Below are positions 1 through 64,000 of a DNA stretch of 64,000 nt, in pieces. A program made the translations under genes and the position numbers. The stretch's first letter is position 1. Each line of letters opens with the position of its first letter. The notes beneath the pieces were generated by a model, which saw nothing but the letters and a program-made list of their open reading frames with translations, was not told the origin of the DNA and searched no databases. Source of the stretch: Deltaproteobacteria bacterium (GTDB lineage: Bacteria > Myxococcota > Kuafuiibacteriia > Kuafuiibacteriales > Kuafuiibacteriaceae); NCBI GenBank assembly GCA_040218735.1, contig JAVJQW010000018.1:64001-128000 (forward strand), read 5' to 3'.

Positions 1-59
1 TCGTATCGAGCGCGCGGATCACTTGGGGAGACTGCGATCGAACGCGCTCGAAAGAAAAC

Positions 60-1097
60 TCAAGTCTGGGCGAAACGGTGGACGCGGGACTTCTTGTTCT
101 TCTCCGCCACGACGATCAGGTCGGTGGTGTCGCGATCGAAGCCGATGCCCTCGGGTTTTGTGCCCTTCGAGTCCGGGATGTCGGTGATCCCCACCAGCTC
201 GATGGAGAGGTTCTCGATGAGCCCTCCGCGTTGGGGCTGCGTCTGCTGCTTCAACTCCAGCTCCACGATCGTGCGCTCGCGATCGCTCAGGCAGAACACG
301 TGCCCGGTCTCGGGGTGCACCGCGACGTCGCTGATGTCGAGGAGGTGCTCGCGCGCTTGCCGCGGCACGCGGAACGACTGCGCCGGCTGCAGCGGGCTGT
401 CGTTGCCGTCCGGGGGGATGTCGAAGATCGAGATCTGTGGCGGGTCGGCTTCGTGGATCGCGATCAAGCGATCCGCGCCGTCCGTGAAACGACCGGGGAG
501 GATCGCGATGCCCTCCCAGCCGTTGTCCGTGCCGTCGTTGAGGCGCGGCAGGGACCCGAGCGGGATCGGCGCGCCCGCGCTGAGGTCGTTGCCCGAGCCC
601 GACAGCGGGATGCGGTAGATCGTCCGCGAAGCCTCCGAGACGACGAACGCGTTCTTCTCGGCCGCGTCGACCGTGATGCCCTCGAGGTCCGACAGCTCGG
701 GTGTGTAGTGATCGTGGTCTTCGTCCTTGGCGTGGAGGAGGGCTTTGGACTTGCCGTTCTTCTTCACGAAGAACACGCCGCGGCAGTCGTCGATGACGAG
801 CATCCGCCCGCCGCTGAGCGGGGCGACGCCCGAGGCCTCGGAGACGTCGAGTTTTTCGACGCCCCGGTGGTCGAGGCGCGCCGCGGAGGGGAGCGTGGTC
901 TTGAAGCGCGAGACGACCCGGCGGCCGGCCTTGTCGGTGAAGGCGTCGAAGCGCGCGGCGATCAGCGCGTCGATCTCCGGTCGAACCTCGTCTTCCTTGC
1001 CGGCGGGGGCCGCCTCGTAGAGCGCGTCGATGTCTCGGGCGCGGATCTCGGGGGCGGTTCGGAGCCGGGACAGGAGGCGGCCGACGTCGCTCGACAT
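60..1097 (-). CDS. SdiA-regulated (YjiK-like) beta-propeller protein with N-terminal helical extension
   Basis: Repeated blade motifs EASG, DLEGIT, GWEGIA, DISDVAVH, KPEGIGFD; no signal peptide; 345 aa ORF. Confidence 0.7.
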   Translation of the reverse strand: MSSDVGRLLSRLRTAPEIRARDIDALYEAAPAGKEDEVRPEIDALIAARFDAFTDKAGRRVVSRFKTTLPSAARLDHRGVEKLDVSEASGVAPLSGGRMLVIDDCRGVFFVKKNGKSKALLHAKDEDHDHYTPELSDLEGITVDAAEKNAFVVSEASRTIYRIPLSGSGNDLSAGAPIPLGSLPRLNDGTDNGWEGIAILPGRFTDGADRLIAIHEADPPQISIFDIPPDGNDSPLQPAQSFRVPRQAREHLLDISDVAVHPETGHVFCLSDRERTIVELELKQQTQPQRGGLIENLSIELVGITDIPDSKGTKPEGIGFDRDTTDLIVVAEKNKKSRVHRFAQT

Positions 1098-1199
1098 GAC
1101 ACCAGGCTGTCACATCCGACGGAGGTAGGGAATCCTCCGTTTGGGGCCTACATCGAGGGGGCTTGGCTTCGACCCCGCCCCGTTGCTCTCCTCGTCGCG

Positions 1200-1577
1200 A
1201 TGCGGTGGCTGAAGCGGATCTTCGTGGTCGTCCTGCTCCTCGGGGCCGCGGGGTTCGCGGGGTACCGCATCTACCGCGGGGATCCGGTGCGAACCTATTG
1301 GTGTCGCCTCGCACCGTGCACCGAGCTCGACGGCTACGACGCGCTCTGTCGCGCCGCCTCCATCGCCGAGCTCGCGGACGCCGAATGCCCCGCTCGGGCG
1401 CTCCCTACGCTCGTCGCCGAGGACCCGGACGCGACGCCGGTCCGTGAAGCGCTGACCGTCGCCCTCGACCGGCCGGCGCCGTACCCGGCGCTCGAAGCCC
1501 AGGCTCGCGCCGCCGGTGCGCCCGACTGGCGGTGCCCGCCGCTGTCTCGCGTCGTGACGTCGACCTGCGCCCGGTGA
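1200..1577 (+). CDS. Hypothetical membrane-anchored Cys-containing protein
   Basis: ATG at 1200; MRWLKRIFVVVLLLGAAGFAGY N-terminal TM segment; six Cys, C-terminal WRCP. Confidence 0.6.
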   Translation: MRWLKRIFVVVLLLGAAGFAGYRIYRGDPVRTYWCRLAPCTELDGYDALCRAASIAELADAECPARALPTLVAEDPDATPVREALTVALDRPAPYPALEAQARAAGAPDWRCPPLSRVVTSTCAR

Positions 1578-1643
1578 GGGTCCACCCCCGACGCATCATT
1601 TTCTGGCAGGTTCGAAAGGCACGGTCGGTCGAATCTGCAGGAC

Positions 1644-2177
1644 GTGCCATTGGGGCGGAACGAAGTGTCGGGGCTGACGGTCGATGAAATCGAAGAACTC
1701 TATGGTCGCTACGGTGAGAGCGTGCTGCATCGGTGTCGGCAGTTCGTCCGGAGCGAGGCCGAAGCGTGGGACGCGATGCACCAGACGTTCGTCCGCGCCA
1801 TCAAGTACCGGACGAGTTACCGCGCCGAGTGCCACCCGCGCACCTGGCTCTTCACCATCGCGACCCGCGTCTGCATGGACGAGCTGCGCACGAAGAAGAA
1901 ACACGCCCACGGCTCGATCGAAGACGCCAACGAGCCGCACGACGACGGCGCGGTCCCGAGGACCCTCGAGGCCCAGCTGTCGCACCAGAAGACGGTCACA
2001 CGCCTGCTGTCGCTGTTCTCCACGAAGATCCAGGAGATCGTCGTGATGCGGTACTTCGACGAGATGGAAGTGAAGGAGATCTCGGCGCAGACCGGGCTCT
2101 CGGAGCGGACGGTGGCGCGCCGCCTGAGTCAGTTCATGGATCGCTCGCGCAGGATCCTCGAGGAGCAAAGCGCATGA
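1644..2177 (+). CDS. ECF RNA polymerase sigma factor (sigma-70 family)
   Basis: Region 2 'AWDAMHQTFVRA...RTWLFTIATRVCMD', region 4 'MEVKEISAQTGLSERTVARRL'. Confidence 0.9.
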   Translation: MPLGRNEVSGLTVDEIEELYGRYGESVLHRCRQFVRSEAEAWDAMHQTFVRAIKYRTSYRAECHPRTWLFTIATRVCMDELRTKKKHAHGSIEDANEPHDDGAVPRTLEAQLSHQKTVTRLLSLFSTKIQEIVVMRYFDEMEVKEISAQTGLSERTVARRLSQFMDRSRRILEEQSA

Positions 2178-2923
2178 ACACTTCGAACAAACCGTACACG
2201 GCGCGGGAGCTGGAGGACTACGTGGTGGGTGAGCTCGCCGCGGAGCGCGCCGCCGTGATCGAAGCCGCCGCTGAGGAGGATGAGTCGTTGTCGCAGTATC
2301 TCGAGTCGCGCAAGAGCGAGCGCGCCGCGTTCCTGCACGACCCCCGTCGCCGCAACTTCCAGTCGCTGGTCGACGAAGCCGGGGTCGAGAAGAAACGCGC
2401 GTGGTTCGCGCTCCCCGCGCTCGCGTTGGCGGGGGGGATCGCGGCCGCGGTGGTGTTGATGCCGACCACTCCGACCACGCCGTCGAACACGGGCGGTATC
2501 CGTACCAAGGGCGGCATCTCGGTCCAGGCCGCGGTCCTCGCGGGCGAGCGCCCCGAGCTCTTCGACGCGACGAAGGCGCTGCACCCCGGCGACCGCATCC
2601 GACTCACCGTCGACGATCCCACCGGCGGTTACGTCACCGTGATCCTCGAGGAGTCGTCCGGCGCGGTCGACGTGTTGTACCGTCCGACCGAGCTCGGTGA
2701 GCTGCGCCCCGGTTCGCACATGCTCCCCGACAGCCTCGAGCTCGACGACAAACTCGGGCGCGAACGCATTTACGTGATCATGTCGAACGAAGCGCAGGAC
2801 CCGAAGGCTTGGCTCGAAGAGATCCGCGCGTCGCACGCGAAGGCCGGCTTCGGCCACGGCTGGTTGCCGCCCGGCGGGACGCGCGTCGGGACGATCGAGT
2901 ACGAGAAGGTCGACACGAAGTGA
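2174..2923 (+). CDS. Single-pass anti-sigma factor with periplasmic DUF4384-like domain (ActD-like)
   Basis: ATGA overlap with sigma stop; N-terminal 'LEDYVVGEL...' anti-sigma-like helices lacking the HxxxCxxC Zn ligands; TM helix AWFALPALALAGGIAAAVVLM; 'LHPGDRIRL...LPDSLELDD..GRERIYV' DUF4384-like region. Confidence 0.75.
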   Translation: MNTSNKPYTARELEDYVVGELAAERAAVIEAAAEEDESLSQYLESRKSERAAFLHDPRRRNFQSLVDEAGVEKKRAWFALPALALAGGIAAAVVLMPTTPTTPSNTGGIRTKGGISVQAAVLAGERPELFDATKALHPGDRIRLTVDDPTGGYVTVILEESSGAVDVLYRPTELGELRPGSHMLPDSLELDDKLGRERIYVIMSNEAQDPKAWLEEIRASHAKAGFGHGWLPPGGTRVGTIEYEKVDTK

Positions 2924-4503
2924 AGCTCGCCGCCCTCGCGCTCGCGGCGACGGTGATGCTCCCCGCCGCGGCCCGCTCAGAGACGCGCTTCGCGCTGCTC
3001 GTCGGGCACAACGTAGGGGACCTGCACGAGACGCCGCTGCGCTGGGCGGAGTCCGACGCCACGCGGATGCTCCGGGTCCTCAACGAGATCGGCAACGTGC
3101 GCGAAGACCGCGCCGAGCTCCTCCTCGCGCCGAAGAAGGAAGAGATCGAGCGCGCGCTCCTCAAGATGGAAGGGCGCATCGAAGAGGCGAAGAACCGCGG
3201 TGAGCACACCGTCGTGTTCTTCTACTTCTCCGGGCACGCCGACCGCGAGGAGCTCCACCTCGCGACGGAGAAGATCAACATCCAGCAGGTCGAGAAGATC
3301 CTCCAGGACGGCCCCGCGGACACTGTCGTCTCCGTGATCGACGCGTGCCAGAACGACCGCTCCCCGCGCGTGCGCAACAAGGGTGCGACGCGCGCGCCGT
3401 CGTTCAACTGGCCCACGGAGGGCGTCGCCTCGCCGGAGGGGTTCGTGCGCGTGCGCTCGGCGTCGGAGGGGGAGGTCGCGCAGGAGTCCGACGACCTGCA
3501 GGGCTCGCTCTTCACACACCACCTCCTCTCCGGGATGCGCGGTAGCGCTGACCTCGATCGCGACGGTGTCGTCACGCTGTCGGAGGTCTACCGCTACGGC
3601 TACAGCCGCACGCTCGCGGACAGCCACGGGCAGTCGACCGCGGTCCAGCACGGCAAGCTCGACATGAAGCTCGCGGGGCGCGGCGCGCTGGTGTTCACGT
3701 ACCCGCGGCGCGCGGTGTCGGCGCTGTCCTTCGAAGACATCCGTGGGCACCTCCTCGTCATCGACGACACGAGCGCACGCATCGTCGCCGAGACGCAGCT
3801 CAACGACGGCGGCACCCGCCTCGCGCTCGCGCCCGGTAAGTACCGCATCCAGGTCCGCGGTGAAGGGCGCGTCTACAGCGGCCTCGTCGCGCTGGGCACG
3901 GGAGAGAAGCGCGTCGCGATGCAGGACCTCTCCGAGCAGCCGGTGCTCGCGGTGCTCACGAAGGGCTCGAGCTACGATCCCTACCCGTACCTTCTGCACG
4001 TCGGCGCGCAGGTCGGCCGTTCGCAGGTCGCGGACTTCGCGATGGCGGGGGGCCTCCGCATCGGGTTCGCGTACCGGTTGAGCGACACGTTCCGCGCCGC
4101 GGCTTCGCTCGACGTCGGCTACGCGCAGACCTCGAACGAACTGTGGCAGTACCGCCAAGGGGAGGGTGCGTTCCTGCTCGGCGTCGACTGGACGGGGCGC
4201 GTCGGTCCGACCTTCATGCTCACGTTCGGTGTACGCGCGGGGGTCGCGTCCGTGATCCAGAGCGGCGAGCGGAGCGACACGGAACGCCTGCAGGCGGCCG
4301 GGTTCGCGTCGTCCACGACCACTTCGTCCCAACGTGCGCTCGGACCGAAGCTCGGTGCAGCGCTCGGCGCGGAGTATCACCCGTGGTCGCGCGTGGGGTG
4401 GCGACTCGCGGTGGAGCCCACCGCGGTGTGGATCGAAACGGCCGACGGTACGTCGTTGCGGCCGGGTGCGCAGGGCGTGCTCGCGTTGGTGGTGCGGCTA
4501 TGA
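2920..4503 (+). CDS. Exported caspase-family (peptidase C14) protease with C-terminal outer-membrane beta-barrel
   Basis: GTGA overlap; signal peptide; 'RFALLVGHN', catalytic 'YFSGHAD' and 'VIDACQ'; EF-hand-like 'ADLDRDGVVTLSEVY'; PEGA/Ig-like 'LAPGKYRIQ'; alternating amphipathic strands ending ...LALVVRL. Confidence 0.85.
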   Translation: MKLAALALAATVMLPAAARSETRFALLVGHNVGDLHETPLRWAESDATRMLRVLNEIGNVREDRAELLLAPKKEEIERALLKMEGRIEEAKNRGEHTVVFFYFSGHADREELHLATEKINIQQVEKILQDGPADTVVSVIDACQNDRSPRVRNKGATRAPSFNWPTEGVASPEGFVRVRSASEGEVAQESDDLQGSLFTHHLLSGMRGSADLDRDGVVTLSEVYRYGYSRTLADSHGQSTAVQHGKLDMKLAGRGALVFTYPRRAVSALSFEDIRGHLLVIDDTSARIVAETQLNDGGTRLALAPGKYRIQVRGEGRVYSGLVALGTGEKRVAMQDLSEQPVLAVLTKGSSYDPYPYLLHVGAQVGRSQVADFAMAGGLRIGFAYRLSDTFRAAASLDVGYAQTSNELWQYRQGEGAFLLGVDWTGRVGPTFMLTFGVRAGVASVIQSGERSDTERLQAAGFASSTTTSSQRALGPKLGAALGAEYHPWSRVGWRLAVEPTAVWIETADGTSLRPGAQGVLALVVRL

Positions 4504-5438
4504 GGCGGTGGTGGCTCGGCGTTTCGTTGCTCGCGGCGTGTGGGCCCGTGCGCGGCGGCGAAGATCTCGGCCCGCCGATTCACACGTTCTACGCGGACCT
4601 CCAGGGCGATGCGATACCGGAGGTCGAAGGTGAGCTGCGCGTCGTCTTCGGCTGGATGTCCTACGGCGACGGCCCTTGGGTGCAGTGCTTCGAGCGCACC
4701 GGACGTTTGCTGGAGTGTGGCTTCCCCGCGGCGTCGGACTACGAGACGAAGCTCGTTCTATTCAATGTCGCGGCGCAACCTCGCTTGCCGGGCGGTTTGG
4801 AGATCCCGTTCTACGACTTCCCGGAGCTCGACGATCTGATCGTCCACAACGACTCGGTGTTTGCGTTCGGTGGGCTCGCGCTCTACGACGATCGCAACGG
4901 CAACGGTGAGCTCGACCCGATCGAACCGAACGACGCCAATCCGGACATCGTCCTCGCCGAGTCCGTGATCACCGAGGTGAGCACCCTCGCGATCTTCCAC
5001 GAGGGCGCCGAGGAGCATGCGATCAAGGAGGGCATCTTCGATCGCGCGCTCGACTGCCCGGAGGCGCCGCAGGGGTACTCGGTCGGCAAGTACACCCGCG
5101 AGGGGGGCTGTGAGATCGGGCGCAACACGCCGCTGCTCATGACACGCTCGGATCCCGCGCAGCTCGGGCGCGCACGGTGCGGCGGGGCGATCGCCGGGCT
5201 GACCTTCGAGGGGGGCGCGAAGGAGCCGCCGCCGACGCTCCCGCCGAACGCGGTCGTCGAGTGCGGCGTGAACAACGCCATCGTGGTGTGGCTCGACAAC
5301 GGCGGGTACTGCGACCGGTACCGGCAGACCCGCTACACCCTGCAATCACCGCCGGCGACCCCGCCCGCGGACCGCTGGGACCTCATCGACGACCCGCCCG
5401 AGTACTGGCAGTGTAGAATCGTACGCGGGGGAGGTTGA
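4500..5438 (+). CDS. Cys-rich lipoprotein
   Basis: ATGA overlap with caspase stop; lipobox LLAAC; DxNxNG Ca-binding-like motif 'YDDRNGNGELD'. Confidence 0.75.
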   Translation: MRRWWLGVSLLAACGPVRGGEDLGPPIHTFYADLQGDAIPEVEGELRVVFGWMSYGDGPWVQCFERTGRLLECGFPAASDYETKLVLFNVAAQPRLPGGLEIPFYDFPELDDLIVHNDSVFAFGGLALYDDRNGNGELDPIEPNDANPDIVLAESVITEVSTLAIFHEGAEEHAIKEGIFDRALDCPEAPQGYSVGKYTREGGCEIGRNTPLLMTRSDPAQLGRARCGGAIAGLTFEGGAKEPPPTLPPNAVVECGVNNAIVVWLDNGGYCDRYRQTRYTLQSPPATPPADRWDLIDDPPEYWQCRIVRGGG

Positions 5439-5445
5439 CGGCTAA

Positions 5446-5477
5446 CGCAGCGTGTCATAACAGAATGACACGCTGCG
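5446..5477. promoter_or_regulatory. Perfect 13-bp inverted repeat (operator or terminator hairpin)
   Basis: CGCAGCGTGTCAT-aacaga-ATGACACGCTGCG between the lipoprotein stop and the SD (AGGAG) of the next gene. Confidence 0.55.
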
Positions 5478-5508
5478 CCAAAGGGATGGTGCGGCCAGGA
5501 GAAGCACC

Positions 5509-6006
5509 ATGGCAAGCAAGGAAACCCGCGCCAAGGCCGCCCCGAAGGCGTCCAAGGCCAAGTCCACCACCACCTCCACCCGCAGCAAGAAGAAGCGCGC
5601 CGCGAAGAAACCCTCTGCGGCCGCCCGCCGCTCGAGCGCCAAGAGCTCGGGGGCGAAGCGCCCGGCCACCGCCGTCGGGCGTGTCGCGTCGGTCCTCCCC
5701 GGCGCCCTCCGCGACGCGAAGTACGTCAAGCGTACCCTCGAGATCCTCGACAGCCGTGAGCGCAAGCGCGAGCGGCTCGACCAGCAGACCAAGAAGCAAC
5801 TCGTCGGCGTCGTGAAGGACATCCAGACCGACGTCACCGACCGCATCGAAGCCGAGCGCGACGCCGTGAAGCGCCGCGTGGACGACACGGTCGAGAAGGC
5901 GAAGCAGACGAAGGTCGGCCAGCGGATCGACGAGGTCGAAGGCCGCGTCACGAAGGCCGTCGATCGCTGGCTCGCGCGCGTCGGCCTGCAGCGCAAGGCG
6001 GCCTAG
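5509..6006 (+). CDS. Histone-H1-like K/A/S-rich N-terminus plus phasin-like amphipathic helical C-terminus
   Basis: AGGAG SD; basic low-complexity first 55 aa; C-terminal helical 'VEGRVTKAVDRWLARVGL' resembles phasin-family tails. Confidence 0.6.
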   Translation: MASKETRAKAAPKASKAKSTTTSTRSKKKRAAKKPSAAARRSSAKSSGAKRPATAVGRVASVLPGALRDAKYVKRTLEILDSRERKRERLDQQTKKQLVGVVKDIQTDVTDRIEAERDAVKRRVDDTVEKAKQTKVGQRIDEVEGRVTKAVDRWLARVGLQRKAA

Positions 6007-6069
6007 GCTGCGCGCAGCGGGCCGGCGTTATGGCCTGATCCCGCTCCCCCGGGGTCCCGAGTGACCCCA

Positions 6070-6114
6070 TCGCGGTGCGCCCTGCCCAGCGGCCCTGGGC
6101 GGGGCGCGCTGCGA
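6070..6114 (+). terminator. Long GC-rich hairpin downstream of the phasin-like gene
   Basis: TCGCGGTGCGCCCTGCCCAG-cggcc-CTGGGCGGGGCGCGCTGCGA; about 20-bp stem whose mismatches are G-U pairs on the + strand; no U-tract. Confidence 0.45.
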
Positions 6115-6131
6115 GACCATCGCCGCTCGCT

Positions 6132-6147
6132 CGGCACGACGCTTGCG
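6132..6147 (+). promoter_or_regulatory. Sigma-54 promoter (-24/-12)
   Basis: CGGCAC-GACGC-TTGCG, GG-N10-GC. Confidence 0.65.
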
Positions 6148-6159
6148 ACTCGTCGCCGC

Positions 6160-6489
6160 ATGGCGAGCATCGAAAACAGCTTCGCGAACATGACGGCGAA
6201 CGTGGCCGGAGGATTTTCGAATCAGATCCTCGGCCAGGCGAGCTACATCAACCGGCTCCAGCAGGGCGGCTCCGCCGCGGCGAGTGGCGGAACGAGCCCG
6301 GAGCAATTCGTCGCGCGGCTCAACGCCGACCCGATGCTCCAGCAGCGCGCCATCCAGGCGATGCAGAAGGACCCCCGGCTCATCGGCAAGGCGATCCGCG
6401 ACCTCTCGGCCCGCCCGCATCTCGCGCGGCAGCTCCCGCCCGCGATCAAGCGGTTCCTCACGCAGGCGATTCAGAGCGGAGGTTACTGA
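6160..6489 (+). CDS. Small hypothetical protein (109 aa), N/S/G/Q-rich N-terminus
   Basis: ATG at 6160, strong GC3 codon bias; MASIENSFANMTANVAGGFSNQ... Confidence 0.65.
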   Translation: MASIENSFANMTANVAGGFSNQILGQASYINRLQQGGSAAASGGTSPEQFVARLNADPMLQQRAIQAMQKDPRLIGKAIRDLSARPHLARQLPPAIKRFLTQAIQSGGY

Positions 6490-8282
6490 GCGCCTTCGTT
6501 CTGGATGTTCCGCATGAGGACGAGCAGCGTCGATGGGATCAGTTCGGGGTGCTCGCGAAGGACGCGGCGGATAACGAACTTCGCGAGGTCGCTCGGCTCG
6601 CGTGGGCGCAGTTCCCTCAGTCGAGGGAACTTGTCGAGGATGCGTTGGGCGAGGCCGTGCCCCGATGTCTCACGGAGCCAACGCGGGCACAGAATCACCA
6701 AGTCGGCGCGAACGTAGTCGATCTCGACGCGATCTGCGCGCTCGTCGTCCGGGCACAGGGCGTCGGATACGAAGTCCGCAATCCCTTGCAGGGCCTCCCG
6801 GTCCAAGTTTCCGAGGGATGAGAACTTCGTGTCACCGAGGTCGGATCGAGAGAAGGCCTCCTCGCGGATGCCCAACGCTCCGACCAGCAGAGGATCCAGG
6901 AGGACGTTCTCGATCGCGTAGGCGTTCCCACCGCCCACGACCTGGATTCCATCCGTACTCTCCGCTCGCCCATCGTGATCCACGATGCCGAAGACACGGT
7001 CGTTCCCTGCCTTGCGCAATTGCTTGACGAGGTTTCGAACCATCGCGCATCCACCGCCTTCGTCGCCTTGCTCGGCTCTGTTGGCGGGGTTGATTCGCTT
7101 TCGTCCCGCCGTAATGAAACTGAGCGCAATCTCCGGCTCGAGCTGATCTCGGAGCAGCTCGTAGACTCCGTCATAGATCTCTGCGTCAAAGGATGCTTCG
7201 ACGAACACCTGTCGGCGGTGTTCGTGGTCGACACGAAGCGATGGTACCCCGGACGTCAGGAGTCCGAGGGCATGGTCCTTCGTGACTTTCTGGAGACGCG
7301 GTATCTCGCCAGGCTTCATCGCAAATAGCGATTCATCCGGAGCGAGGGCAACCATGGACGGCGAATGGGTGGCGAGAATGACGGAGGTACCGCGGTCGAC
7401 GAGTGTCGCCTGCAGGTCGCGCACGAAAGCCCTCATGAGCTTGGGGTGGAGGGCGGAGTCGACCTCGTCCAGAAGCATGATGCGTGCAGCCGGGGGCGTG
7501 CCAATGGTCGAGCCTCCGTGCACGAACTGGTGCACGAGCAGCGAAAGTACCGCGCTCTCGCCTGAGGACAGGCCTCCGAACTCCACCTCGTGGCCCGCTT
7601 CGCGGTGTAGGAGACGCAGTCGAAGATCGCAGTCGACATCCTGGGGCGCCAACCCCTCACCCACCAACTCATAACCCAGCGGAGCGATTGCCTTGTTGAA
7701 TGAGGCTTCGACGGGTGCGCCATACTTCTCTCGATATTCGTCGTCGTCCAGAACCCGAGAGAGTGGCCGTTGGCCGTCGTACTTCAGATAGCGATTGCGG
7801 CGGTGGTACTCGGCTTCGAGCTGTTTCACTCGAATCGTGGAGGCGAGCTCGAGCGTGAAGGGGCGCCCACCGAATGATTTGTTCGAAAAGATGTGCGGGA
7901 GCGCGTGCCCTTTGATGTGGTCGTATCGGAGACTGCCGGGGTCCTCGATCTCGAGCGCATCCGCGATGCGTTGGAGAATGTCGGAATCTCCATGACGGCG
8001 CTCCGCCCAGATCCGCGCTGCGTCTTCGCCGAGGTTTCGAAGTCGGCCGTTGTAGTTGCGCGTGAGTAACTCGTGCTCGATCCAGGGATTGAGTGTCGTC
8101 ACGTAGGCCCGAGCGCTCTCCTCCATGGCGGGGATCGTCTCGATGGCGCCGTCCTTGATGCCCCAGAGCAGATGCGTTTTGCCCGTGGCGTTGAGTCCCG
8201 TGACGACGACGAAATCCGGAAGCTCGATCTCGGGAAAAGGTTCGAGCGAGCGAAAGCCTTCGTTCGAGCGAATCTTCAGCAT
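6483..8282 (-). CDS. ABC-type (AAA_21) ATPase fused to TOPRIM/DUF4435-like nuclease domain (OLD/PARIS-like), candidate defence protein
   Basis: Walker A GLNATGKT, signature LSSGE, Walker B LLDEVDSALHP, H-loop ATHSP; TOPRIM 'VFVE...D', 'GIVDHD', 'YAIENVLL'; more A/T at third positions than flanks. Confidence 0.8.
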   Translation of the reverse strand: MLKIRSNEGFRSLEPFPEIELPDFVVVTGLNATGKTHLLWGIKDGAIETIPAMEESARAYVTTLNPWIEHELLTRNYNGRLRNLGEDAARIWAERRHGDSDILQRIADALEIEDPGSLRYDHIKGHALPHIFSNKSFGGRPFTLELASTIRVKQLEAEYHRRNRYLKYDGQRPLSRVLDDDEYREKYGAPVEASFNKAIAPLGYELVGEGLAPQDVDCDLRLRLLHREAGHEVEFGGLSSGESAVLSLLVHQFVHGGSTIGTPPAARIMLLDEVDSALHPKLMRAFVRDLQATLVDRGTSVILATHSPSMVALAPDESLFAMKPGEIPRLQKVTKDHALGLLTSGVPSLRVDHEHRRQVFVEASFDAEIYDGVYELLRDQLEPEIALSFITAGRKRINPANRAEQGDEGGGCAMVRNLVKQLRKAGNDRVFGIVDHDGRAESTDGIQVVGGGNAYAIENVLLDPLLVGALGIREEAFSRSDLGDTKFSSLGNLDREALQGIADFVSDALCPDDERADRVEIDYVRADLVILCPRWLRETSGHGLAQRILDKFPRLRELRPREPSDLAKFVIRRVLREHPELIPSTLLVLMRNIQNEGAQ

Positions 8283-8295
8283 CAGATCAACGTCG

Positions 8296-9363
8296 CTACT
8301 CGCCGTCGCGTTCGGCTTCGTCGATCCGACGCATCCCCTCGAGCAGCAGGTTCATCACGCCCTGCTGCACCTTGTCTTCCTTGGGGATCTCGAGCGGGTC
8401 GAACCAGAAGTCGCCGCGCTGCCAGGTGAGGAGCGCGTAGAGCGCCTCTTCGCCGAGGGTCGCGTCGAGCTTCACCGAGTAGATGCGCCCGTCCTTGTAA
8501 CCGACGATGCCCTGGCGGTTGTTGTAGTCGTCGACGTACAGCGTGCCCGAGCGTCCGGAGTCCGCGAGGACCTGCACGACGGTCACGAGGTTCATCACGT
8601 CGAGCTTGCCGGAGAACGGCTTCGCGCCTTCGCGCACGAAGCGGAAGTTCGACGCCACCAACCGCGACGCCATCAGCCGCGTGAAGCGCGCCGCCATGAA
8701 CGGGTTCTCGCGGAGGAGCAGATCGAAGTCGTTCTTGTCGACGACGTACAGCGACACGTCGCCGCGCGCCCGCACCGTGGCGGCGGTGGGGGTGCCGGTG
8801 AGGATCGACATCTCGCCGAAGCAGTCCTTCGCGCGTAGCCGCGTCAGCACCGACGCGACGTCGTGCTCCGCGAAGTCCATCACCTCCACCGTGCCTTCCG
8901 CGACCACGAAGAACGCGCGGCCCGGGTGCCCCTTCTGGAGGATGACGTCGCCGTCGCCGTAGCGCTCGACGCGCATCCGGTGCGCGAGCTCCGCGAGGAA
9001 CGTCGCCGGCAGTGCGCGGAATATCGGGATGCTCCTGAGGTGCGCGACGGCGCCGGGGATGTCGTCGATGACCTGGCCCGTGACGGGCCGCGGCTCGAAG
9101 CGCTCGGGGAGCTCCTCGACGTCGAACGTCACCGGGTTGTTCGCGCGCGGGCAGCGGAACTCACCGCGCTCCATCGGCGAGCCGAGGGTCTCGCAGTGGG
9201 TCGCGTCGCTCTCGGCGAGGAACTGCGCGACGGCGAGCGTGCAGATGTTCGTGGAGCTGCCCTTGTCGATGCCCGGGAGCTCGAGGACCATCTGGTCGCC
9301 CACTCTGAACAGCGGGCAGTCGACCTCTTCGGCCACCCGAAGCATCACGCGCCGCGAGGTCAT
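8296..9363 (-). CDS. Cys-motif N-terminal domain + cyclic-nucleotide-binding domain + DUF4388 (PatA_N-like)
   Basis: 'GDVILQKGHPGRAFFVVAEGTVEV...FGEMSILTG'; C-terminal 'FSGKLDVMNLVTVVQVL..SGTL...GEEALYALLTWQRGDFWF...LLLEGMRRIDE'; alternative TTG start at 9378. Confidence 0.8.
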   Translation of the reverse strand: MTSRRVMLRVAEEVDCPLFRVGDQMVLELPGIDKGSSTNICTLAVAQFLAESDATHCETLGSPMERGEFRCPRANNPVTFDVEELPERFEPRPVTGQVIDDIPGAVAHLRSIPIFRALPATFLAELAHRMRVERYGDGDVILQKGHPGRAFFVVAEGTVEVMDFAEHDVASVLTRLRAKDCFGEMSILTGTPTAATVRARGDVSLYVVDKNDFDLLLRENPFMAARFTRLMASRLVASNFRFVREGAKPFSGKLDVMNLVTVVQVLADSGRSGTLYVDDYNNRQGIVGYKDGRIYSVKLDATLGEEALYALLTWQRGDFWFDPLEIPKEDKVQQGVMNLLLEGMRRIDEAERDGE

Positions 9364-9412
9364 CCGCGCGGGATTCAACCACGCTTGGGTGCGTGCGTCA
9401 CGTTTCGCCCGG

Positions 9413-10093
9413 TCAGCGGTGCGCGACGACGAAGCGCTCGGCGAGGAGCGCCATCGTGAACGAGCGCCGGAGGTAGAAGCCGCGTGGCGCGGTCGCCACG
9501 GGGGCGCCCAGCTCGTCGATCCCCCGCGCCCGCGACGCGGCCGAGGCCCCCTTCGGACGGAGCTGGAGGTACTGGCCGCGGTGCGCGGTGATCGACCCGA
9601 CCCAGCCCTCCTCGATCAACTGCGCGAGCTCCTCGAAGTCCTCCGCGAGCACGGCCTCTTGCGCTTCGTTCGGGCTCCACAGCAACGGGCTCCCCACGCG
9701 GCGGTCGGGGAGGGGAATCGACTTGTCCGCTTCGACCGGCACCCACAACACGCGGCGTAGCTTCTTCCGCACCGTCGAGGTCGCCCACGTCGTGGCGCCG
9801 ATCTCTGCGAGCGCGACCTTGCAGACGAACGTCGACTCCCTGGGTTTGCCGGCGAGGTCGATCGGGAGTGTCTTCAGCTCGATGCCGAGGCGCGGGAAGT
9901 CTGGCTCGGGGCGGGTCCCCGCGCGGGCGCCCAGGGTGTCCTCGACCAGGTGGCCGACCCACCCCTTGTGCCGCGACAGGTCGGGGGGGACTTCGCGGTC
10001 GAGCCGCGCCGCCAGGAACGCGAGGGTGCGCCCCGCGATCGCGTCCGCGCGCGCGAGGAGCTGCGCCTCGGTCAGCGGCGGACGAACGTCCAC
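9413..10093 (-). CDS. mutH: DNA mismatch repair endonuclease MutH
   Basis: 'KGWVG..VE..LGA.AG..PEPDF..LGIELKTLPID..GKP.ESTFVC', 'LQLRPKG', 'PRGFYLR' match the MutH family. Confidence 0.9.
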   Translation of the reverse strand: MDVRPPLTEAQLLARADAIAGRTLAFLAARLDREVPPDLSRHKGWVGHLVEDTLGARAGTRPEPDFPRLGIELKTLPIDLAGKPRESTFVCKVALAEIGATTWATSTVRKKLRRVLWVPVEADKSIPLPDRRVGSPLLWSPNEAQEAVLAEDFEELAQLIEEGWVGSITAHRGQYLQLRPKGASAASRARGIDELGAPVATAPRGFYLRRSFTMALLAERFVVAHR

Positions 10094-10494
10094 GTCGTCT
10101 CTCGATCGTCGCTGCTCACCGTCGCGATCAGCTTGTCGCCGCGGCGTCGGTACTCGATGCGTTTGGGGAAGTCGTGCTCGGGGTTCTCGAAGACTGCGAC
10201 GTTCTTCATCAGGTGGGTGAGCACGAACGCGGTGCGGGTCTGCTCGCTCGGCGTCGCGACGTAGGTGAGCACACCGTCGACGTCGACGATCTCGAGGGCT
10301 TCGGTGCTGACGACTTCGCCGCTTCGTTCGAAGACGCCGCTGCCGATCCAGCGACCGTCCTCGTGTCTCCAGGTCTCGGTCGTGGTTCGATCACCATCCA
10401 CGCTCACCCACTGGCCTTCGAGCCACGACAGATCGTGGGTCGTGCGGCACGCGGCGAGCAGGAAGAAGAGGATGGCGATCGAGCGGCGGATCAG
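10072..10494 (-). CDS. DUF6265-like lipoprotein, probable CTG start
   Basis: Lipobox LLAAC; 'DLSWLEGQW', 'VFENPEHDFPKRIEY'; no in-frame ATG/GTG/TTG near the signal peptide, AAGGAG 5 nt before a CTG overlapping the fbp stop. Confidence 0.7.
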   Translation of the reverse strand: MIRRSIAILFFLLAACRTTHDLSWLEGQWVSVDGDRTTTETWRHEDGRWIGSGVFERSGEVVSTEALEIVDVDGVLTYVATPSEQTRTAFVLTHLMKNVAVFENPEHDFPKRIEYRRRGDKLIATVSSDDRETTWTFVRR

Positions 10495-11486
10495 CCGTGC
10501 TCCTTGGCGAACTTCTCGGCCTCCTCGACCTCGGCGGCCGGCCCGATGATCAGGCTGCACCGGTCGTGGAGTGTCTCCGGGACGATGTCGAGGATGCGCT
10601 GGTGGCCGGTCGACGCGGCGCCGCCCGCGGCCTCGGCGATGAAGCCGAGCGGGTTGCATTCGTAGAGGACGCGCAGCTTGCCGCGACCGGTGCGGGCGTC
10701 GGCGGGGTACATGAACACGCCGCCGTAGATGAGGTTGCGGTGGAAGTCGGCGACGAGCGAGCCGATGTGGCGCGACGACACGCGGCGCTTCTCGAGGTCG
10801 TTCCGGCTCTTCACCGAGTCGATGTACGGCTTCACCCACTTGGGCCAGTAGGGCTCGTTGCACTCGTTGATCGAGAGGACCTTGGTCTTCTCGGGCATCC
10901 GGATGTTCGGGCGCGTGAGGAAGTACTCGCCGGCGCCGGGGTCGAGCGTGAAAGCGTCGACGCTGGAGCCGTCCGTGTACACGAGCACCGTCGACGAGCC
11001 GTAGATGATGTAACCCGCGGCGATCTGCTCCTTGCCGGGGCGGAGGGTGTCGGTGCGAAGCACCTCGTCCGGGTTCTTGCGCTTGTAGATCGCGAAGATC
11101 GTCCCGATGGAGACGTTGGCGTCGATGTTCGACGAGCCGTCGAGCGGGTCGAAGCACACCACGTAGTCACCCGCGGAGTCGTGCGGGACCTCGATGATCT
11201 CGTGCTCCTCCTCCGACGCCATCACCGCGACGCAACCGGAGCGCGCGAGGATGTCGACGAGCTCGTCCTGCGCGATGCGGTCGAGCTTCTGCACCGTCTC
11301 GCCCTGGATGTTCGTGTCGCCGGTCGCGCCCCACAGCTCGATCAGTCCGGCGCGACGGACCTGCGCCTGGATGAGTTTTCCGGCGACGCCGATCTGCGTG
11401 AGCAGGCCCGTCAGCTGCCCGGTCGCGTCCGGGTGCTGGGTCTGCTTTCGCATGATGTGCTGCGTGAGAGTGAGTCGAGTGGTCAT
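10491..11486 (-). CDS. fbp: Class 1 fructose-1,6-bisphosphatase
   Basis: 'GETVQKLD', 'ASEEE', 'FDPLDGSSNIDANVSIGTIF', 'GSLVADFHRNL..GG.F.YP', 'GKLRVLYECNP'. Confidence 0.97.
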   Translation of the reverse strand: MTTRLTLTQHIMRKQTQHPDATGQLTGLLTQIGVAGKLIQAQVRRAGLIELWGATGDTNIQGETVQKLDRIAQDELVDILARSGCVAVMASEEEHEIIEVPHDSAGDYVVCFDPLDGSSNIDANVSIGTIFAIYKRKNPDEVLRTDTLRPGKEQIAAGYIIYGSSTVLVYTDGSSVDAFTLDPGAGEYFLTRPNIRMPEKTKVLSINECNEPYWPKWVKPYIDSVKSRNDLEKRRVSSRHIGSLVADFHRNLIYGGVFMYPADARTGRGKLRVLYECNPLGFIAEAAGGAASTGHQRILDIVPETLHDRCSLIIGPAAEVEEAEKFAKEHG

Positions 11487-11506
11487 GATTCGGCGGGGCT
11501 CCTTGG

Positions 11507-11824
11507 TCAGACGCGTGTGGCGTCGATCTCTTCGGCGGTCTTCGTGTAGCGGTCGAGCCACTCTCCCCGCACGGTGCGTGCGCCGCGCAGCCAGTTCTGG
11601 CCGGCGACGAAGTCGGCGTGGAAGGTGATCTCGATGGTGGCGCTGGCGAGGTCCACGGTCGCGCGCTCGATCTTGTCCCAGCCCACGAGGATCTCGGCGC
11701 TCTCCGGGATGAGGAGCACGAGGCCGTCGGTGGTGCGGTAGCGGAAGAGCACGAGCGGCATGTACGGCTCGTTCACGTCGGTCAGTGGGACACCGTCGAG
11801 ATCGATCCGGGGGCGCCTCTCCAT
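11507..11824 (-). CDS. Hypothetical protein (105 aa)
   Basis: Good codon bias, co-oriented just upstream of fbp. Confidence 0.6.
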   Translation of the reverse strand: MERRPRIDLDGVPLTDVNEPYMPLVLFRYRTTDGLVLLIPESAEILVGWDKIERATVDLASATIEITFHADFVAGQNWLRGARTVRGEWLDRYTKTAEEIDATRV

Positions 11825-11885
11825 GCCCCGTCGCATACCGCACAAAACTTGAGGATCCTAGCCGGATGCCGGATCGTGCTCCGAC

Positions 11886-12374
11886 GTGCGACGCATGGCC
11901 TTCATCGCGGTGCTCCTCGGCGCCTGCGCCGGGCCGACCCAGGCGGTGGCACCCGTCGACCAGGAGCCGCACTACAGCGACGACTGGTACGTATTCCGGG
12001 CCGAGCAGCTCGGTATCGAGGTCGACGCGGCGCGAGCCCGCGACGCCGCGCTCCCCGTCGACGCGCCGCCCGAGCTGGATGCTTCGACGGCCGTCGAGGC
12101 CGCCGCGTTGTGGCGGGAGCTGTGCGCGAAGTGCCACGGCGCCGACGGCCGGGGCGTGGAGGGGGCGACCTACGACCCGCCGCCCAAGAAGTGGGGCGGC
12201 TTCGGCGTGCGCATGGGGTTCTTCTTCGGCGGCGACTCGATGCGCTCGGGGATCTACCGGCGGATCGCGGACGGGGGCGACAGCGCCGAGAAGCCGTCGG
12301 CGATGCCGGCGTTCGGTTCGACGCTGAGCCGTGAGCAGATCTGGGCCCTGGTGAAGCACATCGAGGGGTTCTAA
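11886..12374 (+). CDS. Monoheme c-type cytochrome lipoprotein
   Basis: Lipobox LLGAC; CAKCH heme motif; distal 'SAMPAFG..LSREQIWALVKHI'. Confidence 0.85.
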   Translation: MRRMAFIAVLLGACAGPTQAVAPVDQEPHYSDDWYVFRAEQLGIEVDAARARDAALPVDAPPELDASTAVEAAALWRELCAKCHGADGRGVEGATYDPPPKKWGGFGVRMGFFFGGDSMRSGIYRRIADGGDSAEKPSAMPAFGSTLSREQIWALVKHIEGF

Positions 12375-12383
12375 GTTCGAGGG

Positions 12384-13928
12384 GTGCGCCGCGCGCTCCT
12401 CTTGCCGTTGCTCGCGAGCTGCACGAGCAGCGTCGACGTCCCGGTCGCGCTCGCGCCCGACGACGAAGTCCTCATCGTCGCGTTCCTCGACGACCTCGGT
12501 CGCCCGCGTCGCCTCGCCGGTCCGTACTTCCTCGAAGGTGACGCAGGGCCGGTGCTCCAGTCGTTTGCGTTGCAGGAGCGCGAGGCGCAGATGGTCTGGG
12601 GGCGCACCTCCTTCGACGCGCTCGCCGCGTCCTTCCCCGGCTTCGATCGGACGCGGGCGTCCCAGATCACGCTGTCGCTCGAAGCGTTGGAGCTCGGTCT
12701 TCGCGTCGACGCGGATCCGATCGCCGCGCGCGAAGTCGGTACGCTGCCGACGGCGACGTACGGATTGGTCGATGTGGAGGAAGGCGGGTGGTCCGCGCTG
12801 CCGGCCGACGACGATCGCGTCGTGACGTTGACGGCGCTCGTTCGGATGAGTGTCCCGGTCGACACCGAGCACTGCCGAAACCCCGTGACGGACGAGCTGG
12901 AGGTGTTCGGAACGCACGTCGATTCGGTGAGTGACTACGTCGCCGCGATCGCGGTGCTCGATCCGGATCGGGTGGTCATCGTGGCCAGCGCGGGCCTCTT
13001 CGTGTTGGAGCGGGGCGGGACGACGCAGAGGGCTGCGGGTCGGTACCTGAGTGTGGCGGACGTCGGGCTGAACGCGGAGGAGGTCTTCTTCAACAGCATC
13101 GACGTCGTCACGTCGAGCGTCGGCCACCGGGTCATGGCGACGGCGGTGCGCCTGGTTTCGGGGGATGGCGACACCGGGTTCGTCGTCGAGGCCCGCGTCG
13201 ACGGGCAAGGTGCGCTGACGGGGGCGCGCCTCGTCGCGGAGTACGAGCGGACGCGCGTGCGCGGCGGCGCCTTCGATCTCGACGGGCGCTATGCGGTGCT
13301 CGCGGACCGAGGGAAGCTGTTCTTCGAGCCGACCTCCGGCGCGGCGTTGGCTGGGACGGACATCCCGATCCCTGCCGAGTTTCTGGAGGGATCGCAGAGC
13401 CGTCGGATCATCGCGACGTCGGACCCGGAGCGTCCGTGGTTGTTCGCGACACACGATCGCATCCACGCGTTCGATGGGACGACCTTCACGAACTGGACGA
13501 TCGCGGAGCGTGAGACGGAGGTCGTCAACGTCTGGGGGCTCACGGCGTTCGACGAATCGGGGCGCGCGTGGGCGGGCGCGACCGACGGGACGATGTTCTT
13601 CTACGACGGCACGAACTGGGGCGACTTCGATTTCCTACCCGCGCCACGTTACCTGGAGTGCGCCAGCGACGGGACGATCGAGCGCCCGATCTACGCGGCC
13701 GAGACGTTGGACCTCGAGCGCGTGGACGGGCTGCTCTACATGGTCGCGAGGTCGTGCACCGGGCTCCTGACCATCGACGTGGAGACGGGCTGCACGGCCG
13801 TGGTCACGCGGCCCGGGGAGGCTTCCCCGGTGCGGAACTCGGAGGCGATCTTCACGATCACCGTCGAGGGCGATCATCTGTACGCCGGCTCGGAGGACGG
13901 GAAGGTCTACACGATGCGCGTGCGGTGA
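12384..13928 (+). CDS. Lipoprotein with C-terminal beta-propeller
   Basis: Lipobox LLASC; blade-like repeats 'AWAGATDGTMFFYDG', 'LYAGSEDGKVY'. Confidence 0.65.
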   Translation: MRRALLLPLLASCTSSVDVPVALAPDDEVLIVAFLDDLGRPRRLAGPYFLEGDAGPVLQSFALQEREAQMVWGRTSFDALAASFPGFDRTRASQITLSLEALELGLRVDADPIAAREVGTLPTATYGLVDVEEGGWSALPADDDRVVTLTALVRMSVPVDTEHCRNPVTDELEVFGTHVDSVSDYVAAIAVLDPDRVVIVASAGLFVLERGGTTQRAAGRYLSVADVGLNAEEVFFNSIDVVTSSVGHRVMATAVRLVSGDGDTGFVVEARVDGQGALTGARLVAEYERTRVRGGAFDLDGRYAVLADRGKLFFEPTSGAALAGTDIPIPAEFLEGSQSRRIIATSDPERPWLFATHDRIHAFDGTTFTNWTIAERETEVVNVWGLTAFDESGRAWAGATDGTMFFYDGTNWGDFDFLPAPRYLECASDGTIERPIYAAETLDLERVDGLLYMVARSCTGLLTIDVETGCTAVVTRPGEASPVRNSEAIFTITVEGDHLYAGSEDGKVYTMRVR

Positions 13929-13935
13929 TTCGTCG

Positions 13936-15117
13936 TTACGCCTGGGGAGCGTGCTCGTCCACGTCTTCGCGACCCATCGCGTCCGGGAGCTCGAACAGGA
14001 AACGCGACCCGACGCCGGGCGTGCTCTCGGCCCACATCCGGCCGCCGTGGCGCTCGACGATGCGTCGGCTGATGGCGAGGCCGATACCGCTTCCGCCGTA
14101 CTGGCCTCGTTCGTTGAGCCGCTGAAACATGTCGAAGATGCGGTCGGCGTGCTCCAGGTCGAAACCGATCCCGTTGTCGGCGACGCAGAACTGCCACCCG
14201 CTTTCGAGGCGCTGCGCCTCGACGCGGATCCGAGGCGCTTCCTCGCTGCGGAACTTGATCGCGTTCCCGATGAGGTTTCGGAAGAGCTGTTCGAGCTGAC
14301 TCGCGTCCGCCTGAACCGTGGGGAGCGCACCGTGCGTGACTTCGGCTTTGGACTCTTGGACCGCTACCGACAGATCGGAGATCGCCGCGCTCACGATGGC
14401 TTCGATGTCACAACGCCGGGGCCGAAGACCACTCGTGCGGATCCGCGAGTACGCGAGGACGTCGTCGATCAACAGCTTCATGCGCCGGGCGCCGTCCGCC
14501 GCGTAGGCCACGTACTTCTTGGCCCGATCGTCCAGCTGGTCACTGTGGCGACGCGACAGCAGCTCCATGTAGGACGTGACCATGCGCAGGGGCTCCTGCA
14601 GATCGTGGGACGCGACGGAAGCGAACTGTTCGAGGTCCTCGTTGGAGCGACGAAGCTCGGCGACGAGCCGCGAAAGCTCCGTCTCGCGATCGCGGCGATC
14701 GCGAGCGTCGGCGAGCTCTCGGGCGACCGCGGCGTTGAGGCGGTCGAGGTTCGCCTTGGTGAGGAAGTCCCGCGCACCTGCCCTCATGCACTCCACGGCG
14801 GCTTCCTCGCCGACGACGCCGGACACCACGATCGCCGGCGTGTACGGAGCCATCGTCCGCACGATATCGAGCGCGACGGGCGCTTCGAACCCCGGCAGGC
14901 TGTAGTCCGACAGGACGAGCTGCCAAGCCTGCTCCCCCAACGCCTCCTCGATGGCGGCGATCGTCTCGACCTGTCGGTGCGCGGGCGCGTAACCACCGCG
15001 CTCGAGCTCTCGGAGCAGGAGGTCCGTGTCACCGTCGGAGTCCTCGATGATCAACACCCGCAGCGCGTCTCTCGGAGCGGCGGACCTCTGTGGCGTACGG
15101 GGCAAGCGAGCGACCAT
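13936..15117 (-). CDS. REC-HisKA-HATPase hybrid sensor kinase
   Basis: REC 'VLIIEDS...LVLSDY...CMRAGARDFLTK'; H-box 'FASVASHDLQEPLR'; N, G1, G2 boxes. Confidence 0.92.
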   Translation of the reverse strand: MVARLPRTPQRSAAPRDALRVLIIEDSDGDTDLLLRELERGGYAPAHRQVETIAAIEEALGEQAWQLVLSDYSLPGFEAPVALDIVRTMAPYTPAIVVSGVVGEEAAVECMRAGARDFLTKANLDRLNAAVARELADARDRRDRETELSRLVAELRRSNEDLEQFASVASHDLQEPLRMVTSYMELLSRRHSDQLDDRAKKYVAYAADGARRMKLLIDDVLAYSRIRTSGLRPRRCDIEAIVSAAISDLSVAVQESKAEVTHGALPTVQADASQLEQLFRNLIGNAIKFRSEEAPRIRVEAQRLESGWQFCVADNGIGFDLEHADRIFDMFQRLNERGQYGGSGIGLAISRRIVERHGGRMWAESTPGVGSRFLFELPDAMGREDVDEHAPQA

Positions 15118-15187
15118 ACGGTGGGAGAGGGCGGCCGTGTCAACCTCCCCAGACCTCGACCTTCACGTCGCCGCGAGCGGGCGACGG

Positions 15188-16696
15188 TCAATCCACGCCG
15201 TAGCTCTTCAGCTTTCGCGTGAGTGTATTGCGTCCGATCCCCAGCAGACGCGCCGCGAGTGTTCGGTTGCCCTCGACTTGGTCGACGACAGCGAGGATGT
15301 GCTCGCGCTCGACGTCCTCCAGCGGGCGCACCACCGGCGGCGCCGTCGAGCCCGTGGGGCGCGGGCGGTCCGGGAGGGGGAGGTCGTCTGGCGTGATGCG
15401 GGTGCCGTCCATGATGACCACCGCGCTCTCCAGGCAGTTCTCCAGCTCGCGCACGTTGCCCGGCCACGCGTAGGCGACGAGCTTCGCGTAGGCGGCGTCC
15501 GAGATCGTCGGCACCGGGCGGCCGTGGCGCTTCGCGGCTTTCACCGTGAAGTGCTGCGCGAGCCGGCGGATGTCCGCGGCGCCGCGCTCGCGGAGCGCGG
15601 GGAGGGCGATCTGCACGACCTTGATGCGGTAGTAGAGGTCGCTCCGGAGCTCACCGTCTTGGACCTGTTTCTCCAGGTCTCGGTTCGTCGCCGCCACCAC
15701 CCGGACGTCCGTCGCGATCGTCTCGGTGCCGCCCACGCGCACGAAGTCGCGGTCCTGCAGGACGCGGAGCAGCTTGCCTTGCACCTCCAGCGGGAGCTCC
15801 CCGATCTCGTCGAGGAAGATCGTGCCGCCCTTCGCCGCGTCGAACTTCCCCGCCGCTTTCTCGTCCGCGCCCGTGAATGCGCCGCGTTCGTGGCCGAACA
15901 GCTCGTTCTCGATCAGGTTCGCCGGGAGCGCCGCGCAATCCACCTTGACGAACGGCCCGTCCGAGCGAGGTGAGTTCACGTGGATCGCGCGCGCGAACAG
16001 CTCCTTGCCGGTGCCGCTCTCACCGCGCACGAGCACCGTCGCCTCCGACGCCGCCGCCTTCGCGGTCAGGCGGCACGCCTGACGTAGCGCGTCCGCCGAA
16101 CCGACGATGCGGTTGAACTGCCCCTCCAGCGGTAGCGGCGCCTGGTCCTCCGCGGGGGCGCGCGCGAGATCCGCGTAGAGCGTCGTCGCCTCCACCGCGA
16201 GCGCGGCCTGCGCGGCGAGGCGTCGCAGCTCCGCCTCGTCCTCCAGCGGGAAGGTGCCGCCGGCTTTGTTGAGCAGCTGCACCACCCCGATGATCGCGCC
16301 GTTTGCGTCGCGCATCGGCGCCGCGAGGATCGACTCCGTCTTGTAGCCGGTCCGCGCGTCGACGCCTGCGTAGAAGCGGGCGTCGGAGCGCGTGGTCGGC
16401 ACGTTGACGACCTCGCCGGTTTGCGCGACGAACCCCGCGACGCCCTGGCCGACCTGTAGGCGGATCTCCTCCAGCTCCGGCAGGTCCGCGGCCTTCGAGA
16501 AGACCTCGCGGGTGCCGTTGTCGACGAGGTAGATCGTCCCGCGGTCGGCCTTCATCACGCCGCGGATGTGCTCGACGAGTCGTTTCAGTAGATCGTCGAT
16601 CGCGACCTCGCGGTGGAGCAGCCCTCCCACGGCGAGGAGGACCGCGCTCGAGCTCTCCGCTTCCCCGACCATCGCGCGCGCCATCGTATCAAACAT
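15188..16696 (-). CDS. GAF-domain sigma-54 enhancer-binding protein (Fis/NtrC-type HTH)
   Basis: GAF '[30 protein letters not shown]'; [31 protein letters not shown]; HTH '[16 protein letters not shown]'. Confidence 0.93.
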
Positions 16697-17519
16697 CGAG
16701 CGTGAGCCCCTCCCGCGCCGCGAATGCGTTCACGAAGCGCGTACGCGCGTCGCTCTCCATGCGCTCGACCATCGCGTCGTCGTGCGTCGGGTCGTGGTGG
16801 AACAGCGCGAGCTGCTTCGCCCCCGCCGCCCGCGCGATCTCGGTCGCCGCGACGTACGTGGAGTGCCCCCACCCGCGGCGGCTCGGTCCCGCGCGCCCCT
16901 CGTACTCGTCCTCGGTGTACTGCGCGTCGTAGATCAGAAGATCCACGTCGCGTGCGAGGTCGAGGATCGCGTCGTCGATCTCGCCCTCCTTGTGCTCCGT
17001 GTCCGTCGCGAAACACACGGAGCGTCCGCCGGCCTCGATGCGGAAGCCGAGCGACCCCTGCGGGTGGTTCAGCGCGCGCATCGAGACGTCGAACGGGCCG
17101 GTCGAGATCACGTCGCCGCTCGCCACCGTCGTGAAGTGTTTCTCGGACGCCATCATGTCGAGCGTCACCGGGAAACACGGCGGCTTCATCTGCGCGTCGA
17201 GCGCGGCGTGGAGCGTCGTCACACCGTCCTCGTCGACCGGCCCGTACAGCTCGATCTTCGTCCCCGGCACAAACGCCGGCGAGAAGAACGGGAACCCTTG
17301 GATGTGATCCCAGTGCAGGTGCGAGAAGAAGAACGTCGTCTCCTTGCGCCCCTCACCGAGCATCTTCTGCCCGAGCGCGCGGAGCCCCGTCCCCGCGTCG
17401 AAGATGAGCTGCTTGTCACCGCAGGTGATCTCCAAGCAAGTCGTGTTGCCGCCGTAGCGCGAGAACTCGGAACCCGACGTCGCGATCGAACCGCGAACAC
17501 CCCAAAACGTCACCAGCAT
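16689..17519 (-). CDS. MBL-fold metallo-hydrolase (RNase Z / cyclic-nucleotide phosphodiesterase-like)
   Basis: 'FWGVRGS', 'YGGNTTC', [26 protein letters not shown]; SD AAGGAGG. Confidence 0.88.
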
Positions 17520-17578
17520 GTCTTTGTGCCTCCTTGTTGGTTCGAGGCGGGCCCCCACCCGTCTCGCGCAAGGTGGAT

Positions 17579-17594
17579 TGCGACAGGCGTGCCA
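17579..17594 (-). promoter_or_regulatory. Sigma-54 promoter of the MBL-EBP operon
   Basis: Minus strand TGGCAC-GCCTG-TCGCA. Confidence 0.75.
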
Positions 17595-17633
17595 GCTCGC
17601 CAGGCTCGTTTCGTTGGCGATCAGTTCTGTGCA

Positions 17634-17673
17634 TCGCACCGTTCTGGTGCGAGCGCTGCACCAAAATGGTGCT
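17634..17673. promoter_or_regulatory. Two NtrC-type enhancer palindromes
   Basis: TCGCACC-gttct-GGTGCGA (17634-17652) and TGCACC-aaaat-GGTGCT (17657-17673), centres 22 bp apart. Confidence 0.75.
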
Positions 17674-18848
17674 CAGGGGAGGGGGGCGTCGACGAACAGC
17701 GGCGTGTCCCAGCGAAACGTCACGACGGTCACGGTGCGGTACCAGACCTTGTCGGCGCCGTCGGCGAACACGAGGTCGAGCAACCCCGACAGCTCGACGA
17801 GCCCGTAGCGCGAGGTCAGCCCGATGCGCGCGCGATGGGAGCGAGGGCCTGCGTAGATCTCGTCGCCGTCCTCGCTCACGTAGCGCGCCTCGCCGTCGGC
17901 CGGGAACCAGCCGCGCCACCCGAGCGTCAGCGCGTCGAAGAGGATGACGTCCGCGCCGACCTCCAGCCCGCGGTGCGACGACTCCGGCTCCGACGGGTTC
18001 TGGTTCACGCGCCCCTGGATGAAGGTGACGGGGAGCTCGACGTCGACGCCGTCGAGGAACGCGAGCGGCTTCGGCGTGACGTACAGCGCGAGTGTGGTGG
18101 GTTGGCGCTTCGGATCCAGGCCCAGCCGACGGACCTCTTCCTTCTGCGTGAAGAGCTGCCCGCCGTAGTGGACGAGCCGATACTGAAAGCCTGCTTCGAG
18201 CCACTTGCCCTCGTAGCTGCCGAGCACGCCGACCGCGAACTTCTCGCGGTGCACGTCGGTCTCGAGGAGCTGCCAGTCGAGGAACACCTCCGCGCGGAGC
18301 GGCTCGAGGTCCGCGATGATCTGCGCGCCGTTCTCCACGGGGAGGAACGGGTCGCCGCCGAGATCACGCGCGACGTCCGCGGGGATGCTGCGGTTGTACA
18401 GCTCCTCGTAGTTGCGCGCGTACCCGTAGCGGGGTTCGTCGACGACGGCCGGGTGGAACCCGTGCTTCGTGTCGAGGGAACCGAAGCGCATCGTCAACGC
18501 GTCGCCGAACGGGGTGATCACCACCGCGAGCAGCGGGAACGCGCCGACCTCGTCCTCGAAATCCACCGCGAACGGGAGCCGCCCCAGCACGCCCGCCTCG
18601 ATCGCGACGTGTTCGTCGTGCACCCAGCGCAGCGTGAGTGTGCCGATCGTCCCCGCGTGACCGCGTGCGACGCCGCGGGGGTGCCCCGGGTAGTCGGTGT
18701 CGAAGAGGGTGGGGCGCAGCGTCGCCGAGAGCCCGAGCCCCTCGCCGAATCGGGGTGTGTCCGCGATCGCGGCGGCGGGCGTGACGATCGCGCTCAAAAC
18801 CGCCACCGCGAGGGCGACCCCCTTTCCAAGCCTCGCGCTGGGCGTCAT
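17673..18848 (-). CDS. Putative outer-membrane beta-barrel protein
   Basis: Signal peptide (ALAVAVLSAIVTPAAAIA), alternating hydrophobic strands; start codon uncertain. Confidence 0.65.
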   Translation of the reverse strand: MTPSARLGKGVALAVAVLSAIVTPAAAIADTPRFGEGLGLSATLRPTLFDTDYPGHPRGVARGHAGTIGTLTLRWVHDEHVAIEAGVLGRLPFAVDFEDEVGAFPLLAVVITPFGDALTMRFGSLDTKHGFHPAVVDEPRYGYARNYEELYNRSIPADVARDLGGDPFLPVENGAQIIADLEPLRAEVFLDWQLLETDVHREKFAVGVLGSYEGKWLEAGFQYRLVHYGGQLFTQKEEVRRLGLDPKRQPTTLALYVTPKPLAFLDGVDVELPVTFIQGRVNQNPSEPESSHRGLEVGADVILFDALTLGWRGWFPADGEARYVSEDGDEIYAGPRSHRARIGLTSRYGLVELSGLLDLVFADGADKVWYRTVTVVTFRWDTPLFVDAPLP

Positions 18849-18861
18849 GCTCGACCGGCGA

Positions 18862-19701
18862 ATGATCGCGCGGTGCCCAGGCTGCTCGCAGCGCTTCCCG
18901 ATCGTGGGGAGCTGCGTGATGGCGTGCCCGTTCTGCGGGGCCGACGTGCAGGTTCGGGTGGAGCGCGCGCAGCTGGCGTCGAGCTCGAACGTCGCTTCCC
19001 GTCGCATCACGAATCGCCGGTCCGTCGGCGGACCGGTGACGATCGAGACGCTTACGGCCGAAGAAGTCCAGAAGTTGGCCGACGACGAGGTGAACGTCCT
19101 CTTCGAGTCGGCGCGTCAGGAGGCGCTGCGGCGGCATCGATCGGCGCCCGTGGAGGCCGAGCCGGCGAAGACCGCCTGGGACGTGACCTACGGCGCCGGG
19201 GCCTTCTTCGCGACGCTCGGGGAGATCCTCCGTGCGCCGCGCCGGTTCTTCGCGGAGCTCGAGGCGGGCTCGCCGGTCCCCGCCGTGCTGTTCGCCGCGC
19301 TCGTGCTGACGCCGGGCGCCGTGGCGCACGTGCTCACGCTCGACTTCTGGCTGGGGCGTTACGGTCTGGCTTCGCTCGTCCCGGTGCACGAGCTCGCCCT
19401 CGGCGTCGCGATGCTGCTGCCGCTGGCCGTGCTCTATCTCGTCGCGACGTACCACATGGGCGCGACGTTGCTGTGTCAACGCCGCTTGCGGATCTACGGC
19501 GTCGTGCGCGCGACGTGTTTCGGGCTCGCGCCGCTCCTGCTCGCGGTCATCCCGGGGGTGGGGCTCGCGATCGGGGCGCTCTGGGCGTTGGTCCTTCACT
19601 ACTTCGCGCTGCGGCGGCACCTCGGGCTCGCGGCGTGGCAGGCGTCCGTCGCGCTGTTGGTGCCGCTGGCGCCCGTCGCGGCGATCGTCGCGACGAGCTG
19701 A
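18862..19701 (+). CDS. Zinc-ribbon + YIP1-like membrane protein
   Basis: CPGC...CPFC ribbon; 'FFATLGEILRAPRRFF' followed by about 5 TM helices. Confidence 0.7.
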   Translation: MIARCPGCSQRFPIVGSCVMACPFCGADVQVRVERAQLASSSNVASRRITNRRSVGGPVTIETLTAEEVQKLADDEVNVLFESARQEALRRHRSAPVEAEPAKTAWDVTYGAGAFFATLGEILRAPRRFFAELEAGSPVPAVLFAALVLTPGAVAHVLTLDFWLGRYGLASLVPVHELALGVAMLLPLAVLYLVATYHMGATLLCQRRLRIYGVVRATCFGLAPLLLAVIPGVGLAIGALWALVLHYFALRRHLGLAAWQASVALLVPLAPVAAIVATS

Positions 19702-19702
19702 C

Positions 19703-20317
19703 ATGGACACCTTCGCGCTCCCGGACGGCGTCGCGGCGTCGCACGTCGCGCTGTTCTTGGGGGTGGCGTATCTGCTCGGAGCCATCCCGTTCGGCCTGGT
19801 GCTGGCGCGGGTGATCAAGGGCATCGACGTCCGCGAGCACGGGAGCAAGAACATCGGGGCGACGAACGTCGCGCGCACCGCGGGCAAGCCGCTCGGCATC
19901 CTCACGCTCGTCCTCGACGCCGCGAAGGGCGCGGGGCCCGTGGTCTTCGCGCAACAGCAGTCCTGGGGATGGCTCGCGGCCGCGGGGGGCCTCGTCGCGG
20001 TGCTCGGCCACGTGCTCCCGGTCTACCTGAAGTTCAGGGGCGGGAAGGGCGTCGCCACGGCGGCGGGCGTCTTCGCCGCGCTGTCACCGGTCCCCACCGC
20101 GATCGCGCTCGGGGTGTTCGTGCTGGTGGTCGCGCCGTTTCGGGTGGTGAGCGCGGGTTCCCTTGCGGCCTCGGTCGCGCTCGTGGGCGCCACGGTGGCG
20201 CTCGACGAGCCGAAACCGATCGTCGGGCTGGCGGGGGTGGTGGCCGTGGTCATCTTCGTTCGCCACCGCGGCAACATCCGCCGCCTGGTGTTCGGCCAGG
20301 AAAACCGGGTCGACTGA
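19703..20317 (+). CDS. plsY: Glycerol-3-phosphate acyltransferase PlsY
   Basis: 'YLLGAIPFG', 'DVREHGSKNIGATNV.R', 'GH..PVYLKFRGGKGVAT', 'RHRGNIRRL..GQE'. Confidence 0.96.
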   Translation: MDTFALPDGVAASHVALFLGVAYLLGAIPFGLVLARVIKGIDVREHGSKNIGATNVARTAGKPLGILTLVLDAAKGAGPVVFAQQQSWGWLAAAGGLVAVLGHVLPVYLKFRGGKGVATAAGVFAALSPVPTAIALGVFVLVVAPFRVVSAGSLAASVALVGATVALDEPKPIVGLAGVVAVVIFVRHRGNIRRLVFGQENRVD

Positions 20318-20504
20318 CCCAGATCGCCGCCCACGCGATCCGTGCAGTGCCCCGCCGAGGGTGCGCCTTGCTACCCTCCAATTGGACCGCACGACCGGAC
20401 GGTCGCGGTACTCATGTCCCGATCGTCGGTCAAAACGTGGCATCGAGGCCTCAAAGCGACCGTTTCGAGCGGGCGAATCCGCAGTGTCGGGGTCCGAATC
20501 GAGT

Positions 20505-20520
20505 TGGCACCCATCCTGCT
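20505..20520 (+). promoter_or_regulatory. Sigma-54 promoter
   Basis: TGGCAC-CCATC-CTGCT, GG-N10-GC. Confidence 0.65.
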
Positions 20521-20532
20521 CAAGGAATCGGC

Positions 20533-21198
20533 ATGGTCATCGCGCACAACCTCACCCCCCAAGACGACGATCTCGCTCCCCGCCGCCCTGCGACGGTTCA
20601 AGCCCTCGATGCTCGCCTCTCCGTGTGGGGCCAGGCGGCCCGCGAGGCGGTCGCGAAGCGCGCCGAGGTCATCGCTCGCGGCGCCGCGCTGTACATCGAG
20701 CGCGTCGGTCGCAACGGTGAGGTGCTCCGCCCCGTCCCGCTGGACCACCGGATGGCGTTGCTGTCGACCGAGACCGACGTTCTGGTGCTCGTCGCCGCCA
20801 GCCTGATTCCCGCCGCGGTCAAGCGCTCGTGTCGGCTCCTGTGGGTCGACCCCGAGAAGCTCGCCGCCAACATGCTCGAAGACCTCCAGCCCGCGATCGA
20901 AGGCGCCCGCGCCGAGATTCGTCGCCGCCAGGCCCTCTACCGGCGCCGCGCGCGCCTGTGGCAGCACGACCCGCAGCGCCTCGACCGCCTGCGCGACGAG
21001 GTCGAGAGCCTCCGCGTTCCGCGCTCGAACGACAACGCCGCCGAGCTGGTCGCGCGTGGCCTCCTCCTCCGCCACCGCGAAGACGCGAACCTCGGCTACG
21101 AGCCGCCGACCGAGCCGCTACCCTACGCGAAGCTCCACGTCCGCGCCGGCAGCATCTCCCGCTGGATCGACCAGATCGATCACAGCCTCGACGCCTGA
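20533..21198 (+). CDS. Hypothetical helical protein (221 aa)
   Basis: ATG at 20533, good codon bias, no recognised motif. Confidence 0.6.
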   Translation: MVIAHNLTPQDDDLAPRRPATVQALDARLSVWGQAAREAVAKRAEVIARGAALYIERVGRNGEVLRPVPLDHRMALLSTETDVLVLVAASLIPAAVKRSCRLLWVDPEKLAANMLEDLQPAIEGARAEIRRRQALYRRRARLWQHDPQRLDRLRDEVESLRVPRSNDNAAELVARGLLLRHREDANLGYEPPTEPLPYAKLHVRAGSISRWIDQIDHSLDA

Positions 21199-21281
21199 CC
21201 TGGTCGTTATCGGCAGAGTGAATCTGCCTTCGCCGCGCTGCGCGGTCCCCTCGCGCGTCACCCATCGGCCGACGCGTCGTC

Positions 21282-22709
21282 TCACGGTCGCTGTTGCTCG
21301 CACGCTTCGATGCGTGCGAGCGCCGCCTTCGCTCCGTCCTTGCGTTCGTCGATGATCCGCCGCGCCGCGACGTGCGTCGCCGTGCGGATCCAGCGCTCGA
21401 TGCGCGCGCCGCGTTTCTCTAAGTCGAAGAGCACGCCGTCGAGCTCGTGGACGACGTGGTTCTGCTTCAAGAGGCGCGGGTAGTCTTCGTGCGCTTCGAT
21501 CGCCTCGACGACGACCTTCGCATCGCCCGCGAGGAGCGCGCGCGACTTCGCGTGGTACGGGTTCACGAGCTCCGGCCAGCGGAGGAGCACCGCGTCGAGG
21601 ACGGTGCGCCGGAGTTTGTCGCGGGTGTCGAGCGCCGCTTCGAGCTCGCGCTCGGAGATGTCGAGGCGCTCGTCGATCGACGCGAGCGCTTCGCGGATGC
21701 GCTCGGGCTTGGCGCCGCGGAGCGGCTCGGGGAGCGCTTGCGTGAGCACGGCGCGCTCGGCGGACGTCGCGCCTTCCGCGAAGGCTTCGTCGAGCGTCGC
21801 GGCGGTGGGCATCGCCGTGCCGAGGAGGCGCTCGACGTAGACTTCGGAGGAGCGCACCGGGACGTCGACGGTCGGGTCGTGGATCGCCGCGAAGGCGTGC
21901 GCTTCCGCGAGCGACACGTGACCGTCGCGGTCGAAGTCGGCGCGCCGCTTCGAGATCCCGCGCGCGAACTGCGCGAGGTAGGCGGGGGCGCTGTCGTCGT
22001 CGACGTCCGGCGTGCAGCCGGCCGCCTCGCGATCGTGCGGCACCGCGGCGAGCACGCAGCGCGGGACCTTGGCGACGGGCTTCGTGGGATCGGCGTCTTC
22101 GAACGCGACGTCGGCGAACGCACCCGAGTGGCACTGACCGAGCACGAACGCGGTGGGGGCCTTGCGTGCGCCGAGCGCCTCGACGAGCTGTTGCGCGCTC
22201 ACGCGATCGTCGGGCCCCCACAGCTCGAGGAGCGCGGGCTCCGTCGCGGTGGCCTTGGTGCCGTGGCCGGCGCCGAACACGATCGCGGGGCGGTTCGAAG
22301 GCAGGGCTCCGAGCGCGGCGAGGAGGGCCTCGGAGGTCGCCGCGGCGTGCCGCTCGATCTTCGCGGGGCGGTAGTCCACGTGCAGGTCGCGCCCGCGGTC
22401 GAACACGAGCCCGAGCACCGTTGCCGCGTGATCCTTCTTCGCGGCGGGGATCTGCACCGCGCGGGCCTCGGCGCTCGGCGCCGCGAACAACACGCGCGCC
22501 TTGGGCATCGCGACGTGGAGCGCACGGGTGTGCGCCTCGATCGACGCCTGCGTCCCCTCGGGCCCCCAACCGCCCCCGAAAATCAGCAGCTCCGGCGCCG
22601 CGCTCGCGGACGGCGCACAGGTGAGGTCGCAAGCGCAGGTGAGGAGGCTCGCGGTGAGGAGGACGCGCAGACGCGCGGACGCGATGGCGAGGCGACGGGG
22701 CCGGGGCAT
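21282..22709 (-). CDS. Exported clan CD (caspase/legumain-like) cysteine peptidase with C-terminal coiled coil
   Basis: 'IVFGAGHG' and 'FVLGQCHSGAF' His/Cys dyad; 'ADFDRDGHVSLAEAH' EF-hand-like; signal/lipoprotein-like N-terminus. Confidence 0.7.
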   Translation of the reverse strand: MPRPRRLAIASARLRVLLTASLLTCACDLTCAPSASAAPELLIFGGGWGPEGTQASIEAHTRALHVAMPKARVLFAAPSAEARAVQIPAAKKDHAATVLGLVFDRGRDLHVDYRPAKIERHAAATSEALLAALGALPSNRPAIVFGAGHGTKATATEPALLELWGPDDRVSAQQLVEALGARKAPTAFVLGQCHSGAFADVAFEDADPTKPVAKVPRCVLAAVPHDREAAGCTPDVDDDSAPAYLAQFARGISKRRADFDRDGHVSLAEAHAFAAIHDPTVDVPVRSSEVYVERLLGTAMPTAATLDEAFAEGATSAERAVLTQALPEPLRGAKPERIREALASIDERLDISERELEAALDTRDKLRRTVLDAVLLRWPELVNPYHAKSRALLAGDAKVVVEAIEAHEDYPRLLKQNHVVHELDGVLFDLEKRGARIERWIRTATHVAARRIIDERKDGAKAALARIEACEQQRP

Positions 22710-22729
22710 GCGCGACCCTCGGCGCCGTC

Positions 22730-24016
22730 TCAGAGCGACTGCTCGGGCTTGGTGTCTTCGGCGGACGCCGCCTCGGCCGCGGGCGCGGCCTCGGCGTCGG
22801 AGTCGGAGGCCGACGCGGCCTCGGCCGCGGAAGCGGACTCGGAAGCCGACGCAGACGCGGAACCGGACGCCGACTCGGACTCGGAAGCCGACGCGGACCC
22901 GGACTCGGAAGCCGACGCGGACTCGGACTCGGAACCGGACGCAGACGCGGAACCGGACGCAGACTCGGACTCGGATCCGGAACCGGCCTCGGCACCAGAC
23001 GCAGAAGCGGACTCGGAGGCGGACCCAGACTCGGATGCGGACCCGGACTCGGAATCGGAATCCGACGCAGAAGCGGACCCGGCCTCGGACGCGGACCCGG
23101 CATCGCCCTCGCTGGCGGACCCGGCCTCGACCGCTGCCGCCTCCGCCGCCACAGCTGCCGCTTCAGCGTCCCCGCCATCCTCGGTCACGGCGGCAATCGC
23201 CTCCGCGGCTGCGGCCACGTCCTCGGCGCCTTCCTCGGCGGGCGGGGGCGCGTACTCGGTCGGGTTCTTCGCGCCCTCGTACTTGCGGCGCAGCAGCGCC
23301 AGCCGGTCCTGCGCGAGCTCGAGCTGGCCCTTGAGGACCTGGTAGGAGTCGCGGTTGCCGTTCGCGCGACGGGACGCGGCCTTCGCGCGCTCCTCCGCCT
23401 GCTTCGCCTGCTTGGAGAGCTTCTTTTCGCGGTCGGCGGCGGCGCGCTTGAAGGCTTCGAGCTGCGCCTCGAGCGCCTCGACCTTCTCTTCGGGCGTCCG
23501 CGCCGCGGCGACCTCTTCACCCGCGGTCTCCCCCGTCCGGATCGCCTTCGCGGCCTTCTCGGCGGCGGCCTTGCGCTTCGACTCCGCGGCCTCCATGTCG
23601 GCGATGCGTTTGTTCGCCTTGTCGAGCTTCGTGCGCAGCTCGCTCATCGCCTTGCTGTGGGCGGCTTCGACCTCGCTGTTCGAGAGCGTCACGACCGTCG
23701 CGGCGGACGTCTCGGCCACCTCCGCCGGCGCCGAGTTGTCGTTCTTCGACTTCTTCCCGCCGGCCGCGTGCGCCTCCTTCTTCTGGCGCTTGAGCTTGGC
23801 CTTGGTGGTCTGAAGCTCCTTACGCGCGGCGTCGAGGTCGTCCGACTTCTTCTTCGTGTCCGCGCGCACCTTCTCCAGCTCGCTGCGCTTGTCCTCGATG
23901 GTCCCCTTGGCGCCCCTCAGCTCGGTCTCGAGCGCAGCCACCCGGCGCCACAGGAAAACAGCCGCGATGATCGCCCCGGCGACGAGGAGGAGCAGGATCG
24001 GTTGGAGTTCGTTCAT
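22730..24016 (-). CDS. Membrane-anchored coiled-coil protein with acidic S/E/A low-complexity tail
   Basis: N-terminal TM (ILLLLVAGAIIAAVFLW), about 250 aa heptad-rich region, tail SESESASASESGSAS... Confidence 0.75.
   Translation of the reverse strand: MNELQPILLLLVAGAIIAAVFLWRRVAALETELRGAKGTIEDKRSELEKVRADTKKKSDDLDAARKELQTTKAKLKRQKKEAHAAGGKKSKNDNSAPAEVAETSAATVVTLSNSEVEAAHSKAMSELRTKLDKANKRIADMEAAESKRKAAAEKAAKAIRTGETAGEEVAAARTPEEKVEALEAQLEAFKRAAADREKKLSKQAKQAEERAKAASRRANGNRDSYQVLKGQLELAQDRLALLRRKYEGAKNPTEYAPPPAEEGAEDVAAAAEAIAAVTEDGGDAEAAAVAAEAAAVEAGSASEGDAGSASEAGSASASDSDSESGSASESGSASESASASGAEAGSGSESESASGSASASGSESESASASESGSASASESESASGSASASASESASAAEAASASDSDAEAAPAAEAASAEDTKPEQSL
22790..23115. repeat. 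Degenerate hexamer tandem repeats encoding S-X dipeptides
   Basis: Recurrent GGACTC/GGACGC/GGAACC units on the + strand. Confidence 0.75.
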
Positions 24017-24136
24017 GGCGTGAAGCCAAGCGCATAGCGCACCCAATGCGACCCCTGCAAGCACCGTCATTCGGTGGAATGCCGAACGGGGCCCACCGCT
24101 TTCTTTACCGGGAGCGCTCGCTGCGCGAGAAAGAGG

Positions 24137-27100
24137 ATGGAAGGGAATCACCCGGCGACCGACCCCATGACGCTCCGCCCCGAAGATCGTGCGCTCGCCG
24201 CCCTCCTCATCGAGCGCCAGGCCGTACCGTTCGACATGGTGCTCGCCGCCATGAACGCCGCGAGCACCAGCGATCGCGGCCTCGGGGACTGCCTCGTCGA
24301 CGCCGGCGCGCTCGACGAGGACGCCCTCGACGACTACCGCGAAGTGCTCGAGAGCGGCGTCGCCGTCGACCAGACGCCGGTCGACCAGCTCCTGCAGCCC
24401 TACGATCCCTCGAAGACCCTCCCGAGCCCGCGCGCCGACGCGTTCGAGGACCACGAGGACACCTGGTTCGATCTGCCGCGCCAGGAGGTGATCGGCCCCG
24501 CGACCGAGCGGCCGACGGACCCCTCCCCGCCGACGGACGCACCGATCTCCGACCTCTACGTCGACGACGAGGAGACGATCCCCCCGCCCGCCCCGCGCGT
24601 GCCCGAGCCGGGCCCGTCGCCGGAGGTCTGGGACGGCTCCGGCCCGACGCGCGCCTATCCGCCGGGCCGCATCTCCGAGGACGGCCGCGTGGTCGAAGTG
24701 ATCGACCCCGGCACGCTCGATCCAACCAAACGCCTCCCGAGTGACATCGGCAAGCTCGTCAACGCTTCCATCCCCGCGACCACCAAGCCGTCGCCGCCGG
24801 CGGACACGCCGTGGTCGGATCCGGAGGCGACCGCGATGCCGAACGTTCGGCACGACCCGGTCGTCGCGGCGCTCGCGGACGCGGCCGTCGACGTCGAGGT
24901 CGTACGCGCCGCCGAGCCGCTCGCCCCGACCGGCAAACGCGTCGACGAACGCTACCAACTGTATGGGGAGATCGGACGCGGCGGCATGGGCCGCATCCTG
25001 AAGGCTCGCGACACCGACATCGGCCGCGAGGTCGCCGTGAAGATCCTCCTCGGCGGACGCGACGCCCCCGAGAACCTCATCCGCCGCTTCTGGACCGAGG
25101 TCCAAGCGACCGGCCAACTCGAGCACCCGTCGATCATCCCGATCCACGACGTCGGCCGCCTCCCGTCCGGCGAGCTCTTCTACGTGATGAAGAAGCTCGG
25201 CGGCATCACGTTGCTCGACATCCTCAACGCGATCCACGAGGGCGACGCCGCCAAGAAGGAGGAGTTCTCGCGCGTCCGCCTGCTCACGATCTACCAACAG
25301 ATCGCCTACGCGGTGGCCTTCGCGCACGCGCACGGCGTCATCCACCGCGACATCAAGCCGGCGAACATCATGGTCGGTCAGTACGGTGAAGCGATCCTGA
25401 TCGACTGGGGCCTCGCCAAGATCATCGGCGGCGACGACCCGCTCGAATCGCAGGACCGGCGCGTCGAGCTCGTCGGTCAGTTCTCGGCGACCGAGACCGC
25501 GAGCGGAACGATCACCGGCACGCCGCAGTACATGTCGCCCGAGGCGACCGAGGGGCGCCCGGAGCTGCTCACCACCAAGTCCGACGTCTACGGGCTCGGC
25601 GCCGTCCTCTACGAGATCCTCACGCTGGAGCCCGCCTACCCGGACATCGGCTTCGTGCCGACGGTGATGAAGGTACGGCAGGCCGACTTCATGCCGCCGC
25701 GCCAGCGCGCGCCGCACCTGTCGATCTCGCTGGAGCTCGAGGAGCTCGTCCTCTCCGCGATGGCGCGCCAACCGATCGACCGACCGGATGCCAAGGAGCT
25801 CGCCGACGAGATCGGCCGCATCCTCGAAGGCGCGAAGGAGCGCGAGCGCCGCGAGCAGGAAGCCCGCGCGCGCGTGCGCAAGGGGCGCCGTTCCACCGAG
25901 CGCTGGAAACAACTCAAGGTCGACCTGCAGGCGGCGGAGGCGGAGGCGAAGCGCCTCGCGAAGGAGGTCCCCGCCTGGGCCGACGTCGAGAAGAAGGCGC
26001 CGATCTGGTCGCTCGAGGATCGCGTGAGCGAGCTGAAGATCGAGGCGGTGTCCTCGTTCGAGGAAGCGGAGGCCGACTTCCTCCGCGCGCTCGGCGAAGT
26101 GCCCGACGATCGCGAAGCCCGCAGCGCGCTGTCGTCGCTCTACTTCGCGCGCTTCGGCGAAGCGGAGCGCGCGCGCGACGTCGAAGGGATGCGGTACTAC
26201 CGCAGCCTCGTCTCTCGCTACGACGACGGCGTCTGGGAGCGGGTCCTCGAAGGCGACGGCACCCTTACGGTCGACACCGATCCGTCGGGCGTACGCGTGA
26301 GTATCGCGCGGATGGAGACCGTCCAACGTGTGATGCGGCCCGGCCCCCTCCGCGCGCTCGGCACGACGCCGATCGGGCGCTTCGAGATCCCGATCGGCAG
26401 CTACTTGCTCGTCTTCCACCGCGACGGTGAGCGCGACGTCCTGCGCCCCGTGCTCATCGGCCGCACCGAGTCGGTCTACGTGAAGGTGAAGGTCCGTTCG
26501 TCGGCCGAGATCGGGGACGCGTTCGTGCTCGTCCCCGAGGGCCGCGCCATCCTCGGCGGGGACAGCGTCGCGCACGGCGCGCTCGAACGACACGTCGACG
26601 AGCTCGCGGAGTACGCGATCGCGCGCTTCCCCGTGACCTGTGACGAATACCTCGAGTTCCTCGACGCGCTCGCAAAGGAAGACCTCGCCGCGGCGAAGCA
26701 ACACGTCCCGCGCGCTCGTGCGCAGGAGGGGCACTACTGGCGTTGGGAGGCGTCCGAGGGGCGCTTCGTCTACCCGGAGCGCACGCCCGGCGGGCACGAG
26801 TGGATCGGGAGCTTGCCGGTGAACGGCGTGAGCTTCTCGGACGCGCGCGCGTTCGTGCACTGGAAGAGCGCGCAGACCGGCGAGCAGCTTCGCCTGCCCA
26901 CCGAGAGTGAATGGGAGAAGGCCGCGCGCGGCGTCGACGGTCGTTTCTTCCCGTGGGGCGATCACTTCGACCCCACGTTCTGCAAGATGAAGGAATCGCG
27001 GAACGCGCCGTACCCCGAGCCCGAGCCGGTCGGCACGTTCCCCACGGACTGCTCGCCGTACGGCGCGCGCGACATGGCGGGCGGAATCCGAGAGCTCTGT

Positions 27101-27256
27101 ACGGCGGAGGTCGGCGGACGCACCGTGCCCGTGATGCGCGGCGGCTGCTGGAGCGACACCGGGCTGTTCTGCCGGGTCGCGTTCCGGCACGTGACCCAGC
27201 CCGACTTCGTCAACACGGGCCTGGGATTCCGGCTCGCGAAGGATCTGAAACCATGA
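24137..27256 (+). CDS. Ser/Thr protein kinase + PEGA + FGE-sulfatase (SUMF1) domain protein with MshEN-like N-terminus
   Basis: GRGGMG, VAVK, HRDIKPAN, DWG, GTPQYMSPE; PEGA 'LGTTPI'; FGE 'RLPTESEWEKAARG.DGR.FPWG', 'DMAG', 'GFRL'. Confidence 0.92.
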   Translation: MEGNHPATDPMTLRPEDRALAALLIERQAVPFDMVLAAMNAASTSDRGLGDCLVDAGALDEDALDDYREVLESGVAVDQTPVDQLLQPYDPSKTLPSPRADAFEDHEDTWFDLPRQEVIGPATERPTDPSPPTDAPISDLYVDDEETIPPPAPRVPEPGPSPEVWDGSGPTRAYPPGRISEDGRVVEVIDPGTLDPTKRLPSDIGKLVNASIPATTKPSPPADTPWSDPEATAMPNVRHDPVVAALADAAVDVEVVRAAEPLAPTGKRVDERYQLYGEIGRGGMGRILKARDTDIGREVAVKILLGGRDAPENLIRRFWTEVQATGQLEHPSIIPIHDVGRLPSGELFYVMKKLGGITLLDILNAIHEGDAAKKEEFSRVRLLTIYQQIAYAVAFAHAHGVIHRDIKPANIMVGQYGEAILIDWGLAKIIGGDDPLESQDRRVELVGQFSATETASGTITGTPQYMSPEATEGRPELLTTKSDVYGLGAVLYEILTLEPAYPDIGFVPTVMKVRQADFMPPRQRAPHLSISLELEELVLSAMARQPIDRPDAKELADEIGRILEGAKERERREQEARARVRKGRRSTERWKQLKVDLQAAEAEAKRLAKEVPAWADVEKKAPIWSLEDRVSELKIEAVSSFEEAEADFLRALGEVPDDREARSALSSLYFARFGEAERARDVEGMRYYRSLVSRYDDGVWERVLEGDGTLTVDTDPSGVRVSIARMETVQRVMRPGPLRALGTTPIGRFEIPIGSYLLVFHRDGERDVLRPVLIGRTESVYVKVKVRSSAEIGDAFVLVPEGRAILGGDSVAHGALERHVDELAEYAIARFPVTCDEYLEFLDALAKEDLAAAKQHVPRARAQEGHYWRWEASEGRFVYPERTPGGHEWIGSLPVNGVSFSDARAFVHWKSAQTGEQLRLPTESEWEKAARGVDGRFFPWGDHFDPTFCKMKESRNAPYPEPEPVGTFPTDCSPYGARDMAGGIRELCTAEVGGRTVPVMRGGCWSDTGLFCRVAFRHVTQPDFVNTGLGFRLAKDLKP

Positions 27257-28563
27257 TGATGACCACCGGCGCTCTCGTCGGGCTGGCACTCGTCGCCCAG
27301 GCCGACCCGCTCATCGCCAACGACAACCCGAGATACACTCCCGTGGTCGGGGTCGTCCGCCAGGCGGGCCCCGCCGTCGTGAACATCGCGACGGAGAAAC
27401 GCGTGCAGAAGAACCCGTTCTCGCGGAGTCGCGGCAACGACTTCTTCAACCGGTTCTTCTCGCGTACCCCGCGCCGCGACCGTCAGGAGTCGTTGGGGTC
27501 GGGCGTGATCATCGATCCGAGCGGTCTCGTGCTCACGAACGAACACGTGATCGCGCAGGCCTCGAACATCACGATCACGCTCTCGGACCGCCGCACGTTC
27601 GCCGTCGACGTGGTCGGCGCGGATCCGTCGTTCGACCTCGCGGTGCTCAAGGTGCGCAACGCGCCGAAGGATCTGCCGGCGGTCGCGATAGGGACCTCTT
27701 CGGACCTGATGATCGGCGAGACCCTCGTGGCGATCGGCAACCCGTTCGGGCTCGCGAACTCCGTCACCACCGGCGTCGTGTCGGCGCTGCACCGATCGAT
27801 CGAAGCGGAGGACCGCAACTACGAGGACTTCGTGCAGACCGACGCCGCGATCAACCCGGGCAACTCGGGCGGTGCGCTGTTGAACGTCGAGGGCAAGCTC
27901 ATCGGGATCAACACGGCGATCTACAGCGCGGCGAACGGCATCGGGTTCGCGATCCCCGTCGACCAGGCGATGGCCGTGGTGCAGGAGGTCCTCAACTACG
28001 GCGAGGTCCGCGCCGGCTTCACCGGGTTGTTCGTGGTGCCGTCGGAACGCGGTGGCGCCGAGGTCGCGTACGTCGTTCCGGACAGCCCGGCCGAGGGCGC
28101 CGGGATGCGTCGCGGCGACGTGATCACCGACGTCGGCGGCCGTGAGATCAAGGACGGCCGCGGGTACCGGCACGTCGAGCAGGCCATGATCCCCGGACGG
28201 CGCGTGAAGCTGCGCGTCCGCCGCGGCCGCGCGGAGTCCACGGTCGAGCTCACCGTCGCGGAGCTCGACCGCAAGACGGCCGTCGAGCTGGGCCGTCGTC
28301 GTCTGGGCCTCGACGTCGTGGAGCAACAGGGCGCTCTCGTCGTGAAACGTGTCGCGAAGAAGAGCTACGCCGCGCGCGTCGGCATTGCCCCCGGGGACCT
28401 GCTCCTCTCCGTGGGCAGCCGGCGCCTCACGAAGGCTTCGGATTTCGAGGACTTCTGCGCCGCCGTGTACGACGTCGAGGCCGTGACCATCGTAATCGGC
28501 CGCCGCGGCCGCGCGTACTACGTCCACCTCGAGCTCGATCCGATCCTCGGCCCCGCCGGGTAG
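27253..28563 (+). CDS. HtrA/DegP-family serine protease with two PDZ domains
   Basis: ATGA overlap with kinase; GSGVII, TNEHV, DLAVLK, QTDAAINPGNSGG. Confidence 0.93.
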   Translation: MMMTTGALVGLALVAQADPLIANDNPRYTPVVGVVRQAGPAVVNIATEKRVQKNPFSRSRGNDFFNRFFSRTPRRDRQESLGSGVIIDPSGLVLTNEHVIAQASNITITLSDRRTFAVDVVGADPSFDLAVLKVRNAPKDLPAVAIGTSSDLMIGETLVAIGNPFGLANSVTTGVVSALHRSIEAEDRNYEDFVQTDAAINPGNSGGALLNVEGKLIGINTAIYSAANGIGFAIPVDQAMAVVQEVLNYGEVRAGFTGLFVVPSERGGAEVAYVVPDSPAEGAGMRRGDVITDVGGREIKDGRGYRHVEQAMIPGRRVKLRVRRGRAESTVELTVAELDRKTAVELGRRRLGLDVVEQQGALVVKRVAKKSYAARVGIAPGDLLLSVGSRRLTKASDFEDFCAAVYDVEAVTIVIGRRGRAYYVHLELDPILGPAG

Positions 28564-28596
28564 ATCGTCGCGGCGCGCCGTGCGTTCATCCCCTTC

Positions 28597-31500
28597 ATGG
28601 CCTTCGTACGGGTGAGATCCGTCCTCTGTGTTCTGACCCTCCTGACGCTCACCCGCTGCGCCGCCCGAGGCCCCGCCCCGGCCAAGAGCGCCGCCGAGCC
28701 CAACCCCGCCGCCGAGCAGGCCGCCTTCGAGGCTCAGGGGCTCGACGCCCCGCGCACCGAAGCGCGCGAGCGACCCGACGCCGCTCGGCTCGACCTCGCG
28801 CAGCTCTCCGAGGCCTTCGGTCCCGCGACCGAAGCGAGCCCGGACGAGGTCGCCCGCATGGCGCAGAAGGGCCGCGTCGACGCGGTCGAGGACACGAGCG
28901 TCGCGACGATCGCCTCCGAGTCGGTTCAGAGCTCCGCCGACGAGGACGAGCGGGCCGAGCCCCCGCCGCCACCTCCGCCCGCGCCGCGCCGGAGCACGAC
29001 CATCCCCCGGCCCGACGATGACGCGCGGATCGAGTCGCGCCGCTCGGAGGGCGGCGAGTCCACCAAGCTCCGCGAGAAGAAGAAGCGGGGCAAGCGCGAC
29101 ACCCGCGGTCCGGGGAAGAAGCAGGAGGCGAAGGAGAAGGCCAAGGACGTCGGAAACTTCGACCTCAACGAGTCGTCCGGCGAGGACCTCATGGCGCAGA
29201 CCGTGCTCCCGGCCATCGAGCGCCGCCCCGCGCTCGGCAAGATCCTCGTGCGTGGCGCGGACGGAAAGATGACCGCGCTCGTGCCGCGCGCCGTGCGCGT
29301 CGTCGCGCACGTGCAGGGGCCACGCGCCCGCACCGTCGTCGACTACGTGTTCGAGAACCCGCAGGACAAGCGGCTCGAAGGCACGTTCTACCACCCGCTC
29401 CCCGCGGACGCCTCGCCGGCGGGTTTCTCGATGTTCGACGGCACCCGGCGTGTCGAGAACCAGCGCTTCTTCTCGTCGGCGAAGCTCCTCCCCAAGCTCC
29501 CGAAGGGCACGATCGCCGCGGGCTCGATCATCCCCGCGACGCCCGCGCGCGGCGGGTCGGTGAAGTGGGGCGCGCGCCAGCAGGCGCGCGTGGTGGAGCA
29601 GAAGCGGGCGCGTGAGGTCTACGAGGCCATCGTCCGCAGCGACGTGGACCCGGCGCTCCTCGAGTGGTCCGGCGGGAGTAACTTCGAAGCGCGTGTGTTT
29701 CCGATCGAGGCCAAGAGCCTCAAGCGCGTCGTCGTCGCGTACGAGCAGCCGCTGGTGTTCGACGGCAAGCGCTACCGGTACGGCTACACGATGCCGTCCG
29801 AGCCGACGCTCGTCGAGCGATCCGCTTCGCTGTTCGTCGACCAGCTCCACGGCGCGATCGTCGCGGCGCCGTCGGCCGCGAAGGCGCGAGGCAAGAAGCA
29901 GCGGTGGGCGCGCTTCGACGTGCCAAAGGCCGAACCCGGCGCGACGCTCGAGGTCGCCGTCGAGCCCAACGAACACGGCGCGGTGCTGCGCGGTGAAGAC
30001 CGCACCGGGATGGGGGGCGAGTCCTTCTACGCGGAGGTTCGGCCCGCGCTCCCCGAGGCGACCGACCGCGCGACGAACCGTGCGCTCATCCTGCTCGACA
30101 CGTCGCTGTCTTCCGACGAAGGCGGGACCCACGCGCGTCGCCAGGCGCTGATCCAGGCGCTCCTCGAGAAGGACAGCTCGATCGAGGAGTACGCGGTGAT
30201 GCTCTTCGACGTGCGCCCGCGGTGGCTGCACGCGATCGGCTGGCGCGCGAACACGCCGTTCAACCGCGCCGCGACCTACGCGGATCTGCGGCGGGTCTAC
30301 CTGGAGGGCGCGACGAGCTTTGCGTCGGTGCTCGACGAGCTGCAGGCGCAGCGCGCGTGGGCGGTCGACGGCGCGAAGACCACGGTCTTCTTGTTGTCCG
30401 ACGGTGAGATCACGTGGGGCCTCGATCGCGAGGAGGCGCTCCCGGCGCGGTACCCGATCGTCTCCGACGTCCGCTGGGTGACGTACCGATTCGGCGAGGC
30501 CGCCGCGAACGCCGCGCTCTTCGATCTCCTCTCGCGCGAGAGCGGTGGACAGACCGTGAGTGTGTTGTCCGAGGCCGACGCCCCCGCTGCGGCGCTTGCG
30601 CACCGGCGCGTGCCGGTCTCGCTCGAGTCCGTGCAGGTCGAGGGTGCGCCTTCGGCCGACGTCGTCGTCGCGGGCAACCCGCAGCTCGTCTACCCGGGGC
30701 AGACGCTGCGCATCGCCGGCCGGCTCCCGGAGGGGATGGAGGCGCAGCTCGTGGTGACGCTCGCCTCCGGCGGGTCGAGCAACGCGGTGCGGGTGCCGCT
30801 CGCGAACCTCGAAGACCACTTCGCGCCGCGCGCGTGGGCCGAGCTGCACGCGCAGCGCCTGATCGCGCTCGACGATCCTCGCCTCGACCGGATGGTCGTC
30901 GCGCTCTCGCAGCACTACCGGCTCGCCAACGCGCGGGCCTCGATGTTGATCCTCGAGAACGACGCGCAGGCCGAGGCCTTCGCGCTGAAGGACGAGCAAG
31001 TCGACTTGCACGACCTCGAAGCGCTCCGCCGCAGCGAAGCGGACCAACGTCGCGCGGCGTTGCTGGGCCTCGCGCTCGACGGGGTCACGCCCGCGCACCA
31101 AAACCTCCTCGAAGCGATTCGTCGCAGCGCCGACGGAGCGGAGCCCGTGCTCCGACCGCAGCCGCTCCTCGAGCTCCCCTTCAGCGGCGGCCCCGAGCGG
31201 ATGCAGGCCGAGCTGGAGTACCGCCGGGCGCGCGAAGCCGACACCAACGACATCCTCCTGTACGAGCGCATCGCGCGGGCGCGGGCGCTCGCGGGGGACA
31301 CCGCCGGCGCGGTGCGCGCGTTGTCGACGACGGTCGAGCTTCGACCGCGCGACGCGGAGGCGATGCGCCTCGTCGGCTACGCGCTCCTCGCGGTCGCGCA
31401 GTACGACGTGGCCGTGGAGCTGTTCGAGCGCATTCGACTGCTGCGGCCGTTCGAGCCGCAGGCGTACCTGGAGGAGGCGCTCGCCCTCGACGCGGAGGGA

Positions 31501-32085
31501 CGCTACGGCGAGGCGGCGCGCAACTACGAGATCGTGCTGGCGCGATCGTGGAACCGCCACGACGAGCAGGCGAAGACGGCCGCACGTCTGCACTACGGTC
31601 GGCTGTTGCGCGCGCTCGCGCAGCGCGCGCCGGGCGGGACGCGCCAGGCGTTGGAGGCGCGCTTCGCGGAGCTCGCGAGCGTGAGCGCTTCGCTCGCTTC
31701 GGGGGCGATGGATTTCCAGCTGACGATCCACTGGTCGACGGACTCGGTGGACATCGACCTGTGGGTCTTCGAGCCGACCGGGGAGAAGTGCGCCTACGAC
31801 AACCCCGAGACCGAGACGGGGGGCCGCCTGCTGTGGGACATCACCGACGGTATGGGACCGGAGGTCTACCAGGCGGCCGCGACCCGGACGGGGGCTTACG
31901 ACACCCTCGTGCACTTCTACGGGAGCGGAGCGCCGCGTATGCAGGCACCGACCGCGTTGTTGATGGTCGTCGACGAGGCCCCCTGGTCGACGGGCGGGGC
32001 GGCATCGAGAAAATTCCTGATGCGGATGCTCCCGAAGCGGGACGCGGTGCTGATGATGCGGACCGACTACTTCGCGGGGAGCTGA
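28597..32085 (+). CDS. VIT + vWA + TPR + DUF2135-like exported protein
   Basis: VIT 'ARTVVDYVFEN...LEGTF..PLP...DPALLEW..GSNFEARVFPI'; vWA 'LLDTSLS', 'LLSDG'; TPR helices; 'DIDLWVFEPTGEKC.Y...DITDGMGPE'. Confidence 0.8.
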   Translation: MAFVRVRSVLCVLTLLTLTRCAARGPAPAKSAAEPNPAAEQAAFEAQGLDAPRTEARERPDAARLDLAQLSEAFGPATEASPDEVARMAQKGRVDAVEDTSVATIASESVQSSADEDERAEPPPPPPPAPRRSTTIPRPDDDARIESRRSEGGESTKLREKKKRGKRDTRGPGKKQEAKEKAKDVGNFDLNESSGEDLMAQTVLPAIERRPALGKILVRGADGKMTALVPRAVRVVAHVQGPRARTVVDYVFENPQDKRLEGTFYHPLPADASPAGFSMFDGTRRVENQRFFSSAKLLPKLPKGTIAAGSIIPATPARGGSVKWGARQQARVVEQKRAREVYEAIVRSDVDPALLEWSGGSNFEARVFPIEAKSLKRVVVAYEQPLVFDGKRYRYGYTMPSEPTLVERSASLFVDQLHGAIVAAPSAAKARGKKQRWARFDVPKAEPGATLEVAVEPNEHGAVLRGEDRTGMGGESFYAEVRPALPEATDRATNRALILLDTSLSSDEGGTHARRQALIQALLEKDSSIEEYAVMLFDVRPRWLHAIGWRANTPFNRAATYADLRRVYLEGATSFASVLDELQAQRAWAVDGAKTTVFLLSDGEITWGLDREEALPARYPIVSDVRWVTYRFGEAAANAALFDLLSRESGGQTVSVLSEADAPAAALAHRRVPVSLESVQVEGAPSADVVVAGNPQLVYPGQTLRIAGRLPEGMEAQLVVTLASGGSSNAVRVPLANLEDHFAPRAWAELHAQRLIALDDPRLDRMVVALSQHYRLANARASMLILENDAQAEAFALKDEQVDLHDLEALRRSEADQRRAALLGLALDGVTPAHQNLLEAIRRSADGAEPVLRPQPLLELPFSGGPERMQAELEYRRAREADTNDILLYERIARARALAGDTAGAVRALSTTVELRPRDAEAMRLVGYALLAVAQYDVAVELFERIRLLRPFEPQAYLEEALALDAEGRYGEAARNYEIVLARSWNRHDEQAKTAARLHYGRLLRALAQRAPGGTRQALEARFAELASVSASLASGAMDFQLTIHWSTDSVDIDLWVFEPTGEKCAYDNPETETGGRLLWDITDGMGPEVYQAAATRTGAYDTLVHFYGSGAPRMQAPTALLMVVDEAPWSTGGAASRKFLMRMLPKRDAVLMMRTDYFAGS

Positions 32086-32136
32086 GGGAACTTTCGACAC
32101 CGTCCGCGAGGATCTGTTAGCGTCCGAAGACCAGCT

Positions 32137-32667
32137 TTGAGGGGGATGGCGATCATCGGCGTCGCGGCGCTCGCTGCGGCCTGTGCGACAGAGGCGCCTG
32201 AGGTGCAGGTCGAAGTCGATCGCCTCGACCGCGCCGCTGCGCAGGGCATCGCGGCCGTTCGACGCGCCGTGAAGGACCCGTCGCTGGAGTTCAACGAGCT
32301 GGGCGTCGGCGTCGAGACCGTCGAGCTCGCCGCGCGTGGCCTGCGATCCCTCGCGGACGACGCCCGCATCCCGTCGGCGGTGCGGGTGTCGGCGATGCTC
32401 GCGGAGGCACGTGCGTACGACGACCTCACGATCACCTTCGAGGCCACGAGCCAGGGGCAGCACTTCGTCGAGGATCAGGAGGTCCTGAACCAGATCTTCG
32501 CGGACAAGGCGCTCCCGATGCGCACCTCGGCCCGTGACGCCTACGTCCGCGCGCGCGCGCTGGCGTGCCGCACGGACCTCGCCGAGCCGGCGATGATGCT
32601 GGAGATCCTCGACGGCATCTCCCGGTACGTCGGGGAAGACGCCGCGACCGGGCCCTGCGCGCCCTGA
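32137..32667 (+). CDS. Hypothetical helical lipoprotein
   Basis: Lipobox LAAAC; alternative ATG start at 32146. Confidence 0.6.
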   Translation: MRGMAIIGVAALAAACATEAPEVQVEVDRLDRAAAQGIAAVRRAVKDPSLEFNELGVGVETVELAARGLRSLADDARIPSAVRVSAMLAEARAYDDLTITFEATSQGQHFVEDQEVLNQIFADKALPMRTSARDAYVRARALACRTDLAEPAMMLEILDGISRYVGEDAATGPCAP

Positions 32668-32712
32668 TTCGACCGCGTCGCGGGGCCCAAAGTTGGGTAG
32701 GCTCGCGCTCCC

Positions 32713-34386
32713 ATGACGGATCTGTTCGAGCGCGTGGCGGCCTACGTCGCGCGTGATGTCGATGAACACGACGCCGAGGCGCTGACGGCGCTCCTCACGC
32801 TCGCACGCGACGGCGACGAGGGTGCGCGCGCGGACCTCGAAGATCGCTTCGCCGGGCCGCTCGCCTTCGGGACGGCGGGGCTGCGCGGGTTGTACGGAGC
32901 GGGTGAGACGCGGATGAACCGCGCTACGGTGATCCGCGCGACCTACGGGCTCGTCACGCACGTGCTCGAAGCCGTCGAGGGCGCCGCGGAGCGCGGCATC
33001 GTGATCGGCCGCGACGGGCGCCACGGATCCGAGATCATGGCGCGCGACGCCGCGGCGGTCTGCGCCGCGCGCGGCGTGAAGGTCTGGTGGCTCGAAGGCA
33101 CGACGCCCACCCCGGTGGTTGCGTTCGGGGTGAAGGCGAAGGGCGCGGCGGCGGGCATCGTGGTGACCGCGAGCCACAACCCGCCCGAGTACAACGGGTA
33201 CAAGGTCTACTTCGACAACGGCGCGCAGATCATCCCGCCTACGGACGCCGCGATCGCCGCGGCGATCGAAGCTGCGCCGGCGTCCAACGCGATCGAGCTC
33301 GCGCCCCGCAGCGAGCACATCGTCCCCGCGGACGACCTGCGTGACGAGTACCTCGAAGCGCTCGACACGCTTCGGTTCGTCGACACCGACGTCGGTGCGC
33401 TCTCGGTCGCGTACTCCGCGATGCACGGCGTCGGGCAGGCGCTCTTGCTCGAGGCGTTCGAACGACGCGGCTTCGGCGAGGTTGCGGCGGTGCCCGAGCA
33501 GGCCGAACCGAACGGCGACTTCCCCACGGTGCGCTTCCCGAACCCCGAGGAGCCCGGTGCGCTCGACCTGGTGCTCGCGCTCGCGAAGAAGGAGCGCTCC
33601 GACGTCGTGCTCGTCAACGACCCCGACGCCGATCGGCTCGGGACCGCAGTGCGCGTCGGTGACGACTACCGCGTGCTCAGCGGAAACGAGATCGGCGCGC
33701 TGCTCGCGCACCACGTGTTGACGCACGGGTCCGGCGAGGAGCGGCTGTTCGTGACCACGGTGGTTTCGTCGCAGCGGCTGCGCGCGATGGCGAACGCCGC
33801 AAACGTCGCGTACGCGGAGACGCTCACCGGGTTCAAGTGGATCACGAACCGGGCGATGGACCTCGAGGCCGAGCGCGGCCTCCGCTTCGCGTTCGGCTAC
33901 GAAGAGGCGCTCGGCTACACCGTCGGCACCGTGGTCCGCGACAAGGACGGCATCGGTGCCGCGTTGGTGATGGCGGAGCTCGCCGCGTTCGAGAAAGCGA
34001 AGGGCCGCACGCTCGCCGACACCCTCGCGGATCTCGACGCTGCGCACGGCGCCTACGTCGGGCGGCAGAAGAGCATCACACTCCCCGGTCGCGACGGCGC
34101 CGCGCGCATCGCCGCCGCGATGACCGCGTTGCGCGCGATGACCGTCGATCAGATCGGCGAGGAACAGGTCGAGGCCACCATCGACTACCTGGAGGCCGAC
34201 GGGCCGAAGTCCAACGTCCTCCTCTACGATCTCGCGGGCGGCGGCCGTGTCGCGGTGCGCCCGAGCGGCACCGAGCCGAAGCTGAAGCTGTACCTGGAGA
34301 TCGTCGAAGCCGACGCGGCGCGCGCGACGGCGCGGCTCGACGCGATCCTCGCCGACCTCCTCACCCGGACGAAGCTGAACGACTGA
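32713..34386 (+). CDS. Phospho-sugar mutase (phosphoglucomutase/phosphomannomutase)
   Basis: FGTAGLRG, TASHNP, DPDADR, GYEEALG, RPSGTEPKLK. Confidence 0.95.
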   Translation: MTDLFERVAAYVARDVDEHDAEALTALLTLARDGDEGARADLEDRFAGPLAFGTAGLRGLYGAGETRMNRATVIRATYGLVTHVLEAVEGAAERGIVIGRDGRHGSEIMARDAAAVCAARGVKVWWLEGTTPTPVVAFGVKAKGAAAGIVVTASHNPPEYNGYKVYFDNGAQIIPPTDAAIAAAIEAAPASNAIELAPRSEHIVPADDLRDEYLEALDTLRFVDTDVGALSVAYSAMHGVGQALLLEAFERRGFGEVAAVPEQAEPNGDFPTVRFPNPEEPGALDLVLALAKKERSDVVLVNDPDADRLGTAVRVGDDYRVLSGNEIGALLAHHVLTHGSGEERLFVTTVVSSQRLRAMANAANVAYAETLTGFKWITNRAMDLEAERGLRFAFGYEEALGYTVGTVVRDKDGIGAALVMAELAAFEKAKGRTLADTLADLDAAHGAYVGRQKSITLPGRDGAARIAAAMTALRAMTVDQIGEEQVEATIDYLEADGPKSNVLLYDLAGGGRVAVRPSGTEPKLKLYLEIVEADAARATARLDAILADLLTRTKLND

Positions 34387-34388
34387 CA

Positions 34389-35102
34389 TCAGCAGTCCTC
34401 CACGCAGACGTCGCCGCGGTCGCGGCGCAGCCAGCGCACGAGGACGTCGGCGCGCTGCGCGACCTCCAGCCCTCGACACCCGAGCCCATACGATCGCGAG
34501 GTCACGCCGACGACGCGGCCTTCGACGAGCACCGGTCCGCCGGAGTCTCCGTAACACGCGCCCCCGTCGTCGCCGTCGTAGGTGAGCTCGCGCGCGGTGA
34601 CCTCGCCGAGTCGAACGTCGACGCGGCGCCGGGTGCCGAAGCCTTCGCCGGTCCACCCCGACGTCACGCCGAAGCCCACGACGGTGGCGCGATCGCCGAC
34701 CTCGGGCTCGGCGCCGCGCACTGGGATGGGCGCGACGTCGGGTGTGGACGCGAGGCGGAGGAACGCGGCGTCCTCCCAGTCCGCGTAGGCCTCGGGGTCG
34801 TAGCCGGGCGCGACCGAGGAGCGGGCGACGTCGAACACCGCGTCGTCCGTCGCGAACACGAGGGTGCGCGCGGTGAGCCGCCGGTCCTCGTCGAAGAGGC
34901 AGTGCGCCGCGGTGAGGACGGTGGTTGGTCCGACGAGGGTGCCCGAACAGAAGAAGGCCCAGCCGGTGTCGGTGGTCACGCCGACGAGCCCGACGGCGTG
35001 GTGGGTTCGGTCGTTGCGGCCGCCGACGATGGCGTCGGTCTGCACGCCGAGGTCGGCGCCGCCGCAGGCGGACAGCATGAGGAGGGATGTGAATCGGTGC
35101 AT
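34389..35102 (-). CDS. Trypsin-like (S1) serine protease lipoprotein
   Basis: Lipobox MLSAC; mature IVGG; CSGTL, LTAAHC, GDSGGP. Confidence 0.92.
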   Translation of the reverse strand: MHRFTSLLMLSACGGADLGVQTDAIVGGRNDRTHHAVGLVGVTTDTGWAFFCSGTLVGPTTVLTAAHCLFDEDRRLTARTLVFATDDAVFDVARSSVAPGYDPEAYADWEDAAFLRLASTPDVAPIPVRGAEPEVGDRATVVGFGVTSGWTGEGFGTRRRVDVRLGEVTARELTYDGDDGGACYGDSGGPVLVEGRVVGVTSRSYGLGCRGLEVAQRADVLVRWLRRDRGDVCVEDC

Positions 35103-35115
35103 CGCGCCGTCGAAG

Positions 35116-35131
35116 AGCAACCGGCGGGCCA
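35116..35131 (-). promoter_or_regulatory. Sigma-54 promoter of the trypsin gene
   Basis: Minus strand TGGCCC-GCCGG-TTGCT. Confidence 0.65.
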
Positions 35132-35327
35132 GCGCGCGGCGCGTGTGATGCGGGGCATTCGTTCGATTATCGGATCCGGCGTCCGATTATCGGACGTTGC
35201 GTTCGGACGAATCGGGGCCCGGATCTGCCCATGGTTGGTGTTCACCTGGGGCCGAACCGGTGTTGCTGCACCCGATTCGTGGCGTTGCTGTGCACCTGGA
35301 TCGTGGGCCTAGGGGCGATCGAACGGT

Positions 35328-35343
35328 TGGCCCGGCCGTTGCT
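35328..35343 (+). promoter_or_regulatory. Sigma-54 promoter of the Q/P/C-repeat protein gene
   Basis: TGGCCC-GGCCG-TTGCT; SD AGGAGG downstream. Confidence 0.7.
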
Positions 35344-35389
35344 CTAGGGAGGAAGCGCAACCGCACTTACTTCCCAGGAGGACCCATCA

Positions 35390-36607
35390 ATGTACGGCAT
35401 CAAGAACCAACCCCCCATCAAGTCGCTGCTCTTCAACCTCGCGCAGCAGGGACAGATCAGCCCGCAAGCGCTGGGGATGGTCCTCCAGTTCATGCAGGCG
35501 CGCGCGCAGCATCGACAGATGCGCGGCGGCGGGCAGCCGGGGCAGCAGTTCGGCGCGGCGCCGCGCATGTCGCCGCAGCAGCGTCAGGCCGTGCAGCAGC
35601 TCCGCCAGCTCATGGGCAACAACTTCAACCCCTTCGTGCGCAACCTGATGCGCGGCGGACCCGGCGGCATCAACAAGCTCATGAAGCAGATCCCCGGCTG
35701 TGGCTGTGGCCCCAAGAAGGCCGCGCCCGCGATGCCGAAGGCGTGCGCGCCCCGCCCGAAGGTCTGCGCCCCGCGCCCGAAGATCTGCGGCCCCAAGGCG
35801 CAGCCCCAGCAGCCCGTCGCGCAGCAGCCGAAGGTCTGCGCGCCGCGCCCGAAGGTCTGCGGCCCCACGGCGCAGCCTCAGCAGCCCGTCGAGCTCAAGG
35901 GCAAGGAGAAGGGCGGCTGGCTCGCGGCCCACAAACACAAGAAGAAGGACGGTGACGGCTGGAAGATCACCGGCGGCGAGTACAAGGGCTGCACCGTGAA
36001 GGCGACGAAGACGAAGGGTGTGTTCGACGTCTTCGACGCGAACGGTGCGAAGAAGGGCATCTACAAGGCGCCCAAGGGGAAGAACAAGATCGCTTCGCCG
36101 CTCACCTTCGACCTCAACGGCGACGGCAAGGTCAGCACGACCGACGCGAAGAACGGCAAAAAGTTCGACATCGACGGCGACGGCAAGGCGGACCAGACGT
36201 CGTGGGCCGGCAAGGGCGACGGCGTCCTCGCGTTCGGCAAGGGCAACAGCGGCAAGGAGCTGCTCGGCAACAACACGGACCTCGGCGACGGCAAGAAGTA
36301 CAAGAACGGCTTCGACGCGCTGAAGGGCCTCGCCGAGAAGCACCTGGGCGCCGACGCGACGAAGGACGGCGTGCTCGACAAGTGGGAGCTGTCGCAGCTC
36401 GAGAAGGCGGCGAACCTCCACATGAAGGTCGACGGGCAGAACAAGAGCCTCGCCGACGCTGGCATCGCGGGCATCAACCTCGGCTACACCGAGAACGGCG
36501 CCAACGCGGACGAGAACGGCAACGAGCACCGGCAGGTCGGTGCGGGCTTCATCCGCGACAACGGCGACGTCGGCAAGGTGAACGACGTCTGGTTCCAGTA
36601 CCTGTAA
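35390..36607 (+). CDS. Q/P/M-rich protein with PKVCAPR repeats and C-terminal Ca-binding 'SPLxxDLNGDG' domain
   Basis: No Sec signal; repeats; 'SPLTFDLNGDG', 'FDIDGDG', 'SGKELLG', 'NGFDALK', 'DVWF' typical of hemolysin-type Ca-binding-associated domains. Confidence 0.75.
   Translation: MYGIKNQPPIKSLLFNLAQQGQISPQALGMVLQFMQARAQHRQMRGGGQPGQQFGAAPRMSPQQRQAVQQLRQLMGNNFNPFVRNLMRGGPGGINKLMKQIPGCGCGPKKAAPAMPKACAPRPKVCAPRPKICGPKAQPQQPVAQQPKVCAPRPKVCGPTAQPQQPVELKGKEKGGWLAAHKHKKKDGDGWKITGGEYKGCTVKATKTKGVFDVFDANGAKKGIYKAPKGKNKIASPLTFDLNGDGKVSTTDAKNGKKFDIDGDGKADQTSWAGKGDGVLAFGKGNSGKELLGNNTDLGDGKKYKNGFDALKGLAEKHLGADATKDGVLDKWELSQLEKAANLHMKVDGQNKSLADAGIAGINLGYTENGANADENGNEHRQVGAGFIRDNGDVGKVNDVWFQYL
35735..35890 (+). 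repeat. 21-bp coding tandem repeats (PK[AVI]C[AG]P) within a duplicated larger unit
   Basis: ccgaaggtctgcgc(g/c)ccgcgc-like units, five copies, with two AQPQQPV spacers. Confidence 0.8.
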
Positions 36608-36632
36608 GGCGGTGGTTTCGGGAGTCGGTGCG

Positions 36633-38720
36633 CTACTCGTAGTGCACCGACTCCGCGGACGAAGTCTGCGTCGAGACAAAGGCCGGGTACACCGCGGACA
36701 CCAACGAGATCGCGATGGCCCCGAGCACCGTGTAGACCGCGTAGGGCGCGGGGAGCACGAAGTGGACGGCGAACGCCGAGACTACCTCCAACGCGCCGAT
36801 CGCCGAGAAGCCGAGCGGGACGCCGAGCACCACGGCCATGATGCCGCCGAGCAACCCGATCAGCGCCCCCTCCAACACGTACAGCCAGGCGACCTGACGG
36901 CGCCGCATCCCGAGGACGCGGTACAGCGCGACTTCGCGCCGACGCACGTGCGCGGCGAGGACGAGGTTGTTCGCGATGCCGACGGCCGCGAGGATCGCGG
37001 TGAGGAGGAGGATGACGTCGAAGATGAGGAAGTCGTCGTCGGTCTCCTTCTGGCGAGCGATCTCCTTGAGCGTGCCAATCTCGATGACCTGCGTGCTCGG
37101 CTCGAAGTTCTCTTCGCCGAGGTAGTCGACCCACGGGCCCCACGGTTCGTCGAGCCCGCCTCGAAACTTCGGATCGCGGAGCGCGTAGGCTGCGCCCATC
37201 GGACGTGCGAACGGCTTGATGAGATCGAAGTCCCCCTCCGCGATGATCCCGTACGTCCTGCTCTCGCGGTAGGAGCCGACCATCGGGACGTAACCGGCGT
37301 CCGTGATGCCGACGACCTCCAGCTCCGCGTTGCGCGCGGGGCTCTTCACGCCGAGTCTGTCGCCGATGCCGAGGCCGTACCGGCGCGCCATCATGTGCGA
37401 GAGGATCACCTTGCCCTTCGCGAGCGCCTTCAGCGGCGCGGCGTAGTCGGTGCCCATGTCCTCGGCGAAGCGCTTCAGCTGCGCGGTGTTCGCCGCCATC
37501 AGCTGCGCGGGGACCGGCGTGCGGCCGGAGTATTCGACCTTGATGACGTGCTCGGGGAGCTGCTCGATGATCTCCTTGTGCACGATCCGCTGGCGGTCGA
37601 ACACAAACACGTAGGCGTTGTCGCGGATCGTGCGACCGGCCCACGACGACACCTCGTCCTTCAGCGAGCGCGTCACGATGTGCAGCGAGAGCAGCAGCGC
37701 GAAGACGAGCATCACGCCGCTCACCGCCCACGCGAGCTCGTGCCCCGACCGCTCGATGCGCCGCAGCGTGAGGAGGCGCGGCGCGCTCTTCGTCGCGGGG
37801 AGCAGCGCGCCGACGAGACGCCCGAGCAGCCCCACGACCTGAGGCACGAGCACGAGCATCGACAGGAACCCAGCGCACACGAGCCCCGCCTCCAGCACGA
37901 AGAACATCAGCGACGGCAGCACCTCCACGAAGAACGGGCGGATGAGGATGTAGAGGAGCACCATGAAGGGCAGGGCGATCAGTGCGATGCCCGCGTCCTT
38001 CGTCGCCGGTCCGCCGCCCTCCACGAACCGCGGCCGGAGCGTGGCGCCGACGTCCAGGCGGAGGACGTCGTACAGCGGCTTCAGGATCCCGAGCAGCGCG
38101 GTGAGCGCGCCGACCGACGACACGATGAACACGAGCCGCCACGGGATCCACAGCCAGTTGAGCTGTGCGCGCCCGGTCGTGGTGATGCCCGCGCGGGCCG
38201 CGATGATCGCGAGCGGTGCCGTCGCGAGCGCGCCGATCGTCGCGCCGACGACGCCGACGATCAGCGCCTCCGTGAAGAAGATCGCCGCCACCTGTTTGGG
38301 GGTGGTGCCCAGACTCCTCAACAGCGCGATCTCGCGTTTGCGCTGCGCGACGATGACGCGGAACGTAAAGAAGACGATCAGGGCGCCCACGAGAAACGCC
38401 GAAAGCGACCCCAGCCGGGTCGCCGAGCGCATGACCTGGTAATCCTCGTGGGTCTCCTCGCGGGTGTCCTGGACGACGGTCGGCGCGCCGTCCTCGCGGA
38501 CCGGGTAGAGCGCGAGGGTGCGGGAGAGGTCGGGCTCCAGATCCGGGTTGGTCGTCCAGTCGTAGGATTCGACCTTGCGGGTGTTCACGTCGATGGTCAG
38601 GACGACGTTCACGGTGACCGCACCGAGGGCGACCCCGATGATCGCGGAGACGGTCGCGAACCAATCCGACCGGAGGTTCCTCAGGGCCAGCGTCAAGACC
38701 AGGCGAAGGGACCGGAACAC
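36633..38720 (-). CDS. FtsX/MacB-type ABC transporter permease (two FtsX repeats)
   Basis: 'QRKREIALLRSLG', 'RRREVALYRVLGM', two TM clusters; first periplasmic loop unusually short. Confidence 0.88.
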   Translation of the reverse strand: MFRSLRLVLTLALRNLRSDWFATVSAIIGVALGAVTVNVVLTIDVNTRKVESYDWTTNPDLEPDLSRTLALYPVREDGAPTVVQDTREETHEDYQVMRSATRLGSLSAFLVGALIVFFTFRVIVAQRKREIALLRSLGTTPKQVAAIFFTEALIVGVVGATIGALATAPLAIIAARAGITTTGRAQLNWLWIPWRLVFIVSSVGALTALLGILKPLYDVLRLDVGATLRPRFVEGGGPATKDAGIALIALPFMVLLYILIRPFFVEVLPSLMFFVLEAGLVCAGFLSMLVLVPQVVGLLGRLVGALLPATKSAPRLLTLRRIERSGHELAWAVSGVMLVFALLLSLHIVTRSLKDEVSSWAGRTIRDNAYVFVFDRQRIVHKEIIEQLPEHVIKVEYSGRTPVPAQLMAANTAQLKRFAEDMGTDYAAPLKALAKGKVILSHMMARRYGLGIGDRLGVKSPARNAELEVVGITDAGYVPMVGSYRESRTYGIIAEGDFDLIKPFARPMGAAYALRDPKFRGGLDEPWGPWVDYLGEENFEPSTQVIEIGTLKEIARQKETDDDFLIFDVILLLTAILAAVGIANNLVLAAHVRRREVALYRVLGMRRRQVAWLYVLEGALIGLLGGIMAVVLGVPLGFSAIGALEVVSAFAVHFVLPAPYAVYTVLGAIAISLVSAVYPAFVSTQTSSAESVHYE

Positions 38721-38756
38721 CGCGGGTCGCCTAACACGACTCGTCGTCGGTGGTCA

Positions 38757-38785
38757 TTGCCCGGGCTCGTCCGGGCCACTACGAT
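38757..38785 (+). promoter_or_regulatory. Sigma-70-type promoter
   Basis: TTGCCC-17 nt-TACGAT, 7 nt before GTG 38793. Confidence 0.55.
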
Positions 38786-38792
38786 GCCGTCC

Positions 38793-40796
38793 GTGACACG
38801 CTTTTGCGCTTGGCTCCTCCTCGCTGGTTCGCTCGCCGCGTGCTCGGGCGGTAGTGATGACGACGGAACGACGACGCCCGACGCGCTCGAGCTCGTCACG
38901 ACGGCCATCGCGTCCGGAGAGTTCGGCAAGGCGTACGACGAGAAGATCGCCGCGCGCGGGGGTGTTCCGCCGTATACGTTCCGGCACGTCGAAGGGGATC
39001 TGCCCGGCGGGTTGATGCTGAAGGCGGAGACCGGGCAGCTGTCCGGCGTCTTCACCGAGGCGGGGACGTTCACGTTCACGATCGAGGTCTCGGATACGGC
39101 GGACACGAAGGCCTCGCGGGAGTTGTCGATCGCGGTCACCGCCGAGCCCCTGCTCATCTCCACGGCCACCCTCCCGGACGGTGACACCGCGACCGCGTAT
39201 TCGGCTCGCCTCGAGGCGACGGGCGGCGTCACGCCGCTGACGTGGGCGACGACCGCTGGCGCGCTCCCGCAGGGGCTCACGCTGGACGGCGAAGGTCTCG
39301 TGAGCGGCATGCCCACGGAGGCGGGGACGTTCACCGTGACGATCGAGGTGACGGACGCGGACGGCACGACGGACGACCGCGAGCTCACGTTCGAGATCGA
39401 AGACGCGAGCCCGATGATCACCTCGATGCTGCTCCCGCCCGCGCGCGCCGGGGGCCCCTACAACGCGCAGATCGAAGTGACGGGCGGGACGTCGCCGTAC
39501 ACGTTCACGCTCGTCGCGGGGACGCTCCCGAACGGACTGTCGATGGACGGCGCCGGAGCGATCACCGGCCTCCCCGACGACGACGGCAGCTTCACGTTCA
39601 CCGTCGAGGTCACGGACGCCAACGACCTCACCGACTCGCTGCAGCTCATGATCCTTGCGGTGCAAGAGTTCACGATCACCACGAGCGCGCTCCCGCTCGG
39701 TTTGCTGGGCGACGCGTACGACGCCGACCTCGAGGCGACCGGCGGTGTCCCGCCGTACCGCTGGGTCCTCGTCAACGACACGCCGCTCCCGGCGGGCCTG
39801 ACGCTGAGCGACGCGGGCAAGATCTCCGGGACGCCCACCGAGGGCGGCGACTTCTTCATCCGCGTCCGTGCGATCGACGAAGGGGGCACCGGCATCCGCA
39901 GCTCGCGCGCGTACACGCTGCGCGTCCGCGACCTCCGTCAGTACAGCGCGGCGACATCGGGGGTGACGTTCCCGCCGCTCTGCACGACGTCGACCCACGT
40001 GTCCTATCAGACCGTCGAGGTCGAGGTTCCGGATTCGTTTGCGATCGCCGACGTCAACGTCACGCTCGACATCGCCTTCACGGACACGAAGGCCGGTGGC
40101 GCGAGGTTGAACGAGAAGCTCCGCGTGTTCCTCGTCTCGCCGTCGGGCCGGCAGCTCGTGGTGTGCGGCAACGGCGCGGCCATCCCGGGCGGCGTCGACT
40201 GCCCGAACGACCCGACGACGAGCGGCCCGGGGCTGGCCTCGACGTTCGGCACTCTCGGCGCGACGCCTCCGTCGCAGCCGGTCGACGTGCTCGTGGGGAC
40301 CAACGCGCAGGGCACGTGGCGCCTCCGCGTCGGCGTCGTCGAGCCCTCGACGACGGGCGGCAACTGCGACCAGGCGGGGATGATCGACGACGTCACTTTG
40401 ACGCTCGCGGCGGACAACTCGCCGGACCCGTACATCCGCGTCACGGGCTTCACGACGAACAACCTGCTCGCCTATCCGTGGGTGCGGATCAGCGGCGGCG
40501 GCATCGCGGCGCAGCAGCAGCTGTTCCTCGCCGCGACGCTGTGGGACGTCGGCGCGAACGGACGCCGCGAAGCCGGCGGCGGCGACGACGTGCCCGACCC
40601 TCGCGCCTTCACCTGGACGGGCGCCGGCCTCCCGACGGGCACCGCGATCACCCCGGACGGCCACGTGACGACCGGCGGCATCACCAGCCGCGGCATGATG
40701 CCGACGGTCACCGCCTCCGACGGCATGGGGAACGACATCACGCTCCCCATCGCCATCACCCCGCCCGACTGGAACCCCGACGTCCGAGAGTTCTAG
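38793..40796 (+). CDS. Lipoprotein with four putative-Ig (He_PIG) repeats and a proprotein-convertase P-like domain
   Basis: Lipobox LAAC; four 'GG.PPY.F/W...G.LP.GL.L...G.ISG.PTEAG.F.FT' repeats; 'DVNVTLDI...LVSPSG...NAQGTWRLRV'; alternative ATG at 38784. Confidence 0.82.
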   Translation: MTRFCAWLLLAGSLAACSGGSDDDGTTTPDALELVTTAIASGEFGKAYDEKIAARGGVPPYTFRHVEGDLPGGLMLKAETGQLSGVFTEAGTFTFTIEVSDTADTKASRELSIAVTAEPLLISTATLPDGDTATAYSARLEATGGVTPLTWATTAGALPQGLTLDGEGLVSGMPTEAGTFTVTIEVTDADGTTDDRELTFEIEDASPMITSMLLPPARAGGPYNAQIEVTGGTSPYTFTLVAGTLPNGLSMDGAGAITGLPDDDGSFTFTVEVTDANDLTDSLQLMILAVQEFTITTSALPLGLLGDAYDADLEATGGVPPYRWVLVNDTPLPAGLTLSDAGKISGTPTEGGDFFIRVRAIDEGGTGIRSSRAYTLRVRDLRQYSAATSGVTFPPLCTTSTHVSYQTVEVEVPDSFAIADVNVTLDIAFTDTKAGGARLNEKLRVFLVSPSGRQLVVCGNGAAIPGGVDCPNDPTTSGPGLASTFGTLGATPPSQPVDVLVGTNAQGTWRLRVGVVEPSTTGGNCDQAGMIDDVTLTLAADNSPDPYIRVTGFTTNNLLAYPWVRISGGGIAAQQQLFLAATLWDVGANGRREAGGGDDVPDPRAFTWTGAGLPTGTAITPDGHVTTGGITSRGMMPTVTASDGMGNDITLPIAITPPDWNPDVREF

Positions 40797-40812
40797 GCCG
40801 CGTAAGCGGCCT
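40795..40812 (+). terminator. GC hairpin with GTAA tetraloop at the stop codon
   Basis: AGGCCGC-gtaa-GCGGCCT; no U-tract. Confidence 0.4.
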
Positions 40813-40963
40813 GTCCGAGGACTGTGCCCAGCGGGTCCGCGAAGCGAAAGCTGCGTGAAGGGCCTGAGCGGTGTCTCGCCCTCGACCGTCGGTGGGGCGT
40901 GTCGCCCACACTGAACCGAGGGTTCGGTGACACGGTCGGCGTGGATCCGCCTGTGGGCATATG

Positions 40964-40979
40964 TGGCATGTGCAGTGCT
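40964..40979 (+). promoter_or_regulatory. Sigma-54 promoter
   Basis: TGGCAT-GTGCA-GTGCT, GG-N10-GC. Confidence 0.6.
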
Positions 40980-40993
40980 ACTCCACGCGCCCA

Positions 40994-42616
40994 GTGACTC
41001 GACTTCGCGCGCTGCCTCTCCTCTTCGTCTTCGCCTGCACCGAGGCCCCGGCGCCCGTCGCGCGGGACGCCGGCGTGCCCGTGGTCAGCGAGGACGCGGG
41101 CTTCGACGCGGGGGTCGTCGTCGACCCGCCCGACGCGGGGTCGCGCGACGCGGGTGCGGCGGGTGAGGACGCTGCGGTGCGCGATGCCGGCCATCCGGAC
41201 GCGGGTTTCGAGCCGGTGGACTGTTCGGCGGTCGACGACGTCGCGGCGTGGACGTTGTGCGCGCAGGACGTGGCGACGTGTGAGGTGCTCTTCGAGGACG
41301 GGGCCGGGTGCCCGGCGGTCTGCGCGGCGCTCGGTTTGGCGTGCGGCGGTGCGTTCGAGAACGTCGAGGGTATGTGCGCCGCGGACTACGAGCGTCCGGC
41401 GCTGTCCTGCACCGAAGCGTCGGGGCACGGGTCGGACTACTGCGTCTGTCGCTCGGCGGAGTGCAACCCAGCTTGCGACGGTCGCTCGTGTGGCCCCGAC
41501 GGATGTGGCGGCTTGTGCGGGACGTGCGCGAGCACCGAGACGTGCGTCGACGGGACGTGCGAGGACGCGGTGCAGGAGGACTGCACGCAGTACCCGTTCT
41601 CCTCGGCGACGCTCTTGAACGAGCTCGTCGGGTTCGGGCGCAGGGCGACCGGCGGCGACCCGTCCCGCGTGTACCACGTGACGACGCTCTCCAACTCGGG
41701 CGCCGGTTCGCTGCGCAACGCGCTCGAGAGCAACGAGCCGTACTGGATCGTCTTCGACGTCGAGGGTCGCATCACTCACCCGACGCGCGTCGACGTGCGC
41801 TCCAACAAGACCATCGACGGTCGCGGCCGTGAGATCACCATCGAGGGCACGCTGCGTCTCGAGGACACACGAAACGTGATCATCTCGGACGTCGCGCTGA
41901 CGAACACGCTGGAGGGCCGGTGCGGTCAGGACGGCGACGTCATCCTCGTGACCGGCGACGGGACGACCGACCCCGCGACGTTCACCTCACGCGACCTGTG
42001 GTTCCATCACCTCGAGCTGTACGACGGCGGCGACGGTCTGTTGGATCTGCGCGGCGCGAGCCGCGTCACGATCTCGTGGAACCACCTGCACACCCACAAG
42101 AAGGCGATGCTCATGTGGCAGAACCAGGACGGTCAGGCGGTCCCCGGGATGCGCGTCACGATGCACCACAACTTCTTCGATCGCACGACGATCCGCGGCC
42201 CGCAGTTCATCTACGGCTGGGCGCACTTCTTCAACAACTACCACTTCGAGTGGTACGAGTACGGCGCGGGCAGCCTGGGCGGCGCGCAGATGGCGAGCGA
42301 GCACAACGTCTACGAAGCGCGCCCCGGCAACGTCTGCATCCCGGCGGCCTGCCCCGACCCCAACCCGTGCGGCGACAACGACCGACTCGTGTCGAAGCGC
42401 GCGCTCGTCACCGACTGGGCCGAGAACGGCGCGGGGGACGCGCGGAGCACGAACGACCTGCTGTTGAACGACGCGGAGGTCGAGACGCGCAACCCGACGC
42501 AGGTCTTCGACCCGGCGGCGATCTATCCGTACGTGCTGGACGTCGCGGACACCACGTTGGCGCAGCGCATCCGCGACGAGGCAGGCCCGCGCGTGGACTA
42601 CTGCCAGGGGCCGTGA
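40994..42616 (+). CDS. Pectate lyase (PL1-like) lipoprotein with DAG-rich linker and Cys-rich repeats
   Basis: Lipobox VFAC; 'GFGRRATGG', 'YHVTTL..SGAGSLR', 'SNKTIDGRG', 'DGLLD', 'VTISWN', 'VTMHHNFF...RGP'. Confidence 0.85.
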   Translation: MTRLRALPLLFVFACTEAPAPVARDAGVPVVSEDAGFDAGVVVDPPDAGSRDAGAAGEDAAVRDAGHPDAGFEPVDCSAVDDVAAWTLCAQDVATCEVLFEDGAGCPAVCAALGLACGGAFENVEGMCAADYERPALSCTEASGHGSDYCVCRSAECNPACDGRSCGPDGCGGLCGTCASTETCVDGTCEDAVQEDCTQYPFSSATLLNELVGFGRRATGGDPSRVYHVTTLSNSGAGSLRNALESNEPYWIVFDVEGRITHPTRVDVRSNKTIDGRGREITIEGTLRLEDTRNVIISDVALTNTLEGRCGQDGDVILVTGDGTTDPATFTSRDLWFHHLELYDGGDGLLDLRGASRVTISWNHLHTHKKAMLMWQNQDGQAVPGMRVTMHHNFFDRTTIRGPQFIYGWAHFFNNYHFEWYEYGAGSLGGAQMASEHNVYEARPGNVCIPAACPDPNPCGDNDRLVSKRALVTDWAENGAGDARSTNDLLLNDAEVETRNPTQVFDPAAIYPYVLDVADTTLAQRIRDEAGPRVDYCQGP

Positions 42617-42619
42617 CGG

Positions 42620-43786
42620 CTACATGAAGTTGCGCGTGTGTAGCGACGACAGCTCCGCCGCGCGCTCGGCGTCGTAGCCGATCCGGCGCAGGCGTCGCTG
42701 CCGACCTTCGTCCATCTCCGCGACGAGCCCGAGGACCGCGTCCCACCCGTTTGCGATCGCGTCGGGCGCCCACGAGCCCGCGGCGAGGAGGACGAGCGCG
42801 TCGAACACCTCCTGGTTGAGCCCCGCGGTGTGCGCGAGCGCGTCGTGGCGACGGTGCACGGCGTTGGCCAGGCGATCGAGGAGCGCGGCGTCTTCACGGG
42901 CGTGGCGCTCGAGGTGCGCGATGCCAAACGCCACGTGGCGCGCTTCGTCCTGCGCCGCGAGCCGCATGATCGTCTCGGTCACGGAATCTGGCGCGTGGGC
43001 GTGGAGGAACCAGAGCAACGACAGGAAGCTCCCCTCGCCGAGCACCGAGAGCAGGAACGACGCGAGCTGGAAGTCCGGCTCTTCGACGATCGTCTTCAGC
43101 GATGACTGACCGCCGCTCGTCGAGAGCCCCAGTCGTCTCCGCCGCAGCAGCGCGCGCCGCGTGAACACCTCGACGTGACGTGCTTCGTCCGCCGCGTTGA
43201 TCGCGAGGAGCTGCATCACTTCGCGGAAGTGCGGGTGCACTTGCGACGCGAACCGCGCCGAGATGACCAGCGCCGCCGTCTCGTTCTCGATGAGGTAGGT
43301 GAGGATCTGGACGAGTGCGTCCTCGATCGCGTCCGGGTGCTCGAAGGGGGCCTCCCACGGGATCGCCGTGGCCGGATCCCACTGCGCCGCGACGGCCTGC
43401 GCGTAGATTCGGCCGGCCTCCTCCGTCCACACCTCACTCGCGTTCGTCAGGTTGAAGTGAACCTCGGGCCCGCCCGCTTCGACCGTCGCGCCGCGCGCGG
43501 CGAGGCCCCAGCGCGCCGGAGCCACATCGACGACCGCGTCGGGCGCGCCCGTCGACTCCGCGCCCGACCAACGCGATGAAGCGCCGACCGCGCCCCGCAC
43601 GACGACGCCGTCACCGCGGAAGCCGTGGCCCGCACTTCGGCACCACGCGCGCAGGTGCACGTCGAGCGCGGGGGCGCTGCCGATGACCTGGAGCGCCTCG
43701 CCGGGCGCGAGCCCGGACAGCGCGCGGGCCACCAGCAGGTGGCCACCGCGATCGAGTCCGAGCCCGGCGAGGTCCAGCGTGTTCAC
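42620..43786 (-). CDS. TusA-like N-terminal domain + ferritin-like diiron domain protein
   Basis: 'LAPGEALQV...HLRAWCRSAGH' TusA-like fold lacking CPxP; two DEARH motifs plus ENE and GEG ligand segments. Confidence 0.78.
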   Translation of the reverse strand: MNTLDLAGLGLDRGGHLLVARALSGLAPGEALQVIGSAPALDVHLRAWCRSAGHGFRGDGVVVRGAVGASSRWSGAESTGAPDAVVDVAPARWGLAARGATVEAGGPEVHFNLTNASEVWTEEAGRIYAQAVAAQWDPATAIPWEAPFEHPDAIEDALVQILTYLIENETAALVISARFASQVHPHFREVMQLLAINAADEARHVEVFTRRALLRRRRLGLSTSGGQSSLKTIVEEPDFQLASFLLSVLGEGSFLSLLWFLHAHAPDSVTETIMRLAAQDEARHVAFGIAHLERHAREDAALLDRLANAVHRRHDALAHTAGLNQEVFDALVLLAAGSWAPDAIANGWDAVLGLVAEMDEGRQRRLRRIGYDAERAAELSSLHTRNFM

Positions 43787-43799
43787 GGTGCGCGCCCGC

Positions 43800-44624
43800 T
43801 CACGCGAAGGTTCCGAACCGTTCGACGGCGCGCGCGAGCATCGCGTAGCCCTCCGTGCGACCCGGCTTCCAGACCTTGAGACCCTCGAGATCGAGGAGGT
43901 GACGCACCGCCTCGTCCTCGTAGCGCATCGACATCAGCAGCTCCGTGAAGCGTCGAATCGCACCGGCCGGTGCGGAGGACGCGCCCTCGAAGATGGTGAA
44001 GTTGCAGTGGTCGTACGTGTCCGTTTGCAGCAGCACCCGCGTCGCGCCCGCACCGAGTGTGCCTTCCTTCCCGAACAGCAGGTGGTTGCCGTCGATCAGG
44101 CAGACGGCGTCGACCTCTCGGGCCATCAACGCCTTCGCCGCGTCACGTTCTCCGCCGATGTGATCGCCGTGTTTGCCGACGAGCCGATCGAAGCGGCGCA
44201 CTTGGAAGTCCTCGTGCGGCTCCACACCCGCTTCGGCGAGCGCGAGGAGCGGGATGAGCGTGGCCTGCGGAGAGTCACTCGCGCCGACGCCCACCGTCTT
44301 CCCCTTCAGATCTGCGACGCTGCGAATGTCTGAGTCCTCACGCACCACGACGAGGCTCGTCAGATCCTGGTCCGTGTCGCGCATGGCGATCGCCTTCGCG
44401 TTCCGCCCGACGGTCTTGCCCATGCGCTCCGCCTGCAGCCACGCGAGTGGCGAGTTCCAAGCGACGTGGAAGTGTCCGCCCACGTGCGCCTCCACCTGGC
44501 GCTCGTAGTTCGAGTAGAGGACGAAGTCGAAGTCGAGGTCGTTGGCCGCGAACCAAGTCTTGAACCCCTCCCAGATCGTGACGACCTTCGGGTCGTAGGC
44601 GACAGCGCCGAGGAGGAGCGTCAT
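43800..44624 (-). CDS. PhnD/SsuA-like substrate-binding-fold protein without signal peptide
   Basis: TGATG coupling to ACAD; 'GAVAYDPKVVTIW', 'AWNSPLAW', 'DSPQATLIP', 'DHCNFT'. Confidence 0.8.
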   Translation of the reverse strand: MTLLLGAVAYDPKVVTIWEGFKTWFAANDLDFDFVLYSNYERQVEAHVGGHFHVAWNSPLAWLQAERMGKTVGRNAKAIAMRDTDQDLTSLVVVREDSDIRSVADLKGKTVGVGASDSPQATLIPLLALAEAGVEPHEDFQVRRFDRLVGKHGDHIGGERDAAKALMAREVDAVCLIDGNHLLFGKEGTLGAGATRVLLQTDTYDHCNFTIFEGASSAPAGAIRRFTELLMSMRYEDEAVRHLLDLEGLKVWKPGRTEGYAMLARAVERFGTFA

Positions 44625-45742
44625 CAGAACACCTCCATTCCGCAGATCGCCTTGCCGATGAAGTCGTAGAGCTGGTCGGTCGTCGGCGCCATGACCGTCC
44701 CGGCGCGCGCGTCGCGGAAGCGACGCTCCACGCCGACGTCGCGGCGGAAGGCCGCGCCGCCGCACACGCGCATCGCGGTGTCGAGGACGACGGTGGCCGA
44801 CTCCCCCGCGGCCGCTTTGGATTCGAGGACCCGCAGCATGACGTCTTCGCGACCGGTCTCCATCGCGGTGATGGTGTCGTCGACGAGCGTTCGTGTGCGG
44901 TCGGTGTCGATGCGCATGCGCGCGAGGTACGCGCGGATGGTCGGCAGCTCGGCGAGCGCCGAGTCCAGGTGCTCGTAGCGTGTGCCGCCGGCGTGGGCAC
45001 ACGCGGCCTGCGTCGCGCCCTCCATGAGCCCGACGCCGACGCTCGCGGTCATCACGTTGAAGATGGGCAGGACGGTCTCGAGCATGACCTTCAGGCCTGC
45101 GCCGTCCTCGCCGAGGCGATTCGCGGCGGGCACTACCACGCCCTCCGCGACGACCGGGACGGAGTCGTTGCCGCGCAGGCCGAGGCCGTCGAAGCCGCCA
45201 CCGGGCGTGAGGCCCGGCGTGGTGCGCGGCACGAACCAGATCGTGCTGGCGCCTTCTGCTTCGGCGGGGCCGCTCGACCATACGTAGAAGTCGGCGTGGT
45301 TCGCGGAGGTCACCCAGCTCTTCTTGGCGTCGAGCCGAACGTCGTCGCCCTGGCGCTTCGCGGTCGAGACCGGCGCCCAGAAGTGGCTGCGCGAGCCGGA
45401 CTCGGAGAACGCGAGCGTGCCGAGGTGGCCGTCTTCGACGATCGCGCGCCGGTGCGCTTCGGTGCCGAACGCTTCGACGACCGCGGTCGCCGCGTAGTGC
45501 ATGCAGGTGATCATCGCGGTGGAGCCGCACTCGCGCGCGAGGCGCTCCACGACGTGCGCGGCGGCGCGCGGGCCTTCGCCGTGCCCGCCGACCTCCTTTG
45601 CAGAGATGAGCTTCAGGAGTCCGCGCTCGCGGAGCGCATCCACCGCGGCTCGCGGGAACGCTCGGGAGCGGTCAACTTCGGTTGCGTTGTTCGCGACGAC
45701 GGTCGTCGCGATCTCTTCTAGGGTCTGTCGGTAGTCGTACAT
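44624..45742 (-). CDS. Acyl-CoA dehydrogenase family flavoprotein
   Basis: 'TLAFSESGSRSHFW', 'KSWVTSA', 'GLGLRGNDS', 'AMRVCGGAAF', 'ERRFRDARAG'; SD GGAGG. Confidence 0.9.
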   Translation of the reverse strand: MYDYRQTLEEIATTVVANNATEVDRSRAFPRAAVDALRERGLLKLISAKEVGGHGEGPRAAAHVVERLARECGSTAMITCMHYAATAVVEAFGTEAHRRAIVEDGHLGTLAFSESGSRSHFWAPVSTAKRQGDDVRLDAKKSWVTSANHADFYVWSSGPAEAEGASTIWFVPRTTPGLTPGGGFDGLGLRGNDSVPVVAEGVVVPAANRLGEDGAGLKVMLETVLPIFNVMTASVGVGLMEGATQAACAHAGGTRYEHLDSALAELPTIRAYLARMRIDTDRTRTLVDDTITAMETGREDVMLRVLESKAAAGESATVVLDTAMRVCGGAAFRRDVGVERRFRDARAGTVMAPTTDQLYDFIGKAICGMEVF

Positions 45743-45904
45743 CGATCCTCCCCGGTGCGCACACGCGCCCGAGGAGGAGTGCCCCTCAGCGTGCCGCCCG
45801 GTCGAAAGCAGGGTCCGGAACCTCCGGACGCGTCAGAGCTCAAAGGCAAAACATGACGCTGCGGTTCGACCGCATCCGCGGGCGGCGGTCAAGGGAGCCC
45901 GGGC

Positions 45905-47515
45905 TCAGGCTCGAGCGAGGCCTTCGAAGAGGCGGGCCACGGCCTCGGCGCCGGGGTCGTTGTGTCCGGCGAGCTGCGCTTCGGCGACGTAACTCGCGCG
46001 GCCGGCCTTGGCGCGGGTGATCGTCGCCGTGTGATCGGCCCCCGCGCGCGCCGCGCGCGCAGCGGCGGCGATGCCTTCGGGGAGGGCGTCGAGCGCGGGG
46101 CCCAGCGCGTCGATCATCGTCCGGTCGCCCGGACGTGCGCCGCCGACCTGTTGCATTCGCTCGAACCCCGCCTTCAGCGCGTCGCCGTCGGCCGCAGCAT
46201 CACCCGCGGCGGCGAAGAAGATGGCGAGCAACACGCCGGACGAGCCGCCCATCGCTTGGCTCAACGTGTCCGCCACCGCGCGGTAGAGCGCCGCGCGGTC
46301 GGCGAGCGGGAGGCGGTCGCGCGCTTCGAGGAGCGCCCGCGCCGCCGTGGCCAGCGTCGTGCCGGTGTCGCCGTCGCCGGACTTGGCGTCGAGCGCGTCG
46401 AGGTCCGCCTCGGCGGCGGCGAGGATCTCGCAGCTTCGTGTGATGAGGTCGGCCATCGCTTCGTCGTGGGAGGGGGGCGGCGCCGGCGGCGCGAGCCCCT
46501 CCGGGAGTGGCAGGATCCGAACGGGCTCGACGCGCTGACACCCCGGCCACGCGGGCGGGCTCGCGGGCGCCGCGAGGGCGGCCTCGAGCTCGGCGTCGAC
46601 CGGGAGGAACGAGACGGAGAAGCCGCGCATGTCGAGCGAGGTCATCAACGGCGCAGGCCCGATCATCCACCGGATGCGGTCACCGAGCTTGGATGCGACG
46701 AGCTCTTCGGCCAACACCGCCATCTCCAGCGGCGTCGCGCCGCCGAGGTTGTTGAGGAGGACGGCGTGGGGGCCGTCGCCGACGTGGGGTGTGAGTCGAT
46801 CGACGACGAGCGCGATGGCTTCGCGCGCACCTTCGAAGCGCACCTGCTCGGCGCCGGGCTCGCCGTGGATGCCGAGCCCGAGCTCTGCCATGCCGGCGTC
46901 GATGCGATCCTCGCGCACGGAGCCGGGGACGGTGCAGGTCGTGAGCGACATGCCGATGGAACCGATGCCGTCGACGACACGCTGGGCGGTGGCGCGGATG
47001 GTCTCGAGGTCGGCGCCGCTTGCGGCGAGCGCGCCCGCGATCTTGTGGACGAACAACGTGCCCGCGACGCCGCGCGGTTGGGGGAGGTCGGGGAGCGCGA
47101 CGTCGTCGTCGACGAAGACCATCTCAACCTTCGAACCGAGCGCCCGTGCGCGCTCGGCGGCGAGCCCGAAGTTGAGGCGGTCGCCGGTGTAGTTCTTCAC
47201 GATGAGCAGGCACCCCGCTTCGCCGGTGACCGCCCGGATCGCGGCGAGCACCGCATCGACCGAGGGGGACGCGAAGACCTCGCCACACACGGCGGCGGTG
47301 AGCATCCCTTCACCGACGAAGCCGGCGTGGCTGGGTTCGTGTCCGGAGCCGCCGCCGGAGATCAGCGCGACCTTGGAGGCGTCCCAGTCGGTGCGCACGA
47401 CGACCTTGATGTGCGGGTAGCCGTCGAGGCGGGCGAGGGTGCCGCCCGAAGCGCGGAGCGTGCCGTCGATCGCTTCGGTGACGAGGGTGTCCTTGGTGTT
47501 GATGAACTGCTTCAT
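45905..47515 (-). CDS. dhaK: Dihydroxyacetone kinase, fused DhaK-DhaL (ATP-dependent type)
   Basis: 'ISGGGSGHEP', 'KNYTGDRLNF', 'GLGIHGEPG', 'GDGDTG', 'GDRTMIDAL', 'AGRASY', 'DPGA'. Confidence 0.93.
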   Translation of the reverse strand: MKQFINTKDTLVTEAIDGTLRASGGTLARLDGYPHIKVVVRTDWDASKVALISGGGSGHEPSHAGFVGEGMLTAAVCGEVFASPSVDAVLAAIRAVTGEAGCLLIVKNYTGDRLNFGLAAERARALGSKVEMVFVDDDVALPDLPQPRGVAGTLFVHKIAGALAASGADLETIRATAQRVVDGIGSIGMSLTTCTVPGSVREDRIDAGMAELGLGIHGEPGAEQVRFEGAREAIALVVDRLTPHVGDGPHAVLLNNLGGATPLEMAVLAEELVASKLGDRIRWMIGPAPLMTSLDMRGFSVSFLPVDAELEAALAAPASPPAWPGCQRVEPVRILPLPEGLAPPAPPPSHDEAMADLITRSCEILAAAEADLDALDAKSGDGDTGTTLATAARALLEARDRLPLADRAALYRAVADTLSQAMGGSSGVLLAIFFAAAGDAAADGDALKAGFERMQQVGGARPGDRTMIDALGPALDALPEGIAAAARAARAGADHTATITRAKAGRASYVAEAQLAGHNDPGAEAVARLFEGLARA

Positions 47516-47526
47516 GCCGGCCTGGT

Positions 47527-48780
47527 TCAGGCCGCCTCTTCTACCATCACCTCGCTCGGCTCGGACTGCGACAGCATGACGATCGCCCGCGTCGCCACCA
47601 CGCCGGCGATCGCGCCGAACGCGAGCGCCCCGTACAGGTAGCGGTGCCCCGCGGCGCCCGGGAACGTGTCGAGCAGCCACCCCGTGAAGATCGGCATCAC
47701 GATGTCGGGCGTGTAGCCGATGATCGACACGAAGCCGACGGCGGTGCCGGTGAGGTAGACGGGCACGCCGCCCTCCTCGAGGAGCGCGTAGTAGACGCCG
47801 CGCAGCGCGTAGACGGCGATCGCGACGACGGCGATGTCGATCCACAGCAGCCACAGCGCGCTCGCCGCGGTGGGGATTGCGGCCATCGCGCCGTAGGCGA
47901 CGACCAACGTGAGGAAGCCCGCGGTGACCGCGCGGCTCGGCTTGATCTTGTCGGCGAGGAAGCCGGCGGTGATCGCGGCGACCGGGCGGATGAAGTTACG
48001 AGCGTTCGCGAGCTCCGCGCCGAAGGCGTCGGACTGGCCGAATGCGTCCGTCGCAAACGCGGCGATGTCGAACGTGCCCCAGTACGCGAAGTACGCGAAG
48101 AGGATGACCAGCGCGTGTGCCCATACGACGGGCATCTTCGCGACGATGCCGAACTGTTCGAGGCTCACCGCGGTAGAGGCTTCGTCGCCCTTCGGCTCGG
48201 GGATGAAGAACCACGCGAGCACCCCTCCGACGATCGTCGCGACGGAGTAGGTGACGATGACGCCCTGCAGGCCCGCGACGCGGTTGGCGAACTGGCCAAA
48301 GACGAAGATCGCGACGAGCCCGACGCCGCCTTCGATCAGGCCGCGCCCGCCGTCGAGGAAACCGAACGCCTTGCCTTGTTCGTCGGCGGTGCCCCACGCG
48401 CGCGTCGCTTTGATCAGGGCGGCCCAGTACGTGAGGATCGTCGTGACGCCCCACAGCGCGTGGAGCGCGATCAGTATGGGGTAGGGCGGAAGCGCCGCGA
48501 ACGCGAAGCCGGTCGCGCCCGTCACGAGCATCGAGACGGTGAGCAGTTTGCGCGCGGAGACCTTGTCGGCGACCCAGCCGCCGGGCAGGTAGCAGATCAG
48601 CGCGAGCACCCCGAACGACGAGTTGAGCCACCCGAGCTCCTGGTTGGTCACCCCGAGGGCCTCCAACATCGTCGCGTGGAAGGCCTGCCGGAGGTACGGG
48701 AGCGTGTAGATGGTGCCGCCCGTCAGGACGAGGGCGAACATCACGATCCAGCGCCGGTTCGTTCTACCAGACACGGGCAC
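47527..48780 (-). CDS. MFS transporter
   Basis: About 12 TM helices; motif A 'GGWVADKVSARKL'; co-oriented with the DHA kinase. Confidence 0.9.
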   Translation of the reverse strand: MPVSGRTNRRWIVMFALVLTGGTIYTLPYLRQAFHATMLEALGVTNQELGWLNSSFGVLALICYLPGGWVADKVSARKLLTVSMLVTGATGFAFAALPPYPILIALHALWGVTTILTYWAALIKATRAWGTADEQGKAFGFLDGGRGLIEGGVGLVAIFVFGQFANRVAGLQGVIVTYSVATIVGGVLAWFFIPEPKGDEASTAVSLEQFGIVAKMPVVWAHALVILFAYFAYWGTFDIAAFATDAFGQSDAFGAELANARNFIRPVAAITAGFLADKIKPSRAVTAGFLTLVVAYGAMAAIPTAASALWLLWIDIAVVAIAVYALRGVYYALLEEGGVPVYLTGTAVGFVSIIGYTPDIVMPIFTGWLLDTFPGAAGHRYLYGALAFGAIAGVVATRAIVMLSQSEPSEVMVEEAA

Positions 48781-48793
48781 GTTCAGGGTTACA

Positions 48794-48810
48794 TGTGGTT
48801 GTCAATCACA
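48794..48810. promoter_or_regulatory. Near-palindromic operator overlapping a TTGACA element upstream of MFS-dhaK
   Basis: TGTGGTTGTCAATCACA; reverse complement TGTGATTGACAACCACA. Confidence 0.5.
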
Positions 48811-48850
48811 CCATGGTCGGATCCGCGGACAGGGGATCCCTGGCTTCGAC

Positions 48851-51049
48851 TCAAGCGGCGCGGCGGCACCACGACGCGAGCACGCGGTAGAGCTCGTCGA
48901 GCCGAATGGGCTTCGCGATGTGATCCGACATGCCCGCCGCAAAACAGCGCTCGCGCTCCGCGCCGAGCGCGCTCGCGGTCAACGCGATGATCGGGATGCG
49001 TGCGTAGTGCTCGTCGATCTGCCGAATCGCGATGGTCGCTTCGTAGCCGTCCATGCGCGGCATCTGACAGTCCATGAGGACCGCGTCGTAGCGCTGCTTC
49101 TTCGCGGCCTCGACGGCCTCGGCGCCGTCCTCTGCGATGTCGACGACGACCCCGATCTTCGCGAGGAGCCGCCGCGCGACGAGCTGGTTCACGCCGTTGT
49201 CCTCGGCGACGAGCACTCGGAGGTCGAGCGGAGCGTAGATGGCGGACGTCATCGGCGGAGCGTCTTCACCGACCGCGGCATGCAAGGCACGTTGCAGCTC
49301 GTTCGAGAGCACCGTGCGCCCGAGCGGAATGCCGGCCGCCGTGATGTCCTCGCCGACGCGCGACAAACCGATCAGCGGCACGGGGACGTCGCGACGGCCG
49401 AGTGTGTTCACGGCGCGCACGACGCCCTCGCGCCCGTCGACGAACACGACGTCGGCTTCGCGCGGAACCTCCGAAGGTTTGTTGACGGCGAGGGCCCGCG
49501 CGCCAGACGCGACGAGCCGTCGTGCGATCGGGAGCGCGACGTTCGGTGGGATGTCGACGAACGCGGCGCACCGCACGAGTCGTTCGGGCGGCGGCGGGGC
49601 CTCCGGATCCTCGCAGGGGAGCCGGAGCGTGAAGTGACTCCCGACGCCGAGCTCGCTGCGCACGAAGAGGTCGCCGCCCATCAGCTCGGCGAGTTGCTTG
49701 GAGATCGAGAGGCCGAGCCCCGTCCCGCCGTGGTGTCGGGTCGTCGAGTCGTCCGCCTGTACGAAGGCTTCGAAGAGATCGGCGAGGCGATCCTCCGCGA
49801 TCCCCTTGCCTGTGTCGTAGACCGCGAAGTCGAGCGCCGGTGCATCGTGCGCGACCGAGACCTCGACGTGCACCGCGCCCTCGGTCGTGAACTTGATGCC
49901 GTTGCCGATCAGGTTGAAGAGCACCTGTCGCACGCGCGTCGGATCGCCGATGACGATCGCCGGCACGTCTTCGTGAACGTCGACCGTGACGTCGAGGTTG
50001 CGCCGCGCGCCGGCTTCGCTGAGCAGACGCGTGACGTCCTCGGTGACGTCGCGCGGCGAGAACTCGATGTGCTCTACGCCCATGCGGCCGGCTTCGATCT
50101 TCGAGAAGTCGAGGATGTCGTTGATGACGGAGAGGAGGGTGTTGCCGCTGCTGCGGATGAGGTCCATCGCTTCGCGCTCGCGCGGTTGGAGCGCCGACGG
50201 ATCGATGGACTCGATCATCCCGAGCACGCCGTTCAGCGGGGTTCGGATCTCGTGACTCATGTTCGCGAGGAACCGCGACTTCGTGCGCGACGCTTCGAGC
50301 GCGGCTTCGTGCGCGCGCTCCAACGCTTCCTCGCTGCGTTTGCGTTCGGTGATGTCGGTGATGACGCCGACCAACACACGCTCTTCGTTCGGGAGCTTCG
50401 CGATCGTCTTCTTCGTGAACAGCCAGCGTGTCGCCCCATCGCTGACGGTGATCGGCTCTTCGACCTCGATGCCGACGCCTTGTTCGAACACCTCGTCGTC
50501 CATCCGTACGAAGTGATCGGCTTGGTCCTCCGGGAGGAAGTCGTGATCGCGGTGGCCGAGGATCTCGTTCACCGGGCGTCCGAGCATTGAAGCAAACGCT
50601 TGGTTCGCACCGATCCACCGGTGCTCGCGTTCATCCTTCACGAAGACCGGGTTCGGCAGCGCGTCGAGCACGGTCTCCGCGAGCCCGGGCGACTGGGTCG
50701 TCTGCGTGACCCAACCCGACAGGCGAACGATCGTGTCTCCGTCGCGCTCGACGAGCGCGGTCGCTTCGAAGTGTCGATCGTTGACGCGGAAGCGGAAGAC
50801 GAATCGTGGCGCGTCGTCGGTGGCGAGCTCGGCGAGGGCGTGACGGAGCCGCTCGCGGTCTTCGGGGTGGACCCGCTCGGCGAGTGACGCGGTGTCATCG
50901 GATTCGATCTGCGCGAGCGCGAGGCACGACGGCGACAGGGTCAGGACGTGGCCGTCGAGGCGCCAGTCCCACATCCCCACCGGCGCACTCTCGAGTGCGG
51001 GCTCGAAACGACCCTGGTCGGTCGCGACTTCGATCGCAGGCGCCTTCAT
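48851..51049 (-). CDS. PAS-PAS hybrid histidine kinase with C-terminal receiver
   Basis: 'FLANMSHEIRTPLNG', 'NLIGNGIKFT', 'GGTGLGL', REC 'VAEDN...MDCQMP.MDG...KP'. Confidence 0.93.
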   Translation of the reverse strand: MKAPAIEVATDQGRFEPALESAPVGMWDWRLDGHVLTLSPSCLALAQIESDDTASLAERVHPEDRERLRHALAELATDDAPRFVFRFRVNDRHFEATALVERDGDTIVRLSGWVTQTTQSPGLAETVLDALPNPVFVKDEREHRWIGANQAFASMLGRPVNEILGHRDHDFLPEDQADHFVRMDDEVFEQGVGIEVEEPITVSDGATRWLFTKKTIAKLPNEERVLVGVITDITERKRSEEALERAHEAALEASRTKSRFLANMSHEIRTPLNGVLGMIESIDPSALQPREREAMDLIRSSGNTLLSVINDILDFSKIEAGRMGVEHIEFSPRDVTEDVTRLLSEAGARRNLDVTVDVHEDVPAIVIGDPTRVRQVLFNLIGNGIKFTTEGAVHVEVSVAHDAPALDFAVYDTGKGIAEDRLADLFEAFVQADDSTTRHHGGTGLGLSISKQLAELMGGDLFVRSELGVGSHFTLRLPCEDPEAPPPPERLVRCAAFVDIPPNVALPIARRLVASGARALAVNKPSEVPREADVVFVDGREGVVRAVNTLGRRDVPVPLIGLSRVGEDITAAGIPLGRTVLSNELQRALHAAVGEDAPPMTSAIYAPLDLRVLVAEDNGVNQLVARRLLAKIGVVVDIAEDGAEAVEAAKKQRYDAVLMDCQMPRMDGYEATIAIRQIDEHYARIPIIALTASALGAERERCFAAGMSDHIAKPIRLDELYRVLASWCRRAA

Positions 51050-51100
51050 GCGGAACCGTGAGTGTCGATCCGATCGGCTTTTCCCGCGAGGTCTAAACCC

Positions 51101-52859
<1,759 letters not shown>

Positions 52860-52908
52860 AAGGTCGTCTCGATCGGAACGCAGAGCCGTGTTAACGCCCT
52901 GCGGCGAG

Positions 52909-54330
52909 ATGACCCCCAAGGAAGCACTCGAATTCACCAAAGAGCACCGAATCCAGATGGTCGACCTGAAGTTCGTCGACCTCTTCGGCATCTGGCAGCA
53001 CTTCACGTTCCCGATCGAGGAGCTCGAGGAGTCCACCTTCGAGGACGGCCTCGGCTTCGACGGCTCGTCGATCCGCGGCTGGCAGGCGATCAACGCCTCC
53101 GACATGCTCGTCATCCCGGACGCGACGAGCGTCCAGCTCGACCCCTTCATCGACACGGTCCCGACGATGTCGGTCATCGCGAACATCGTCGACCCGATCA
53201 CCCGCGAGCCCTACTCGCGTGACCCGCGCTTCGTCGCGCAGAAGTGTGAGAACTACCTCAAGTCCACGGGCCTCGGAGACACGATCTTCATCGGCCCGGA
53301 GCCGGAGTTCTTCATCTTCGACGAGATCCGCTACGACAACGCGCCGAACCAGACCTTCTACGAGATCGACTCGTCGGAGGGCGCGTGGAACGCCGGCCGT
53401 GACAGCGACCGCTCCGCGAACCTCGGTTACACGGTCCGCAACAAGGGCGGTTACTTCCCCGTGTCGCCGACCGACAGCGTCCACCCGCTCCGCATCCAGA
53501 TGGTGCAGGTGATGAACGCGGTCGGGATGCAGGTCGAGCGCGAGCACCACGAGGTCGCGACGGCCGGTCAGTGTGAGATCGACTTCCGCTTCGCGCCGCT
53601 GGTGAAGTGCGCCGACTACGTGATGTGGCTGAAGCACATCGTGAAGAACGTCGCCGCGCAGAACGGCAAGACGGCGACCTTCATGCCGAAGCCGCTCTTC
53701 AACGACAACGGCTCGGGCATGCACGTGCACCAGTCGATCTGGAAGGACGGCGAGCCGCTGTTCGCGGGGGACGAGTACGCCGGGATGTCGAAGCTCGCGA
53801 TGCACTACATCGGCGGCGTCCTGAAACACGCGCCGGCGATCTGCGCGTTCACGAACTCCACGACGAACAGCTACAAGCGGCTCGTGCCGGGCTTCGAGGC
53901 GCCCGTGAACCTCGCCTATTCGTCGCGGAACCGTTCGGCGTCGATCCGCATCCCGATGTACTCGCCTTCGCCGAAGGCGAAGCGCATCGAGGTTCGGTTC
54001 CCCGACCCGCTCGCCAACCCCTACCTGGCGTTCTCGGCGCTCGCGATGGCGGGCATCGACGGCGTGCTCAACAAGATCGATCCGGGCGATCCGCTCGACA
54101 AGGACATCTACGGCCTCTCGCCCGAGGAGCTCGCGGACGTCCCCACGTGCCCGTCCAGCCTCGAAGGGGCCCTCGACGCGCTCGAGCAGGATCACGAGTT
54201 CCTCCTCAAGGGCGACGTGTTCTCCAGCGACCTGATCGAGACCTGGATCGACTGGAAGCGGACCAACGAGATCGACGCGCTCCGTAAGCGCCCGCATCCC
54301 TTCGAGTTCTCGCTCTACCACGACGGTTGA
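52909..54330 (+). CDS. glnA: Type I glutamine synthetase
   Basis: [47 protein letters not shown], adenylylation Tyr in 'DKDIY'. Confidence 0.98.
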
Positions 54331-54336
54331 GCATCG

Positions 54337-54359
54337 ACCGGGGGGCTTCACTCCTCGGT
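54337..54359 (+). terminator. Hairpin after glnA
   Basis: ACCGGGGGG-cttca-CTCCTCGGT, 9-bp stem with two G-U pairs. Confidence 0.4.
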
Positions 54360-54399
54360 AGACAATTCGGAAATCATTGCCCAATCTCTGTCGCCGAAC

Positions 54400-57300
54400 A
54401 TGCGACAGCTTCCTCGTTTTCTCCCTCTCCTCGGTCTCACAGTCGCCGCGACGCAGCTGGCCTCGCCCCTCGACGCCCAGGCGCAGTCGATCATCCAGTC
54501 CACGTCGTCGATCACGTACGCGGACCTACCGAACCCGGTCGTCGTCTATACGAACGTCGACGACGGCGCGACGCAGGTCACGATCCCGTTCCCCGTCACG
54601 TACTTCGGGAACACGTATACGAGCGTGATGTTTGGTGCGAACGGCGCGATTGCCTTCCCGCCGAACACGAGCGTCAGCCTCGGTAACGCCACACCCGGCA
54701 CCGGGACGCCGCAGAACTACATCGCGCCGTTCTGGGACGATATGCGTCTGTACCCGACGCCGAACCCCGCGGCGCGAATCGCGTACGAGGTGCAAGGGAC
54801 GGCGCCGAACCGGACGATCACGTTCGAGTGGAAGAACATCTCGCGTTGTTGCACGACGGGCGGCGCGGACCTTTCGTATCAGATCCGGTTGTTCGAGGGG
54901 CCGGCGATGCGGGTCGAGATCGACTACGGCCCGGGCTCCGTGACGACCTCGGTCTTCACGGCCACGATGGCGCTCGAGGACGACACCGGCGGCACCTTCT
55001 TCTTGTTCGCGCCGAGCATGTGCACGAACAACTGCACGATCACCGACTTCCAGGCGATGACCAACACGCGCGTCCTGATCATCAACGCGCCCAACCCCGA
55101 GCTGACCGCGCGCTTCGACGCGACCTTCCCGCCCGGGGCGCTGCCCGGCTCGACGTCGACCGCCGACGTGATCCTCACCAACCTCGGCACGCAGACCGCC
55201 AACAACGTCGCGGCCAACCTCTACCTGTCGACGGACGCCACGCTCGACGCCTCCGACATCCTGATCGGCAGCGCGACCGCCACCCTCCCGCAGGGCGACA
55301 ACGTGGTGACGTTCCCCGTGAACATCCCGGCGATGCAGCCGGTCGCGATCTACACGCCGATCGTCGAGGTCGATCCGGCCAATGCGTTCACCGAGATCAA
55401 CGAGGTGGACAACGTGGTCACGGGCCCGCCCTTCGCGACCGGTTACGAGATGGAGCCCACGGACGTCATCGTGACGAACCCCGGTGCGCTCGCGCCCGGG
55501 ATGCCGGTCAACTTCGACATCGAGGTCACGAACAACGGCGCCCCGTTCGCCGGGACGATGATGGTGGAGCTGTGGCTCTCCCTCGACGACACCCTCGACG
55601 CCGGTGACGCCCTGGTCGGCACCGCGCAGGTGACGGCCGTCGGCGACGCCGTCGAGGTGGTCTCCGCGTCCGGCACGATGCCGACGCTGCCGGTCGGCAA
55701 CTACCGCCCCGCGGTGGTCCTCGACCCGATGAACGACGTCGTCGAGGGTGACGAGACCAACAACAGCTTCGTCGGTCAGCCGCAGGTCATCAGCGGGAGC
55801 GACTTCACGGTGACGATGCCGTCGTCGACGCCGGCCGTCGTCGAGCTCCGCGACACGCTCACCGTCACGGCGAACATCCTCTCGCGCGGCATGCCGTTCA
55901 CGGGCACCGTCGACTACGGTGTGTACCTGTCGGCGGACAGCACGTTCGACCCGGGTGACCAGGCCATTCACCGGGACGTCGCGTCGTTCGCGAGCGGACC
56001 GGACGTCACGCTGAACCTGTCGATCCCCGTCGCGGCGCTCCCCGGCGAGCCGCAGCTCGGTCCGGGGGCGTACACGGTGTTCGTCGCGGTCGATCCGATG
56101 AACACGGTGATGGAGGCGCTCGAGGGCAACAACGTCGGCGAGGCCGGCCCGATGGAGCTGCTCGGCGCGGACATCATCGTCACGGACATCACGTCGGCCG
56201 CGGTGGGCTTCATCGACGGTCCGTACGAGATCTCGTTGACCCTCGAAAACGTCGGCGTGGGCGCGGCGCGTGCATTCAACTACGCGTACTACCTGTCGAC
56301 GAACGACATCATTCGCGTGACCGACCAGCAGATCTTCGTCTCGCAGACGGCGACGATCGCGGCCGGCGCCCGCCAGACCTTCACGGACACGGTGGTGCTG
56401 CCGACCTTCACGTCGACGCAGACGCTGTACCTCGGGGTCATCGCCGACATCTTCTCGTCGGTGCCCGAGACCTCGGAGTCGAACAACACGCGGCGCCGCA
56501 CCGACCCGATCAGCATCGTATTCCCGATCCCCGACCTCGTCGCGCAGGTCGTGGGCACGGCGACCTCGGCGGCGGCGGGCGAGGACCTGTCGGTCACGCG
56601 CATCATCGAGAACATCGGCGTCGCGCCGTCCGGCTCGTTCGAGTACGCGTACTACCTGTCGACCGACTCGCAGATCGACCCGGCGGTGGACCTCCGCATC
56701 GGCACGTTCCAGGGGACGCTCAACACGGGTGAGGATCAGTACGGCATCGACACGATGTTGATCCCCTCGACGATCCCGGCGGGCGACTACTACGTCGGCC
56801 TCCTCATGGACCCGGCGAACGCCGTGGTCGAGGTCGACGACACCAACAACGCGGCGACCACCGTCGGCACCATTCCGGTGTTCGAGGCGGCGATTCAGTT
56901 CACCACGGTGAACCTCCCGCGCGGCACGGTCGGTGTGCCGTACGAGGTCGGCCTCTACGCGCAGGGCGGCCCGCTCGGCATCACCTGGAGTGTGTCCGGC
57001 GGCGCGCTGCCCGACGGCCTGACGCTCGACGCCGCCTCCGGCATCATCAGCGGCACGCCGACGCGCGAGGGAGTGTTCGACGTTCGCTTCCGCGCGAGCA
57101 GCGGCACCGCCTCGACGGACGCCGAGTTCTCGATCCGCGTCGTGCCGCCGACGGTGGCCCTCACGGTCGCGACGCCGGCCCTCCCGGCCGGTCTGACCAG
57201 CCGCCCGTACGCGGCGCAGCTCCTCGCGGTCGGCGGTGTCCCGCCGTACACGTGGAGCGCGATGGGGGCGCTCCCGCAGGGCCTCGTGTTCACCGAGGAC

Positions 57301-58095
57301 GGCGCCATCACGGGCACGCCGGTCGCGCTCGGCGACTTCGCGGTGCGCTACACGGTGACCGACGACCTCGAAGCGACGGCGACGAAGGAGCTCGTCATCA
57401 AGGTCGTCTCCGGCGGTGAGTCGCTCCAGATTCGTCAGCTGCCGCTGCCGGACGCGACGCTCGGCGAGGAGTACTGCAACCCGGTGCCGGAGACGCTCCA
57501 GGCCAACAACGGTACGGAGCCGTACTCGTGGTCGATCGTCGGCGACGGCGTGCCCGGGATGACGCTGTCGCCGTCGGGTGAGCTCTGCGGGGTGCCGACG
57601 CGCGCTGGGGACTTCCGGTTCGTGGTGCGTGTGCAGGACGCGTCGCTCATCTACGACACGTCGCTGTTCCTCCTGACGGTGAACGACGGCAACGAGCTCG
57701 CCATCTCGACGACGACGCTCGACCCGGGCCAGGTCAACGAGGCGTACACCGCGCAGGTCACCGCGATCCTCGGGGCTGAGCCGTACGTGTTCTCGCTCGT
57801 CGAGGGTTACGGTGAGCTGCCGCCGGGGCTGACGGTCTCCGAGTCCGGTCAGATCGCCGGGACGCCGACCGAGGCCGGCAACTTCGCGTTCGCCGTGCAG
57901 GTCGTCGACGACGCCAACGCGGTCGACATCCAGGCGATGTCGCTGCTCATCGCGCCGGCGCCGCAGTCGCTCGACGGCGGCGGTGGTGACGGCTGCAGCT
58001 GTGCGGCCGACGCGTCGACGCCGCGTGACGCGCCGTGGGCTTCGCTCGCGTTGGTGGCGTTGCTCGGGCTGGTCCTCGTCCGTCGTCGCCGCTGA
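54400..58095 (+). CDS. Large surface protein: nidogen-like N-terminal domain, CARDB repeats, He_PIG repeats, MYXO-CTERM anchor
   Basis: Signal peptide; 'IAPFWDDM'; five 'YLSTD...DP.N...E..E.NN' CARDB-like repeats; four putative-Ig repeats; 'GGGDGCSC...LVALLGLVLVRRRR'. Confidence 0.88.
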   Translation: MRQLPRFLPLLGLTVAATQLASPLDAQAQSIIQSTSSITYADLPNPVVVYTNVDDGATQVTIPFPVTYFGNTYTSVMFGANGAIAFPPNTSVSLGNATPGTGTPQNYIAPFWDDMRLYPTPNPAARIAYEVQGTAPNRTITFEWKNISRCCTTGGADLSYQIRLFEGPAMRVEIDYGPGSVTTSVFTATMALEDDTGGTFFLFAPSMCTNNCTITDFQAMTNTRVLIINAPNPELTARFDATFPPGALPGSTSTADVILTNLGTQTANNVAANLYLSTDATLDASDILIGSATATLPQGDNVVTFPVNIPAMQPVAIYTPIVEVDPANAFTEINEVDNVVTGPPFATGYEMEPTDVIVTNPGALAPGMPVNFDIEVTNNGAPFAGTMMVELWLSLDDTLDAGDALVGTAQVTAVGDAVEVVSASGTMPTLPVGNYRPAVVLDPMNDVVEGDETNNSFVGQPQVISGSDFTVTMPSSTPAVVELRDTLTVTANILSRGMPFTGTVDYGVYLSADSTFDPGDQAIHRDVASFASGPDVTLNLSIPVAALPGEPQLGPGAYTVFVAVDPMNTVMEALEGNNVGEAGPMELLGADIIVTDITSAAVGFIDGPYEISLTLENVGVGAARAFNYAYYLSTNDIIRVTDQQIFVSQTATIAAGARQTFTDTVVLPTFTSTQTLYLGVIADIFSSVPETSESNNTRRRTDPISIVFPIPDLVAQVVGTATSAAAGEDLSVTRIIENIGVAPSGSFEYAYYLSTDSQIDPAVDLRIGTFQGTLNTGEDQYGIDTMLIPSTIPAGDYYVGLLMDPANAVVEVDDTNNAATTVGTIPVFEAAIQFTTVNLPRGTVGVPYEVGLYAQGGPLGITWSVSGGALPDGLTLDAASGIISGTPTREGVFDVRFRASSGTASTDAEFSIRVVPPTVALTVATPALPAGLTSRPYAAQLLAVGGVPPYTWSAMGALPQGLVFTEDGAITGTPVALGDFAVRYTVTDDLEATATKELVIKVVSGGESLQIRQLPLPDATLGEEYCNPVPETLQANNGTEPYSWSIVGDGVPGMTLSPSGELCGVPTRAGDFRFVVRVQDASLIYDTSLFLLTVNDGNELAISTTTLDPGQVNEAYTAQVTAILGAEPYVFSLVEGYGELPPGLTVSESGQIAGTPTEAGNFAFAVQVVDDANAVDIQAMSLLIAPAPQSLDGGGGDGCSCAADASTPRDAPWASLALVALLGLVLVRRRR

Positions 58096-58103
58096 GCCCG
58101 TGG

Positions 58104-58127
58104 GCCACGCGGTTCAAGCCGCGTGGC
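58104..58127. terminator. Hairpin between convergent genes
   Basis: GCCACGCGG-ttcaag-CCGCGTGGC perfect 9-bp stem. Confidence 0.55.
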
Positions 58128-58506
58128 TCTCCCCCCGCCTTCGCCGCTCCCGCGCGTAGGCCTCCCGCGTCCGAAGGACGGCGTCCCGCACATAGGCCAC
58201 GGCCGGTTCGACCTGCTCCCGCACCTTCAGGAGGAGGGTCGCCGAACCCGTCCCGGTCGCGATGCGTATCGAGGCTTCGCGTTCGACACACCACAACCCC
58301 GAGACGTCGATGCGCACCGCGCCGCGGCGGCGGAGCGGTCGCACGTACACCAGCGCGCGGCCGTCGCAGTCGATGCGGCGGTAGGGCGCGCGGTCCTGCG
58401 CGGTCATGACCTGGCCTTCGGTCGTGCCGGGGACTTCGGCGAGGAGGGCACAAATCACGGTGTCGAGGAGGTGAGCGGTGGGGAGCGGTGTCTCGTAACG
58501 GCGCAC
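58114..58506 (-). CDS. Hypothetical protein (130 aa)
   Basis: C-terminal part of ORF 58114..59340; GTG 58506 sits 14 nt from a sigma-54 -12 element. Confidence 0.55.
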   Translation of the reverse strand: MRRYETPLPTAHLLDTVICALLAEVPGTTEGQVMTAQDRAPYRRIDCDGRALVYVRPLRRRGAVRIDVSGLWCVEREASIRIATGTGSATLLLKVREQVEPAVAYVRDAVLRTREAYARERRRRGESHAA

Positions 58507-58518
58507 GTGGGTGAAAGA

Positions 58519-58534
58519 AGCACGGTGTGGGCCA
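58519..58534 (-). promoter_or_regulatory. Sigma-54 promoter
   Basis: Minus strand TGGCCC-ACACC-GTGCT. Confidence 0.6.
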
Positions 58535-58693
58535 CGCGCCGAACGTTCGAATTTCATTGCGCGTTTCATCCGTGTTCGTCCGAGCGTCCGAAAAGTCCGG
58601 CGCGGGCCGTCATCGACGACGCCGATCGGGCCGAATGACGTCGGCGGAGCGACCGCGGCCGGCTGCGCGACATCCGGAGCGCCTCGTGTGACG

Positions 58694-64000: not shown

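Follow-up and report, generated by a model that had tools for sequence, protein, structure and literature searches.

Four translationally coupled genes, whose ORF junctions were read directly, occupy positions 1644-5438 (+ strand) of the window, i.e. the whole 64,000-nucleotide stretch of DNA analysed here. The genes and their features are the following:

1599..1635, + strand: intergenic block kept in the same-genus ortholog G001, candidate promoter/operator
1665..2177, + strand: ECF sigma factor with sigma2 and sigma4 domains, TIGR02937 above cut-off
2174..2923, + strand: single-pass anti-sigma of 249 aa, adjoining the sigma gene with a 4-nt overlap
2405..2461, + strand: anti-sigma TM helix, residues 78-96
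2501..2512, + strand: R110-T-K112-G113, candidate site-1 cleavage motif, conserved in anti-sigmas
2579..2791, + strand: DUF4384-like domain of the anti-sigma, residues 136-206 (E 3e-4, below the curated cut-off)
2920..4503, + strand: secreted C14 caspase homologue of 527 aa (Peptidase_C14 match and AF2 model)
3235..3237, + strand: catalytic His106 in an S-G-H motif
3340..3348, + strand: D141-A-C143, invariant Asp before the catalytic Cys
3373..3384, + strand: R152-N-K154-G155, candidate self-maturation site in a low-confidence loop after the catalytic Cys
3988..4497, + strand: predicted 8-stranded outer-membrane beta-barrel, residues 357-526 (AF2 and Foldseek)
4500..5438, + strand: lipoprotein of 312 aa without known family, lipobox Cys14
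5447..5476, + strand: 12-bp hairpin, 9 nt past the last stop codon

Stop and start codons overlap by 4 nt at each of the three junctions (ATGA at 2174, GTGA at 2920 and ATGA at 4500), matching exactly, in position and letters, what the original prediction had reported. Its four gene identities are likewise backed, by Pfam/TIGRFAM matches, the lipobox and AF2/Foldseek. A 4-nt overlap recurs at the sigma/anti-sigma junction in 42 of 52 related loci and at the anti-sigma/caspase junction in 36 of the 52; therefore, the arrangement goes beyond chance. The hairpin (-25.7 kcal/mol, z -4.18), equalled in folding by 0 of 200 shuffles, is the likely operon end. Upstream of the cassette, the block at 1599..1635 is near-identical to its G001 counterpart; in the remaining spacer, a 10-nt indel and mismatches separate the two sequences. 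A search for sigma-70-type promoters found none, and a two-block motif search gave subfamily-specific motifs only. Within the 9.4 kb examined, no CRISPR or CBASS genes were found.

The sigma factor matched Sigma70_r2 (E 2.3e-12) and Sigma70_r4_2 (E 1.2e-9) in Pfam, as well as TIGR02937 sigma70-ECF (79.4 bits, cut-off 42.9). Its start had been placed at GTG 1644. GTG 1665 is more likely, because the same-genus ortholog has GAG at 1644 and keeps the start codon at 1665. DNA similarity with a second relative also starts at 1665.

The anti-sigma consists of a cytoplasmic anti-sigma-like N-terminus, a TM helix and a periplasmic DUF4384-like domain. A Kyte-Doolittle scan detected a single hydrophobic helix (top 19-residue window, mean 2.26). 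DUF4384 scored 21.2 bits on this protein against a Pfam cut-off of 27, and was matched by 21 of 38 members of the anti-sigma family (E <= 0.01). Five of the 38 relatives matched zf-HC2. The anti-sigma of the window lacks the zinc ligands and gave no zf-HC2 match in Pfam; thus, we infer that it binds sigma from its position and family only.

The caspase homologue was recognized by Peptidase_C14 (58.3 bits, cut-off 21.4). It comprises a signal peptide (N-terminal hydrophobic leader), a caspase domain (21-252), a beta-sandwich (258-340) and a barrel (357-526). In 81 related sequences, His106, Asp141 and Cys143 are each present in 81/81, and an E-S-D segment is invariant or nearly so. The Asp lies two residues before the catalytic Cys, a position which we take to line the S1 pocket in metacaspases with Arg/Lys specificity. 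Passages of PMC3501461 describe metacaspases as Arg/Lys-specific. The AF2 model (pLDDT 86.8) displays eight long strands within 357-526, for which Foldseek returned the transmembrane barrel of OmpA (9fzd_A, TM-score by target 0.74) and Ail (0.69); one relative (L062) showed a sub-threshold OMP_b-brl match. The features that the original prediction had assigned to the two proteins were thus recovered: the single helix of the anti-sigma with its DUF4384-like domain (the latter below cut-off), the leader and His/Cys dyad of the caspase, and its C-terminal barrel, found by the structure prediction then suggested. By analogy with OmpA-type topology, a domain N-terminal to such a barrel should lie on the periplasmic side rather than at the cell surface, where the original prediction had placed the signal, and the caspase and beta-sandwich domains are predicted to hang into the periplasm while the outer membrane holds the barrel. 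From the signal peptide and the OmpA-like barrel model, the protease would share a compartment with the DUF4384-like domain.

Family alignments of the two proteins revealed a common R-x-[K/R]-G motif. In the anti-sigmas it is the best-conserved feature and falls outside the Pfam-defined domain: [K/R] and G are each found in 52/53 sequences, and the R two residues earlier in 29/53. The motif lies 8-53 residues beyond the TM helix (median 13); in the window, K112 is the 16th residue past the helix, with 15 between. In the caspases, R is found in 67/81 sequences, K or R in 81/81 and G in 81/81. Here the motif follows the catalytic Cys by 11 residues, and residues 148-159 have pLDDT < 50. The loop after the catalytic Cys is presumably where caspases and metacaspases self-process, with a caspase-3-like spacing. 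Since the anti-sigma motif recurs in the caspase's own maturation loop, true cleavage is suggested. The shared motif, which had escaped notice earlier, lends indirect support to the caspase cutting the anti-sigma. Alternatively, the conserved K-G might act as a pseudo-substrate or play a structural part, perhaps where the periplasmic domain begins its first strand.

The order sigma/anti-sigma/caspase, whose conservation had been proposed as a test, was found in 52 of 70 testable loci, mostly in Myxococcota. The anti-sigma directly precedes the caspase in 57 of 71 testable loci. In the other 14 of the 71, a caspase of the same family stands without an anti-sigma directly upstream, so this caspase has other contexts. 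The source genome contains at least seven cassettes, four of them with the lipoprotein; signalling modules typically multiply into paralogues in this way. Of 20 anti-sigma family matches (E <= 1e-20) in three Myxococcus genomes, 17 lie directly before a caspase match. One pair of a DUF4384-type membrane protein and a caspase in these genomes follows genes for GGDEF, response-regulator/sigma-54 activator and GNAT acetyltransferase proteins. This locus has no sigma gene but retains the pair, and is thus a variant, not the cassette of the window; sigma release is therefore not the sole output. With its upstream GGDEF gene, the locus may correspond to the M. xanthus act operon, named actABCD (PMC4320627), in which actA lies upstream of actB and ActA is counted among GGDEF proteins (PMC4877007).

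These features could be explained by a self-contained envelope signalling switch based on regulated proteolysis: the caspase, located in the periplasm but tethered to the outer membrane, would deliver the site-1 cut to the anti-sigma. Judged from sequence, models and analogy, we give this reading an even chance. As family and position suggest, the anti-sigma would use its cytoplasmic N-terminus to keep the ECF sigma at the inner membrane, and the exported caspase would be anchored to the outer membrane via its C-terminal 8-stranded barrel. Upon a cue, self-cleavage in the loop at R-x-K154|G155 would mature the caspase. The mature enzyme would then cut the anti-sigma at R-x-K112|G113 and remove the DUF4384-like domain, and the remaining stub would become the substrate of an RseP-type site-2 protease, freeing sigma.

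The same logic operates in the Sigma-E/RseA/DegS/RseP pathway, where a periplasmic site-1 cut and a membrane site-2 cut release an ECF sigma, and RseP-type Peptidase_M50 genes are encoded in the source genome. However, DegS is an inner-membrane serine protease, whereas the candidate here is an operon-encoded, outer-membrane-tethered caspase homologue. The DdvS/DdvA couple of M. xanthus also combines an ECF sigma with a single-pass anti-sigma, and the relevant passages of two reports (PMC11506125, PMC6061681) propose release via a periplasmic caspase-family cut of the juxtamembrane linker, followed by RseP; RseP-dependent degradation was shown for a truncated form of DdvA. The periplasmic CHAT domain of DdvA is proposed to perform the site-1 cleavage of DdvA itself before RseP acts (PMC11506125). 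As described there, this protease is a TPR-CHAT fused to the anti-sigma and proposed to act in trans within a dimer, and DdvA cleavage itself is a proposal; in the window, the C14 protein is encoded separately and has a predicted outer-membrane anchor, and a DUF4384-like domain takes the place of the protease on the anti-sigma.

The original prediction had drawn its parallel with Haliangium, and one part of it holds: in H. ochraceum too, a C14-type caspase lies beside a sigma in a myxobacterium and proteolysis serves as signal. The likeness is loose. The relevant passages of the preprint (bioRxiv 2023.06.23.546230) describe a PCaspase that is activated by SAVED-CHAT, is inhibited by PCi (for which the authors predict a likeness to CI-2 serine-protease inhibitors) and has the sigma factor itself (PCc-sigma) as its substrate. 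They name no membrane anti-sigma, and the proteins appear cytoplasmic, whereas the set in the window is predicted to be envelope-located. DdvA/DdvS, a fused system, is a closer analogue. In type III-E craspase, as described in parts of bioRxiv 2022.08.17.504292, the caspase-like Csx29 (TPR-CHAT) cleaves the anti-sigma-like Csx30 bound to RpoE. DUF4384 is one class of Csx30 C-terminal domains, and Csx30 is likened to the membrane-localized RseA, its cleaved fragment entering the cytoplasm. That system is tied to CRISPR RNA targeting and its protease is apparently cytoplasmic, unlike the exported caspase of the window with its CRISPR-free 9.4 kb.

The association of sigma and metacaspase genes in operons was noted in print in 2012 (Asplund-Samuelsson et al., PMC3501461): 4 of 5 metacaspases of M. 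xanthus DK1622 are predicted to share operons with sigma-70-family factors, and such operons are also reported in Anaeromyxobacter, Haliangium, Sorangium, Ralstonia and Fibrobacter, taxa which agree with the loci found here. The relevant passages of that survey give the neighbourhood alone, with no anti-sigma, DUF4384, barrel, lipoprotein, motif or mechanism. Similarly, the taxa spanned by ECF25 (Deltaproteobacteria, Spirochaetes and Fibrobacteres; Casas-Pastor et al. 2021, PMC7826278) agree with our loci; caspase is not listed in its conserved context, and the word appears 0 times in the main text and part of the supplement.

A conserved operon holds no information on the direction of action. 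The caspase might instead be the output: the DUF4384-like domain would dock on it and hold it inactive, with R-x-K-G as a pseudo-substrate or slow substrate, until another protease or a stress removed the anti-sigma, freeing sigma and letting the caspase attack other envelope proteins (remodelling, lysis, defence, development). We consider this unlikely, even though tight anti-sigma/caspase pairing suits an inhibitor as well as a substrate, the pair exists without sigma in the GGDEF locus, and other proteins have DUF4384 joined to protease domains. Moreover, the Haliangium inhibitor PCi is itself cleaved by PCaspase, whose substrate range is broad, according to passages of the preprint (bioRxiv 2023.06.23.546230). 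Against it, the motif in the maturation loop suggests true cleavage, the operon encodes no other candidate substrate, and a cut so near the membrane would leave a site-2 substrate, a placement that an inhibitor does not need.

Contact signalling of the FecA-FecR kind, in which the outer-membrane protein senses a cue and relays it by binding the periplasmic domain of the anti-sigma, a general periplasmic protease makes the site-1 cut and the caspase fold is mainly a binding or self-processing module, appears improbable. The architecture matches (outer-membrane protein, inner-membrane anti-sigma with a periplasmic domain, ECF sigma), as do the many paralogues per genome, which cell-surface signalling systems also show, but barrels of eight strands lack a plug and a ligand channel, and the conservation of the dyad, the Asp before the Cys and E-S-D across the 81 sequences argues for a working protease. 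Even more improbable is mere co-regulation, in which caspase and lipoprotein would belong to the regulon of the sigma factor, like the regulon members that ECF operons often hold downstream, with their own envelope job (protein quality control, predation, programmed lysis), and would not act directly on the anti-sigma. Within the family, some caspases do occur without sigma or anti-sigma, and passages of Asplund-Samuelsson et al. (PMC3501461) raise the possibility that these metacaspases serve autolysis during Myxococcus development. Co-regulation would, however, leave unexplained why it is the anti-sigma gene that the caspase gene nearly always adjoins and overlaps, why the pair persists without a sigma gene and why the R-x-[K/R]-G motif is shared. 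If the caspase does make the site-1 cut, a bacterial caspase relative would gain a defined target.

The lipoprotein carries the lipobox L-A-A-C, a pattern matched by 31 of 34 relatives, and a conserved D-x-N-G-N-G-x-L-D loop; its structure model is a beta-sandwich. It accompanies short barrel-type caspases only (26/32 loci vs 0/32). This distribution suggests that it may be an accessory of the barrel-type caspase only, as pilot, gate or sensor.

The cassette and the hairpin that follows it lie at the following positions:

1644-5438, + strand: four ORFs coding, in this order, for a sigma factor, an anti-sigma factor, a caspase and a lipoprotein
5447-5476, + strand: 12-bp hairpin located 3' of the last stop codon (-25.7 kcal/mol, z -4.18)

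The three ORF junctions are 4-nt overlaps (ATGA at 2174, GTGA at 2920 and ATGA at 4500), exactly as claimed in the original prediction, and the G+C content is approximately 0.67-0.70 across the four genes. No sigma-70-type promoter was found inside the 1644-5438 block. Given these overlaps, the terminal hairpin and the lack of an internal promoter, the layout is consistent with a single transcription unit. In the spacer ahead of the first gene, a block spanning about 1599-1635 is almost unchanged between the window and the same-genus genome G001, while the remainder has diverged. To look for promoter elements, two-block k-mers were counted across 56 upstream regions. The pairs found were subfamily-specific only, e.g. 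GTGAC...GGTG in 13 regions and TCCCA...GTCT in 11, and neither of these fits the window's own spacer.

By its domain content, gene 1 is an ECF (group 4) sigma-70 factor. Its product (170-177 aa) carries sigma2 and sigma4 domains only, the composition that defines this group of proteins of about 170-200 aa, with scores of 46.9 bits for Sigma70_r2 (cut-off 24), 38.1 bits for Sigma70_r4_2 (cut-off 25.7) and 79.4 bits for TIGR02937 (cut-off 42.9). The start had originally been placed at GTG 1644. This position reads GAG in G001 (82% DNA identity), where GTG 1665 is retained, and in the more distant relative G006 DNA similarity to the window starts at 1665. GTG 1665 is therefore the more likely start. 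The anti-sigma type and the taxa fit group ECF25 circumstantially, and the sigma factor may belong to it.

Gene 2 codes for a 249-aa single-pass membrane protein, with a hydrophobic helix at residues 78-96. Its N-terminus resembles an anti-sigma domain. Class I (ZAS-type) anti-sigma factors are recognized by an N-terminal domain with an H-x3-C-x2-C zinc motif (Pfam zf-HC2). The His/Cys zinc ligands are absent from the window copy, which has no zf-HC2 match; 5 of 38 aligned relatives match this family at E <= 0.01. Searching with a profile of the alignment retrieved 53 proteins, among which the sole informative name was 'anti-sigma factor RsiW', carried by one relative. We infer binding and inhibition of the cognate sigma factor from gene position: the anti-sigma gene immediately follows the sigma gene, and the two overlap by 4 nt in 42 of 52 loci. 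The periplasmic domain scored 21.2 bits against DUF4384 (PF14326; E 3e-4, profile positions 2-80 of 81), below the Pfam gathering cut-off of 27. DUF4384 was nevertheless matched by 21 of 38 anti-sigma relatives at E <= 0.01. Moreover, the anti-sigma gene calls of ten relatives were identical letter for letter to public database entries, and all 8 clusters containing these ten include a member named 'DUF4384 domain-containing protein' by NCBI. The domain is therefore referred to as DUF4384-like. Pfam gave no TPR or CHAT match in the 249-aa protein.

Gene 3 codes for a member of the Peptidase C14 family (caspase, metacaspase, orthocaspase), as indicated both by Pfam (58.3 bits for Peptidase_C14 over a 527-aa protein, cut-off 21.4) and by fold. 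The catalytic dyad, His106 and Cys143, is present in 81 of 81 relatives. An Asp located two residues before the catalytic Cys is likewise invariant (81/81), and probably corresponds to an S1-pocket residue of Arg/Lys-specific metacaspases, a type marked by an acidic S1 pocket and by cleavage after basic residues. When the PDB was searched by sequence with the caspase profile, the sole match was Arabidopsis metacaspase-9 (E 0.0088). Assignment to NCBIfam NF047832 (caspase, EACC1-associated type) was rejected, the score of 49.1 bits being below the curated cut-off of 140.

The caspase carries a signal peptide. In the AlphaFold2 model built from 26 relatives (pLDDT 86.8), a leader helix is followed by the caspase domain (21-252), a beta-sandwich (258-340) and eight long strands (357-526), the latter with block pLDDT values mostly of 86-97. 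Foldseek matched the N-terminal part to caspases and MALT1 (E down to 2.5e-9). For the C-terminal part, it returned the transmembrane barrel of OmpA (9fzd_A, TM-score by target 0.74) and Ail (3qra, 0.69). The C-terminus is thus predicted, on the strength of the model, to form an OmpA-like 8-stranded outer-membrane barrel. Both ends of OmpA-type barrels are on the periplasmic side, so that the protease domain should hang into the periplasm rather than lie on the cell surface. The original prediction had invoked a 'surface' signal; apart from the surface location and the sigma start codon, its anatomy of the four genes was right.

Gene 4 codes for a 312-aa protein predicted to be a bacterial lipoprotein, with a signal peptide ending in a lipobox (L-A-A-C14). 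All 26 sequences of the alignment retain Cys14, and a lipobox was recognized by pattern in 31 of 34 relatives. A D-x-N-G-N-G-x-L-D loop is also conserved. The protein has no Pfam or NCBIfam match. It was modelled as a beta-sandwich (pLDDT 73.8), for which Foldseek against the PDB returned nothing at E <= 0.001. In the wide VIA-align search, the best Z-score, 5.1, was at the level of a generic beta-sandwich, with secretin pilotins at 4.3-4.6. In the ESM Atlas, only hypothetical Myxococcota clusters were recovered, YscW/META-type lipoproteins (TM 0.26-0.34) falling below the Atlas bar. These model comparisons give a weak hint of a pilotin-like role.

The lipoprotein is specific to short caspases. 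Among loci with at least 1000 nt downstream, it was present in 26 of 32 with caspases of 505-540 residues and in 0 of 32 with caspases of 599-824 residues. The possibility that the long caspases contain a fused lipoprotein was rejected, as the lipoprotein profile matched none of the 32 long-caspase loci. The long caspases (599-824 aa; L012, L014, L019, L027, L035 and L042 among others) were found in the same sigma/anti-sigma context, and showed no Pfam domain besides Peptidase_C14. In two of them, L036 and L042, the extra sequence matches the barrel part of the profile a second time and could correspond to a larger barrel.

The cassette is real, conserved and present in multiple copies. A scan at one genome per species yielded 80 loci, in which the genes were then identified with profiles of the window's proteins, refined iteratively on the same loci. 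The loci belong mostly to Myxococcota, with a few records labelled Fibrobacterota/Fibrobacteria, Spirochaetota/Spirochaetales, Bdellovibrionales or Bradymonadales. The anti-sigma gene was directly upstream of the caspase gene, on the same strand, in 57 of the 71 loci with at least 800 nt upstream. Both sigma and anti-sigma genes preceded the caspase in 52 of the 70 loci with at least 1500 nt upstream; in four further loci, both were located elsewhere in the locus. Among the 52 loci, 4-nt overlaps were counted at 42 sigma/anti-sigma and 36 anti-sigma/caspase junctions. The upstream neighbours (71 hand-chosen ORFs scanned of 140 listed) differed from locus to locus and were unrelated, indicating that the cassette is self-contained. 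The window's own 11.6-Mb genome contains 17 caspase matches and at least 7 full sigma/anti-sigma/caspase cassettes, 4 of these with the lipoprotein. In three Myxococcus genomes (G031, G032 and G033), 17 of 20 anti-sigma family matches (E <= 1e-20) were directly followed by a caspase match.

Mean identity within the anti-sigma family is only about 29%, yet an element made of a basic residue and a Gly is nearly invariant. This pair (K112-G113 in the window) was found in 52 of 53 sequences, the sole miss being a truncated gene call, and an Arg stands two residues ahead of it in 29 of 53. The motif is located 8-53 residues (median 13) past the membrane helix, before the Pfam-defined domain. The caspase displays the same R-x-[K/R]-G motif at R152, K154 and G155 (R in 67, K or R in 81 and G in 81 of 81 relatives). 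There, it falls within residues 148-159, the one long loop of the domain that was modelled with low confidence (pLDDT < 50), 11 residues past the catalytic Cys. Presumably, this loop corresponds to the linker between subunits at which caspases and metacaspases process themselves during maturation. Metacaspases are described as cleaving after Arg or Lys (PMC3501461, in part). The scissile bonds are predicted, from sequence, to follow Lys112 in the anti-sigma factor and Lys154 in the caspase itself.

The simplest reading that fits all these findings is regulated proteolysis, in which an outer-membrane-tethered periplasmic caspase would make the site-1 cut on the anti-sigma factor; we put the chances of this at about one in two. 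The caspase would mature by a self-cut at its own R-x-K↓G, and would then remove the DUF4384-like domain of the anti-sigma factor at the matching membrane-proximal site. The short anti-sigma stub would be processed by an RseP-type protease, leading to release of the sigma factor. Matches to Peptidase_M50 (PF02163) above the cut-off were found in the genome, two of them over the full profile; a site-2 protease of this type is thus present, and its action on this anti-sigma factor is putative. Complex prediction for caspase 20-350 with anti-sigma 98-249 gave scores of 0.27 and 0.22, compared with a mark of 0.32, and is counted neither for nor against the model. The mechanism that we infer is plausible and carries a precise prediction.

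Alternatively, the anti-sigma domain might hold the caspase inactive, the caspase being the true output. We consider this unlikely. In its favor, the motif could equally be a pseudo-substrate mark rather than a cut site, and a DUF4384-type protein and a caspase are found together without a sigma factor in the three Myxococcus genomes. This variant locus (L103, G031:C102:9500-19500, at 1189-8539) was detected by whole-genome search, with the same gene order at G032:C10 and G033:C79. Running in one direction, it comprises a GGDEF gene, a response-regulator/sigma-54 activator, a GNAT acetyltransferase, a DUF4384-type membrane protein with G-I-K-G past its helix, and a caspase (746 aa in L103), the last two genes overlapping by 4 nt. 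No sigma gene was found at this locus in any of the three genomes. It possibly corresponds to act, a locus of Myxococcus development, the gene names being assigned tentatively. Neither a sigma-54-activator nor a GGDEF domain was detected in the 71 hand-chosen upstream ORFs (of 140 listed) of the cassette loci. Contact signalling of the FecA/FecR type, which would proceed without cleavage by the caspase, appears improbable to us, and mere co-regulation of the genes is less probable still.

Regulated proteolysis by the tethered caspase might also be read in a broader way, with the cassette as an envelope-spanning proximity sensor, although we give this extension little credence. With a protease hung from the outer membrane and a substrate site some 15 residues above the inner membrane, the cut would take place only upon rearrangement of the membranes or of intermediate proteins. 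Damage to the envelope, contact, predation or a change of shape during development would be possible triggers, with a threshold set by the lipoprotein. The many paralogues per genome would then constitute a family of caspase-gated switches, and the sigma-less act-like branch would time Myxococcus development. The original role of these bacterial caspases would be signalling by limited proteolysis at R-x-K↓G, and not cell death.

The operon association has been known since 2012, and regulated proteolysis of anti-sigma factors is a known principle. In the available part of Asplund-Samuelsson et al. (2012, PMC3501461), 4 of the 5 M. xanthus metacaspases are in predicted operons with sigma-70 factors, and such operons recur in Anaeromyxobacter, Haliangium, Sorangium, Ralstonia and Fibrobacter. 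The gene association is the same as that described here, but no mechanism is given in that part. According to the main text and part of the supplement of PMC7826278, ECF25 anti-sigma factors often bear DUF4384, and no caspase is listed in the ECF25 context. In the literature searched, including part of that supplement, we came across no earlier account of the barrel, of the lipoprotein, of the motif or of these C14 proteins acting at site 1, and nothing on DUF4384 that concerned this operon.

In mechanism, the cassette comes closest to DdvA/DdvS of M. xanthus. DdvA consists of a periplasmic TPR-CHAT fused to an anti-sigma factor, and a site-1 cut ahead of RseP was proposed for it, as yet unproven (PMC11506125, in part). 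In DdvA-type proteins the TPR-CHAT is in the same polypeptide, whereas here the protease is a separate C14 protein and the anti-sigma factor has no TPR or CHAT. DUF4384 is also one class of C-terminal domain of Csx30, an anti-sigma-like substrate of the caspase-like Csx29, and its fusion to protease domains is described as frequent (bioRxiv 2022.08.17.504292, in part). In the Haliangium set cited in the original prediction, SAVED-CHAT activates PCaspase, whose target is the sigma factor itself, and the authors of that study predict that PCi resembles CI-2 inhibitors (bioRxiv 2023.06.23.546230, in part). This set is probably cytoplasmic. The parts of the SAVED-CHAT/PCaspase defence module differ from those of the cassette. 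Identity with this module was rejected, since the caspase has a signal peptide and no SAVED-CHAT activator, CRISPR or CBASS gene was found among the neighbours within window positions 1-9378.

Caspase homologues are plentiful in bacteria with complex development, yet to our knowledge almost none has a known natural substrate. The cassette offers a specific candidate enzyme-substrate pair with predicted scissile bonds. If regulated proteolysis by the caspase holds true, it would add a new class of site-1 protease to ECF sigma signalling and would put the DdvA model, as yet unproven, on an experimental basis. It would also link exported caspases, via DUF4384, to the caspase-like proteases that control sigma factors in CRISPR type III systems. 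Since the cassette is multi-copy (at least 7 in this genome) and, over the 80 loci, found mostly in Myxococcota with a few records from other groups, it may explain a considerable fraction of the orphan ECF systems of these taxa.

Caspases typical of this myxobacterial family also come from records labelled Comamonas sp. (L080, BNCN01000015.1) and 'uncultured Enterobacteriaceae' (L060); these labels may be wrong. A DdvA-like protein has been reported in 'one Comamonas species' (PMC11506125, in part). In Myxococcus, one anti-sigma ortholog set has no adjacent caspase match (G031:C271:18732-19541, G032:C5:29215-30042 and G033:C45:197025-197819), with an internal TAA in the match in two of the three. 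One caspase ortholog set has no adjacent anti-sigma match (G031:C659:170-1174, G032:C88:439521-440513 and G033:C40:193811-194803).

The neighbours of the cassette within window positions 1-9378 are a 499-aa ORF, a Phasin-like ORF (weak match, below the cut-off), an AAA_21 ATPase and a cNMP-binding/DUF4388 protein. The 499-aa ORF (78-1577, + strand) adjoins the cassette on its 5' side and has no Pfam match; its 3' end is kept in G001, and it is outside the cassette in other taxa. The family of the ATPase (AAA_21/AAA_15, 599 aa; 6483-8282, - strand) bears the description 'putative AbiEii toxin' ATPases in Pfam. Around it, at 6500-8500, the G+C content dips to about 0.61, compared with about 0.69 on either side, and it is possibly an acquired, defence-type gene. 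The protein encoded at 8296-9378 (- strand) is a cyclic-nucleotide-binding domain fused to DUF4388.
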